NCBI GenBank assembly: GCA_003488415.1
Contig: DNLQ01000130.1
Span: forward strand, 1 to 35,376
Length of the DNA: 35,376 nucleotides
Direction of reading: 5' to 3'
Origin: Ruminococcus sp.
GTDB taxonomy: Bacteria > Bacillota > Clostridia > Oscillospirales > Ruminococcaceae
Shown: one piece after another, positions 1 to 35,376 of the stretch
Position numbering within the stretch: the first letter of the stretch is position 1
Layout: each line of letters begins with the position of its first letter
The notes under the pieces: model-generated
The model's database searches: none
Told to the model about the DNA's origin: nothing
The model's input: only the letters and a program-made list of their open reading frames with translations
Program-made: the position numbers and the translations under genes

Positions 1-8
1 TGTAAACA

Positions 9-251
9 TTATTCAGTAATAACAACATTCTCGAACTTCTTGTAAGCGTCGAGATACCATTCCTTCTTGTCGCCGTTGTATGTCAGCTCATAGTACATAC
101 CGTCGCACAGCGTACTGGAGATAAGATACTTCCAGTTCTGCAAGGCTTTGCACTTCCAGACCATATAGACATCAAAAGGCGGAACAGTATCCGTCTTGTC
201 GAGATGTGCAAATATATAATCTCTGACTATCTGTAAGGCTTTCTCGTCCAT
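9..251 (-). CDS. DUF6275-like phage protein
   Basis: Motif VWKCKALQNWKYLIS...DGMYYELTYNGDKKEWYLDAYKK; strong RBS (AAGGAGGTGAGGAG) before ATG at 251. Confidence 0.7.
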   Translation of the reverse strand: MDEKALQIVRDYIFAHLDKTDTVPPFDVYMVWKCKALQNWKYLISSTLCDGMYYELTYNGDKKEWYLDAYKKFENVVITE

Positions 252-274
252 TCTCCTCACCTCCTTCAAATGGA

Positions 275-307
275 CATAAGAAAACCGCTCTCAGTGAGGG
301 CGGTTTT
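275..307 (-). terminator. Intrinsic terminator ending the portal-toxin cassette
   Basis: Hairpin AAAACCGCCCTCA/TGAGAGCGGTTTT followed by CTTATG; 29/30 identical to 34101-34130. Confidence 0.75.
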
Positions 308-313
308 GAAGTA

Positions 314-580
314 TTAGGAAACTTTTCCAAGGTATTTTTCAGTATGCTCAGTTTTTTCAAATGAAAGATTTCCATTCTTATCACGTTTTATCCAGAGAAC
401 AACAGGCATAGGTGTTTCATCGAGCAGTCCGTTTTTCCCCTTTTCTTTATCGTAGTACTGCAAGATAAGATCGTCTTTTCCCCAACACTGCGAAAGTGTC
501 TTTGCCTTGTCAAAGCTGAGATCATTTTTCTGACAAAACATCTCAATCTCTGATGCCCATTCATCAAAAAGTTTACACAT
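314..580 (-). CDS. Small hypothetical protein, putative orphan immunity protein
   Basis: 88-aa ORF (MCKLFDEW...) with RBS AAAGGGGAG, AT-rich, between cognate immunity gene and terminator. Confidence 0.55.
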   Translation of the reverse strand: MCKLFDEWASEIEMFCQKNDLSFDKAKTLSQCWGKDDLILQYYDKEKGKNGLLDETPMPVVLWIKRDKNGNLSFEKTEHTEKYLGKVS

Positions 581-643
581 ATGCTCACTCCCTTTCAAAC
601 GTGAGGAAGTTGCCCTTAGAATTATAGATTACGCTTGTTTTCT

Positions 644-805
644 TTATTCTTCTACGATTTCAAAGCATTCAGGTGGAAAAAGATAATCTTCGTCAAGCTC
701 AGTCATTATCCTATACCAGCCTTTTTCAACCGAAATAACTTCATATATTTTGTCTTTTTCAAAAGCTGTATCTAAATACTGTTTACCTATATATTTGACT
801 TTCAT
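644..805 (-). CDS. 53-aa putative immunity protein for the portal-fused domain (missed by ORF track)
   Basis: MKVKYIGKQYLDTAFEKDKIYEVISVEKGWYRIMTELDEDYLFPPECFEIVEE; ATGA overlap with the portal stop; paralog at 2805-2921. Confidence 0.75.
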   Translation of the reverse strand: MKVKYIGKQYLDTAFEKDKIYEVISVEKGWYRIMTELDEDYLFPPECFEIVEE

Positions 806-2469
806 TCCAACCACCTCTTTATGAAAAAATCGTGTTTTCCTATACCTTCACACTGTGCCCAGTGTAATTCAGCTTTTCGCCCTTCACCGTAATAATCTAC
901 AGTTCCTGTGCCTTTAGCGTGTTGCCAATCTTTGGCTTTACCGCCGTATTTTTTAGCATATTTATCAGCTTTTCGGAACTCAGATTTAACGCCCTTTCCA
1001 GCAAAGACCTCAACATCTTGCAAACTGGTCCTTTCAACAAGGTTAAAATGTTCACCCGTTTCCAAATCCATAATGTCATAGTTTTTAGCCTTTGCTCCAA
1101 GTGACTTTCCGACCTCAATATCCTCTAATTTTATTATATCAGTTTTTTTGGATTTGTCAACCTTTTTCGTCGCTCTTCCTCCGCCTACGCTTCTGCTCCC
1201 CTGCATCTTTCCGTCAGGACCTTGGATATATTGGCGGTACCTCAGCTCTGTAAGTGCCCGTTCCTCACCGGTAACAAGGTTCTTTGTCTGTCCGGTATTG
1301 GGGGTATAGACCTCCATAGTAACAGGATCAAGGAGAACATCAGCAAGACCGAGGGTGATATAGTTGAAGCCGAGAGGCTCATAGTCCTCTTCCCGGCGGA
1401 TCTCATCCACCTGCAGGATGTTGTTCCGCTTGGCTATCTCATAAGCCTGCATACGTTCAAGAAGACTGCCGCGTGTCAGTTCCTTGGTATCAAACGCCCA
1501 GTAATACCCCTGCTCCTTCTCGGATTCAAGCAGGAGAACGTTGTCCAGCTCTGTCTCGATCTGATTCAGGAGCGATATGACCGCCGAAATGAACTTCTTG
1601 TTGTCGTCATCGGATGCTCCGCCGTCAATGACCGTATGAGGGAAGCCGAACAGCTTGCAGATCTCGATGCTGTTGGTCTTCTTATTCTCGTTCATCTGGA
1701 GCTCCGCAGCCGTTGAGGATATCGCCTCGAAGTCAACACCGTCATTCAGCACGATTATCTTGTCACGCTTCTGCTCGTTGTCATAGACCTTCTGGTAACC
1801 TTCCCTGATCGCTGCTATCGCCGCATCCGAGAGCCTGTTCTTCGCTTTCAGGAAGCCCGGCTTGCAGCCGCCGTTGGAGTTCATCATGTTCTCCAGCTTC
1901 AGAGCGTTCCACGCTGCCGAAAGTACCGAGGATGCCTCCTCCTGCAACGGGATGTTCGTGTAGCCGTCCCGCGTCTTCCTCAGCAGCTTGATAAACTGGA
2001 AATCATAATAGTTCTGCGCGTTTATCTGCACTCTGAATGCCTTGAATATCGGATCATTGTTGCACATGATGCTCACGTTCCGGCTGTCCACATAGTGCAG
2101 GCTCCGGACACTCAGACCGTCGCTGTTGACGTATATCCATGCTCCGCGCCCGAGGTAGTAGTCCTCCACCGCTGCTTTCCACATGTCAACAGTGCTGAGA
2201 GTGTCGCCGGTGCTGCCGTTGAGCAGCTTCAGCCGGTCATCGTCGGATATCTCCGTGACCTGCTCTTCATCCTTCCTGTAAAGCTTCACCGGCAGCCGCG
2301 ATATGGTCTCCCCTATCTTGCCGATGCAGGCTGATACCGTCGGTATGCTCAGCGCAGCCTCCCGCGTAAGTTCTCCGGTCAGTCCGAAGAACGTCAGTAT
2401 GGTGTTTTCGCCGTTCTGAGCTGTATCCGCCCTTATTTCCTGCCGCTTTTTTCGTCTGAAAAGTCCTAT
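802..2469 (-). CDS. HK97-family portal protein with C-terminal toxin-like extension
   Basis: Portal motifs (ALSIPTVSACIGKIGETISRLP, EICKLFGFP, DEIRREEDYEPL); ~150-aa extra C-terminus after ELR; start inferred at ATA 2469 after RBS AAAGGAG. Confidence 0.9.
   Translation of the reverse strand: MGLFRRKKRQEIRADTAQNGENTILTFFGLTGELTREAALSIPTVSACIGKIGETISRLPVKLYRKDEEQVTEISDDDRLKLLNGSTGDTLSTVDMWKAAVEDYYLGRGAWIYVNSDGLSVRSLHYVDSRNVSIMCNNDPIFKAFRVQINAQNYYDFQFIKLLRKTRDGYTNIPLQEEASSVLSAAWNALKLENMMNSNGGCKPGFLKAKNRLSDAAIAAIREGYQKVYDNEQKRDKIIVLNDGVDFEAISSTAAELQMNENKKTNSIEICKLFGFPHTVIDGGASDDDNKKFISAVISLLNQIETELDNVLLLESEKEQGYYWAFDTKELTRGSLLERMQAYEIAKRNNILQVDEIRREEDYEPLGFNYITLGLADVLLDPVTMEVYTPNTGQTKNLVTGEERALTELRYRQYIQGPDGKMQGSRSVGGGRATKKVDKSKKTDIIKLEDIEVGKSLGAKAKNYDIMDLETGEHFNLVERTSLQDVEVFAGKGVKSEFRKADKYAKKYGGKAKDWQHAKGTGTVDYYGEGRKAELHWAQCEGIGKHDFFIKRWLE
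1133..1160 (-). promoter_or_regulatory. Intragenic sigma-A promoter in portal linker
   Basis: TTGACA-16nt-TATAAT with extended TG, in codons VDKSKKTDII. Confidence 0.75.
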
Positions 2470-2496
2470 TTTGACCACTCCTTTCGTGGTTTGGAT

Positions 2497-2546
2497 ATAA
2501 AAACAGCACTTGCAGCCGACATTGGTGCCGGTCACAAATGCTTTCA
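2497..2546 (-). terminator. Terminator-like hairpin upstream of portal
   Basis: AAAGCATTTGTG-ACCGGCA-CCAA-TGTCGG-CTGCAAGTGCTG then TTTTTAT; related to 33987-34038 and 35352-35376. Confidence 0.5.
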
Positions 2547-2582
2547 AGCGTTGTTTACTTCACTTCGCGTTTTAATATAGGC

Positions 2583-2612
2583 ATAAGAAAACCGCCTGAT
2601 CTCTCAGACGGT
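2583..2612 (-). terminator. Intrinsic terminator ending cassette downstream of TerL
   Basis: ACCGTCTGAGAGATCAGGCGGT-TTTCTTAT. Confidence 0.7.
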
Positions 2613-2714
2613 CTTATCTTTTTTCTTTTCTTCCTCAAGTCTTTTGATCATTTCAGCAAGTCTCTCAGAGCCTTCCTTATTTGATCCGTCAAGAACTACA
2701 TTCATTTCTTCCAT
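2604..2714 (-). CDS. 36-aa small protein, putative orphan immunity
   Basis: MEEMNVVLDGSNKEGSERLAEMIKRLEEEKKKDKTV with RBS AAAGGTGG; overlaps the end of a start-less frame (...GGLFEWKK*). Confidence 0.45.
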   Translation of the reverse strand: MEEMNVVLDGSNKEGSERLAEMIKRLEEEKKKDKTV

Positions 2715-2804
2715 TCAAAAAGCCCACCTTTCTGCTGATTATCAAGGAATTTATTTACTACCGTTCGGTATTCGTTATCACGATATTCACCTTTTTTAGT
2801 TGCT

Positions 2805-2921
2805 TTAAGCACCTTTGTCGTCTTTGATTCTGTACCAACCTTTTTCGACAGAAATGACATCATATATCTTTCCGTTTGTCAGAACAAGAAAACTTGTTTT
2901 ACCAGTGTACTTAACTTTCAT
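2805..2921 (-). pseudogene. Truncated paralog of the 644-805 immunity protein
   Basis: MKVKYTGKTSFLVLTNGKIYDVISVEKGWYRIKDDKGA*; RBS GGAGG; lacks the C-terminal EDYLFPP segment. Confidence 0.65.
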
Positions 2922-2941
2922 TAATCCTCCCACCTTAGGTA

Positions 2942-3190
2942 TTAATACCACATAACAAGTCTTTCTTCGGGAATTTCTTTCCTCTTGCCGCTTTTTAGCT
3001 CATCAAGGGTCCTTATAAGCCCGTTTGCAGCCATTCTGCCATACATTGAACCGAATTCTTTGATACTCTCGGCAGTATAATCCCTTGTTTTTATATCAAG
3101 CGTTATATGTGCTGACTTATCACTATTTTCAGGGATATAATCAGCTTCGATTGTTTTTAGTCCTATCGCTATGTTTATTAATCTCAGCAT
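2942..3190 (-). CDS. Putative immunity protein for 3141-3776
   Basis: 82-aa ORF MLRLINIA... overlapping the upstream gene end, RBS AGGGAG. Confidence 0.6.
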   Translation of the reverse strand: MLRLINIAIGLKTIEADYIPENSDKSAHITLDIKTRDYTAESIKEFGSMYGRMAANGLIRTLDELKSGKRKEIPEERLVMWY

Positions 3191-3776
3191 AATACTCCCT
3201 ACTTTCTTTAGCATAATTAAACTTTTTCTCAGATATACTATGAGCTTTTATCTGAGATAAGCCCTTCTTCATCAAATCGCTTTCCATTTTTTCGTGATGA
3301 AGCAGTGTAATATCGTGCTTCTGGATGTTTTTACCCTCAATAAGCCTTTGCCATGATTGAGCCATAGCATAATTGGGATAAAAACGCTCTGGGACGTCTC
3401 CGCCCAAATCATGTTCTTCTATGAATACATGATTCTTTATTTGCAAAATGTCGCTTTCACTAAAGCCGGTATTATTTGAGATGTTTTTTACATCTGTTTT
3501 CATTTTACGAACAGACTCATAGTATTGCTCAGCATGAGCCTGTGCTTCTTTGCTGGCAGGAGATAATGCACCACTCACCGCTCCTGATTTTATTATACCA
3601 CTTTTCGCAGATTTGTCAATACTCTTGCCTGCTCCGCCGGAAGAACTGCCTTCTTCACCAATCAGTATATGCCTTCCGTTTTTTGTTATCCAGCCGCGTA
3701 ATTCATACCAGTGTGTCTCGATGTCTATCACTCTGACCGCATGTTCCGCGTAGTCCATGAACCAATTATTATCCAT
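3141..3776 (-). CDS. Stand-alone toxin-like cargo protein 2 (shared leader + HExxE...H domain)
   Basis: ATG 3776 with RBS GAGGTGG overlapping the TerL stop; leader shared with 5687-6322; C-terminal MAQSWQRL...HDITLLHHEKME...AH resembles C-terminal domains of phage head-associated toxins. Confidence 0.7.
   Translation of the reverse strand: MDNNWFMDYAEHAVRVIDIETHWYELRGWITKNGRHILIGEEGSSSGGAGKSIDKSAKSGIIKSGAVSGALSPASKEAQAHAEQYYESVRKMKTDVKNISNNTGFSESDILQIKNHVFIEEHDLGGDVPERFYPNYAMAQSWQRLIEGKNIQKHDITLLHHEKMESDLMKKGLSQIKAHSISEKKFNYAKESREYYAEINKHSDRTKNNRS
3592..3619 (-). promoter_or_regulatory. Intragenic sigma-A promoter
   Basis: TTGACA-16nt-TATAAT with extended TG, in codons IDKSAKSGII. Confidence 0.75.
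3657..3765. repeat. ~110-bp direct repeat, copy A (cargo leader)
   Basis: Near-identical to ~6201-6308. Confidence 0.85.
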
Positions 3777-3783
3777 ATCCACC

Positions 3784-5484
3784 TCATATGATCTGGCACC
3801 CGAACCCCTGCTCCATGCTGTCAAGCACATTCACCTGCAAGAGATACAGCGCGTTTATGACAGATACCACCATATCCACCTTGCCGGCGGACTTTCTCTT
3901 GTTGACATACTTGTTCAGATTCGTGTCCTCGGTGCATCTGGCGTTCTGGAAGTTGATCTCCAGCATATGATTCTCCTCATACCGCAGCTTACGGCTCAGG
4001 ATACGTTCTTTCAGCAGCTTCGTTGGTCTGTGTAAGACGCTGCTGTGCTGTCTAATCTCAACGCACTCGATCGGATCCTCTCCGCTTTCCAGCTTCTGTA
4101 CTGTGGAGATAGCATTGTACCGGTCAAAGCCCAGCTGAACTATCTCAACGCCGTACTGCTCCGGCAGCGACTGTATGAACCGCTCCACAAAGCCGTAGTC
4201 AATGACCTCATCACCGCAGGCAAAGCATTCTCCTGCGGCTATGAGCTTCTTGTAATCCACCTTTTCGCGCTGGGATTTCTCGTCGATGCGGTCAGCCGGG
4301 ATGAATCCCCAGACCTTGACGTATATCATATCCTCATCCGCATCATATGTCACCATTGCGACCGAGGTATTGTCATCGGTCTGAGAGAGGTCAAGCCCGA
4401 TATATACCTGTCTGCCCCTCCAGAACTCAGCATCCGCCGGAACTTTACACAGTCTTACCTTCGTTATCTCGACAAATCCCTCAACTCCGAGTCCTTTGTA
4501 GAGGATGTTCATGTGCTTGCACAGGAAGTTCTCCCGCTTGTTCTCATAATCTATGGCAGCCTGACGCTTCGCCCTCAGGTCATCCATGACGTATTCATGG
4601 GCGTACGCCACCGGATTAGCCTGATACAGCGCTGTGTCCGATGTCATCCACGCATCGCCGGTCTTGAACTCATCATCCGGCTCATAGAGCAGTGCGAACA
4701 CCCTTCCATGCCGTAGTCCGTCAAGGATCTTTTTGGCGTTGTCAACCTCTTCCAGCATAGCATTGTTGTCATTGGGGTACTGGGTAGAGATGATGATGCC
4801 AAGCTTCTCCCTCAGCACGATCTGTGAGGATCGCATGGCTTCTATGGGATAGTTGTCCATTGCTCCGCACTCGTCAGCAAGAAACATATTTGCAAGCTTT
4901 CCGTCCATCTTGTCCTGTAAGTAAGCAAGAGGAGTATACTCAGAGTCAGTCAGCTTGCAGCGTATCTCCTTCCGCAGCAGCTTGAACACCTTCTCGTCCG
5001 CCAGACAGGGGCTCGACTTGATTATCTTCTTGATAGCCACCTGCAATTCACTGGAGAGTTTCAGATCCGGTGCCACACTGAAAAAGCGGCTGAACTTCGG
5101 CTCTGTCAGCAGTCCGATAATAAAAATGACCGCTGAGGTGAACGTCTTGAAGTTCTTCCTCGCGATCTCTAAAAGCCCGGTCTCGTAGTACCGGAGACTG
5201 TCGCTCCGGCGCTTTGTACAGAACAAGGCATATATGAATAAAACTGCGTAGTCCTCAAGTCCCTCATACATCGAATGTCCGAGGTCAGGGTGCATGATGA
5301 TCTTCAGCAGCTTCGTTATCTTCTTCCAGCGCTTCTCACAGACATATGCTTCATCGCTCTGACCGTCCGCTATCTCCAGCCAGATCACCGCCTGCTTCTT
5401 TATGTACCGCCCGACATAGTGATTGTCCGGCTCGGTACACCACAGAGCATATTTATAAGCTCTGCTGTTCTTCACTATGTCAAT
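3784..5484 (-). CDS. terL: Terminase large subunit
   Basis: Walker A-like IARKNFKT, Walker B FLADE, nuclease GLDLS and KVDMVVS; start inferred at ATT 5484 (or GTG 5475) after AAAGGAG. Confidence 0.95.
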   Translation of the reverse strand: MDIVKNSRAYKYALWCTEPDNHYVGRYIKKQAVIWLEIADGQSDEAYVCEKRWKKITKLLKIIMHPDLGHSMYEGLEDYAVLFIYALFCTKRRSDSLRYYETGLLEIARKNFKTFTSAVIFIIGLLTEPKFSRFFSVAPDLKLSSELQVAIKKIIKSSPCLADEKVFKLLRKEIRCKLTDSEYTPLAYLQDKMDGKLANMFLADECGAMDNYPIEAMRSSQIVLREKLGIIISTQYPNDNNAMLEEVDNAKKILDGLRHGRVFALLYEPDDEFKTGDAWMTSDTALYQANPVAYAHEYVMDDLRAKRQAAIDYENKRENFLCKHMNILYKGLGVEGFVEITKVRLCKVPADAEFWRGRQVYIGLDLSQTDDNTSVAMVTYDADEDMIYVKVWGFIPADRIDEKSQREKVDYKKLIAAGECFACGDEVIDYGFVERFIQSLPEQYGVEIVQLGFDRYNAISTVQKLESGEDPIECVEIRQHSSVLHRPTKLLKERILSRKLRYEENHMLEINFQNARCTEDTNLNKYVNKRKSAGKVDMVVSVINALYLLQVNVLDSMEQGFGCQII

Positions 5485-5512
5485 TGCTGTCAGCTCCTTT
5501 CTGCGTCCGGGT

Positions 5513-5544
5513 ATAAGAAAACCGCTCCGATTTCTCGAAGCGGT
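5513..5544 (-). terminator. Intrinsic terminator after ncRNA
   Basis: ACCGCTTCGAGAAATCGGAGCGGT-TTTCTTAT. Confidence 0.75.
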
Positions 5545-5668
5545 CTGGAAAGAGTGGTTATCAGGCAGGCGTAGCATTCTCCTGCATCTCTCGGGATTAC
5601 TCCCTGTCGTTACCAGCGGCGTGTGGTCGCTACGAAATTTACCACCTCTGATAACCTACTCTTATCTT
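5515..5668 (-). ncRNA. Candidate structured ncRNA (~150 nt)
   Basis: Bounded by a perfect promoter and a terminator; closing helix 5648-5662/5551-5564; inner CGUAGC/GCUACG, ACCA/UGGU and GGGA-GUAA-UCCC helices. Confidence 0.6.
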
Positions 5669-5674
5669 ACCTTC

Positions 5675-5703
5675 ATTATATCACATTTATTCTGATTTGT
5701 CAA
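5675..5703 (-). promoter_or_regulatory. Consensus sigma-A promoter at the end of the PBECR gene
   Basis: TTGACA-17nt-TATAAT with extended TG, overlapping codons VDKSE*. Confidence 0.8.
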
Positions 5704-6322
5704 CTTTTTTATACACAGGAACGTTATTGCGTAAACGTTGAGCAAATCTTTTCTCGTTCTCACCAATTGCAGTTAGTATAGAATTCTTATAGCTTGGGTT
5801 TTCCCCTTCAACTACGAGCCTAAGAACTAAGTTTACTGTTTTTCCCTTATGGCTATATGATTTAGACACAATAGCTGTATTGTCCATATCATCTTTGAAT
5901 ATATAGTCGGGTGCTTCTATTATTTCAGGAAAATAGCCTTTAAAATCGTCATAAAACTTCTGACCTCTTCGCTCAATAATGTGTTCGATCCGATTATCTG
6001 TTATGATCACCTCGTCGGTGAGAATTCTTCCATTTGCAATAGTTTCAAACTTTTCAACATCTATCTTTCCAACTTTATGCACATCAGTTCCCGCCGTTTC
6101 TCCTGTCTTTTCTTCAATTATACCACTTTCCCCGGCTTTGTCAACCTTTTTGGCAGCTTTTCTGCCTGCTCCGCTGGTGGAGCTGCCACCCTCATCATCG
6201 CCAATCAGGATATGCCTTCCGTTTTTTGTTATCCAGCCTCTGAGCTCATACCAGCGTGTCTCGATGTCTATCACTCTGACCGCATGTTCCGCGTAATCTA
6301 TGAACCAGTCTTTATTCATCAT
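5687..6322 (-). CDS. Stand-alone cargo protein 1 with PBECR2-like (BECR-fold) ribonuclease domain
   Basis: TDEVIITDNRIEHIIERR...IIEAPDYIFKD...NTA...LVLRL...YKNSILT pattern of PBECR2; shared leader; overlaps TerS stop. Confidence 0.75.
   Translation of the reverse strand: MMNKDWFIDYAEHAVRVIDIETRWYELRGWITKNGRHILIGDDEGGSSTSGAGRKAAKKVDKAGESGIIEEKTGETAGTDVHKVGKIDVEKFETIANGRILTDEVIITDNRIEHIIERRGQKFYDDFKGYFPEIIEAPDYIFKDDMDNTAIVSKSYSHKGKTVNLVLRLVVEGENPSYKNSILTAIGENEKRFAQRLRNNVPVYKKVDKSE
6117..6144 (-). promoter_or_regulatory. Intragenic sigma-A promoter
   Basis: TTGACA-16nt-TATAAT with extended TG, in codons VDKAGESGII. Confidence 0.75.
6201..6308. repeat. ~110-bp direct repeat, copy B (cargo leader)
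   Basis: Near-identical to ~3657-3765. Confidence 0.85.
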
Positions 6323-6764
6323 CGCTCAGCACCTTCAGCAGCGGATTCTCTTCCTTCGCCTGCAAGTTGAGGTTGCCCATTTTCGCCCTGCTCTGAGGAC
6401 TCAGGCACAGCTCATTGCAGCAGCGGAAGAAGGACTTCGTATATCTGTCCTTCGATTGCAGCAGCTTGTCATTGCTGAGCTGCACCGGATCCTGATTGAT
6501 CCTGCTCTCTATCTCCTGCATCCTGTCAAGCGCGATGCAGCACTCGGTCAGCACATAGATGTCCAGATTGCCAAGGATGCCGCTGCCCTCCAGTTCCCGG
6601 ACGATGAACTTGAAGATCTTCTTCTGCGCAGTCGTCAGATACTTAGGCGGACGCAGCCTGTCTGCCCTGCCTCTGAGCAGTTCTTCGGTCGAGGACTTTG
6701 CCTCAGCCTCCGCCTTCGTAAGGTGCTTTGACGTAGTTTTCGCACTCATTGCCGGTCTCGCCAC
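6312..6764 (-). CDS. terS: Terminase small subunit, P27 family
   Basis: PPKYLT...LGNLD...ELCLSPQSRAK; GTG 6764 after AAAGGACGTGA. Confidence 0.9.
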   Translation of the reverse strand: MARPAMSAKTTSKHLTKAEAEAKSSTEELLRGRADRLRPPKYLTTAQKKIFKFIVRELEGSGILGNLDIYVLTECCIALDRMQEIESRINQDPVQLSNDKLLQSKDRYTKSFFRCCNELCLSPQSRAKMGNLNLQAKEENPLLKVLSDDE

Positions 6765-6782
6765 AGTATCACGTCCTTTCAT

Positions 6783-6865
6783 TTAGGGAATATTTTATTT
6801 TCAGAGGGGGGCGTCGGTGGATGTCCGGAGCATTTCAAAAAAAATCTGACCTCCGGGGGGATATT
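6783..6865. other. Probable cos/packaging region
   Basis: Non-coding gap between HNH and TerS with GC-rich tracts; position typical of cos phages; cut site not determinable. Confidence 0.4.
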
Positions 6866-7225
6866 TTACAAGATTTTTAACAATTTTTCCGCAGAAATTT
6901 CTCCGCTTTCTGCCTTTTCGTGATGAAAACGGCATAGTGTTATCAGGTTTTTTTCATCTAAACGCAACTCAAAGTTAGTTTTCAGCGGCCGTATATGATG
7001 CACTGATAGTTCCTCGTTGCAGAGCCGGATCTTTCCGCCTATACCGTGAAGACACGCCTGACAGAGATACTTGTCACGGCGCATGATGTATCCACGCTTT
7101 TCCTTCCACTCATAGCTGCCGCGGAACACATCTGCGCCGGATGAAGCGTTCTTCTCTGCCGGCTTTTTCGCGCAGACTTCGCCGCTGCTGTGGATGCCTC
7201 CGCAGTACGGACATGCCTTCTTCAT
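6866..7225 (-). CDS. HNH endonuclease (terminase-associated)
   Basis: RDKYLCQAC...VHHIRP...NLITLCRFHH upstream of terS. Confidence 0.9.
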   Translation of the reverse strand: MKKACPYCGGIHSSGEVCAKKPAEKNASSGADVFRGSYEWKEKRGYIMRRDKYLCQACLHGIGGKIRLCNEELSVHHIRPLKTNFELRLDEKNLITLCRFHHEKAESGEISAEKLLKIL

Positions 7226-7425
7226 CTGCCGGCGTTCCAGTCTGCTGTCAGCTGCTCAGCGAATCTGTCGAGCATTGCTTCGGGTATCGGACCTGAGGCA
7301 GTGAGAGTGACTGTTCTCCCACTTCGTCCGCAGGAAATGCACTCTATTTTCATGCTCACGCTATTTTTCGCGTACTCTCGTTTCAGCTCTGCAAGTCCTC
7401 CGCAGGTGCATTTGTTTATGTCCAT
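7222..7425 (-). CDS. Small Zn-ribbon protein (Lar-like)
   Basis: CTCGG...CISCG...WN pattern. Confidence 0.5.
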   Translation of the reverse strand: MDINKCTCGGLAELKREYAKNSVSMKIECISCGRSGRTVTLTASGPIPEAMLDRFAEQLTADWNAGR

Positions 7426-7509
7426 ATGATCCCTCCATGTGTATAACAGAAATACCGCCCCAAATGGAACGGTACTCTGTTAGGAAGATATAGTTTCTAT
7501 GTCTGCTGC

Positions 7510-7584
7510 TGGTTGCAGGTGTGGGACTCGAACCCACGACCTCAAGGTTATGAGCCTTGCGAACTGCCGCTGTTCCAACCTGCC
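7510..7584 (-). tRNA. tRNA-Met(CAT), initiator-like
   Basis: Cloverleaf: acceptor GGCAGGT/ACCTGCA, D stem GAAC/GTTC, anticodon stem CAAGG/CCTTG with loop CTCATAA, T arm GTGGG-TTCGAGT-CCCAC, encoded CCA. Confidence 0.9.
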
Positions 7585-7711
7585 AGAAGTCTGCCGTCAC
7601 CGGCAGATAAAATAAGATCATGATGTGTAGAACAAAAGAAAGGAGACAGAGAGCAGGCTGAGCGGAAGGAAATTCCTAAGCTCCCGGCTCTTGCCTGATC
7701 TCTATGTATAC

Positions 7712-7749
7712 AGCATATCACATAAGGAAAGGACATTTCAAGACATTTC
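7712..7749 (-). promoter_or_regulatory. Putative activator-dependent late promoter
   Basis: Tandem GAAATGTC repeats (7732-7739, 7742-7749) at the end of the activator gene, then TG-A-TATGCT; no good -35. Confidence 0.45.
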
Positions 7750-8166
7750 GGTACATAGTTTCTGTATTGCTTTCTTGACCTTGCTCTTCACAGTGTTCGG
7801 ATGATAGTTCATTATCTCCGCGGTCTGCTCGATAGTGTGAAACAGAATATATCTGTGTATCAGAACAGCTTCAAGGTCATCGTCGTGAAGTCCGGAGATG
7901 ATCGTCTGTATCTCTGCCAAGACGTTCACTGCCTCAACTCTCTGGGCATCCGCTTTTCTCTCCATTTCCGCAAGCTTCATGAGAGCGTTTTCCGTGCCGT
8001 TTTCGGCGCCGTCGCTCCTGCCCTTGTCATTGCCCTCCGAGCATCGTGAAAGCCCCTCAGCGCGTTCTCTGCACTGCCTGACGAGCATTTCCAGTGCCTT
8101 TGCTTTCTTGTCCGCGTAGAAGGCACGGTTCAGCCAGTGCCTTGTGGTCAGTTCAGTCTCCGTCAT
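7738..8166 (-). CDS. Late transcription activator, RinA/ArpU-like
   Basis: Coiled coil plus C-terminal HTH (VLIHRYI...EQTAEIMNYH); last early gene before packaging module. Confidence 0.7.
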   Translation of the reverse strand: MTETELTTRHWLNRAFYADKKAKALEMLVRQCRERAEGLSRCSEGNDKGRSDGAENGTENALMKLAEMERKADAQRVEAVNVLAEIQTIISGLHDDDLEAVLIHRYILFHTIEQTAEIMNYHPNTVKSKVKKAIQKLCTEMS

Positions 8167-8363
8167 CGCTTCTCTCCCAGCGCCTTCACTATCCTGTCGT
8201 AGACCTCATCCGCAGCCTTGGTCTGCTTGTAGTTCACATACAGCGCCCCGGTTATGAGCGGCTGAATGTCACGCAGCAGCTCCTTCAGCTTCCGGTTCTC
8301 CTCTTCTGATGCATCGAGCCTCTTTTGCAGGCTCGCCATGTAGAGCATGTCAGTGTCACTCAT
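8163..8363 (-). CDS. Hypothetical protein
   Basis: Coupled ORF in early operon. Confidence 0.6.
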   Translation of the reverse strand: MSDTDMLYMASLQKRLDASEEENRKLKELLRDIQPLITGALYVNYKQTKAADEVYDRIVKALGEKR

Positions 8364-8655
8364 TATCTCTTACCTCCTCACTAAGACTGCCTTTACCGCA
8401 ATAAAAATTCGGCTTGACCTCAGCAAACTGCAATGTCTTATTTTCTATGTAACACATAGGACAGTCGTAACGGTTGAGCTTTACACAATCTTTGCATCGC
8501 ACAATCTCGATGCCCTTGTTTTTCTTCATCAGTCTGTCCCTTTCTTTTTCGAGCTGCCTAACAGATCCTATTAACTCGGCGGCTCTCTTTGTGTACTGTG
8601 TAATCAGTGCAAGATTCTCATCAATCAGCTTTTCTACTTCCTGCAAGCGTGTCAC
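8356..8655 (-). CDS. Hypothetical phage protein (VRCKDC motif)
   Basis: IVRCKDC...C...FYCGKG; RBS AAGGAGG. Confidence 0.65.
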   Translation of the reverse strand: MTRLQEVEKLIDENLALITQYTKRAAELIGSVRQLEKERDRLMKKNKGIEIVRCKDCVKLNRYDCPMCYIENKTLQFAEVKPNFYCGKGSLSEEVRDNE

Positions 8656-8800
8656 TTTCTTTTACCTCCTTCATGATCTCCCGTATCTCCTCCGCACTCA
8701 GCTCCCGGCAGTCCGTGCCTGTCCTCATCACAGACAGCGGACAGCTCAGGCAATGTATTTGCTGAGAGCAGATGTTTTCACGGCACAGCAGTTCTTTCAC
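8621..8800 (-). CDS. 59-aa Cys-rich hypothetical protein (missed by ORF track)
   Basis: GTG overlaps the replication gene stop; MKELLCRENICSQQIHCLSCPLS... Confidence 0.5.
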   Translation of the reverse strand: MKELLCRENICSQQIHCLSCPLSVMRTGTDCRELSAEEIREIMKEVKESDTLAGSRKAD

Positions 8801-9561
8801 CGCGCTTTCTCCTTCCCGAATCTGTTGATAACGAACTTGTACTTATCAACATCGAAAGCATCTGGATCATTTTTTTGAACTCCGTCCTTATCGAGCCAGA
8901 CAAGAAGCTCAGCATAGCAGTCCTTGTACTCTCGGCTTTGGGATGCCAAATAATTATCCATACGATCAATGTACCTCTCAGCTGTTTTCTTCCCGTAATC
9001 GTTAATTAATTTGTCGTACTCCTCGGTTTTCAACAATACTTTTCCATTTCTGCCGTAGGTTGTTTTGTTGTATTTAAAACTGTCTTTAATATTTTCTTTA
9101 ATATTGTCTTTATATGTAGGGTTACCATTTTTGGTAATAGTAGGGTTACCATTTTTGGTAATAGTAGAGTTACCATTTTTGGTAATAGTAAGGTTACCAT
9201 TTTTGGTAACGGTTACCATTTTTGGTAATAGTAATTCTGTACAACTTTCAACAGCCCATTCTTCATAATCTTTCACAATGGAAATAGTCTGAGGTTTAAC
9301 ACCTTCACTTGATCTCAGTTCTATCAGATTCAGTGCTGAAAGCTTTTTTAATGCCCTTGAAATATGCACAGATCTTGTCCCTACAGCACTTGCAATCTCT
9401 GAAAGTGATATCTCTGCATAACTTCTGTTGAACCCATAAGTCCTGCGGATAATGTACAGCAATATCCGCATTTCATTGCCTGAGATATTAAGCCTGCATA
9501 TTGCTTCGAGCAACTCGTTTGCTATCTTGGTATATCCGTTCTTTAACTGCGGATTAGCCAC
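8797..9561 (-). CDS. Replication initiator, lambda O-like N-terminal domain
   Basis: NGYTKIANELLEA...RRTYGF; internal TITKNGN repeats. Confidence 0.85.
   Translation of the reverse strand: MANPQLKNGYTKIANELLEAICRLNISGNEMRILLYIIRRTYGFNRSYAEISLSEIASAVGTRSVHISRALKKLSALNLIELRSSEGVKPQTISIVKDYEEWAVESCTELLLPKMVTVTKNGNLTITKNGNSTITKNGNPTITKNGNPTYKDNIKENIKDSFKYNKTTYGRNGKVLLKTEEYDKLINDYGKKTAERYIDRMDNYLASQSREYKDCYAELLVWLDKDGVQKNDPDAFDVDKYKFVINRFGKEKAR
9119..9233. repeat. Replication origin iterons (5 copies)
   Basis: GTTACCATTTTTGGTAA palindromic units, mostly 24-bp period, next to an AT-rich tract. Confidence 0.85.
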
Positions 9562-9675
9562 ATTATCACCTCGATCAATTCTGCAAAAGGACGGACTATG
9601 CCGCCCTTTACAGAAAACGTTATCATTCTACTATGATCACTTCGCCAGCTTCTACAAGATCAGTAAGTGCATTTT

Positions 9676-10137
9676 TCAGAACGGCACATCCCCGTCCGAG
9701 AGGATCTCATCGAACTCGCTGAGATTGCCGTATGAAAGACCGGAATCATCACCTGCCGGCTGAGCCGCAGGCTGTGCGGTCTGCGTATTCTGAGTATTAC
9801 TGCTGCTGTCATTCTTTCCGCCGCAGAATTCCACATTGTCAACGTATACTTCTGTAGTGTAATGAGTTACATCTGAATGGTTCTTGTCGGTGTAGCTTCC
9901 GGAACGCAGATTGCCTTCCAGAGCGATCATCTTGCCCTTATTGAAGTAGCGCGAAACGAATTCCGCAGTCTGTCTCCAGGCAACACAGGTGATGAAATCC
10001 GCCTGCCGCTCGCCGGTGTTCTTGTCCGCGAATCTCCTGTCTACAGCGACTGTGAATCTGCATGATGAAACTCCACTCTGAGTCTGCCTCAGTACCGGAT
10101 CAGCTGTCAGCCTGCCCGTCAGTATCACTTTGTTCAC
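9676..10137 (-). CDS. ssb: Single-stranded DNA-binding protein
   Basis: MNKVILTGRLTADP...ADFITCVAW, acidic tail ending DVPF. Confidence 0.95.
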   Translation of the reverse strand: MNKVILTGRLTADPVLRQTQSGVSSCRFTVAVDRRFADKNTGERQADFITCVAWRQTAEFVSRYFNKGKMIALEGNLRSGSYTDKNHSDVTHYTTEVYVDNVEFCGGKNDSSSNTQNTQTAQPAAQPAGDDSGLSYGNLSEFDEILSDGDVPF

Positions 10138-10372
10138 TCGTTTTCCTCCTTCCTATCATTTTCATCACTGCTGCCTCGAATCTGAAACGCTCATTATCCG
10201 AAAGTATCACTGCACCTATCTTTCGCTTGTAATGCTCGTACAGCGGACGAATATCCGGATGATTCACGTTCAGCTTGTAGCCATATTTGTTGTGCGGAGC
10301 ATAAATCGAGCCGTTATGATTATTCAGTGCTCCGAGCTGCTCAGCGGTCTCCCATGACAGTTTCTTTCCCAT
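10100..10372 (-). CDS. Hypothetical protein
   Basis: Coupled ORF in early operon. Confidence 0.6.
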   Translation of the reverse strand: MGKKLSWETAEQLGALNNHNGSIYAPHNKYGYKLNVNHPDIRPLYEHYKRKIGAVILSDNERFRFEAAVMKMIGRRKTSEQSDTDGQADS

Positions 10373-10376
10373 AGGT

Positions 10377-10934
10377 TCACCTTCTCGGAGCTGTCATTTT
10401 TCTGTAGTTGTGGTAGTAGTAATAGAATACTTCCAGGATCTTCAGGGCCGAACGTTCCCGGTCAGGAGTGAAGACCACGTTGAAGTTGTACCTGTTCCCG
10501 CACTGCCATGCCTGTATCGTCGAGTAGACCGTTGCTCCGATATTCTTCACTTTCCGGTTCTGCTTTTCGGCTGCTGCATCAGATATCTGATAGCCTTTGA
10601 GATATTCCCAGCCTGAGCAGTTTTCAAGCAGCAGCGTGAATTGCCGGGCGTTTTTCGAGATCGTGTCAAATTCCTTTTCGATACGCTCACGATCAGCTGT
10701 GAGGTTGCCGTAAAGTTCGTCGATGTCAGCCTTGCGCTCGATCACACAGGAACGTGAAAAATCCTTTCCGTCAACGGTAAAACTGTAGTCACCGTAATCA
10801 AGCTTCCGGCTCTCGGACATGATCCCAAGAGCCTTGAAAGCATCAATGATATGCCGGTTCTTCTGCTCCCGGCTGTCAGCAATGACAGTGACTTTTTTCA
10901 GGAATTCCTTCTTCTCGTCATTACTCAACCTCAT
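10377..10934 (-). CDS. ERCC4-domain nuclease
   Basis: DSREQ...LDYGDY...IERK motif. Confidence 0.85.
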   Translation of the reverse strand: MRLSNDEKKEFLKKVTVIADSREQKNRHIIDAFKALGIMSESRKLDYGDYSFTVDGKDFSRSCVIERKADIDELYGNLTADRERIEKEFDTISKNARQFTLLLENCSGWEYLKGYQISDAAAEKQNRKVKNIGATVYSTIQAWQCGNRYNFNVVFTPDRERSALKILEVFYYYYHNYRKMTAPRR

Positions 10935-11718
10935 ACACCTCGCAGTCCTCGTGATAATTTCTGGGTGCTGTCAGCACTTTCGTGAACCGGCAATAGCCGC
11001 AGTGTTCGCAGCGCTGAGGTGTGAGCTTTCCTTCCTTTATCTGCTGGAAACGCGGGACAAGGTTCATGACCGTTTCAAGCGAACTGTCAAGATCATCGTC
11101 CGGCACCCAAAGCACATCAAGATCCGGCTCAGCTTCTTTGGTGACAGCTGCTATGTAGAACGGCAGCGTCTTCCCGGTATTCTGCCGGACTATTTCACGA
11201 TATATCGCCCCCTGGATATCATATCCCCAGTAGTTGATGAAGTGCTGACGCTGCTGCTTCTCCGAATTCCAGATGAGCTGGAAGTCCCTCACGCATTTCA
11301 GGTCAACTATGCACTTGTCTGCACAGTAGCTGTCTATCTTGATCTTGAAGGGCACTCCTGCTATCCCTCCGGTCATAATGACCTGCTTGTCTCCGGACAT
11401 AAACTGCATGAACAACTCTGAACGCTCTGCTCTTTGTATCATCTTTTCAGCCTGCCTGTACTGGACTTTCAGCTCTCCGTCCTTCTTGAATATCTCCTTG
11501 TGCTGCGCATTGAAAACGTCAAGCGTCCCCTCAAAGTGAGCATCGATATATGAGCCGACCAGCAGCGCATCCGTGACCTCTCTCTGATATTCGCCGCGTA
11601 TCTCCGCCAGAGCAGCAGCCTCGCATCTCATAAAATTCTTGAACTGTGAGCTGCCCATGTAGAGCAGCTCGTTCTCCGGGGAGAAGTAGTTTTCTGATAT
11701 GAGAGTATGCTTATTCAA
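10921..11718 (-). CDS. PD-(D/E)XK exonuclease, DUF3799/RecE-like
   Basis: ENYFS...YMGSSQFK..CEA; KIKID...IVDLK...YDIQGAIY. Confidence 0.8.
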   Translation of the reverse strand: MNKHTLISENYFSPENELLYMGSSQFKNFMRCEAAALAEIRGEYQREVTDALLVGSYIDAHFEGTLDVFNAQHKEIFKKDGELKVQYRQAEKMIQRAERSELFMQFMSGDKQVIMTGGIAGVPFKIKIDSYCADKCIVDLKCVRDFQLIWNSEKQQRQHFINYWGYDIQGAIYREIVRQNTGKTLPFYIAAVTKEAEPDLDVLWVPDDDLDSSLETVMNLVPRFQQIKEGKLTPQRCEHCGYCRFTKVLTAPRNYHEDCEVYEVE

Positions 11719-13144
11719 GATAAGTCACCTTCATTTCCGTATCATCAGTTGTTCTGGTGGCTATGAACTGTACTCCTTTCTCCCTGCACTTGCTGTACAG
11801 CTTTTCACGGTTCTCAGACGTGAGTTTCTCAGTGCCGTCAATAAGTATGATCTGCAATCCGTTCGGCTTAGAGAGGGCAACATCTACGCAGAGGCTGAGC
11901 TGCTCTCCCTCAGAAAGATTCGACACAGGAAGCCCGTTGATAAGCGGTATTCCGTCCTTGACTGTAAGGCCCTCGATTGGAATATGAGCATTTTCGAGAA
12001 TAGTGCCGGGGAGTGCTCTCGCAAGTTCTATCTTTCTGGTAAACTCCGCGGATACTTCCTGAAGTCTTTCGAGCTTTTCCTGCATCGACTTCATACGGTT
12101 GTATTCGTTAAGGTGACGCTTCATATTTTCGGCGTTGCCGATCTCTGCCTGAAGCTCCGCACAGTCGAGCGGCTGCTTATCGAGGTATTCATCAGCAACA
12201 CTCATATCTGAATCAAGTTTGGTTTTTGCTTCGTTGAAACGGCTCTCTGCAAGTGCTTTCTTATCTTCAAGCTTACCAGCAAGTCCGGCAAGCTTTTCCT
12301 CATTAGCTTTGATCTCTGCTTTCATACGCTCGATGCCTGATAGAAGACTTTCACGTTCAGCTGCTATAGCCTTTTCTTCTGCTGATATCTCTATCATTTT
12401 ATCAGCTTCAATTTTTCTGAGCTTTGCATCATAGCTGCTGCGGAAGAGCTTCGCACGCTCGATGCGGCTGTTGAACTCCTTTATCTGTTCAAGTTTCTTA
12501 TATGCTGCCCCGAGATCGTATTTTTCCCAGGTATCAGCCTGGTAATGCTCGGGAATGTCTTTAGCAATGTCCTCGATGAATGCAGTCTCGTTTCTGATGT
12601 CGCGGTTCACGTTCTGACGTTCTTTGAACCACTCTCCACTTTCGGACTGCATATCACTCAGAACTTCAAGAATGTTCTGTTCGTAGTTCACCCAGGAGGG
12701 GATCTCACCGAAATTCTCGTTGATAAAGTTCAGATCCCAGTCGAACTCAACAAGGTCGAGAATAGCCCTGTTCTTCTCCTTTGTTGTCATAAGGGTGAAT
12801 GCCACTGGATCAAGCTGGAGGGGTGAGAAAAGCTGTTTCAGGAAGCTTTCCGGAGACATTACCTCTCTACCGTTTTCCTTGATAGACTTGTAGTCAGCCT
12901 GTTCGGTGCGCTTGCGGCGGTCAATGCTCAGACCGGTGTCGGTCTCTATGATGATCTCGCCCTCTTTTTCGCCTTCATGAACGATGATGCTGCGGTCAGA
13001 CTGATTAGTCAGTGCATACCTGAAAGCGTCGATAACCGAGGTCTTGCCGACACCGTTCGCCCCGGTTATTTCGACACTGCGGCCGTCAAGCTCTGTCTCT
13101 CTTATACCGAAAAGGTTCTTTATCTTGATTTTTGTGGTTCTCAT
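11711..13144 (-). CDS. SMC/Rad50-like ATPase
   Basis: Walker A GANGVGKTS, coiled coil, LSEGEQ signature, ILIDG. Confidence 0.85.
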   Translation of the reverse strand: MRTTKIKIKNLFGIRETELDGRSVEITGANGVGKTSVIDAFRYALTNQSDRSIIVHEGEKEGEIIIETDTGLSIDRRKRTEQADYKSIKENGREVMSPESFLKQLFSPLQLDPVAFTLMTTKEKNRAILDLVEFDWDLNFINENFGEIPSWVNYEQNILEVLSDMQSESGEWFKERQNVNRDIRNETAFIEDIAKDIPEHYQADTWEKYDLGAAYKKLEQIKEFNSRIERAKLFRSSYDAKLRKIEADKMIEISAEEKAIAAERESLLSGIERMKAEIKANEEKLAGLAGKLEDKKALAESRFNEAKTKLDSDMSVADEYLDKQPLDCAELQAEIGNAENMKRHLNEYNRMKSMQEKLERLQEVSAEFTRKIELARALPGTILENAHIPIEGLTVKDGIPLINGLPVSNLSEGEQLSLCVDVALSKPNGLQIILIDGTEKLTSENREKLYSKCREKGVQFIATRTTDDTEMKVTYLE

Positions 13145-13800
13145 ACTTTATACTCCTCTACATTTGTTACATTAAACGGATCCGGTGCTTTCTGCGGCTG
13201 CGGACGTTCCATGTCCTCAACTTCGCCCTCGACCTGAACTCCCATGAGTATCTCCGGACAGTAAACTCTCGCAAAGAACGCTGCTGCGCGGTAAGCGAGC
13301 ATCAGCTCCGGCATTGTCTGCCATTTACTTGTTTCCTTTCCGTACTTATCTTTCTTGCTATACCAGCCCTCAGCCTTAGCCATTCCGATAGTGACCTCAG
13401 CTCCCTCGATGACTTCACCGTCAGGCTTCGTCACACGCACAAAACAGCCTCTTGTATCGGTCCCACGCTGTCCGGTATAGATCGGTTCGGCATCGCCATA
13501 TTTAGCCTTTATAAAACTCATGCAAGCCTGTCCGCTCCAGGAGGGCTTCCCCTTCACAACGTAAAGGTTCTGCATTACCATGAGCGGTGTGACGCCCATG
13601 CGCTCTGCCATATCGACAGCTATCGCGCAGTCCTCTGTCTTGCCCTGGTATTGCTGAGGTACCAGGGACGACTTGGCAAACACGCTTGCCAGTTTGTAGC
13701 TTTCACGGAAGCTCTCGATGAAGCCTCCGCTCGGCTTTGCCATTACTTCATTCAGCTGCTCCGGCTGCACTGTCAGCGCGGTCTCTTTGTTTTCACACAT
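13141..13800 (-). CDS. RecT-like single-strand annealing protein
   Basis: LVPQQYQGK..DC..A..MA..MG..P..VMQNL...WQTMPELMLAYRAAAFFAR. Confidence 0.75.
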   Translation of the reverse strand: MCENKETALTVQPEQLNEVMAKPSGGFIESFRESYKLASVFAKSSLVPQQYQGKTEDCAIAVDMAERMGVTPLMVMQNLYVVKGKPSWSGQACMSFIKAKYGDAEPIYTGQRGTDTRGCFVRVTKPDGEVIEGAEVTIGMAKAEGWYSKKDKYGKETSKWQTMPELMLAYRAAAFFARVYCPEILMGVQVEGEVEDMERPQPQKAPDPFNVTNVEEYKV

Positions 13801-13801
13801 C

Positions 13802-13888
13802 TTGACTTTTCTTCCTTTCTGTGATATTATATTGGTGGTATATAGTTTGCGGGACTTCCCGCTCGCTCCCTTCGGGGAGCTTTTTTCT
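13802..13888 (+). ncRNA. Candidate antisense small RNA with own promoter and terminator
   Basis: TTGACT-17nt-TATTAT (13802-13830), hairpins GCGGGA/TCCCGC and GCTCCC-TTCG-GGGAGC followed by a T-run. Confidence 0.5.
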
Positions 13889-14185
13889 TTATGCGAACAT
13901 TCTCTTCAATGCGTCAGCTGCATCTTCCGGCACATCGGTGAAGTCATCTTCATCCACGCCCACGATCAGAGCAGGACCTACGATGTCGATACCTGCGAAA
14001 GCTGATGCTATCGGGTTCGGTGCCATTCCGCGGAGCCTGCCTTCTTCGTTGACGATCATCACTGCTTCGCCGGGGACGATACCGATCGTCTCGATGTGTC
14101 CGTCAACAGCTTTCTGCAAGGCTTCCAGAGTGTTATCTATCTCGATCTCGCTGACGCTGTGTCCTTCAAGTTTAAGTGCTTTCAT
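13889..14185 (-). CDS. DUF3846-like protein
   Basis: NTLEALQKAVDGHIE...VNEEG...N...IVG. Confidence 0.75.
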   Translation of the reverse strand: MKALKLEGHSVSEIEIDNTLEALQKAVDGHIETIGIVPGEAVMIVNEEGRLRGMAPNPIASAFAGIDIVGPALIVGVDEDDFTDVPEDAADALKRMFA

Positions 14186-14625
14186 TATATTCCTCCTAAC
14201 ATATCCCAGAGCTGCTGATACAGGTCAGTTTTTCTCATATCCAGCTGATACTGCTGACGGCTGATGTCGTCGAGTTCAGCCCTGATAACCGCAACTGCGT
14301 CTGATACTGTTATTCTCTTCTGCGGTGCCGGTATGATCTCCGGCTTCTTATAGACTTTCTTCGGCTTCTCTATCTGCTGCCCTTTGCTCAGAGCCGCATC
14401 AAAATCCTTGACAGCTTCGACAGCCGCATCGACAGTCTCCTTTTTCTTCAGCTGTCCCCTCAGATGATTGAAGCACCTGTTGTCTATTCCGTTCGAGGTA
14501 AGTATGCCTATGATCCGCTCGACCGGACAGGCGTTGAGTTCTGCAAGGATCTGGACCTGTCCGCCCTTATCCTTCGCCTGACGGTATCTCATTACTATCT
14601 CTTCATTGGTCATTGCCAGTCCCAT
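14185..14625 (-). CDS. Hypothetical phage protein
   Basis: MTNEEIVMRYRQAK...QVQILAELN; RBS GGAGG. Confidence 0.65.
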   Translation of the reverse strand: MGLAMTNEEIVMRYRQAKDKGGQVQILAELNACPVERIIGILTSNGIDNRCFNHLRGQLKKKETVDAAVEAVKDFDAALSKGQQIEKPKKVYKKPEIIPAPQKRITVSDAVAVIRAELDDISRQQYQLDMRKTDLYQQLWDMLGGI

Positions 14626-14889
14626 TCAATTCACCTCCTCCAGCTCCCTCCGGAGCATTGATATCATTTTCTCAGCGTGAATGTAATCTGCTGAGTCCTC
14701 GCTGCCGCGGAGCCATTCGAGTTCCATTTCCCACTGTCCAAGCCTCCGCAGCAGCTTACGTCTGCACTTAGCCTCCGGGCTGAATTCTCCCGTCCCGTCA
14801 CACCAGTGCATGAACGGCACCAAAATGTTCGGCAGGACTATGAAGGTCAGTGGGGCGACTATGAGGATAATTCCGAGTTCGTACATCAC
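14626..14889 (-). CDS. Hypothetical membrane protein
   Basis: N-terminal hydrophobic helix; coupled ORF. Confidence 0.6.
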   Translation of the reverse strand: MMYELGIILIVAPLTFIVLPNILVPFMHWCDGTGEFSPEAKCRRKLLRRLGQWEMELEWLRGSEDSADYIHAEKMISMLRRELEEVN

Positions 14890-15128
14890 GTCAGCTCCAT
14901 AAGTGAGGTCATGAACTTCGCCCGGTCAATCCGGAAGTAGTCGCATATCATCCTCACTTCCCTCAGCGTCAGCATTTCAGGATCGCGCAGACGGGCTGCA
15001 TATGTAACTCCGCTGCGTCCGATAAGCTTTCCCATTTCATCGTTAGTCCGCTTCCCCTGCACCTTTTCCAGATTGCTCCGCAGACGCTCGACTTCCCTCT
15101 GATGCTCAGTCAATACTACCTTCGGCAT
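14886..15128 (-). CDS. HTH DNA-binding protein
   Basis: EMGKLIGRSGVTYAARLRDP..LTLREV; RBS GGAGGTGA. Confidence 0.7.
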   Translation of the reverse strand: MPKVVLTEHQREVERLRSNLEKVQGKRTNDEMGKLIGRSGVTYAARLRDPEMLTLREVRMICDYFRIDRAKFMTSLMELT

Positions 15129-15132
15129 AAAC

Positions 15133-15234
15133 TCACCTCCCTCTGTCGTCGTTTTCGGTTGTCAGTATTCCTATGATCTCAAGGCTGAGTATGATCTGGA
15201 TCACGTCCAGTATGATGTCTATGATCTGTTTCAT
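15133..15234 (-). CDS. 33-aa hydrophobic peptide (missed by ORF track)
   Basis: MKQIIDIILDVIQIILSLEIIGILTTENDDRGR; RBS AAAGGAG; ATGA overlap with cro-like gene. Confidence 0.55.
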   Translation of the reverse strand: MKQIIDIILDVIQIILSLEIIGILTTENDDRGR

Positions 15235-15443
15235 GTGCTTGCTCCTTTCTGACCGAAGACCAGCTCTTCGCATGTTGTGCCGAGACGCTTCGCAAGCTCC
15301 ACGCCTGTTACGATCGTCGGCAGTTTCAGTCCTTTTTCGTACTGGGCAACCATGGCCTGTGAGATATCGACCATTGCGGCGAGCTCAGCCTGTGTGATGC
15401 CCTTTGCCTTTCTGAGGCACTTTACGTTTTCTGCGAATGACAT
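15231..15443 (-). CDS. Cro-like XRE HTH regulator
   Basis: LRKAKGITQAELAAMVDISQAMVAQYEKG. Confidence 0.9.
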   Translation of the reverse strand: MSFAENVKCLRKAKGITQAELAAMVDISQAMVAQYEKGLKLPTIVTGVELAKRLGTTCEELVFGQKGAST

Positions 15444-15472
15444 TTTATCACCTCCTTTTTAAAACTCAGCTA

Positions 15473-15501
15473 TTGACATAATGTATAAAAAGTCGTATAA
15501 T
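15473..15501 (+). promoter_or_regulatory. Consensus sigma-A promoter toward the DUF2513 gene
   Basis: TTGACA-17nt-TATAAT. Confidence 0.75.
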
Positions 15502-15587
15502 AAGACTAAGAATATTTATATTACCCTATAGAATCACACTGCTCTCAAACTATAGGATAACTGTACCCTGTTCAATAGCTTGATTAT

Positions 15588-15639
15588 ATTATAGTCTGAT
15601 TTTTGTCAGAAGTCAACACTATTTCCGATTTTTATCAGA
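15588..15639 (-). promoter_or_regulatory. Early lytic promoter with two operator palindromes
   Basis: TTGACT-17nt-TATAAT (15588-15616); TCYGATTTTTRTCAGA at 15595-15610 and 15624-15639. Confidence 0.75.
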
Positions 15640-15748
15640 TTTCGGCTGTTTGCACTATTTTATACATACAAAACTAATAGTTTTTCACAAAATTTTAGGA
15701 GGATAAAAAATAAAAGCCGCTCAGTGATCTGAGCGGAAAGGAGATAAA

Positions 15749-16150
15749 ATGAAGTTAGAATATGATTGCGTGCGGCATGTTTTATTAGTACTTGAAGAAT
15801 TGTGCAGCTTTGATCCGGATTCTTCTTCAGGATACAAGGAAGTTACAGCAGCTGATATTCAAAAAAGCATGCTCAGTATTTCTGGCGCGCCGCATCATGA
15901 AGTGAAGGATATATACTATACTATCCTCAAATTAGATGAGGGTGGCTTCATAACGACAATAGAAATAATTGAAGACGATTTTACGAAGGTAAAAAACGTT
16001 ATCGATATCACATATCAGGGGCACCAGTATCTTGATTCGATCAGGGATGAAAGCATATGGTCTTCAGTCAAGTCTCTATCCCCATCACTTACATTCAGAA
16101 TCATTACTAATATTGCAGAAAAACTGATCATGAAGAAGATCAAGCTATGA
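15749..16150 (+). CDS. DUF2513-like winged-helix protein
   Basis: MKLEYDCVRHVLL..EE...YTILKL.E.G.I...ITYQGHQYLDSIRD..IW. Confidence 0.8.
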   Translation: MKLEYDCVRHVLLVLEELCSFDPDSSSGYKEVTAADIQKSMLSISGAPHHEVKDIYYTILKLDEGGFITTIEIIEDDFTKVKNVIDITYQGHQYLDSIRDESIWSSVKSLSPSLTFRIITNIAEKLIMKKIKL

Positions 16151-16154
16151 GCCG

Positions 16155-16382
16155 TCAGTCTGTAGATTCATCCGGGATCAGTTTGTCTATCTTTTCAGCC
16201 TCATAAGACTGCCTCGGAGAACCAAGTTCTGTAACTACACAGTCGGTCTGGCGCTCACTGATGACAGTTTTTTCCACCTTAAACTCGTTATTTTCGTCTA
16301 TATACTTTTCCATATATACAACTCTTATTATATTTTCTACTCGTACAGCGCGGTTTATCTTTTTCTTATATTCGTGTTCCAT
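16155..16382 (-). CDS. Hypothetical protein
   Basis: RBS AAGGAGGTGA. Confidence 0.55.
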   Translation of the reverse strand: MEHEYKKKINRAVRVENIIRVVYMEKYIDENNEFKVEKTVISERQTDCVVTELGSPRQSYEAEKIDKLIPDESTD

Positions 16383-16565
16383 TTATTCACCTCCTTCTAA
16401 GAAAGTCTGTAAGTCTGTAAGTATGAAAAAAGATGATTATATTTTTGAAACTGATTCAATATCCGAATATGATATTGAAAATGTAATCTGTAATTATTGC
16501 GGATTATCTTATGTTGACAGCTTATTTTTTTGATCCACGCCCCTCTTCACGAAAGCACGATAGCA

Positions 16566-16781
16566 CTATTCGCACTCTCGATCCGCTGTATCAGCCATGC
16601 TTTCACATCTGTCTTCCTGCGTTGTTAAGATTTTCAGATTGACGTTGTTTAAATCGCGCAGCATACATAGACCTATAATTGCAAGGCACTTTGTCTGTTC
16701 GTTATCTGTTTCATCAAGAATATCACCAAGAATAGTCATAAAATGTCCCTTGCCTTTTTCAGTTATCCTCATTCGCTTCAC
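16566..16781 (-). CDS. Hypothetical protein
   Basis: RBS GGAGGGAGGTG, directly after promoter 16796-16824. Confidence 0.55.
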   Translation of the reverse strand: MKRMRITEKGKGHFMTILGDILDETDNEQTKCLAIIGLCMLRDLNNVNLKILTTQEDRCESMADTADRECE

Positions 16782-16795
16782 CTCCCTCCAGCTAT

Positions 16796-16824
16796 ATTAT
16801 ATTCCGATTTTTATCAGAAGTCAA
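16796..16824 (-). promoter_or_regulatory. Second leftward promoter with the same operator
   Basis: TTGACT-17nt-TATAAT; TCCGATTTTTATCAGA at 16803-16818. Confidence 0.75.
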
Positions 16825-16842
16825 TAGAAAGGACGTGACTTT

Positions 16843-17781
16843 ATGAAGAAAGAACTATCAAAAGAAGAAATACTAAAATTAGCTAAGAAAAAAGGAATTA
16901 AGCTATCCTTTCTGAACAGTCTTATCGGCGGATACCGCGGAAGGCTTACCGATTGGAAAAACGGCAAGACATCTTTAACAGAATCGGAAACCGAAATAAT
17001 CGTCAACTATCTTCTCGGCACAGATAATGCATCCGTTGACGAAAAAAATACATTATCATCTGACGAAAACAATTTGATTGAATTATTCAGAAGTGTTGAT
17101 GATTTTGGCAGGGAAGCTATTAAAAACACGGCTTCACATGAACAAAAACGCTGTTTATCTGAAAGGAGTCTTTCAAGAATGAATAAAAATGATAGATACA
17201 ATGCTATCCAAGAGAAAGATGATGAAATGCGAAATTACGCTTCAAAAATCCTCAAGTCAGTCGATGAGACTTATAACGAAGTTTTTTATGAACGCCATGA
17301 TATAGATAAATTAAAGTATTTTATAAATATTGATTCTGCAATAATTGACGAAGCACATGGTTTTTATAAAAACGATGATGATTTAATGAGATCTGAAACC
17401 GATTCATTCTTTGAAGCCTGTTATAAATTCATCAGATCCGTAGAGGACATGATAAAGGCTAAAGGAAGAAATGCAATATCAGAAAGAAAACAAGAATGCG
17501 GTATTTGTTTTGAAGAACTGGTTAATAGTGTAAAAGACACCATACTTGAAGATCGCGAAGTTCTGAACGACTTGACCACCAATATGGAACGCTCAGAATA
17601 TGTTAGCAGAAGAAAAGAAGAAGATAAGAAAAAATCAGCTATCGCTCCCACTTCATTGGCTATAACAAGTGAACAGGGAAGCAGCAAAGCAGCTGCAAGG
17701 CGCACAAGCTCTGACAACAGCGCTAAAGAACCGCCGTCCGCCGACATTCTCATCGAGGTCACCGAGGGTGATGGCTTATGA
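16843..17781 (+). CDS. CI/ImmR-like repressor with long C-terminal region
   Basis: N-terminal HTH (LAKKKGIKLSFLN...LTDWKNGK), LSSDENNLIELFRS motif; divergent from lytic operon, upstream of ImmA-like gene. Confidence 0.7.
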   Translation: MKKELSKEEILKLAKKKGIKLSFLNSLIGGYRGRLTDWKNGKTSLTESETEIIVNYLLGTDNASVDEKNTLSSDENNLIELFRSVDDFGREAIKNTASHEQKRCLSERSLSRMNKNDRYNAIQEKDDEMRNYASKILKSVDETYNEVFYERHDIDKLKYFINIDSAIIDEAHGFYKNDDDLMRSETDSFFEACYKFIRSVEDMIKAKGRNAISERKQECGICFEELVNSVKDTILEDREVLNDLTTNMERSEYVSRRKEEDKKKSAIAPTSLAITSEQGSSKAAARRTSSDNSAKEPPSADILIEVTEGDGL

Positions 17782-18353
17782 ACTATCATCTCTACACCAA
17801 CACCCGCGATGCAGCTTGGCAGTTCCTCCTTGACAACGGCGTTGACCGACTCCCTGTCAGCTTTCACGATATCTGTCGGACGAACGGTATCGGTCTTTAC
17901 AAGGACTGCGGTTCGGGTTACTTCTCTGCCGATGAGCGTGGAGTCGTATTTCTCCGTGACGGGAGGTACAACATCTTTCTGAACGGCGCGGATCCTCTTG
18001 AAGTCCAGCGATTCACTATCGGTCATGAGCTGGGGCATATCTTCTTCGGGCATCTGATTGACAGCGGACTTCACACACGGCTCACAGGTACAAGAGCGGA
18101 TCCGAAAGCTCCTGAAGAGTATCAAGCCGAACGCTTCGCAATGGGTATTCTTGCACCTGCCTGCGTACTCTGGGGACTTGGACTGCATTCCACCGACGAT
18201 ATTGCAAGAGTTTGCAGCATCTCGCTTGAAGATGCCCGTATTCGCGCAGAGCGTATGCGGGTGCTTTACAAAAGAGATGCCTTTCTCGCATCCGAACTCG
18301 AAAAGCGTGTGTTTGAGCAGTTTGAAAACTATATTTCCGAGCATAGGAAATAG
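17778..18353 (+). CDS. ImmA/IrrE-family metallopeptidase
   Basis: QRFTIGHELGH...EYQAERFA..ILAP. Confidence 0.9.
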   Translation: MNYHLYTNTRDAAWQFLLDNGVDRLPVSFHDICRTNGIGLYKDCGSGYFSADERGVVFLRDGRYNIFLNGADPLEVQRFTIGHELGHIFFGHLIDSGLHTRLTGTRADPKAPEEYQAERFAMGILAPACVLWGLGLHSTDDIARVCSISLEDARIRAERMRVLYKRDAFLASELEKRVFEQFENYISEHRK

Positions 18354-18369
18354 AAAGGAGCGTGATACC

Positions 18370-19404
18370 ATGGCAAAGGCACAGAAGCTGCCGTCCGGCA
18401 ATTACCGCGTGAGAGTGACCGATCCCGAGACAGGGAAAAGGCAGTCCTTCACGGCTCCTACAAAAAGAGAAGCCGAGCTTGCCGCTCTGGAATGGCTCGG
18501 AGGCAAAAAAGTAAACGCCGACAGCAGGACAGTCGGTGAGTGCATTGATGATTACATCAACAGCAAGGTCAACATCCTGAGTCCGACCACTATCGACGGA
18601 TACAGGAAATGCCGGAGGAACTGTCTCAGTGAACTGTGTCCGCTGCCGGTCAGCAAGCTCACTCAGCTCGACGTCCAGAAGCACATGAACATGCTGGCGC
18701 TGACCTATTCGCCTAAGACGGTCAGAAATGCTCACGGACTCCTGGTCTCCGTACTCAACACTTATTCTCCGGGAACAGTCCTGCACACGACTCTCCCGAA
18801 GATGCAGAAAAAAATAAAGCAGCTCCCGCCTGCCGAACAGGTAGTTGCTGCTGTTATCGGATCTGAGATCGAACTTCCCTGCATGCTTGCCCTGTGGGAA
18901 GGTATGCGTATGTCCGAGATCAGAGGTGCTAAGCGATCAGATCTGAACGGCAATATCCTCACTATCCATGAGACTGTCGTGACCGTCGAAGGACAGAACA
19001 TCACCAAGGATTCTACCAAGACCTTCGACAGCACACGTCAGATCAGTCTCTCGCCTTATATCATGGAACTAATAAGCCGTCTCCCGGAGGAACAGGAACA
19101 CTTCACTGTTCTCAGCGGTCAGGCTATCTACAAGCGATTCTCAAGGCTGCTTCAGTCCAACGGTATCGCTCACATGACCTTCCATGATCTCAGACACATG
19201 AACGCTTCAACTATGCTGATGCTCGGCATTCCCGACAAGTACGCCATGGAGCGCGGCGGCTGGAGCAGTCCTCATATCATGAAGTCTGTCTATCAGCACA
19301 CTTTTTCCTCGGAAAGAAAGCTCGTCGATAATGCTGTTGATGAGTTTTTTATGAATATCATTGATAAAACGGACACAAAAACGGACACAAACTCGAATGA
19401 GTAA
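18370..19404 (+). CDS. int: Tyrosine integrase
   Basis: GMRMSEI, TKT, FHDLRH, GGW, VYQH catalytic motifs; RBS AAAGGAG. Confidence 0.95.
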   Translation: MAKAQKLPSGNYRVRVTDPETGKRQSFTAPTKREAELAALEWLGGKKVNADSRTVGECIDDYINSKVNILSPTTIDGYRKCRRNCLSELCPLPVSKLTQLDVQKHMNMLALTYSPKTVRNAHGLLVSVLNTYSPGTVLHTTLPKMQKKIKQLPPAEQVVAAVIGSEIELPCMLALWEGMRMSEIRGAKRSDLNGNILTIHETVVTVEGQNITKDSTKTFDSTRQISLSPYIMELISRLPEEQEHFTVLSGQAIYKRFSRLLQSNGIAHMTFHDLRHMNASTMLMLGIPDKYAMERGGWSSPHIMKSVYQHTFSSERKLVDNAVDEFFMNIIDKTDTKTDTNSNE

Positions 19405-19607
19405 CGTAAAATAGCCGAATTTCAAGTGGATTCTGCGGGTTCAATTCCCCTCGCCTCCACCAAACAAGGAATCTGCTATAATTCGGCGATGCACAAATTC
19501 TCGCGATTTATAGCAGATTTTTTTATTTCCATATTCTTTGTGAGATTTAAGAAAACAAAGTGGATATTAATGTTTTCTGCAATAAAATGGACACGAAAAT
19601 GGACACG
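19366..19607. other. attP site
   Basis: Core GGGTTCAATTCCCCTCGCCTCCACCA (19437-19462, tmRNA/tRNA-Ala-like 3' end) flanked by tandem AAAAYGGACAC arm repeats at 19366-19391 and 19584-19607. Confidence 0.8.
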
Positions 19608-19652
19608 GCATCAGATGTCATTACGTTACTCGATATTTTGAAAGGAGCAATT

Positions 19653-20009
19653 ATGAATATCGGGCGCAGAATTTCAAGAATACTGATGTTACTGGGGAAC
19701 CAGCCGAGTGTCAAGGGGTACCAGTACATAAAAAAAGGGATCGCATATTGCATGCGCGATCCGAGGTCAGTGACTAACCTGTCGCAGCTGCTCTATCCGA
19801 AGCTTGCGGAAGAATTTGGCACGACCTCAGCAGCAGTCGAGCGGGCAGCCAGATCGGCAATAAAGGAAAGCTGGCATCGCCGTGACCGTGAGCTGTCAAA
19901 GGAAATATTCAGCAACAGCCTGCAAGGATCAGATGATATCCCATCAAACTCACTGTACATAGCCGCAGTAGCAGAGTGGCTGAACGATGAAGAAGAAAAG
20001 GCATTTTAA
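19653..20009 (+). CDS. Stand-alone Spo0A C-terminal DNA-binding domain protein
   Basis: LG..PSVKGYQYI...LLYPKLAEEFGTT..AVERAARSAI..W...PSNSLYIA; RBS AAAGGAG. Confidence 0.9.
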   Translation: MNIGRRISRILMLLGNQPSVKGYQYIKKGIAYCMRDPRSVTNLSQLLYPKLAEEFGTTSAAVERAARSAIKESWHRRDRELSKEIFSNSLQGSDDIPSNSLYIAAVAEWLNDEEEKAF

Positions 20010-20037
20010 ATTAAATAATAAAAATATATCCAAACCC

Positions 20038-20066
20038 TTGACTTTTGGCTACCCATATGTTATAAT
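20038..20066 (+). promoter_or_regulatory. Sigma-A promoter of the Rha operon
   Basis: TTGACT-17nt-TATAAT with extended TG. Confidence 0.75.
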
Positions 20067-20125
20067 ATAATCACAGTAAGGAAACACCTTACAAGTAACG
20101 GGGCAGAACGGGAAAGGAGGAACAA

Positions 20126-20239
20126 ATGGACGAGATGAACGATACCATGAGAATGATGATAAAAGCAATCATTCAGATAATCAAGGACAGCAATGACAAA
20201 GACGAAGCACTCAAAAAAATAGAAGCTCTGCTTAAATAA
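20126..20239 (+). CDS. 37-aa small protein (missed by ORF track)
   Basis: MDEMNDTMRMMIKAIIQIIKDSNDKDEALKKIEALLK; RBS AAAGGAGG. Confidence 0.7.
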   Translation: MDEMNDTMRMMIKAIIQIIKDSNDKDEALKKIEALLK

Positions 20240-20299
20240 CAGAGCTTCCCACAAAACTAAAGATTGGGCGGAATCTGCCGCCGCCCTCTCTTTAATTCA

Positions 20300-20328
20300 A
20301 ATATATCACGTTTTGCCCCGTTTGTCAA
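20300..20328 (-). promoter_or_regulatory. Antisense promoter 1
   Basis: TTGACA-17nt-TATATT with extended TG. Confidence 0.6.
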
Positions 20329-20339
20329 GAAGGGACGTG

Positions 20340-20540
20340 ATGAAAATTTCTGATAACGGCAGAAAAAAAATGGGCAGACCATTTGTTGGCAATGAACCTA
20401 AAGATATGAGGGTATCATTGAGAGCTACTAAAACAACTGTGGAAAAATTCGATAGGTGTTCTCAGATTCTTGGAAAGTCAAAAACAGACATACTTGAAGA
20501 AATGGTAGATACTCTATATCATAAGGTCACTAAACAATAA
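20340..20540 (+). CDS. Ribbon-helix-helix regulator
   Basis: KKMGRP...PKDMRVSLR...SKTDILE. Confidence 0.75.
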   Translation: MKISDNGRKKMGRPFVGNEPKDMRVSLRATKTTVEKFDRCSQILGKSKTDILEEMVDTLYHKVTKQ

Positions 20541-20616
20541 AAACAACGGCAACGCCGCACCGTAGGAAGCAAAGCGTTACCGTTATTCCGCAGACAGATT
20601 GCTCTATCTGAAATCT

Positions 20617-20645
20617 ATTATATACCAGATTTTGCTTTCTGTCAA
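20617..20645 (-). promoter_or_regulatory. Antisense promoter 2
   Basis: TTGACA-17nt-TATAAT. Confidence 0.65.
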
Positions 20646-20667
20646 GACTAACAGAAAGGAAAATAAT

Positions 20668-20928
20668 ATGTCAGACTTATTTGATGTAGCCACGGAAATC
20701 GAAGATGTCCTTATTGGCATCGAAAGGGCAAGAGCCGCAGCAGACCTTAGCTTAGAAAGGCTCGATAACGATATAATCGAGCTCGCAAAAGAAACACCTG
20801 TAACCTCTCACATCTCTTTTTGTGCAAGTTCTATTAGACTTTCTACCGACAGAATCTTTGAAGAAATGAAGAAGTTGGGACAGCTCACTGAAAGCCTTTA
20901 CGCTATCAGCAAGGGGGCTAAAAGATGA
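20668..20928 (+). CDS. Hypothetical protein
   Basis: RBS AAAGGA; coupled to the Rha gene. Confidence 0.6.
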   Translation: MSDLFDVATEIEDVLIGIERARAAADLSLERLDNDIIELAKETPVTSHISFCASSIRLSTDRIFEEMKKLGQLTESLYAISKGAKR

Positions 20929-21470
20929 CTGAACTCATACTGACAAACCTCGGAGGAATTGAAGTCGTTGACAGCAGACAGGTTGCAGAAGCTATTGGAA
21001 AGAAGCATAAGGAACTTCTCAGAGATATTCGCCATTACAGCACATATCTTGCTGAGAGCAAAATTGCGCTCTGCGATTTTTTTATCAAAAGCGACTATAC
21101 AGATTCAACAGGAAGAACGCTCCCCTGCTATCTCTGCACCCGAAAGGGCTGCGAAATGATAGCAAATAAACTGACAGGTCAAAAAGGTGTAGTGTTTACT
21201 GCCCTATATGTGAACGCCTTTCACAATATGGAGCAGAAATTACAGCAGTCTCCAACACTCTACAGTGGAAAAGCTACCTCAGTCGGTGAAGTTGCAAGCC
21301 TTATCAAAACCCTTAGAGGGATCATGAAAGATCAGAAAAGTGAGCCCGAAAGGATCGCGCTCATGGCAAAAGGCGTTTGCGATCAGTTTGGTATTAAGCT
21401 TCCAGAGAGATTTGTTGAGCCAAAGCGTTGGAATGGTCAACTCGTTCTTGTAGGATTTACTGAAAAATGA
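20925..21470 (+). CDS. Rha-family phage regulator/antirepressor
   Basis: DSRQVAEAIGKKHKELLRDI...FFIKSDY.D..GR..PCY..TRKGC..IANKLTG.KG..FTA.Y..AF..ME. Confidence 0.9.
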   Translation: MTELILTNLGGIEVVDSRQVAEAIGKKHKELLRDIRHYSTYLAESKIALCDFFIKSDYTDSTGRTLPCYLCTRKGCEMIANKLTGQKGVVFTALYVNAFHNMEQKLQQSPTLYSGKATSVGEVASLIKTLRGIMKDQKSEPERIALMAKGVCDQFGIKLPERFVEPKRWNGQLVLVGFTEK

Positions 21471-21483
21471 TTCAATAAACACA

Positions 21484-21520
21484 AAATCCCCCTCCGAGGC
21501 AAATTCCTCAGAGGGGGATG
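21484..21520. terminator. Terminator between convergent genes
   Basis: ATCCCCCTCCGAGG-CAAATT-CCTCAGAGGGGGAT hairpin. Confidence 0.7.
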
Positions 21521-21521
21521 C

Positions 21522-21926
21522 TCAGTTATAGTTATCGCTGCCGAGCACGTTCAGATGCCGGCTGTAGCGCTTGGGGATGTTGATGCCCACAAGATATCCG
21601 ATAGAGTGGAGAAAGCCGGAAATTACCGCAAATCCGTCCTTATAGAAAGCCTCTATCCGCTTGTCTTTGAAGGGGATGTTCTTATAGTCCGGCGGACACA
21701 CAAAGGTCCAGTCAGCGCCGCTCCTGTCCAGAACAATGCGGAAAAAGCTGTCGATATCCGTGTCTTTGCGTCCGACCTTAGAGAGCAGGATATGGTGTTC
21801 CATTGCCTCGTCTATCTGGCTGATTATAGCCTCTTTCCCGTCGAAGGAGATGAGTGCCAGCAGCGGCTCATCCTCGTTTATAGCCCTGTCCACGGCTTCA
21901 GCAGTCGGGTATTTTATGATGTTCAT
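21522..21926 (-). CDS. Hypothetical protein, moron-like
   Basis: 134 aa; RBS AAAGGGG; own promoter TTGACT-18nt-TATAAT at 21955-21984. Confidence 0.7.
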   Translation of the reverse strand: MNIIKYPTAEAVDRAINEDEPLLALISFDGKEAIISQIDEAMEHHILLSKVGRKDTDIDSFFRIVLDRSGADWTFVCPPDYKNIPFKDKRIEAFYKDGFAVISGFLHSIGYLVGINIPKRYSRHLNVLGSDNYN

Positions 21927-21987
21927 TTCCGCACCCCTTTCACTTTCTGCTTACATTATAGCACAGCGGTCCGGATAAAGTCAAGCA

Positions 21988-22692
21988 TTACTGTTCCTCC
22001 AGCAGTCCCGAATACAAATGGTCATCCAGCTCCACGGTGACCTTGAGGGACTTCTTCTGCGGTTCAGACGGCTTGGCGAGACCATTCTTGCCGGAATCCC
22101 TGATGATCTTCGGGTAATCCAGATAGCACTCATCGAGGTCTGTATTCCCGGTGATTCCGGCGATGCTGCCGGTGTTGGACTTCTGCCACATGCCATAAGC
22201 GCCGGAATATGTGGGTTTCTGAACGCCGTAATTCGCCACCCAGACCGTGAAACGCTGCCTGATATAGTCAGTGGTGCAATGCTCAAGGCTGTATGCCGAC
22301 ATATAGAGTCCGGCATAGTAGCCGGCTTTTTCGAGTTCGAGCAGGAAAGCGCTGATGATCGCGCTGACCTTATCGCGTCCGAGAGCAATGACCTTCTGCT
22401 CTTCCACGTCGATATATATCGGGTATTCAAACTGCCTGCCTTTGAGCACCTGAATGCAGACAGCAGCCTCTTTCCGTGCCTCATCCTCGTTCATTGCGTA
22501 GCTGTACCAGTAAGCGCCGCAGGGTATCCCGGCTTTCTTGGCACCGGAATAGTTCCTCTCGAATTTCTTGTCCTTCTGAGTGATCTCCCTGCCGTATCCT
22601 GCACGGATCACAACAAAGTCAGTCCTGACCTTGCTCCAGTCTATGTCGCCCTGCCACTCAGACACATCAATGCCGTTTTTAGTCATTGTCAT
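21988..22692 (-). CDS. Endolysin, GH25 muramidase
   Basis: GIDVSEWQG, GAYWYSYA, YIDVE, WVANY, MWQ, DLD motifs. Confidence 0.92.
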   Translation of the reverse strand: MTMTKNGIDVSEWQGDIDWSKVRTDFVVIRAGYGREITQKDKKFERNYSGAKKAGIPCGAYWYSYAMNEDEARKEAAVCIQVLKGRQFEYPIYIDVEEQKVIALGRDKVSAIISAFLLELEKAGYYAGLYMSAYSLEHCTTDYIRQRFTVWVANYGVQKPTYSGAYGMWQKSNTGSIAGITGNTDLDECYLDYPKIIRDSGKNGLAKPSEPQKKSLKVTVELDDHLYSGLLEEQ

Positions 22693-22882
22693 TTCCCTCC
22701 TTTTTTGATTTTTCACGCTGTGTTCCGAAATAAAAGCCGATAACCATTGCGTATACCGACATGAATATCTGCGGATCTATTTCACCGCATACTGCAAGAT
22801 ATGTAAATGCACCGGTAAGCGTGAAGGTAACCAGTGTTTTTACGTCGATGAGCTTAGCAATTCGCTCTTTCATGCCGTTCAC
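22679..22882 (-). CDS. Holin
   Basis: Two TM helices, KLIDVKTLVT...IGFYFGTQ, adjacent to lysin. Confidence 0.75.
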   Translation of the reverse strand: MNGMKERIAKLIDVKTLVTFTLTGAFTYLAVCGEIDPQIFMSVYAMVIGFYFGTQREKSKKEGNDND

Positions 22883-23090
22883 GCTCCTTCAGAGTTATCT
22901 CCACCGCTGTCAGACGTTCGTTCAGGTGATTGTGCGCGTCGATGCGCTCGCCCTGCCGTTTCAGTTCCTCTTTGACACCGTCCAGCTTCGTGCTCAGAAC
23001 TGCCACCTGCTTGTTGTTGCTGACTACTGAGCCGAGGAATCCGCCGGCTGCCGCTATGACCGCAATGACTATGTCCGTCCAGTCGCTCAT
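22854..23090 (-). CDS. Holin-like membrane protein
   Basis: N-terminal TM plus coiled coil, HN...ERL..VE. Confidence 0.65.
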   Translation of the reverse strand: MSDWTDIVIAVIAAAGGFLGSVVSNNKQVAVLSTKLDGVKEELKRQGERIDAHNHLNERLTAVEITLKERERHERANC

Positions 23091-23776
23091 GCTCCGCCTC
23101 CAAGTTCCTTTATCATAGCGTACAGTTCCGCATTTGTCGGGACGTATGGCTTGAAGTCCGGCGATATATCATACAGGTCTTTCAGGCAGCACATGGGATA
23201 GAGCGTCAGATCATCGAATACAGCTGAACCCTTTATCCAGATGCGGAAAACATAATACTTGTATGCACCGTTGATAGTTACCTCCACATCGCTTGCGGAA
23301 TTTGCGAGCAGATTCAGCTGCAAGTCATCATTATAGCCATAGAACTGTATGCGGACATTATCACTGCCCGAGCCTTTCATGATGTACACGCCGTCCTGAG
23401 TGAAGGGATTCTGTTTATTGTCCGTCGTTGACGCAGCACTTCCCCAGAGGTCAAACACGAGCACGGTATTAGATGAGCTGCTGTTGGTTCCGCTGATAGT
23501 GATAGTTCCGTCATCGTTCGGCGTCGCCGTCACTCCGCTTTTGGTCGTCGCCGGGAAGCCTAAGATGATCCGGTTCTTCGGTCCGGTGTCGATCACGCTT
23601 TTCAGTTTGGCAGATATGGAATCTGTTTTCGTGTCAAGTGATGAGACCGCTGAATCCGTATCCGCAAGAGCCGTGTCCAGCTTGTCCATATTCTCAGTTA
23701 TCACCGACATGTCGAACTTGTCAGTGTGATCTTCCTGCTTCCCGAGATCATAGTTCGGTGTATATGTAACTCCCAT
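23087..23776 (-). CDS. Tail fibre/baseplate-associated protein
   Basis: TPNYDL.K...N.DKLD head, coiled coil, NDDGTITISGT; last tail gene. Confidence 0.6.
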   Translation of the reverse strand: MGVTYTPNYDLGKQEDHTDKFDMSVITENMDKLDTALADTDSAVSSLDTKTDSISAKLKSVIDTGPKNRIILGFPATTKSGVTATPNDDGTITISGTNSSSSNTVLVFDLWGSAASTTDNKQNPFTQDGVYIMKGSGSDNVRIQFYGYNDDLQLNLLANSASDVEVTINGAYKYYVFRIWIKGSAVFDDLTLYPMCCLKDLYDISPDFKPYVPTNAELYAMIKELGGGA

Positions 23777-25200
23777 TATTTTCCCTCCAGTTCATTGATT
23801 TCACGCTCTTCGAGGTCGCTCACCCTAAAAGTCTCCATGCCGGATATAGATACGGACATCTGCCGCGTGTCGGATGCAAATAGCGCTTCCCTGACCGCAC
23901 GCAGTTCCTTTTCAGCCGCTGATGTACCCGAGGTTATAGTGCCAGCTTTGTATTTCGGACGTATCAGGGACGGATTAAAGCTGCCCAGTGTCATTTTCAG
24001 ACAGTCGCCTGTGAGATGATCCCGTCGAACGCTCACTATCTCCTGCTCCGTAGTCGTCGCAAGAGGCTCGCAGTATATCGTTCCCCGGTCGCCTACATCA
24101 CAGTCTTGCAGACCGATGAAGTCACTGTATACAGGATCGTCCCGGAGAGATGCTGTCTCTATCTCAAAGCTGACTTTCGGAGTGCTTATCTGCATCCAGA
24201 GTGCGAATCCGTCATCCATAAGCCGCTGCATGTCCTTCTCACTGTACGAGAAAGACGCAAACCGTGCCTTGTGGTGATGGAGCGGATAGCTGCCGCTCAC
24301 ATAGGACACTGACCACATATTCCCGAAATTGTCCTCACAGCGCAGGAAGGTGCATAGTTCTTCGTAGCTCACCTGAGGTGAAAACGCCGTCATTTCGCTG
24401 CCGTACCGGATGTAGAATGCCCTTTCGGATGCCCCCTCCATGCGCTCATTCACCGACCAGCGGAAGTTATCACGATAGAGTTCACCGCCGAGACGGTTCA
24501 CAAGACTGCTGTCATCGCCGAGAAAAGCTGCCGCCTGTGATATGCCGTGAAGGTCAAGTTCTACAGGCTGCTCCGGGCGGATATCCGAAGTTCCGGTGAA
24601 TCTGTACTCATCGAAGCCTTCGGAAAGGTCAAGAGTATACCGTCCTACAAGACTGATGAATCCGTTGCCGTTTCCGGCGAGTCCTCGGCATTTCAGCACC
24701 AGACGGTCTGCAAGGTCATACCAGATATGCTTTGCATGGACTGTGATCTCCGCACTGTTCTCATCTATCACTGGCTTCTGATCGTCGATGCGGAAGAGCT
24801 GTCCGTCTATTTTGAGGATGTTCTGAGCAGTGAGATGCCGCCAGCGTCCCCAGTCGTCGAGCGGATGTGTCAGCTCCACGTCCCAGCGCCCGTTGAGTTC
24901 CTTTTCGCTGACGCAGTATGTCGGACTGAGTATCGCAAGACCGTTACCGTGAAAGCCGTCCTGCGGCTCGCTCATGTCGTAGACTCTTATGACGTGCTCC
25001 CGTATCAGAGGTGTAAGGACTATAGGACGCGGCAGCATCCCCGGGATAAGCTTGTTGTAGGGGAATCCGTCGTTCACGTCGGCATCGATCCGCCAGAGCG
25101 CGTCAGGGAATGGTCGCTGCATCGCCTTCTCCGGCACCGCGATGAAGTCAGTATTGGTCGGGAATCCGTCTTCTCCCATTATCCACGCCATGTCAGTCAA
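23776..25200 (-). CDS. Tail spike/Tal (prophage tail endopeptidase family)
   Basis: NGLAILSP..C...ELNG.W...L.HP.D, QLFRI, HIWYDL, GGELYRDNF. Confidence 0.8.
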   Translation of the reverse strand: MTDMAWIMGEDGFPTNTDFIAVPEKAMQRPFPDALWRIDADVNDGFPYNKLIPGMLPRPIVLTPLIREHVIRVYDMSEPQDGFHGNGLAILSPTYCVSEKELNGRWDVELTHPLDDWGRWRHLTAQNILKIDGQLFRIDDQKPVIDENSAEITVHAKHIWYDLADRLVLKCRGLAGNGNGFISLVGRYTLDLSEGFDEYRFTGTSDIRPEQPVELDLHGISQAAAFLGDDSSLVNRLGGELYRDNFRWSVNERMEGASERAFYIRYGSEMTAFSPQVSYEELCTFLRCEDNFGNMWSVSYVSGSYPLHHHKARFASFSYSEKDMQRLMDDGFALWMQISTPKVSFEIETASLRDDPVYSDFIGLQDCDVGDRGTIYCEPLATTTEQEIVSVRRDHLTGDCLKMTLGSFNPSLIRPKYKAGTITSGTSAAEKELRAVREALFASDTRQMSVSISGMETFRVSDLEEREINELEGK

Positions 25201-25996
25201 CTCCTATGGGAAAGCCTATGGATGCGAGATATACAGCGTCCTGTAGCTGGGCAGAGGTGACTTCGTGCCACGCGCCGGCTGCGTCGAAAACATAATTTTT
25301 CTCCCGTTCCGTACCCTTGTCGTACCTGACGATAGTTGAACGGGCATTTGACCTCGGCAGTATCTCGCTGTAGCCTTCTGCACGGACAATTTCAACGAGA
25401 GAGTTGTCATTGTGAATGCCATAGTCACTATTGTAGAGCTGAGCGTTTGTCGCATCAATTACGATGTGGTTGTTTTCAAAATAACCTAAAGCAGACCGAT
25501 TATCATCTGAAATATATACCTTGCCGCTGCCAAGCTGCATTTTCAGATTCAGAGAGCAGTTTTTGAACCTCTCGTATTGTACACCGTCAAAAATGTAATG
25601 ATTATATGTTCCGCTTACTATCCCTGAAAATGTAACTCGTTGTATATTGCTGCCGCTTGATAGATTAATAAGAGCATGTGAATAATGCGACGAATCCTGC
25701 TTGCTCAGAAAATCCAAAAAGCTTATATCATGCACTGAATTGTACATATAGAATACACCATATTCACCAGCCGCATTAAAATACAAATTATGTATTTCAG
25801 CACCATTTCCATCAAGTTCTGTACAAGTACAGTATATTCTTCCGATTCCCTCCGGTGCAATGCTGTTCATATCCCAGACCGTATCATCAGCGACCTTGAC
25901 GTATGCACCGGATGTGCCTATCGCCGTCACGAAATCAGGCCATGTGTCCACGATATACGGATCGTTCTGCGTTCCTGTGCCTGTCATCACAACCAC
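25193..25996 (-). CDS. Tail-associated protein, possible host-range determinant
   Basis: GTGTQNDPYIV and LDGNG..I.NL motifs; between Dit and Tal. Confidence 0.6.
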   Translation of the reverse strand: MVVMTGTGTQNDPYIVDTWPDFVTAIGTSGAYVKVADDTVWDMNSIAPEGIGRIYCTCTELDGNGAEIHNLYFNAAGEYGVFYMYNSVHDISFLDFLSKQDSSHYSHALINLSSGSNIQRVTFSGIVSGTYNHYIFDGVQYERFKNCSLNLKMQLGSGKVYISDDNRSALGYFENNHIVIDATNAQLYNSDYGIHNDNSLVEIVRAEGYSEILPRSNARSTIVRYDKGTEREKNYVFDAAGAWHEVTSAQLQDAVYLASIGFPIGVD

Positions 25997-26730
25997 CTCT
26001 CTCTCACATTTATCTGCATGGCGGTACAGTCTCCGGTATAGCGGATGTAGTTGGTGCCGGTATGCAGCAGAGGCATATCACCGGCGGTATACTGCGTCAT
26101 GCTGTATTTTGCACCGTTGCTGTCCTCATAGTAGATGATCGGGACTTCGCTGTCCGCAACTATCCACCAGTCCGCTGCCTCAGTGCCGGCTGCTGTTACC
26201 TCTGCCGGAATATCAATAGTAAGCTGCGAACCGTTCACATCTATTACAACTGAACCGCTACCGGGATGAAATCGCAGCTCAGGTTCGGAGTAAACGGACC
26301 CGCTGTTCATTATCTCTGTCCAGCCTGTCCCGGCTGATATCTCCGATATCGTCGGCTCTACCGCGTAGGCAAAGGGACTGAGACTGAAATGCACCGGAAG
26401 TTCGCCCATGAAGAGCGCCACCGCCTCCGGTGCAAGCTGCTGGACTTCGGCATTCAGATAAACGTCTTCCTCACCGGGAAGAACAAGCCTGCCTCTGCCA
26501 TGCAGCACCGAATATATGCTCCTGAGATTTTCAGGGGAAGCGTTTTCTATGACCGTCTCGATCGTCAGATCTGCACTCCTGTAGATGCCGGTACGCCGGA
26601 TGAGTTTCGATGTCCTGCCGGGGACTGATATCTCCCCAACTTCCTCCGCCCATGAAGGACGCACTACCGGCTTCGTGACAATCAGACCAAGCTCTTCACT
26701 GGAAATACCGTTCCAGAAGAATTCACTCAT
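25987..26730 (-). CDS. Distal tail protein (Dit)
   Basis: F.WNGISS..LGL...VPGR...PFAY...G.NYI; follows TMP. Confidence 0.8.
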   Translation of the reverse strand: MSEFFWNGISSEELGLIVTKPVVRPSWAEEVGEISVPGRTSKLIRRTGIYRSADLTIETVIENASPENLRSIYSVLHGRGRLVLPGEEDVYLNAEVQQLAPEAVALFMGELPVHFSLSPFAYAVEPTISEISAGTGWTEIMNSGSVYSEPELRFHPGSGSVVIDVNGSQLTIDIPAEVTAAGTEAADWWIVADSEVPIIYYEDSNGAKYSMTQYTAGDMPLLHTGTNYIRYTGDCTAMQINVRERWL

Positions 26731-29700
26731 ATACCTTTTCCCTCCTCGATACGCCGCTGTTCCGCAGCCAGTCTTTCTGCCAGTCTTGTAACATCATAGT
26801 CCGATGAGACTGCCGCATTCACTGTGATGTTGTTGTATATCAGCTTCTTTGCACCGTCTCCGCTGCCAACGGGAGTATTCTTTGCCGTCCTGCTCAGAGG
26901 CGTTACCTTCACTCCGCCGTTGATGAGCTCGATGAGCTCAGGACCTGCCTCAGCCACTATGCCTGCTCCGGATATCCAGCCGCCGGCTGCTTTATAGTCA
27001 GTCTTTGAAACATACCCGATCTTATAGTCGCCTTGACCGCCATTATATAGTTTTGCATCCCAATCACTGCTGATATTGTGCGTCTGTAAGCTGTTTGTTG
27101 CCCACATGTACCTTGTTGACCAGCTCTGGAACTCGGTGCCGAACAGTTCACCAAGAGAAGCACCGTTTTCCAATGCCCACTTCACCATTCCGGAAGTATC
27201 CGGATAGAAATTGCTCAGTGCCTCCTGCACCTTTTTTTCGAACTCTTCATCATAGCTGCCGGCAGTGAGAAGACCTGAATCCGCGCCCCATTCAAGAAGG
27301 TCGAGGATATCAAAACCACGGTCTATCTGTGTCTGTACAAGCGTCTTGAAATCGGTGCTGAACATATCGCCCACGTCAAGACCGGAATCCTTTCCCCATT
27401 TCGCCAGTGCAGAGATATCGAATCCCTTGTCCAGCATATCCTGCACTCTGTCCATGAACTCGCGGCTGAATACGTCTCTCAGGTCGTCAACTGCCAGAGC
27501 ACCTGCCTCAACAGTTTCGCCGAGGGATGAAAGCGCCTGATCCACAGCATACTGACTGCCTGCGTCTATTGCAAGTTCCATATCCGCCAGAGATCTTGTG
27601 ACCATTTCCCGGAACTTTTCCTGCCGTTTCTGAAGATCTGACTCATGCTCCAGCGCGTAACGGTCACCATAGTCGGAATCGTAGAGGATGCTGCTGACTT
27701 TGCTGTAGTCTTCACTTGCGAACGCCGTCTCAGCCTCTCTGAGCTGCGATTCCCAGCCAAGTGATCCCTCATATACACCCTGATTCTCGGTCATTAGCCT
27801 TTGATTCATTATGATCTCAGCGGAAGTGTCTTTCCACTGCTCGGATATGTCATACAGTTCCTGAACTATCTGATCGTACTCTTCATCGCTCAGGTTTTCA
27901 TACTTCCGGTCAAATTGTGCATTATGCCCCCTTGTTACAGAAAGCCAGTAATCATCAGGAGCATGTGTTGTCATTGAACTGCCTGTAATTTCTTTGAACC
28001 GCTCATCAGCTTTCATAAATTCCGGATCCGACATCAGTTCATTCCTTTTAGCATACGCCTCCTGATAAGCAGTCCGTGCATCCGCCTGCACTTTTCTCTG
28101 CTCTGTAGCCTGAGACATGAACTCGTCCAGATACATTGAAGCCTTTTTCTTCTCGATGAGCTTGTCCACCTCGGCTTCCATGTCCTTGTACCGGTCTATC
28201 TGGTTGCCGGTCATGGTGTACTCAGTGCCAAGAGCGGTATTCAGTTCCCCGAGAAGGTATTCCGCCCTTTTCTTGTCAGCATCCCGCACTTTTCCGGTGG
28301 AATCTGTCAGCTTGTCAAGTTCCTTCCAGAGATCCTTTGTGCGTTCTGTTTCGGCGTTGATATCCCCTGCTCGTTTGTAGAAATCGTCCTTCATGGAATT
28401 GAGACTTCCGCGCAGACCGTCCACTGCATCCAGTTCTTCTTTGTACTGCTCTTCCATTTTCTCGGTGGCTGTGAGTTCGTCGTGCTGAGCGTCCGTCAGC
28501 CACTGGAGAGCTGTCGTGAGAAGTCCCACAGCACCGACCGCCGCAACGATAGCCCCCTGCGGTCCTGTCATGGAAGTCAGCAGACCGACGAATTTTGCGG
28601 TCTTATCGTAGAGCTTGTATGAAAGGTATGCAGCAGCAGCCGTCTTTATCAGCGGCATCAGTGCCTGCACCGCACTAATTACCTTCGGTACATTCCGTAT
28701 AGCAAAGCTCAGACCGTCAGCTCCGGCACGAAAGACCTTTGAAAGTGCACTCTGTATCTCCGGCATGTGCTTTGTTATGTACTGCACTCCTTCGCGGAGC
28801 ACCGGTTCCAGTTCCTTGGAGAGCGATATCTTCATACCGTCCACAGCGCTCTGCATTACTGTCATATCACCTTGCAGATTATCCATCATAGTCGTGGACA
28901 TATCAGTTGCTGCGCCGTCACAGTCTCTTATAGCACCGGAAAGCTTTTCCACATCCTCCGGCGCTGCATTCATAAGAGCAAGCCAGCCGGACAGAGCATT
29001 CGTGCCGGCGATAGTCTTGCCGTAGGATGTCTGCTGCTCATCTGTCAGCCCTTTCCACGCTTCTCTTGTCTCATTGAGAACGTCACCGAAGTCCCGGGCT
29101 GAGCCGTCAGCATTGTAGAACTGCACTCCGAGTTCCTCAGTCAGAGTGCCAAGAGCACCCAGACTGTTCTTACTTGCTCCGGCATCTGTGGAAAGTCTTG
29201 TTATGATAGAACGCAGCGCAGTTCCTGCCTGAGTTGATTTGATGCCGGCATTAGCCATAAGACCTATAGCCTCGGCAGTATCCTCAATGGAATAGCTCAT
29301 TGCGCCGGCAACGGGAGCGACATACTTGAACGTTTCGCCCATCATGCTGACATTGGTGTTCGCGTTGGAGGATGCAGCTGCAAGAACGTCCGCAAAGTGT
29401 CCGGCATTATCGGCGCTGAGTCCGAAAGCAGTCATAGCGTCTGTCACGATATCGGATGTCGTTGCCAGATCCTCACCGGATGCAGCTGCAAGTGAGAGTA
29501 TACCGTCTATACCGCCCAGCATATCCTCAGTCTTCCAGCCTGCCATAGCCATGTAGTTGAAAGCCTCTGCTGATTCTGAGGCAGTGAATTTTGTGGAAGC
29601 GCCCATTTCCTCAGCCTTAGCCGTCAGGCGCTCCAGTTCATCACCGGTCGCACCGGATATGGCAGCCACCTGAGACATGCCAGCCTCAAAGTCAGCTCCG

Positions 29701-30257
29701 GTCTTCACCACATCCACAGTGAAGTCCTTCAGTTCCCTTGCTGCCATTTTTATGCCGTCTGCCACAAGGTCACCGAGGGCGACAGTCATGGCAGATATGC
29801 CTCCGCTTGCTGTGGAGTCAGCTGCTTCTCCCAGTTCCTTCACATCACCGGAAGTATCGCCTGCATCATCGCCGAGGGCACGGACCTTTTCATCTGCATC
29901 TTTAAGTCCGTTCTCATAGCGCCCGACTTCTGAACGTGTGTTTTCTATCTCTCTCTGGAATGCCCTGTACTGTTCCTCGTTGACAGCACCTTTGCTGAAT
30001 TCCTCATTCACCTGCGCCTGTGCATCCTCCAGCAGTTTCAGCTTTTCACGGCTTTTTTCCAGAGCGTCATTGAGCAGTTCCTGCTTCTGTGACCACAGCA
30101 CAGCGGAATCAGGAGCTTTTTTCAGGGAATTCTCCACCTCTCTCAGCTCTGATGCTGTCTTCTTTCCGGCTGTCTCGACGCCTTTCAGCGCTTTGTCAAG
30201 TCCGACTGTATCCGCACCGATCTGTATGGTGATGCCCTTGATCGCTTTACCTGCCAT
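26727..30257 (-). CDS. Tail tape measure protein (TP901-like core)
   Basis: IKGITIQIGADT, FEAGMSQVAAISGA, STKFTASESAEA..YMAMAGW; 1176 aa. Confidence 0.95.
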   Translation of the reverse strand: MAGKAIKGITIQIGADTVGLDKALKGVETAGKKTASELREVENSLKKAPDSAVLWSQKQELLNDALEKSREKLKLLEDAQAQVNEEFSKGAVNEEQYRAFQREIENTRSEVGRYENGLKDADEKVRALGDDAGDTSGDVKELGEAADSTASGGISAMTVALGDLVADGIKMAARELKDFTVDVVKTGADFEAGMSQVAAISGATGDELERLTAKAEEMGASTKFTASESAEAFNYMAMAGWKTEDMLGGIDGILSLAAASGEDLATTSDIVTDAMTAFGLSADNAGHFADVLAAASSNANTNVSMMGETFKYVAPVAGAMSYSIEDTAEAIGLMANAGIKSTQAGTALRSIITRLSTDAGASKNSLGALGTLTEELGVQFYNADGSARDFGDVLNETREAWKGLTDEQQTSYGKTIAGTNALSGWLALMNAAPEDVEKLSGAIRDCDGAATDMSTTMMDNLQGDMTVMQSAVDGMKISLSKELEPVLREGVQYITKHMPEIQSALSKVFRAGADGLSFAIRNVPKVISAVQALMPLIKTAAAAYLSYKLYDKTAKFVGLLTSMTGPQGAIVAAVGAVGLLTTALQWLTDAQHDELTATEKMEEQYKEELDAVDGLRGSLNSMKDDFYKRAGDINAETERTKDLWKELDKLTDSTGKVRDADKKRAEYLLGELNTALGTEYTMTGNQIDRYKDMEAEVDKLIEKKKASMYLDEFMSQATEQRKVQADARTAYQEAYAKRNELMSDPEFMKADERFKEITGSSMTTHAPDDYWLSVTRGHNAQFDRKYENLSDEEYDQIVQELYDISEQWKDTSAEIIMNQRLMTENQGVYEGSLGWESQLREAETAFASEDYSKVSSILYDSDYGDRYALEHESDLQKRQEKFREMVTRSLADMELAIDAGSQYAVDQALSSLGETVEAGALAVDDLRDVFSREFMDRVQDMLDKGFDISALAKWGKDSGLDVGDMFSTDFKTLVQTQIDRGFDILDLLEWGADSGLLTAGSYDEEFEKKVQEALSNFYPDTSGMVKWALENGASLGELFGTEFQSWSTRYMWATNSLQTHNISSDWDAKLYNGGQGDYKIGYVSKTDYKAAGGWISGAGIVAEAGPELIELINGGVKVTPLSRTAKNTPVGSGDGAKKLIYNNITVNAAVSSDYDVTRLAERLAAEQRRIEEGKGI

Positions 30258-30528
30258 TCTTTCCGAACCTCCTCAGTGCCTCACGGTCTGGCTCCGTCTG
30301 CTGATAGTAATATGCGTTCTCCAGATATTCCCTGCCCGCCTCGCTCCTGCTGCATCCCCAGACCACTGCGTCATGAAGGTAGCCGAAGTATTCAAACAGG
30401 TCCAGTTCCTCCACCTCACGGAAGCTGAGTCTCGTGTAATCTGATACAAGCTTCTCATCACCGGTGGGATTCTTGAAATACGCCTTATCCTCTCCGTCTC
30501 CGGGATAATAAGGCGTTATGAGTTTGGG
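30247..30528 (-). CDS. Tail assembly chaperone C-terminal part (gpGT-like, via -1 frameshift)
   Basis: C CCA AAC slippery site at 30522-30528; -1 frame open to TAA 30247, encoding ...GREYLENAYYYQQTEPDREALR. Confidence 0.8.
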   Translation of the reverse strand, partial: PKLITPYYPGDGEDKAYFKNPTGDEKLVSDYTRLSFREVEELDLFEYFGYLHDAVVWGCSRSEAGREYLENAYYYQQTEPDREALRRFGKNGR

Positions 30529-30785
30529 TCAGCGCTCCGCTCGGTATTTATCCAGGAATTCAGTCCGCGCATGAACCTGCTCAGGTCATCAACAGTGAAA
30601 TTGTCGATGACATATTCCTCAGTCACAGCAATACCCTCATCATTGGCAGTGCATATCTCTGCCACTGCACGGAAGAGCTGTGCATCGTTCTTTGCCGTGA
30701 GCAGCCCCTTGTAGTACTGTCTCAGTGTAGGCGGCTTGATATTCAGAACCGTTCCGTTGTCAAGTGTGAATCTGTATCTTCTCAT
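30516..30785 (-). CDS. Tail assembly chaperone (gpG-like)
   Basis: Between major tail gene and TMP; ends DPNS at slippery site. Confidence 0.8.
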   Translation of the reverse strand: MRRYRFTLDNGTVLNIKPPTLRQYYKGLLTAKNDAQLFRAVAEICTANDEGIAVTEEYVIDNFTVDDLSRFMRGLNSWINTERSADPNS

Positions 30786-30805
30786 AGTAAGCTCCTTTGA
30801 TTATA

Positions 30806-30834
30806 GAAAACGGGACGCCGTCAGACAGCGTCCC
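30806..30834 (-). terminator. Terminator after major tail gene
   Basis: GGGACGC-loop-GCGTCCC followed by GTTTTC. Confidence 0.6.
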
Positions 30835-30840
30835 TTAGTC

Positions 30841-31428
30841 TTAATTATTATTTCCGGATGAAGCGGCTTCGACTATCTCCTCTTCGTGGATGAGAAGGGT
30901 GCCGTCAGCATCAAGTTTGGGTTCAAGCTCGAAAGTAGGATTGAGCACGGTCTCCTGTGTGGGCGACCATACCGCCTCCCAGCCGCCAGTGTTGACACCG
31001 ACACCGGTTATCCTCACATCTCCGTCAACAGCGTCCTTGTGTACACCGCGGATGAGATAGCGCTTTCCGTCGTCGTTGGTTATGCCGCCGATCTTAGTGG
31101 TGCGCTTGCCGTCGGCCTCAGTAACTCTTGCTGTGGCAATGAGCTTCTTCAGCGTGTTTCCGTTCCAGGTGATATTACCGTAGGCTATTGAAGCGTTCTC
31201 ACCGGTGAGCTTGCGCTTCTTGGCCTTTCCGTCATCTGATTCAGCCAGATACCATGTGGCATTGTAACGGACGGTAGCACCGTTCTTTGTACGTCCTATC
31301 ATGTTGGCTTCTGTCTCAATGACGTTGTCCGCCGGGATAGTTCCTCCGGTGAATTCCACGATGTAGAAATCCATGGAGCCGAGAGGTATGCGGTTAAGTT
31401 CTTTAGTCTGTGTATGTGACATTCTCAT
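30841..31428 (-). CDS. Major tail protein
   Basis: IPLGS...IGRTKNGATV.Y...ETVLNPTF; position. Confidence 0.8.
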   Translation of the reverse strand: MRMSHTQTKELNRIPLGSMDFYIVEFTGGTIPADNVIETEANMIGRTKNGATVRYNATWYLAESDDGKAKKRKLTGENASIAYGNITWNGNTLKKLIATARVTEADGKRTTKIGGITNDDGKRYLIRGVHKDAVDGDVRITGVGVNTGGWEAVWSPTQETVLNPTFELEPKLDADGTLLIHEEEIVEAASSGNNN

Positions 31429-31753
31429 TTCCTCCTGTTTTTATTATTGTATCGAAAGAAAATGCAGTCATCAGCATCTTCTCTTCGCTCAGATATACAT
31501 CTGCGGACTTTTTTATCTCCCTGTCCGCAAAAAGGGATTCTATCTGCCGTTCAATAGCCGGCAGCTTTCTGTCCGAGTACATTTCAACTGTTATCTCAGT
31601 TTCGCGCAGGAGATCCAGTGTATCAGCTCCGCGGATGTCCGTACCGGATTCATAGTACACTATGAACGGCAGTTTCTGTGGTTTGCTGAACATCATGTAG
31701 GCTACAGGAACACCTATCGTGTCAAGCTTTGATTTTATCTCACTGAGTTCCAT
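31403..31753 (-). CDS. Tail terminator/completion protein
   Basis: GVPVAY..F...LPFIVY...AD...VEMYSD.K; position. Confidence 0.75.
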   Translation of the reverse strand: MELSEIKSKLDTIGVPVAYMMFSKPQKLPFIVYYESGTDIRGADTLDLLRETEITVEMYSDRKLPAIERQIESLFADREIKKSADVYLSEEKMLMTAFSFDTIIKTGGNENVTYTD

Positions 31754-32130
31754 TACAGTCCCTCCAGAAGTTTATCTGTCTTCTTTTCCGCATGCTCCTG
31801 AGCTGTGCTGATATGAGGTATAGCCCTTGCACGGGTAGTCCCGTCACGGTTCAGGTGACCTTTTTCCAGCAGATGAGTCAGGCGGTAGTGTCTTCCTCCG
31901 GCATAGACTGTCACGGTCATGCTGCCGCGGACCTTTTCGAAACGTGTTTTCCAGCTGCGCCGGTAAGCGCCCTTGTCAACCGGTGAGAGTGCCCTGACTT
32001 CCCCGGCAGCTTCCTCACCTATGGTCTTTATGCCTTCCTCTACCTTCTCCGTGATCTCCTCCGTGAACTCCGCGCAGCACTCCGTCAGTGACTTTACAAA
32101 GTCATCAGGTGTTATGCTCATCCCTGACAC
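31753..32130 (-). CDS. HK97 gp10-like neck protein
   Basis: SPVDKGAYRRSW...YRLTHLLEKGH...PHI. Confidence 0.8.
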   Translation of the reverse strand: MSGMSITPDDFVKSLTECCAEFTEEITEKVEEGIKTIGEEAAGEVRALSPVDKGAYRRSWKTRFEKVRGSMTVTVYAGGRHYRLTHLLEKGHLNRDGTTRARAIPHISTAQEHAEKKTDKLLEGL

Positions 32131-32452
32131 CTCCGTTATGCTGCTCAGCCCTTATTACAAGTTCCCGGTGCTGCTCATTTACGTCGTCAATGTGCTTCAC
32201 ATCGTATATAAGTCCTTTGTAGACTATCCTCAGCTCAGATGAGAGTTTCCCTTCCATGCAGGATGAATAGCGTATCCTGAACTGCATATCGTTCTCGGAG
32301 TTTACCTGTGCGGCTGCATAGTATTCCCTTCCGCCTGTGCCGATTATCTCCGCCCATGGACGGAAAAGTACAGTCCAATGGGAGAGGTCATTGCCGATAT
32401 CGTCCTGTTCTTCGGTGAGATACTGTATCTCGATCTTTTTGTTGTATGCCAT
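32105..32452 (-). CDS. Head closure protein (SPP1 gp16-like)
   Basis: DDIGN...W...WA....GREYYAA...FRIRY...RIVYKG..YDV. Confidence 0.85.
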   Translation of the reverse strand: MAYNKKIEIQYLTEEQDDIGNDLSHWTVLFRPWAEIIGTGGREYYAAAQVNSENDMQFRIRYSSCMEGKLSSELRIVYKGLIYDVKHIDDVNEQHRELVIRAEQHNGGVRDEHNT

Positions 32453-32456
32453 AGCA

Positions 32457-32747
32457 TCACCCCAGATGATTCACGGCATACATGCTGAGTATGGTCTTTA
32501 CCGTGGGAGATACCTGCCTGTGAAGGCTCAGTGTGTAGTCCCTCTGAGTGAACATATCATTTACCAGCACCATGCAGGCGATAGTTATATCATCGTGCTC
32601 ATCGCACTTAGTATCATCAAGCCCGGTATAGCCTTTGACATATGCCTTTGCGGCAGATATGAGTGCTGTGATGATATCATCACTGTCGCTGTCTGAGATA
32701 CCGCAGTAGTCTTTTACGATCTCCGGTGTGAGCTCGCTCATCTTCAT
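32457..32747 (-). CDS. Head-tail connector (HK97 gp6-like)
   Basis: VKDY......DD.II..LI.AA..YV..YTG...LV.DMF..R. Confidence 0.85.
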   Translation of the reverse strand: MKMSELTPEIVKDYCGISDSDSDDIITALISAAKAYVKGYTGLDDTKCDEHDDITIACMVLVNDMFTQRDYTLSLHRQVSPTVKTILSMYAVNHLG

Positions 32748-32807
32748 ATCGCTACCGCCTTTCTTTATGAATTAAGCGGACAAGCTCTCACCTGTCCGCT
32801 GCATTGT

Positions 32808-33962
32808 TTATGATGCCTTGATCTTGAGCACAGCAAGCTTCTGCTCATCTGTTACCTTTGAATCGAACTCGAACCACGCATCAATGCCGATAGCATGCTG
32901 AGTGTGGTATGCTTCCCTGAGTACCTCGATACCGATATCCTCACGGAAGTTCACGGAGAGTCCGCTGTAGTCACCGTAGAGGACAGCAAGCTTGTTGCCG
33001 CCGATCTCGTCCATATTATCAGAGAGATGCACAGGCTTTCCGAGAAGTCTGAAGGGGAATTCCGCTGTAACATCAGGCTGGATAAGAGGTCTGTTGTCGC
33101 CGTCTTTGAGCTGTTTGAGTGCAGTGAAAGTATTGGATGTCATTGTCCAGCAGGAGTTTTTCTGATACTTCTGCTTTACAGCAGCCTGAAGTGCGATAAG
33201 ATCATCCAAACCGATAGCAAGCGCAGTGCCGGTAGTCACCACATTGCTTGTCTTGGTAGCGCCCTGAGCTGCGGAAGAACCTGAGCCCTTGAGCAGCTCC
33301 TGTTCAAGGAACTGTGCCACTTTCTCAGCGATCTTGTTGATGACGAAATTTGTCACATTGATCGCTGAACTGTTTATAACGCTCTTTCCGATAAGAACGA
33401 GAGCACCTGCAAGGTATCCGCCCAGATCCACCGATGTGAACTTGCCGCTGTCAGCTGTGAGCGGAGTGAACTCAGTTGCATAGGCTACAGTCACATCGTG
33501 GGTGCTGTTCGCCTTTGTCCACTTGGGGATCTTGAGCGTGCCTTTTTCGTGGTACACCTCAGCTCCTGCGAGAATGGGACACATATCAACTGCTGCATCG
33601 ATGATACGCTTGGCGATAGTCGTAGGCACTGTTGATGCACCGTTAGTCCAGTCGATGTTCTGTTCGCCTGCTCTCATCTCGGTGATCTTGCCGCCTATGA
33701 AGTCAGCGAAAGCTCTCTCCTCGATCTGCTCCTGTGTGAGCTGTTCAGCCTTGGGAGCTGCCTGAGGTGCAGGGAGATCAGCTATCCCCTTCGCTCTCTC
33801 CTCCGCCTTGATAGTAGCATCAAGCTGCCTGATCTCAGCCTCTGTCTCGTCAAACTTCTTTGCCTCCTCTTCTGTAAAGGCTCTGTTTTCGGTCTTTACA
33901 GCTTCCAGCATGGAATTGAGAAGGACTACAAGTCCGGCTCTTCTTTCGATAAGTTTCTTCAT
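32808..33962 (-). CDS. Major capsid protein, HK97 family with delta domain
   Basis: N-terminal coiled coil, VPTTIA..II, LKDGDNRP, LLGKPV..SDNM, YGDYS; RBS AAGGAGG. Confidence 0.95.
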   Translation of the reverse strand: MKKLIERRAGLVVLLNSMLEAVKTENRAFTEEEAKKFDETEAEIRQLDATIKAEERAKGIADLPAPQAAPKAEQLTQEQIEERAFADFIGGKITEMRAGEQNIDWTNGASTVPTTIAKRIIDAAVDMCPILAGAEVYHEKGTLKIPKWTKANSTHDVTVAYATEFTPLTADSGKFTSVDLGGYLAGALVLIGKSVINSSAINVTNFVINKIAEKVAQFLEQELLKGSGSSAAQGATKTSNVVTTGTALAIGLDDLIALQAAVKQKYQKNSCWTMTSNTFTALKQLKDGDNRPLIQPDVTAEFPFRLLGKPVHLSDNMDEIGGNKLAVLYGDYSGLSVNFREDIGIEVLREAYHTQHAIGIDAWFEFDSKVTDEQKLAVLKIKAS

Positions 33963-33986
33963 GGATTTTTCCTCCTTTAAATGGGT

Positions 33987-34038
33987 ATAAAAATAGCACC
34001 TGCGAGGGACATTTGTGTCCTTAGCAAATGCTTTTTTG
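33987..34038 (-). terminator. Terminator-like hairpin upstream of capsid gene
   Basis: AAAAAGCATTTGC-TAA-GGACA-CAAA-TGTCC-CTC-GCAGGTGCTATTTTTAT. Confidence 0.55.
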
Positions 34039-34100
34039 CGTTTTATGAGCGTATCATAAGCATGAGATACGCATTTTATGAGCGTTTTGCGTATTTTAGG

Positions 34101-34130
34101 CATAAGAAAACCGCTCTCAATGAGGGCGGT
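34101..34130 (-). terminator. Intrinsic terminator ending protease cassette
   Basis: ACCGCCCTCATTGAGAGCGGT-TTTCTTATG. Confidence 0.75.
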
Positions 34131-34137
34131 AACTCGA

Positions 34138-34335
34138 TTATTCTGCTCTTTCCCTTAAAAAAGGCTCTTCATAAGCAGCTATATCACTTGTAGTTGCATC
34201 TGGATGATCTTTTAAGTAGTTGATTATATATTCTGCATATCCCTCATATGTTTCGGCTGCTCGAAATACCCAACGTTCAAAGTCTTCATATGTATCAGGA
34301 ACAGATTTTATAAGCATTTTAAACTCATCATTCAT
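34138..34335 (-). CDS. Putative immunity protein
   Basis: 65 aa, acidic (VPDTYEDF...IINYLKDHPDATTSDI); RBS AAGGGGTGA; follows toxin-like domain. Confidence 0.65.
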   Translation of the reverse strand: MNDEFKMLIKSVPDTYEDFERWVFRAAETYEGYAEYIINYLKDHPDATTSDIAAYEEPFLRERAE

Positions 34336-34346
34336 ATAATCACCCC

Positions 34347-34748
34347 TTAATCATTTTTCCATTTTGAAAAAATGTTATAATCGTTATATCCACGTATTTC
34401 AAATTTATAGGTATATTTTGACGTACTGTGAAAGCCTATACTCTTGCCTTTATACTTAGATTCATAGTTATCATCGATTTGCCTTATAACAGTGCCATAT
34501 TCTTTCTTAGGTAAATGTAATTCAGGATAGGTATATGGTTTTCCATCGAAATCATTCTTGATTTCTTCTTTACCATATTGTACACCATCATCTGATGATT
34601 TGTCAACACTTTTCTTCGTGCTCCCGCCACCTCCGGTATCCGGATCGTGATGATAGAGCTTTCGACTTCCGCCGCCTATACTCCTGCTGCCATTCATTTT
34701 ACCATTCGGCAGCTGAATGTACTGGCGATACCGGAGCTCAATTGCCCT
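34347..34748 (-). CDS. Toxin-like C-terminal extension in frame with protease, behind TGA
   Basis: Frame continues RAIELRYRQYIQLPNGKMNGSRSIGGG..., matching the portal linker; no clear RBS for ATG 34697. Confidence 0.65.
   Translation of the reverse strand, partial: RAIELRYRQYIQLPNGKMNGSRSIGGGSRKLYHHDPDTGGGGSTKKSVDKSSDDGVQYGKEEIKNDFDGKPYTYPELHLPKKEYGTVIRQIDDNYESKYKGKSIGFHSTSKYTYKFEIRGYNDYNIFSKWKND
34577..34606 (-). promoter_or_regulatory. Intragenic sigma-A promoter
   Basis: TTGACA-18nt-TACAAT in codons VDKSSDDGVQY. Confidence 0.55.
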
Positions 34749-35330
34749 TCACTCGAATTCCAGCATTTTCAGCCTGTTCTCATAATCGCTGTAGTCCGGC
34801 TTGTTCTCGATGACAAGCACAGGCTCGATATCGAGGGAACGCAGCTCCATGTCGATGTCACCGCCTGCACGGCACTCCACCGATGTCGCAGCGTAGCACG
34901 GTATCTTGTCCTTGATGAGGGACACATGATCCAGTTCCAGGCTCTTGACGTGTCTGATCGGCAGCTCGTCCTCACCGCGGCTCTCGATTTCGTCCTGTAC
35001 GTTGAACATACCGAAGGACCAGCCTCTCAGTTTGCCCTTGCGTGCCATTTCGATGACTGTTTCATCTGTGATGAGCACATCGGCGTGAAGTCCGATAGCG
35101 TCCTCACGGAGAACGAGAGAACCGTCACGGGTATTTGCATAGGCGTGCCCCTGATCGTGATCGAGTGTCACCGTGATGTCGCCGTTCTTCTTGATAGCCT
35201 CGCTGAAAGCTCTCTCCTCGATAGTTTCAAGGACTTTGCCTCTGGGTGTTATCACCGGTCTGCTCAGCTTGCCGGTGACGTTGACGTAGCCGCTTATATG
35301 CAGTCCGTCAGCTCTGACTTCGATTTTCAT
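34749..35330 (-). CDS. HK97-family prohead protease
   Basis: ISGYVN...E.I...AF, LDH, L.L.ED.IGL, GWSFG, VSL...PCY..TS. Confidence 0.92.
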   Translation of the reverse strand: MKIEVRADGLHISGYVNVTGKLSRPVITPRGKVLETIEERAFSEAIKKNGDITVTLDHDQGHAYANTRDGSLVLREDAIGLHADVLITDETVIEMARKGKLRGWSFGMFNVQDEIESRGEDELPIRHVKSLELDHVSLIKDKIPCYAATSVECRAGGDIDMELRSLDIEPVLVIENKPDYSDYENRLKMLEFE

Positions 35331-35376
35331 TCTTTCACATCCTTTCAGGGAATAAAAATAGCACTTGCCGCCGACA

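Follow-up and report, generated by a model that had tools for sequence, protein, structure and literature searches.

Diverse cargo domains joined to phage head genes of rumen Ruminococcus by a common junction module, with a candidate capsid-loading leader probably related to the prohead protease tail

A 35,376-nucleotide stretch of Ruminococcus sp. DNA (assembly GCA_003488415.1, contig DNLQ01000130.1; hereafter the window) holds four copies of one short junction module, which places cargo domains in two stand-alone genes, orfA and orfB, at the C-terminus of the portal protein and, behind an in-frame TGA, at the end of the prohead protease. We see about an even chance that orfA and orfB encode effectors packaged in the phage head, with a leader descended from the protease tail and with three delivery routes in total. 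Four parts would make up the junction: an amphipathic helical leader that originated as the C-terminal tail of the HK97-type (S78) prohead protease; E-x-R sites, one or two in number (ETRW..ELR); the core GW[IV]T.NG.H[IV].IG, which is short and nearly invariant; and a Gly-rich linker with KxVDKS..GII. During prohead assembly the leader would dock on the scaffold (delta) domain of the capsid protein, similarly to the presumed role of the protease tail; the E-x-R sites would then be cut by the protease, as in the scaffold domain, and the released effector would be kept in the head and enter the next host cell along with the DNA. Two routes would dispense with the leader: the same kinds of cargo fused directly to the portal C-terminus, and cargo joined to the protease by occasional readthrough of the TGA, giving minor protease-cargo species. 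A more elaborate version, a modular loading system of a group of HK97-type phages in which a universal junction cut at E-x-R by the S78 protease and a tail-derived leader bringing free effectors into the prohead are combined with a programmed UGA readthrough at the end of the protease gene, giving a sub-stoichiometric protease-effector fusion that releases its own cargo within the head, and the core acts as a general separator of domains, or signal for processing, in phage polyvalent proteins, seems possible rather than probable.

The stand-alone genes and their surroundings in the window are organized as follows:

6312..6782, minus strand: small terminase subunit terS (Pfam PF05119), upstream of orfA
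5687-6322, minus strand: orfA, putative stand-alone effector gene, coupled to the terS stop codon
6239..6322, minus strand: orfA leader, residues 1-28, ELR at its end, predicted helix (sequence and AF2)
6200..6238, minus strand: orfA core motif GWITKNGRHILIG (40-sequence alignment A2, family logo)
6113..6199, minus strand: orfA Gly-rich linker and KKVDKAGESGII motif (alignment, logo, DNA repeats D3/D4)
5687..6112, minus strand: orfA cargo, PBECR2-type predicted RNase domain, with stop codon (Pfam PF18810, phrog_29609)
3784..5577, minus strand: large terminase subunit terL (Pfam PF03354 and PF20441), upstream of orfB
3141-3776, minus strand: orfB, putative stand-alone effector gene, coupled to the terL stop codon
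3696..3776, minus strand: orfB leader, residues 1-27 (sequence comparison with orfA)
3591..3695, minus strand: orfB core, Gly-rich linker and KSIDKSAKSGII (alignment, DNA repeats)
3141..3590, minus strand: orfB cargo domain, family not assigned, with stop codon (cargo cluster of 17 members)
2702..2863, minus strand: leftover 3' end of another cargo gene of the P0007/P0012 type (sequence comparison)

The coupling of both genes to a terminase stop, proposed in the first-pass annotation, was evident in each case: orfA, located between terS and terL, starts with an ATG at 6322 and overlaps with the terS stop at 6312-6314, while the ATG of orfB at 3776 is found 7 nt past the terL TGA (3784-3786) with a Shine-Dalgarno sequence, GAGGTGGA, upstream. 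The same annotation had 34 of 36 leader residues identical between the two proteins before they diverge, and this identity held in the stretch WF.DYAEHAVRVIDIET.WYELRGWITKNGRHILIG. The BLASTP similarity was restricted to the N-terminal part (45/78 identities, E 8e-26), with no relation beyond the Gly-rich/VDKS..GII linker, and on the DNA level the leaders formed a direct repeat of 125 nt at 3652-3776 and 6195-6319 with 88% identity. The AF2 model of the orfA leader placed a helix at residues 4-27 with a pLDDT of about 54. The orfA cargo matched PF18810 (E 1.2e-8, residues 90-205) and phrog_29609 (E 9e-36). The orfB cargo had no match in Pfam or PHROG and obtained no named family from the Atlas search; its 17 cluster members are all stand-alone, apart from a single unclassified one. 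The 3' remnant at 2702..2863 appears to be a sign of cassette replacement.

The four module copies were found by profile search with E-values from 1.7e-32 to 9.4e-14 in orfA, in orfB, at the portal C-terminus and in the frame directly behind the TGA of the S78 protease, the TGA being located inside the fourth copy. Each is built from an E-x-R/ELR segment, a core of the GWITKNGRHILIG type, a Gly-rich linker and the KxVDKS..GII motif. The portal ORF has a C-terminal extension of roughly 190 residues, which includes the following:

1132..1266, minus strand: junction module in the portal ORF with EERALTELR, the variant core YRQYIQGPDGKMQG, a Gly-rich stretch and KKVDKSKKTDII (own-genome profile, E 8.3e-21)
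802..1131, minus strand: cargo domain at the portal C-terminus (homologous stand-alone cargo in relatives)

The same portal-fused cargo was present as a stand-alone form in P0019, P0020, P0035, L025 and L045. In alignment A2 (40 sequences) the core residues G, W, I, T, K, G, I and G were invariant and N, R, H, I and L were conserved to at least 90%, while the family logo gave W in 64/65, T in 62/65, N in 84/94 and H in 93/102 sequences. All pairwise comparisons of 14 copies produced 482 synonymous against 131 non-synonymous codon differences in the core, which is conserved at the protein level and not just as DNA. The leader had conserved positions of its own in A2, with Y9 invariant and A10, E11, R15, I17 and E20 conserved to at least 90%.

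The search of 1.84 billion proteins recovered 84 representatives at E 1e-3 or better. The relatives originated from Ruminococcus and from rumen or gut metagenomes, and the phage with the tagged effectors belongs to rumen Ruminococcus bacteria. In 44 stand-alone relatives the core was nearly invariant and the C-terminal domains after it were unrelated to each other. The domains attached in the 84 representatives included portal (11), MuF (2), Ntox50 (7), DUF6883 (3) and DUF4258 (3), together with Zeta toxin, EndoU, ADP-ribosyltransferases, 2H phosphoesterase and others, while a fused S78 domain was found in none of them. Such a catalogue had been suggested together with the idea of a portable tag, and portability was borne out: cargo from at least 40 clusters is linked through the module to three attachments (stand-alone leader, portal end and protease end across the stop). 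Among the 20 clusters that have at least two members, 12 occur with more than one attachment type. A pattern search gave 35 distinct sites labelled by attachment, comprising 19 stand-alone genes, 7 portal fusions, 4 protease-TGA junctions, 1 stand-alone gene with a protease-tail N-terminus and 4 'other' sites, three of which were portal ends and one stand-alone, as judged by their upstream sequence. In 12 of the 84 relatives the core was repeated 2-5 times at distances of 140-520 residues. Most of these multi-core proteins are long and multi-domain (741-1856 aa for the nine longest), with effector domains including PARP-like, Zeta toxin, ART and kinase-like ones. At least three core variants occurred together in single phages, which counts against packaging.

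The claim that the leader mimics the protease tail, aligning with it gap-free across the stop codon, survived only in part. The tail extended by six post-stop residues was significantly similar to the leaders of orfA (p 0.0003-0.003) and orfB (p 0.002-0.015) in local alignments with 3000 shuffles, while the pre-stop tail alone had a weak similarity to the canonical leaders (orfA, p 0.016-0.16; orfB, p 0.087-0.28). The post-stop residues did not match by chance: they are the start of the fourth module copy. A profile built from 28 canonical leaders, as had been proposed, failed to recover the protease tails (3.5 bits or less, best rank 49 out of 4181); the homology is carried by bridging forms. 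The stand-alone leader of L010 clearly copies the protease tail (p 0.0003 or less), and the variant leaders of L011 and L051 fit this tail better than the canonical leader. Through these forms, a relation of the leader to the protease C-terminal tail is in part supported by the alignments.

The proposed docking target, which would also be a model substrate for the protease, is the following part of the major capsid protein:

33669..33962, minus strand: scaffold (delta) region at the N-terminus of the major capsid protein, in which five conserved E-x-R-A motifs are found

The capsid protein matched PF05065 (E 6.6e-45) from residue 155 of a 431-residue ORF and is HK97-type with an N-terminal scaffold domain. 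Together with the S78 protease, the phage has the combination expected for targeting by an HK97-type protease tail. Five E-x-R-A motifs were present in capsid residues 1-100 and none in the remaining 284, a number reached in the first 100 residues by 0 of 100000 shuffles; 57 related capsid proteins had 260 occurrences of the motif within 6169 N-terminal residues and none over the 15390 residues of the body. In the window the broader motif E-x-R[AGSY] was found 18 times in about 1430 head-interior residues (scaffold domain, protease, portal, orfA, orfB and post-stop ORF) against 5 times in about 5700 residues of the other 19 proteins. The protease itself has E-x-R at positions 4-6, 152-154 and 162-164, invariant in 8 proteases, and a conserved E-x-R is located at the hinge between the protease domain and the tail. 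The confinement of E-x-R-A to the scaffold domain and the occurrence of E-x-R in the junction and at the protease hinge lend indirect support to putative clipping at E-x-R sites, although the motif may instead be a structural element of a coiled-coil scaffold; the HK97 cleavage boundary, TFNK|S, has just the basic residue in common with it. Were cleavage to occur at ELR, the invariant core would remain on the cargo without an explained role, which counts against this reading.

The protease end of the window is arranged in this way:

34752..35330, minus strand: prohead protease, Peptidase_S78 (Pfam PF04586, E 3e-24), with its C-terminal tail at about 34752-34838
34749..34751, minus strand: in-frame TGA that separates the protease from the fourth module copy, a candidate site of readthrough (profile match spanning one TGA)
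34347..34748, minus strand: 133-codon frame behind the TGA with RAIELR, a variant core, a Gly-rich linker, KKSVDKS and a cargo domain

The protease ORF ends with ENRLKMLEFE followed by the TGA, after which the same frame continues with RAIELRYRQYIQ for 133 codons. Open frames of 133-175 codons past the stop were present at four distinct loci, and the stop was TGA at all four distinct protease-module junctions. At three of the four loci the conserved frame that continues after this one stop lacks a start of its own, with ATG, GTG and TTG absent from the first 60 post-stop codons of L007, L008 and L012, and L007 and L008 differ over 21 post-stop codons by 10 synonymous and 3 non-synonymous changes. 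In L072 the TGA is at another place, after the core, and the in-frame cargo is homologous to the post-stop cargo of the window (E 4e-9). The proteases of cargo-less close relatives end with ENRLK[MA]L[GE] and TAA followed by a non-coding frame (7/7; also L058-L063), and those of slightly more distant cargo-less relatives also end in TGA. The identity of the stop is weak evidence, because the three 'E[FY]E-TGA-RA' junctions may have one origin. The mostly synonymous differences and the missing starts fit stop-codon readthrough, and the fourth module copy would be translatable only by reading the TGA through. In the window, an in-frame ATG at codon 18 past the stop, lacking a Shine-Dalgarno sequence, makes a shorter independent product possible.

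A true stop, followed by the decaying relic of a former protease-cargo fusion or, in the window, by a short independent gene that starts from the codon-18 ATG, seems very improbable to us. TGA regularly serves as a stop in this phage (15 of 33 genes); no suppressor tRNA was found, and the region around the TGA gave no conserved RNA structure (consensus fold -4.2 kcal/mol, one covarying pair), an unusually good fold being limited to the window's own sequence (z -4.1). The absence of any S78 fusion among the 84 representatives and the W at the stop position in the P0040 protein sequence also fit a true stop, as do the possible starts, which are the window ATG and a TTG at codon 4 of L072. A relic would hardly be expected to stay open over 133-175 codons at four loci with predominantly synonymous changes just past the stop, and a downstream start is opposed by its absence in L007, L008 and L012, by the missing Shine-Dalgarno sequence in the window and by the invariant core, which precedes any possible start. 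Moreover, the frame is kept in a second lineage, L072, where the stop has a different place. Also unlikely, if less so, is that the common sequence serves mainly as a handle for recombination, through which effector cassettes are exchanged between sites as they are in polymorphic toxin loci, with the stand-alone proteins remaining unpackaged and acting in the producing cell in host takeover or in exclusion of rival phages. Leaders 88% identical as DNA in one genome next to otherwise unrelated gene remainders, the orphan cargo remnant at 2702-2863, an orphan second copy of the portal 3' end with the module in L005 and the shifting of cargo families between sites all agree with it, and solo PBECR domains are known in phages (Iyer et al., 2017, PMC5512222). 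DNA homology alone, however, does not need a core kept as protein, nor a leader with conserved residues of its own, and the other two attachment points, the portal and protease C-termini, are both inside the head. The handle and packaging are compatible with each other.

Somewhat more credible, but still rather unlikely, is that the operative signal is the core itself, a short beta-hairpin-like motif in front of each effector domain, with the leader as an N-terminal cap only; effector domains would be docked by it at the portal or in the head interior, or it would mark a processing site, for example one of self-cleavage at the conserved Asn. FlhB/YscU proteins self-cleave at an NPTH motif, which the N..H spacing of the core resembles. 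The core is the best conserved element of the module, recurs in 12 of the 84 proteins (2-5 copies each), occurs also in portal and protease fusions where targeting is not needed, and in isolation is unstructured in AF2, as for a linear motif; it weakly resembles the hairpin repeat found in cell-wall-binding proteins. Against this, some variant cores are without Asn and/or His (YRQYIQGPDGKMQG, WIKG[DE]HGYF), the PDB profile search gave no significant match, and the conserved leader of the stand-alone genes is left without explanation. Two specific identities of the core found no support: the TcdA-type cell-wall-binding repeat (best E 0.059, and a motif either single or 140-520 residues apart instead of tandem 20-residue repeats) and NPTH-type self-cleavage, with no FlhB/YscU chain among the PDB profile matches at E up to 10.

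Packaging as proposed here has several known counterparts. The C-terminal tail of the HK97 prohead protease gp4 reportedly targets the protease to proheads, and we know of no natural cargo using a protease tail. Gp4 belongs to the same Pfam family, Peptidase_S78, and acts on the same type of capsid protein with an N-terminal scaffold domain, whereas here a tail-like sequence is found at the N-terminus of separate effector genes, followed by the conserved junction, and the gp4 tail has no evident sequence similarity to that of the window protease. The T4 internal proteins IPI-III are small packaged and injected proteins with a short N-terminal capsid targeting sequence, thought to be removed by the prohead protease. 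The T4 sequence is unrelated and T4 has a separate scaffolding core, while here the protease tail would be the source of the leader, and portal and protease fusions make use of the same junction. Cargo-loading peptides of encapsulins similarly send diverse cargo into an HK97-fold shell as short portable peptides, with cargo sometimes fused to a shell component, but they are usually C-terminal and are not removed, in contrast to the N-terminal leader with its proposed removal. In Qbeta, programmed UGA readthrough gives A1, a minor, C-terminally extended capsid protein, and an in-frame extension behind UGA would likewise give a low-abundance extended structural protein here; in the present case the phage is a dsDNA tailed one, and the predicted product would be the maturation protease extended by a putative effector.

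There is also a relation to polyvalent and MuF toxin proteins. For PBECR and toxin domains, portal-fused or solo in the head-gene module, packaging in the virion and injection have been predicted (Iyer et al., 2017, PMC5512222), and MuF polymorphic toxins were described with a similar packaged-effector prediction (Jamet et al., 2017, PMC5576092). The relevant passages of both papers describe no common junction motif, protease-tail leader or protease-stop-cargo arrangement. The present system agrees with the polyvalent type in having a PBECR2 domain (orfA, E 1.2e-8) in the head-gene module and relatives with portal (11/84) and MuF (2/84) domains; its repertoire of Ntox50, Zeta toxin, ADP-ribosyltransferases and 2H phosphoesterase is common to both groups. 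MuF polymorphic toxins are marked by a MuF domain at the N-terminus and a gene located downstream of that of the portal; a MuF protein was absent from the scanned window proteins (orfA, orfB, portal and post-stop ORF).

If the proposed packaging is true, the junction would provide a sequence rule for phage proteins carried inside the capsid and injected with the DNA, a class of packaged effectors recognized now mainly by portal or MuF fusion, and a candidate cleavage motif for the S78 proteases of this group. The protease end would be one more example of translational readthrough, here in a dsDNA phage with a tail, by which the dose of a packaged effector is set. The leader with its junction would be a natural peptide of about 30-70 residues loading arbitrary proteins into HK97-fold shells, of use in engineering of phages and capsid-like particles, and the junction profile could find unannotated packaged effectors in metagenomes, including toxins and possibly anti-defence proteins.

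The phage in the window, which is the complete contig C30 of a genome bin (70% complete), is temperate and siphovirus-like. Its late genes are encoded by the minus strand throughout and follow this order:

6866-7225, minus strand: HNH endonuclease, first in the order
6312-6782, minus strand: small terminase (terS), after the HNH gene
5687-6322, minus strand: orfA, stand-alone gene, after terS
3784-5577, minus strand: large terminase (terL), after orfA
3141-3776, minus strand: orfB, stand-alone gene, after terL
802-2547, minus strand: portal, after orfB
34749-35330, minus strand: S78 prohead protease, reached across the contig ends
34347-34748, minus strand: 133-codon frame behind the protease stop
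32808-33962, minus strand: HK97-type major capsid protein, last of the listed late genes

Neither DNA search nor tblastn matched it to a cultured phage. Relatives with a named host came from Ruminococcus, R. flavefaciens among them, whose strain SAb67 carries a related prophage (locus L017), and the remaining loci of the family from viral-contig and metagenome collections, part of them labelled human gut. A skipping-rope RNA (Rfam RF02924, 51.1 bits, E 1.7e-9) was located at 5557-5655 (minus), where it lies between orfA and terL and overlaps the terL start; a tRNA-Met (CAT) at 7510-7584 (minus) separates the HNH gene from the regulatory genes upstream. Two copies, 97% identical, of a 30-nt repeat (275-304 and 34101-34130) resemble an intrinsic terminator hairpin of the minus strand; one is situated immediately upstream of the capsid gene, its counterpart between two small post-portal ORFs. 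The replication-protein gene (9087-9209) included four tandem 24-nt repeats encoding TITKNGN(P/S/L) units, possibly origin iterons.

The first-pass annotation had described the two stand-alone proteins as sharing a leader before diverging, and both genes as coupled to a terminase stop, and this was borne out: 34 of 36 residues were identical in the stretch it named, the two proteins were unrelated past the linker, orfA started within the terS stop region, and orfB, with a good ribosome-binding site in front of it, 7 nt past the terL stop. The DNA repeat between the two genes measured 125 nt (88% identity). The orfA cargo, i.e. the domain behind the shared part, was a PBECR2-type predicted RNase domain; the orfB cargo matched no named family, and an Atlas search likewise gave no function. 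The AF2 model of orfA, built with an alignment of 40 orfA-type relatives, had a low mean pLDDT of 43.8 and served solely to show that the leader tends to be helical; the leader was the only part of the module with a predicted helix (residues 4-27, low confidence). The product of a short ORF at 2702-2863 (minus) matched the C-terminal end of cargo proteins of the P0007/P0012 type; the ORF is probably what a cassette replacement in the interval from terL to the portal gene left behind. Two paralogous small ORFs (644-814 and 2805-2951, both minus) had KIY.VISVEKGWYRI in common, the former matching phrog_34144 (E 7e-16); one is located 3' of the portal-cargo fusion and the other near the cargo remnant, and both may encode immunity or partner proteins.

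Past its portal domain, the portal ORF continued with EERALTELR, YRQYIQGPDGKMQG, a Gly-rich stretch, KKVDKSKKTDII and then a domain of ~110 residues. This string was nearly the same as the one behind the TGA in the protease frame, which read RAIELR, YRQYIQLPNGKMNG, a Gly-rich stretch, KKSVDKS and a small domain. Searched with a module profile, the window's genome gave matches at exactly four sites (E 1.7e-32 to 9.4e-14), namely orfA, orfB, the portal and the post-TGA frame, with one TGA inside the fourth match. The module is therefore a four-part unit, consisting of a helix-prone segment ending in E-x-R-x-x-E-L-R, a short core, a Gly-rich linker and KxVDKS..[GD]II.

Leader and module were common to orfA and 44 protein clusters of 116-370 residues; in the 40 aligned clusters the core was fully or almost fully conserved, whereas the domains at the C-terminus were of many unrelated kinds. 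Six longer relatives were portal fusions with Ntox50 or DUF4258. Profile search of 1.84 billion representatives returned 84 proteins at E <= 1e-3, in which Pfam recognized portal (11), MuF (2), Ntox50 (7), DUF6883 (3), DUF4258 (3), Gln_amidase (2) and ATLF-like peptidase (2), with single cases including Zeta toxin, EndoU, ADP-ribosyltransferases, 2H phosphoesterase and a PI3K-like kinase; the same scan found a fused S78 domain in none of the 84.

A pattern search of 52 loci and the window gave 35 distinct module sites. Nineteen were labelled stand-alone, mostly directly after terS like orfA, seven as portal C-terminal fusions with no stop between, and four as protease ends with an in-frame stop; one (locus L010) was a stand-alone gene with an N-terminus evidently copied from the protease tail, and the four labelled 'other' proved from their upstream sequence to be three portal ends and one stand-alone gene. 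The domains behind 196 module instances, a set redundant because the same contigs recur across several collections, formed 40 cargo clusters, and more than one attachment type occurred in 12 of the 20 clusters having two or more members. The portal cargo of the window was stand-alone in other loci, and its post-stop cargo was portal-fused elsewhere. Such exchange is the chief reason to think that the three routes share one destination; in the case of the portal C-terminus and of the protease, this is the head interior. Locus L005 (6136 region) had, downstream of an intact portal fusion, a second, orphan portal 3' end with the module and a different cargo, which was preceded by stops, in the manner of orphan cassettes at polymorphic toxin loci.

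The gap-free alignment of the leader with the protease end, proposed in the first-pass annotation as tail mimicry, proved real, and it was significant against shuffles when the tail was taken with the six post-stop residues (p 0.0003-0.003 for orfA, 0.002-0.015 for orfB), which are part of the module. Taken by itself, the native tail was weak against the canonical leaders (p 0.016-0.28), and protease tails were missed by a profile of those leaders. The link is owed to intermediates: in L010 and the protein clusters P0041 and P0042 the N-terminus was an obvious copy of the final ~30 protease residues, and variant leaders following terS or terL in L011, L051 and L007 matched the tail consensus in register. 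We accept from these comparisons a probable common origin of leader and tail; by analogy with the role of the HK97 protease tail in prohead incorporation, the leader may be a targeting signal. A complex prediction for the capsid protein with leader and core (residues 1-45) scored 0.26 against a mark of 0.32 and has no bearing either way.

The capsid protein of the window had E-x-R-A five times in residues 1-100 and never in the remaining 284, a count reached by none of 100000 shuffles, and all five were invariant or nearly so in 10 capsid proteins down to 40% identity. Fifty-seven distinct related capsid proteins had 260 E-x-R-A in 6169 N-terminal residues vs 0 in 15390 body residues (shuffles: mean 10.5, maximum 25). 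In the scaffold domain of this capsid-protein family (33669-33962, minus; loci L058-L137) the motif is a repeated hallmark, and it is absent from the body. The last E-x-R-A of the window's capsid protein (E-M-R-A, residues 95-98) falls near the end of the 102-residue scaffold domain of HK97; the HK97 boundary, TFNK|S, has only a basic residue before the cut in common with E-x-R, and at 20% identity to HK97 gp5 its cleavage point was not reliably placed on the window protein. The protease had five E-x-R[AGSY], three of them invariant and one of these at the hinge before the tail; each junction had one or two, and the large terminase, the tape measure protein and most tail proteins had none. This distribution fits protease cleavage after E-x-R, as first guessed for ELR; the repeated E-x-R-A could equally be a structural feature of a coiled-coil scaffold.

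At each of the four distinct protease-module junctions (window, L007, L008/L009 and L012) the sequence was GAG TGA AGR GCN, with 133-175 open codons after the TGA. In L007, L008 and L012 no ATG, GTG or TTG occurred within 60 post-stop codons, which span the whole module, and the 21 post-stop codons of L007 and L008 differed by 10 synonymous and 3 non-synonymous changes, so that this stretch appears translated and under selection. In the more distant L072 (67% protease identity; 2501-3355) the protease continued into an E-D-R-G junction and a core of the NPNHD..GRF type, with the TGA behind the core and then an in-frame 69-codon cargo homologous to that of the window (E 4e-9); the frame was kept despite the displaced stop. 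Close relatives without cargo ended in ...ENRLK[MA]L[GE] and TAA, with a non-coding frame behind (7/7; also L058-L063). The missing start codons, the substitution pattern, L072 and the cargo-less relatives were all counted in favor of readthrough. Stop identity, TGA vs TAA, was rejected as proof for being weak: TGA terminated 15 of the 33 genes of the window phage, and it likewise ended ~20 more distant proteases from distinct loci with neither module nor in-frame cargo behind, in total 24 of 63 distinct protease loci, including two with the module, L072 and one with the capsid gene in frame behind. A search for conserved RNA structure around the TGA found none, nor was there a suppressor tRNA in the window, since tRNA-Met is the only one present. 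The window frame had an ATG at post-stop codon 18, lacking a ribosome-binding site, and the protein cluster P0040 had W at the stop position, as seen in protein sequence only. Taken together, low-level UGA readthrough yielding a minor protease-cargo fusion as the predicted product is probable, and it is very unlikely that the TGA is not read through at all.

The best explanation, in which our confidence and doubt are about equal, is that the module is a portable capsid-loading junction. The leader would dock on the scaffold domain of the capsid protein, the protease would cut the junction at E-x-R, and the effector would remain inside the head and be injected, the portal fusion and the protease readthrough acting as alternative anchors.

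The core is a wider motif. Its family logo was E-L-R-G-W-[IV]-T-[KIY]-N-[GH]-x-H-[IV]-x-I-G-[DE]-[DE], with variants in some copies (YRQYIQGPDGKMQG, YNHNHD..GRF and WIKG[DE]HGYF), several of which occurred together in one phage. It was repeated 2-5 times at a spacing of 140-520 residues in 12 of the 84 proteins (the nine longest: 741-1856 aa), and these had PARP-like, Zeta toxin, ART-PolyVal and kinase-like domains, with portal or portal-MuF in two. A PDB profile search with the core gave no significant structure, the best hits being TcdA cell-wall-binding repeats (E 0.059 to 0.95). The core was kept at the protein level despite heavy synonymous change. We think it rather unlikely that the signal, or a site of self-processing, lies in the core instead of the leader, and we consider it quite improbable that the shared sequence is a recombination handle only.

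Passages of the two most relevant papers, Iyer 2017 and Jamet 2017, gave no description of the core; the motif may appear in the alignments that supplement Iyer 2017. A search of largely open-access literature turned up nothing on readthrough of a prohead protease or on the junction. Systems of this kind are already known, as capsid targeting sequences and as effectors fused to a portal or MuF protein. What seems to be new is a set of variants: the protease-tail leader, the junction that is shared, and the arrangement of protease, TGA and cargo.

Follow-up and report, generated by a model that had tools for sequence, protein, structure and literature searches.

Polymorphic toxins of temperate phages have been described for the MuF proteins (Jamet et al., 2017, PMC5576092; Zhang et al., 2012, PMC3482391). 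Judging from the relevant passages of these papers, MuF toxins share with the locus presented here a head-assembly carrier, variable C-terminal effectors, downstream immunity genes and residence in temperate Firmicutes phages, and their delivery from the capsid together with the DNA has been proposed; the part of Jamet et al. (2017) concerned also names proteases as an example of MuF toxins of low toxicity. In our locus, however, the carriers are the portal and the S78 prohead protease, and no MuF domain (PF04233, PF06152 or related) was found by Pfam in the 22 head and tail ORFs scanned. Neither an in-frame stop nor an embedded promoter figures in the searched passages of the two MuF papers, in which the word "prohead" is absent. 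For effectors (PBECR RNases, 2H, InPase) fused to portal domains, Iyer et al. (2017, PMC5512222) predicted packaging and injection, and "prohead" appears in that paper solely within the reference list. Like these portal- and MuF-fused "polyvalent proteins", the analysed DNA has a PBECR2 ORF, yet the cassettes reported here are short, single-domain, paired with a partner, with a promoter and a terminator-like hairpin as boundaries.

A parallel on the translational side is the A1 protein of phage Q-beta. Weiner and Weber are said to have found in 1973 that a leaky UGA ends the Q-beta coat gene and that the minority extended product is a minor virion component. Here too, a phage structural gene ends in UGA and is followed by a long in-frame extension without its own start. 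Q-beta is, however, an RNA phage of E. coli with an extended coat protein, whereas our carrier is a protease normally removed from the head and its readthrough is only proposed. As regards cargo loading, T4 internal proteins enter the procapsid by means of a capsid-targeting part, undergo cleavage by the prohead protease and leave together with the DNA on ejection, and the HK97 protease reportedly carries encapsidation determinants (a finding attributed to Duda and colleagues in 2013). For our phage, a comparable role of the protease in bringing cargo into the procapsid is only proposed. In CDI and Rhs systems, an orphan is a displaced pair of toxin end and immunity gene that keeps a piece of upstream sequence, lacks a start codon and has a working immunity gene. 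The cassette described below differs in that it lies behind a different gene, a proven carrier, and is in frame with it across one stop; neither a position directly downstream of an expressed toxin–immunity pair nor recombination-grade identity was apparent, as it has little DNA identity with the portal linker. The general theme of orphan modules is touched on in passages of PMC3482391. In the literature outside subscription journals we found no prior description of a prohead protease as carrier of polymorphic effectors, of its readthrough, or of the NPYHD motif.

The window, by which we mean the whole analysed stretch of 35,376 nucleotides (contig DNLQ01000130.1), comes from a phage whose host is a rumen Ruminococcus. 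Its relevant features are collected in Table 1.

Table 1. Features of the protease and portal cassettes and of neighbouring genes in the window.
Feature	Position	Strand	Remarks
S78 prohead (capsid maturation) serine protease gene	34749..35330	-	193 codons + TGA
In-frame TGA, then AGG	34749..34751	-	at variable residue x of junction motif [YF]-E-x-R-[AL]-x-ELR
Linker / pre-effector region (RAIELRYRQYIQLPNGKMNGS..GGG..RKLYHHDPDTGGGG..KKS)	34608..34748	-	without own start codon and RBS
Promoter-like TTGACA-18-TACAAT	34577..34606	-	11/12 consensus; within codons for VDKSSDDGVQY
Variable C-terminal domain (CT), 86 aa	34350..34607	-	family unassigned; homologous to portal and fused-protease tails
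65-aa partner (putative immunity) gene	34138..34335	-	own RBS, AAGGGGTG 5′ of ATG
Terminator-like hairpin + UUUUCUU, closes cassette	34101..34130	-	exact repeat at 275-304
Major capsid protein gene, next late gene past cassette	32808..33962	-	PF05065, E 1e-44
PBECR2 ORF	6322..5687	-	Pfam
Portal gene with own fused cassette	802..2547	-	PF04860, E 9e-44, residues 69-388
Portal cassette parts	linker 1248..1177, promoter motif 1160..1133, CT 1161..805	-	
56-aa partner of portal cassette	814..644	-	

The gene upstream of the cassette matches Peptidase_S78 (PF04586; E 3e-24, 86.5 bits vs. a cut-off of 21) and the head maturation protease family phrog_80, and a weak match to TIGR01543 stayed under the cut-off. 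Its residues H58 and S105 (in GWSFG) are invariant in all 23 sequences aligned; by HK97 precedent we take them to be the catalytic ones. The product can thus be assigned to the caudovirus prohead serine protease S78 (HK97 gp4-like) class. A match of residues 171–207 to protease Prp (NCBIfam, E 0.039) was taken as noise. The earlier note had claimed an in-frame TGA between protease and effector with the frame staying open for 133 codons, and on re-reading of the sequence both proved exact. The minus-strand junction reads CTG GAA TTC GAG TGA AGG GCA ATT GAG CTC CGG, and 133 sense codons follow in frame up to a TAA at 34349..34347. A frame open for at least 133 codons arose in only 6 of 200,000 shuffles of the same bases. 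Alignment with fused proteases places the TGA at the variable residue of a conserved junction motif.

Behind the stop lies a linker whose peptide ELRYRQYIQLPNGKMNGSRSIGGG (34739..34668) is identical at 20 of 24 residues to the portal linker, the only other place in the six frames to agree at 9 or more of the 24 residues. Between the two, 6 codons are identical, 14 differ synonymously and 4 non-synonymously, while the DNA agrees at 50 of 72 bases with a longest shared run of 7. The recount therefore reproduced exactly the 20/24 match and the 14 synonymous differences reported before. These differences do show the claimed selection on the peptide, but they do not prove translation behind the protease, since that selection possibly acted in the portal genes of other phages. 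The linker is homologous to the C-terminal linkers of four further portals (P0004-P0006 and L013) and represents a variant form of the motif ELRYNPYHDPxNGRF seen in fused proteases. Promoter, partner and terminator, previously called intact, were all recovered as sequence features (TTGACA-18-TACAAT, 65-aa ORF and hairpin). In 18/18 other linkers, the [VIL]DK.. motif is encoded as NTTGACAAN-N16-TA[TA]AAT; the conserved KKVDKSxxxGII peptide may be a sigma-70 promoter written within the coding sequence, keeping the antidote expressed in lysogens. Such a promoter in the linker codons would explain the DNA-level conservation of a short peptide motif. The hairpin copy at 304..275 stands behind the portal cassette, and the two copies fold at -11.5 and -12.9 kcal/mol (z -2.9 and -3.9).

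The CT that follows the linker is 77–79% identical to the tails of portals P0002/P0003 and of portal fragment P0043, and 27–38% identical to those of the fused proteases P0017, P0036 and P0033. All longer homologues of the 133-aa piece (6/6) are portals matching in the C-terminal tail. In L006 and L016, this CT family is likewise followed by homologues of the 65-aa partner, and altogether three CT families keep their own small downstream ORF, each in two or three loci, as would a cognate immunity gene that co-varies with its CT; the immunity role is putative. Binding is predicted between the CT and the product of the 65-aa ORF, whose modelled complex scored 0.83 (best control 0.00), with contacts agreeing at 93% or more between runs and a partner pLDDT of at least 89. 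The mark for such scores is reached by 116 of 157 solved complexes and by 2 of 215 mismatched pairs, counts that hold only roughly here because the alignments were our own.

Linker, variable CT, small partner and terminator-like hairpin together form what appears to be a mobile cassette, and the portal bears one of the same kind; when the contig is taken as circular, three small ORFs and the protease gene lie between the two. Portals that are 73–82% identical in whole-protein alignment bear unrelated tails, and seven loci gave seven portal tails of at least 5 kinds. The same CT families were found on the portal, on the protease and 3′ of the protease TGA. A conserved carrier with exchanged variable CTs points to a polymorphic toxin/effector system sensu Zhang et al. 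(2012).

We compared 17 related Ruminococcus prophage loci, 14 of which have a readable protease end. In two of these 14 (L003 and L005), the protease is followed by an in-frame TGA-AGG, a linker, a different CT, its own small ORF and then the capsid gene, while the other 12 have neither a cassette nor a cassette remnant behind the protease. The comparison of homologs at 34749-34751, suggested in the earlier note, thus found the TGA junction again in two independent assemblies (G-TGA-AGG at 6580-6582 in L003 and 2090-2092 in L005), with 174 and 155 open codons behind it, respectively. In L005, the CT and the 56-aa ORF correspond to the portal CT of the window and its partner, and the L003 CT and a Cys-rich 63-aa ORF match the portal CT of L002 and the next ORF; the three post-protease CTs differ, and each moves with its own partner. 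Stop identity, position and frame appear conserved among diverged relatives. The sample is small, and because the junctions (G TGA AGG [G]CAATT) resemble one inherited or transferred unit, frame and stop identity do not count as three independent events. Three further observations count for little or nothing in the argument. The 17 identical bases that surround the TGA in both the window and L003 are weak evidence (chance about 6% at about 85% background identity), and a -1/+4 indel pair in L005, tried as proof of frame selection, is equally well explained by a plain one-codon insertion. A 307-aa "fusion" in L010 joins the protease to tape-measure-like sequence; it is probably a deletion or a mis-assembled MAG contig and was not counted.

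In more distant phages, the protease and the effector are joined directly. Uninterrupted protease-ELRYNPYHDPxNGRF-CT fusions, called where GWSFG and an ELRYNPYHDPxNGRF-type motif at residues 157–280 occur in one protein, make up 48 of the best 150 of 1,874 representative matches. P0017 and P0036 bear the CT family of the window, and P0054 bears Tox-PL1/Gln_amidase (34.5 bits vs. a cut-off of 24.1). Among the 120 closest protease clusters (60–87% identity over the scored part, residues 120–260 of the read-through query), there was no fusion and none exceeded 218 aa. Whether or not the UGA is read through, fusions of S78 protease and effector are common among the best 150 representatives.

We give a probability of about one half to the reading that the UGA is leaky and yields a minority protease-effector fusion for encapsidation. 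According to this proposal, the 133 codons behind the protease would constitute a complete mobile effector cassette, made up of the junction motif, a Gly-rich linker with a sigma-70-type promoter, a variable CT, a cognate binding partner and a hairpin resembling a terminator. Such cassettes are fused to the portal C-terminus within this phage lineage and directly to the S78 prohead protease in more distant phages, while in the Ruminococcus phage clade a retained in-frame UGA interrupts the protease version. Most ribosomes would halt at the UGA, giving plain protease, and a small share would read it through by near-cognate decoding, giving protease-linker-CT. As the prohead protease becomes part of the inside of the procapsid, a rare fusion would bring a few CT copies into the head, into which the portal C-terminal tail likewise points. 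The CT could then be released in the head, with a cleavage site within the linker as our guess, and be delivered along with the DNA to exert its presumed action. In the lysogen, the embedded promoter would transcribe the partner gene only, so that the host stays immune. Somewhat more tentatively than readthrough itself, we propose that the retained leaky UGA acts as a dosage valve loading few copies of a swappable effector per head, each cassette being a self-contained plug-in, with four such plug-ins in one 35-kb phage, behind the consecutive head genes terS, terL, portal and protease.

The interpretation in the earlier note stood in part: its anatomy was right, and its leaky UGA, though still a proposal, agrees with the TGA shared with L003 and L005, with the distant fusions and with the lack of a start for the full CT in these two loci, where no in-frame ATG, GTG or TTG occurs before mid-CT. 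In the window, L003 and L005 alike, an in-frame stop is followed by a long ORF without its own start, an arrangement suggestive of programmed readthrough. In turn, neither a stimulating structure nor a known context came to light. UGA is described as the leakiest stop codon in the part of PMC7026636 concerned, which also names C after the stop as leaky; the +4 base here is A, and the shared context amounts only to G-TGA-AGG-(G)CAATT. No conserved RNA structure was found after the stop (z -3.45 in the window, -0.55 in L003, -0.24 in L005), and Rfam searched at E 1 returned no match, SECIS included. We also counted against readthrough that recombination within the linker would itself preserve the frame and that the embedded promoter gives the cassette an immunity use even if the CT is never translated. 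Polymorphic toxin systems, moreover, keep untranslated orphan cassettes, and this was weighed in the same direction, as were the small excess of changes seen in a post-protease copy in one of three rate comparisons and the failure of the window's CT to show a recognisable toxin fold.

The serious rival to readthrough, which we judge less likely, is a silent cassette inherited from further back, in which immunity is retained. Translation would never extend to the linker and CT past the protease, an old nonsense change or a recombination junction having cut an ancestral protease-CT fusion, and the cassette would be kept for partner immunity against relatives with that CT and for recombination of the CT into an expressed site. 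Several features fit such a store: the CT has no start codon equipped with an RBS, the partner has its own RBS between a promoter-like site and a terminator-like hairpin, CTs move between the portal and post-protease sites, and the searches by Rfam and RNA folding gave no readthrough signal. Moreover, in P0284 the window's post-protease linker is joined to CT family B, from which we conclude that CT swapping occurs at the VDKS/promoter point. Start-less orphan modules are also typical of CDI and Rhs systems. On the other hand, TGA and frame are kept and the cassettes intact in 3/3 cassette-bearing loci, with none decayed. Compared with portal-borne copies, post-protease CTs have dN/dS of 0.13 and 0.16, which shows purifying selection, and outgroup distances of post-protease vs. 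other copies (75/110 vs. 74/110, 48/126 vs. 41/124 and 51/83 vs. 51/83) reveal no speed-up in two of three CT families and a small excess in the post-protease copy of the third. The site is the proven place of fusion in the distant representatives rather than an arbitrary one, and the protease stop is TGA in all three cassette loci vs. 6 TAA and 6 TGA in cassette-less relatives. In addition, the window's two linkers, sharing no identical run longer than 7, would be a poor substrate for the recombination on which an orphan store relies.

Far less probable than either readthrough or a silent cassette is translation of the CT alone, by internal initiation at ATG 34697 or by re-initiation after the TGA, to give a free linker-CT protein. 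This ATG lies in frame 17 codons past the TGA, gene callers predict the 116-aa ORF it opens (P0009), and P0279 and P0284 also begin at the linker Met. Yet nothing GGAGG-like was seen by eye in the 20 bases 5′ of it, in agreement with what had been stated before, whereas the protease, capsid and partner genes have such a stretch; L003 and L005 offer no equivalent start. Two further cassettes of the phage are free-standing genes with their own starts, as this reading would have it, but they share a conserved leader at the N-terminus, about 40 aa long (M..WF.DYAEHAVRVIDIET.WYELRGW), which is missing from the cassettes behind the protease.

Even less credit is due to a nonsense mutation of recent date, or an error of assembly, confined to this contig. 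One substitution is enough to make TGA from a sense codon, and distant relatives do have uninterrupted fusions. Against this, the same TGA occupies the same motif position in L003 and L005, whose proteases are 82–84% protein-identical to the window's, and synonymous sites in the protease genes are saturated between the three TGA loci (dS 1.10 or not computable); the stop therefore did not arise recently in this contig alone. Seven of the 120 closest clusters also end at this position, 5 in ..LE[FY]E and 2 in ..KLDEG, and none of the 120 is fused. The recently silenced toxin proposed in the earlier note is therefore disfavoured in its form as a private event. Finally, decoding of TGA as an amino acid throughout (by an alternative code, a phage suppressor tRNA or selenocysteine), although some gut phages recode stop codons, is excluded because TGA is the commonest stop in the window, closing 26 of the 45 ORFs in a non-overlapping set (each 80 aa or longer), terminase, portal and tape measure among them; the sole tRNA in the window is a tRNA-Met, no suppressor was found, and the stop is followed by no SECIS or conserved hairpin.

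If the UGA is read through, the locus would parallel, in a DNA phage, the strategy of Q-beta A1, here serving to load capsid cargo, and the prohead protease would join MuF and portal as a vehicle for phage-delivered effectors. The entry route of the effector and its copy number in the head would then become directly testable via one codon change. Whatever the status of readthrough, the fixed order of junction motif, promoter in the linker codons, CT, partner and terminator makes a compact portable module.

As to what the CTs might do, the window's CT gave a confident AF2 model (pLDDT 90, pTM 0.78), and its searches were negative: nothing significant in Pfam searched to E 1 (top match DUF3970 at 0.019, under the cut-off), NCBIfam or PADLOC, no significant fold match by Foldseek (best PDB E 0.032, best BFVD E 0.0095) and no usable match in the ESM Atlas. 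Neither tblastn of the 133 aa nor blastn of 33900..35376 returned anything from the phage collection, and the read-through protein found distant proteases only there (<60% identity), none covering at least 80% of the query and none matching beyond the protease part. For family A of the portal, the model was poor (pLDDT 68.8 from 3 sequences), and a PDB fold search (best E 0.45) and a PDB-sequence profile search (best E 0.071) were uninformative. CT families of this sort, for which no fold is known, might supply rumen Ruminococcus phages with new activities against hosts or competitors. Sibling cassettes do carry recognised effector domains, namely PBECR2 and the Tox-PL1/Gln_amidase of P0054.

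At the window's protease-bearing end, every gene is on the minus strand. The protease gene ends there at an in-frame TGA, behind which the reading frame stays open and is followed by a small partner ORF, a putative immunity gene.

Features at the protease end of the window, and the corresponding junctions of two related loci (L003, L005)
Feature	Position	Strand	Remarks
Prohead serine protease ORF (Caudovirus)	35330..34749	minus	PF04586, E 3e-24; phrog_80
In-frame TGA	34751..34749	minus	protease gene ends ...CTG GAA TTC GAG TGA
Open frame past the TGA, 133 sense codons	ends with TAA 34349..34347	minus	read from the sequence
Sigma-70-like site TTGACA-18-TACAAT (11/12)	34606..34577	minus	inside the codons for VDKSSDDGVQY
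Partner ORF, 65 aa	34335..34138	minus	AAGGGGTG ahead of its ATG
Terminator-like hairpin and UUUUCUU	34130..34101	minus	UUUUCUUAUG; behind the partner ORF
L003 junction			..GAT TAC GAG TGA AGG GCA ATT GAA CTT CGC..; 174 open codons
L005 junction			..GAC GAG GGG TGA AGG CAA TTC CTG GAA CTG CGC..; 155 open codons

Openness over this length was reached by only 6 of 200,000 shuffles of the same bases. A search restricted to proteins longer than the 133-aa query returned six matches, all of them portal proteins (PF04860, 531–580 aa) matched in their C-terminal tails; P0002 and P0003 share the terminal 86-aa domain (77–78% identity), and P0004–P0006 the linker including RKLYHHDPDTGGGG. Since the homology runs from 'RA', immediately 3′ of the TGA, onward, the stretch is a portal-type C-terminal module composed of a linker and a C-terminal domain (CT) that varies. 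The portal of the window itself carries a related linker and a different CT, and the portal tails of seven related loci are of at least five kinds, a variety that, read from the sequences, is a polymorphic pattern. The CT has a confidently predicted fold (pLDDT 90, pTM 0.78) and gave no match in Pfam, NCBIfam, PADLOC, PDB or BFVD. Its family also occurs in four C-terminal portal fragments of 176–208 aa (P0282, P0283, P0043, P0281) predicted as separate ORFs from an internal Met; P0282 is present on 14 contigs, the largest of 129,739 bases. They may derive from portal genes that were split or truncated in prophage remnants.

In a six-frame search of the window, the linker peptide ELRYRQYIQLPNGKMNGSRSIGGG (34739..34668) had one other match reaching 9 or more of its 24 residues. 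This second copy (1248..1177, within the portal ORF 2547..802) agrees in 20/24 residues; 6 codons are identical, 14 synonymous and 4 non-synonymous, and 50 of 72 bases are the same, with a longest identical run of 7. The residue, codon and open-frame counts of the earlier note were thus exact. Its claim of selection on the peptide stands insofar as the peptide is conserved across contexts (15 synonymous vs. 9 non-synonymous changes over 51 codons against the portal of L013, another related locus), yet the selection may have operated elsewhere than at this post-protease site.

Of the 17 loci found with the protease query, almost all belong to Ruminococcus prophages or MAG contigs, and the natural protease end was readable in 14; L015 is cut by a contig end, L016 diverges past residue 78, and L010 is joined to tape-measure-like sequence. 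In the last of these, the protease ORF (6001..6924) passes after residue 184 into that sequence (..GIIAEAGPELLEVMNGGVRITPL..), so that the capsid and tail genes are bypassed; the cause is a large deletion or else a chimeric MAG contig. Twelve of the 14 loci have the capsid gene directly behind the protease, with TAA in six and TGA in six as stops, and no cassette remnant was found in these 12. The remaining two, L003 and L005, share the layout of the window: protease, in-frame TGA, open frame, small ORF, capsid gene. The CTs behind the TGA differ among the three, and each is accompanied by its own neighbour ORF. Thus, the CT of L005 and the next 56-aa ORF correspond to the window's portal CT and ORF 814..644, those of L003 (with a Cys-rich 63-aa ORF) to the portal CT and neighbour of L002, and the families of the window's CT and 65-aa ORF also occur on the L006 and L016 portals.

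Uninterrupted counterparts were found at greater distance. The protease read through its stop (TGA as W) and scored against 1.84 billion representatives gave 1,874 matches; among the best 150, 70 have a length of 250 aa or more, and 48 carry the protease signature GWSFG together with a motif of the ELRYNPYHDPxNGRF type (residues 157–280), so that in these 48 a single uninterrupted chain comprises protease, junction motif and CT. Of the fusions, 24 were inspected and 16 aligned. P0017 and P0036 (320 aa) are fused proteases with the window's CT family, and P0054 has Tox-PL1/Gln_amidase over the Pfam cut-off. Within the conserved junction [YF]-E-x-R-[AL]-x-ELR-Y, the window's TGA aligns with a residue that varies, so the two residues 5′ of the stop ('FE', 'YE') already belong to the cassette. 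Cassettes thus genuinely attach at the C-terminus of the protease. The 120 nearest protease clusters (60–87% identity over scored residues 120–260 of the read-through query) reach at most 218 aa, and seven end exactly at the TGA position, five with ..LE[FY]E and two with ..KLDEG. In the window's clade, attachment of the cassette to the protease is thus broken by a retained UGA.

Post-protease CTs compared with portal-borne copies gave dN/dS of 0.13 (152 codons, dS 1.56) and, for a second such pair, 0.16 (159 codons, dS 1.12). Outgroup distances of post-protease and portal copies were equal in two families (75/110 vs. 74/110; 51/83 vs. 51/83) and slightly higher behind the protease in a third (48/126 vs. 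41/124). By these comparisons long-term decay of the post-protease CTs is excluded, and recent transfer from an expressed site would be compatible with them.

Binding of the CT to the 65-aa ORF was predicted with a score of 0.83 (best control 0.00); the binding mark was reached by 116/157 solved complexes and 2/215 mismatched pairs, counts that hold roughly here, as the prediction used our own small alignments. Runs agreed in at least 93% of contacts, with partner pLDDT of at least 89, and the model supports CT-partner binding. The hairpin behind the partner recurs at 304..275 behind the portal cassette (the same 30 bases save one Y position), with a variant at ~2615..2568 (minus) and further hairpins in L010 (5892-5905) and L016 (582-595); each cassette ends in such a terminator-like hairpin.

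The promoter-like site inside the linker proved recurrent. A peptide pattern for the linker motif ([VIL]-D-[KN]-[STA], a gap of two to five residues, [GDAS]-x-I), applied in three frames to the window's minus strand and to the plus strands of the 17 loci, matched 20 places, 18 in Gly-rich linkers and two elsewhere. All 18 linker places read NTTGACAAN-N16-TATAAT (16) or TAAAAT (2); the two places lacking it are not linkers. In the linkers the first motif residue is V, I or L with a codon always ending in TT, Asp is always GAC, and the conserved peptide form is KK[VIL]DK[ST]xxx[GDA]II. Given these fixed codons, the conserved 'peptide' would be a near-consensus promoter written in the reading frame, one that probably serves the downstream partner gene and is well placed to do so while the late operon is silent. 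Besides the tabulated site, the window has such motifs at 1160..1133, 6144..6117, 3619..3592 and 5703..5675 (minus), and they also occur in linkers of L001-L013.

The Q-beta A1 protein is the classical phage precedent for UGA readthrough. The portal C-terminus lies toward the capsid interior, and Duda et al. (2013) reportedly dealt with encapsidation determinants of the HK97-type protease. Passages of PMC10275583 and PMC7026636 state, respectively, that this protease is enclosed in Prohead I and that UGA is the leakiest stop codon. As both carriers end inside the head and uninterrupted fusions exist elsewhere, we favor, at a probability of about 0.5, low-level UGA readthrough that would yield a minority protease-linker-CT protein co-assembled into the procapsid. 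Counted against readthrough are the lack of a conserved RNA structure 3′ of the stop (z -3.45 in the window only, -0.55 in L003, -0.24 in L005), A as the +4 base, the number of loci (three alone), junctions that are perhaps one inherited unit, and linker-internal recombination, by which the frame would be preserved even in the absence of selection. Less probable is the main rival, an untranslated orphan cassette retained for its immunity gene; against it, the three copies are without exception intact and have TGA as the stop, the protease end is a known fusion site, and the window's two linkers are too diverged for easy recombination. Independent initiation of the CT is improbable, as it fails in L003 and L005, where no in-frame ATG, GTG or TTG precedes mid-CT. 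Still less credit goes to an assembly error or a private nonsense mutation, the latter being the 'recently silenced' toxin of the earlier note: the same TGA is shared by L003 and L005, the three proteases being 76–84% identical in protein and saturated at synonymous sites (dS 1.10 or not computable), and both explanations are essentially excluded. Recoding of TGA is the least probable and likewise essentially excluded, TGA being an ordinary stop in the window (26 of 45 non-overlapping ORFs of at least 80 aa). The sole tRNA found was tRNA-Met, and Rfam gave no match over 33900..35376 at E up to 1.

MuF-borne polymorphic toxins and portal-fused effectors are already known from phages, according to passages of PMC5576092, PMC3482391 and PMC5512222; in the passages searched, 'prohead' turns up a single time, within a reference list, and PMC5576092 has no mention of 'stop codon'. 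Literature searches outside subscription journals gave nothing relevant on protease-borne toxins, prohead-protease readthrough or the NPYHD motif. What appears to be new is a putative polymorphic capsid-directed effector cassette placed on another carrier (the S78 protease) and combining a conserved in-frame UGA with a linker-embedded promoter.

Two more cassettes, free-standing and with their own starts, lie behind terS and terL (6322..5687 and ~3773..3141, minus), so that one phage would bear four cassettes behind four consecutive head genes. Both begin with the conserved leader M..WF.DYAEHAVRVIDIET.WYELRGWITKNGRHILIG, then have a Gly-rich linker with the promoter motif. A PBECR2 nuclease domain (E 1.2e-8) forms the end of the former; the latter belongs to no family, and behind it come small ORFs 3214..2942 and 2863..2702.

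The 18-base element AGTGCTATTTTTATWCCC occurs at 2510..2493, 34000..33983 and 35365..35348 (minus; three matches, 0.05 expected), ~15–20 bases 5′ of the portal, capsid and protease RBS. Relatives without a cassette also have it ahead of these genes, as spurious 'VLFLYP..' ORF starts, and it may serve late-gene regulation or processing. The window is an entire contig of 35,376 bases, and the gene order portal cassette, DUF6275 ORF (269..9), protease (at 35330) implies a circular or permuted sequence. No terminal direct repeat of 10–399 bases was found at the window ends (1..20, 35331..35376), and the pre-protease element plausibly continues across the join (..ACA|TGTCGGCGGCAAGTGCT, vs. CCAATGTCGGCTGCAAGTGCT ahead of the portal). 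Small ORFs 30785..30516 and 30461..30273 (minus), just 5′ of the tape-measure gene, sit where a pair of tail assembly chaperone genes usually lies; past its TGA, the second continues in the frame of the tape-measure gene, as is expected by chance for 1/3 of gene pairs.
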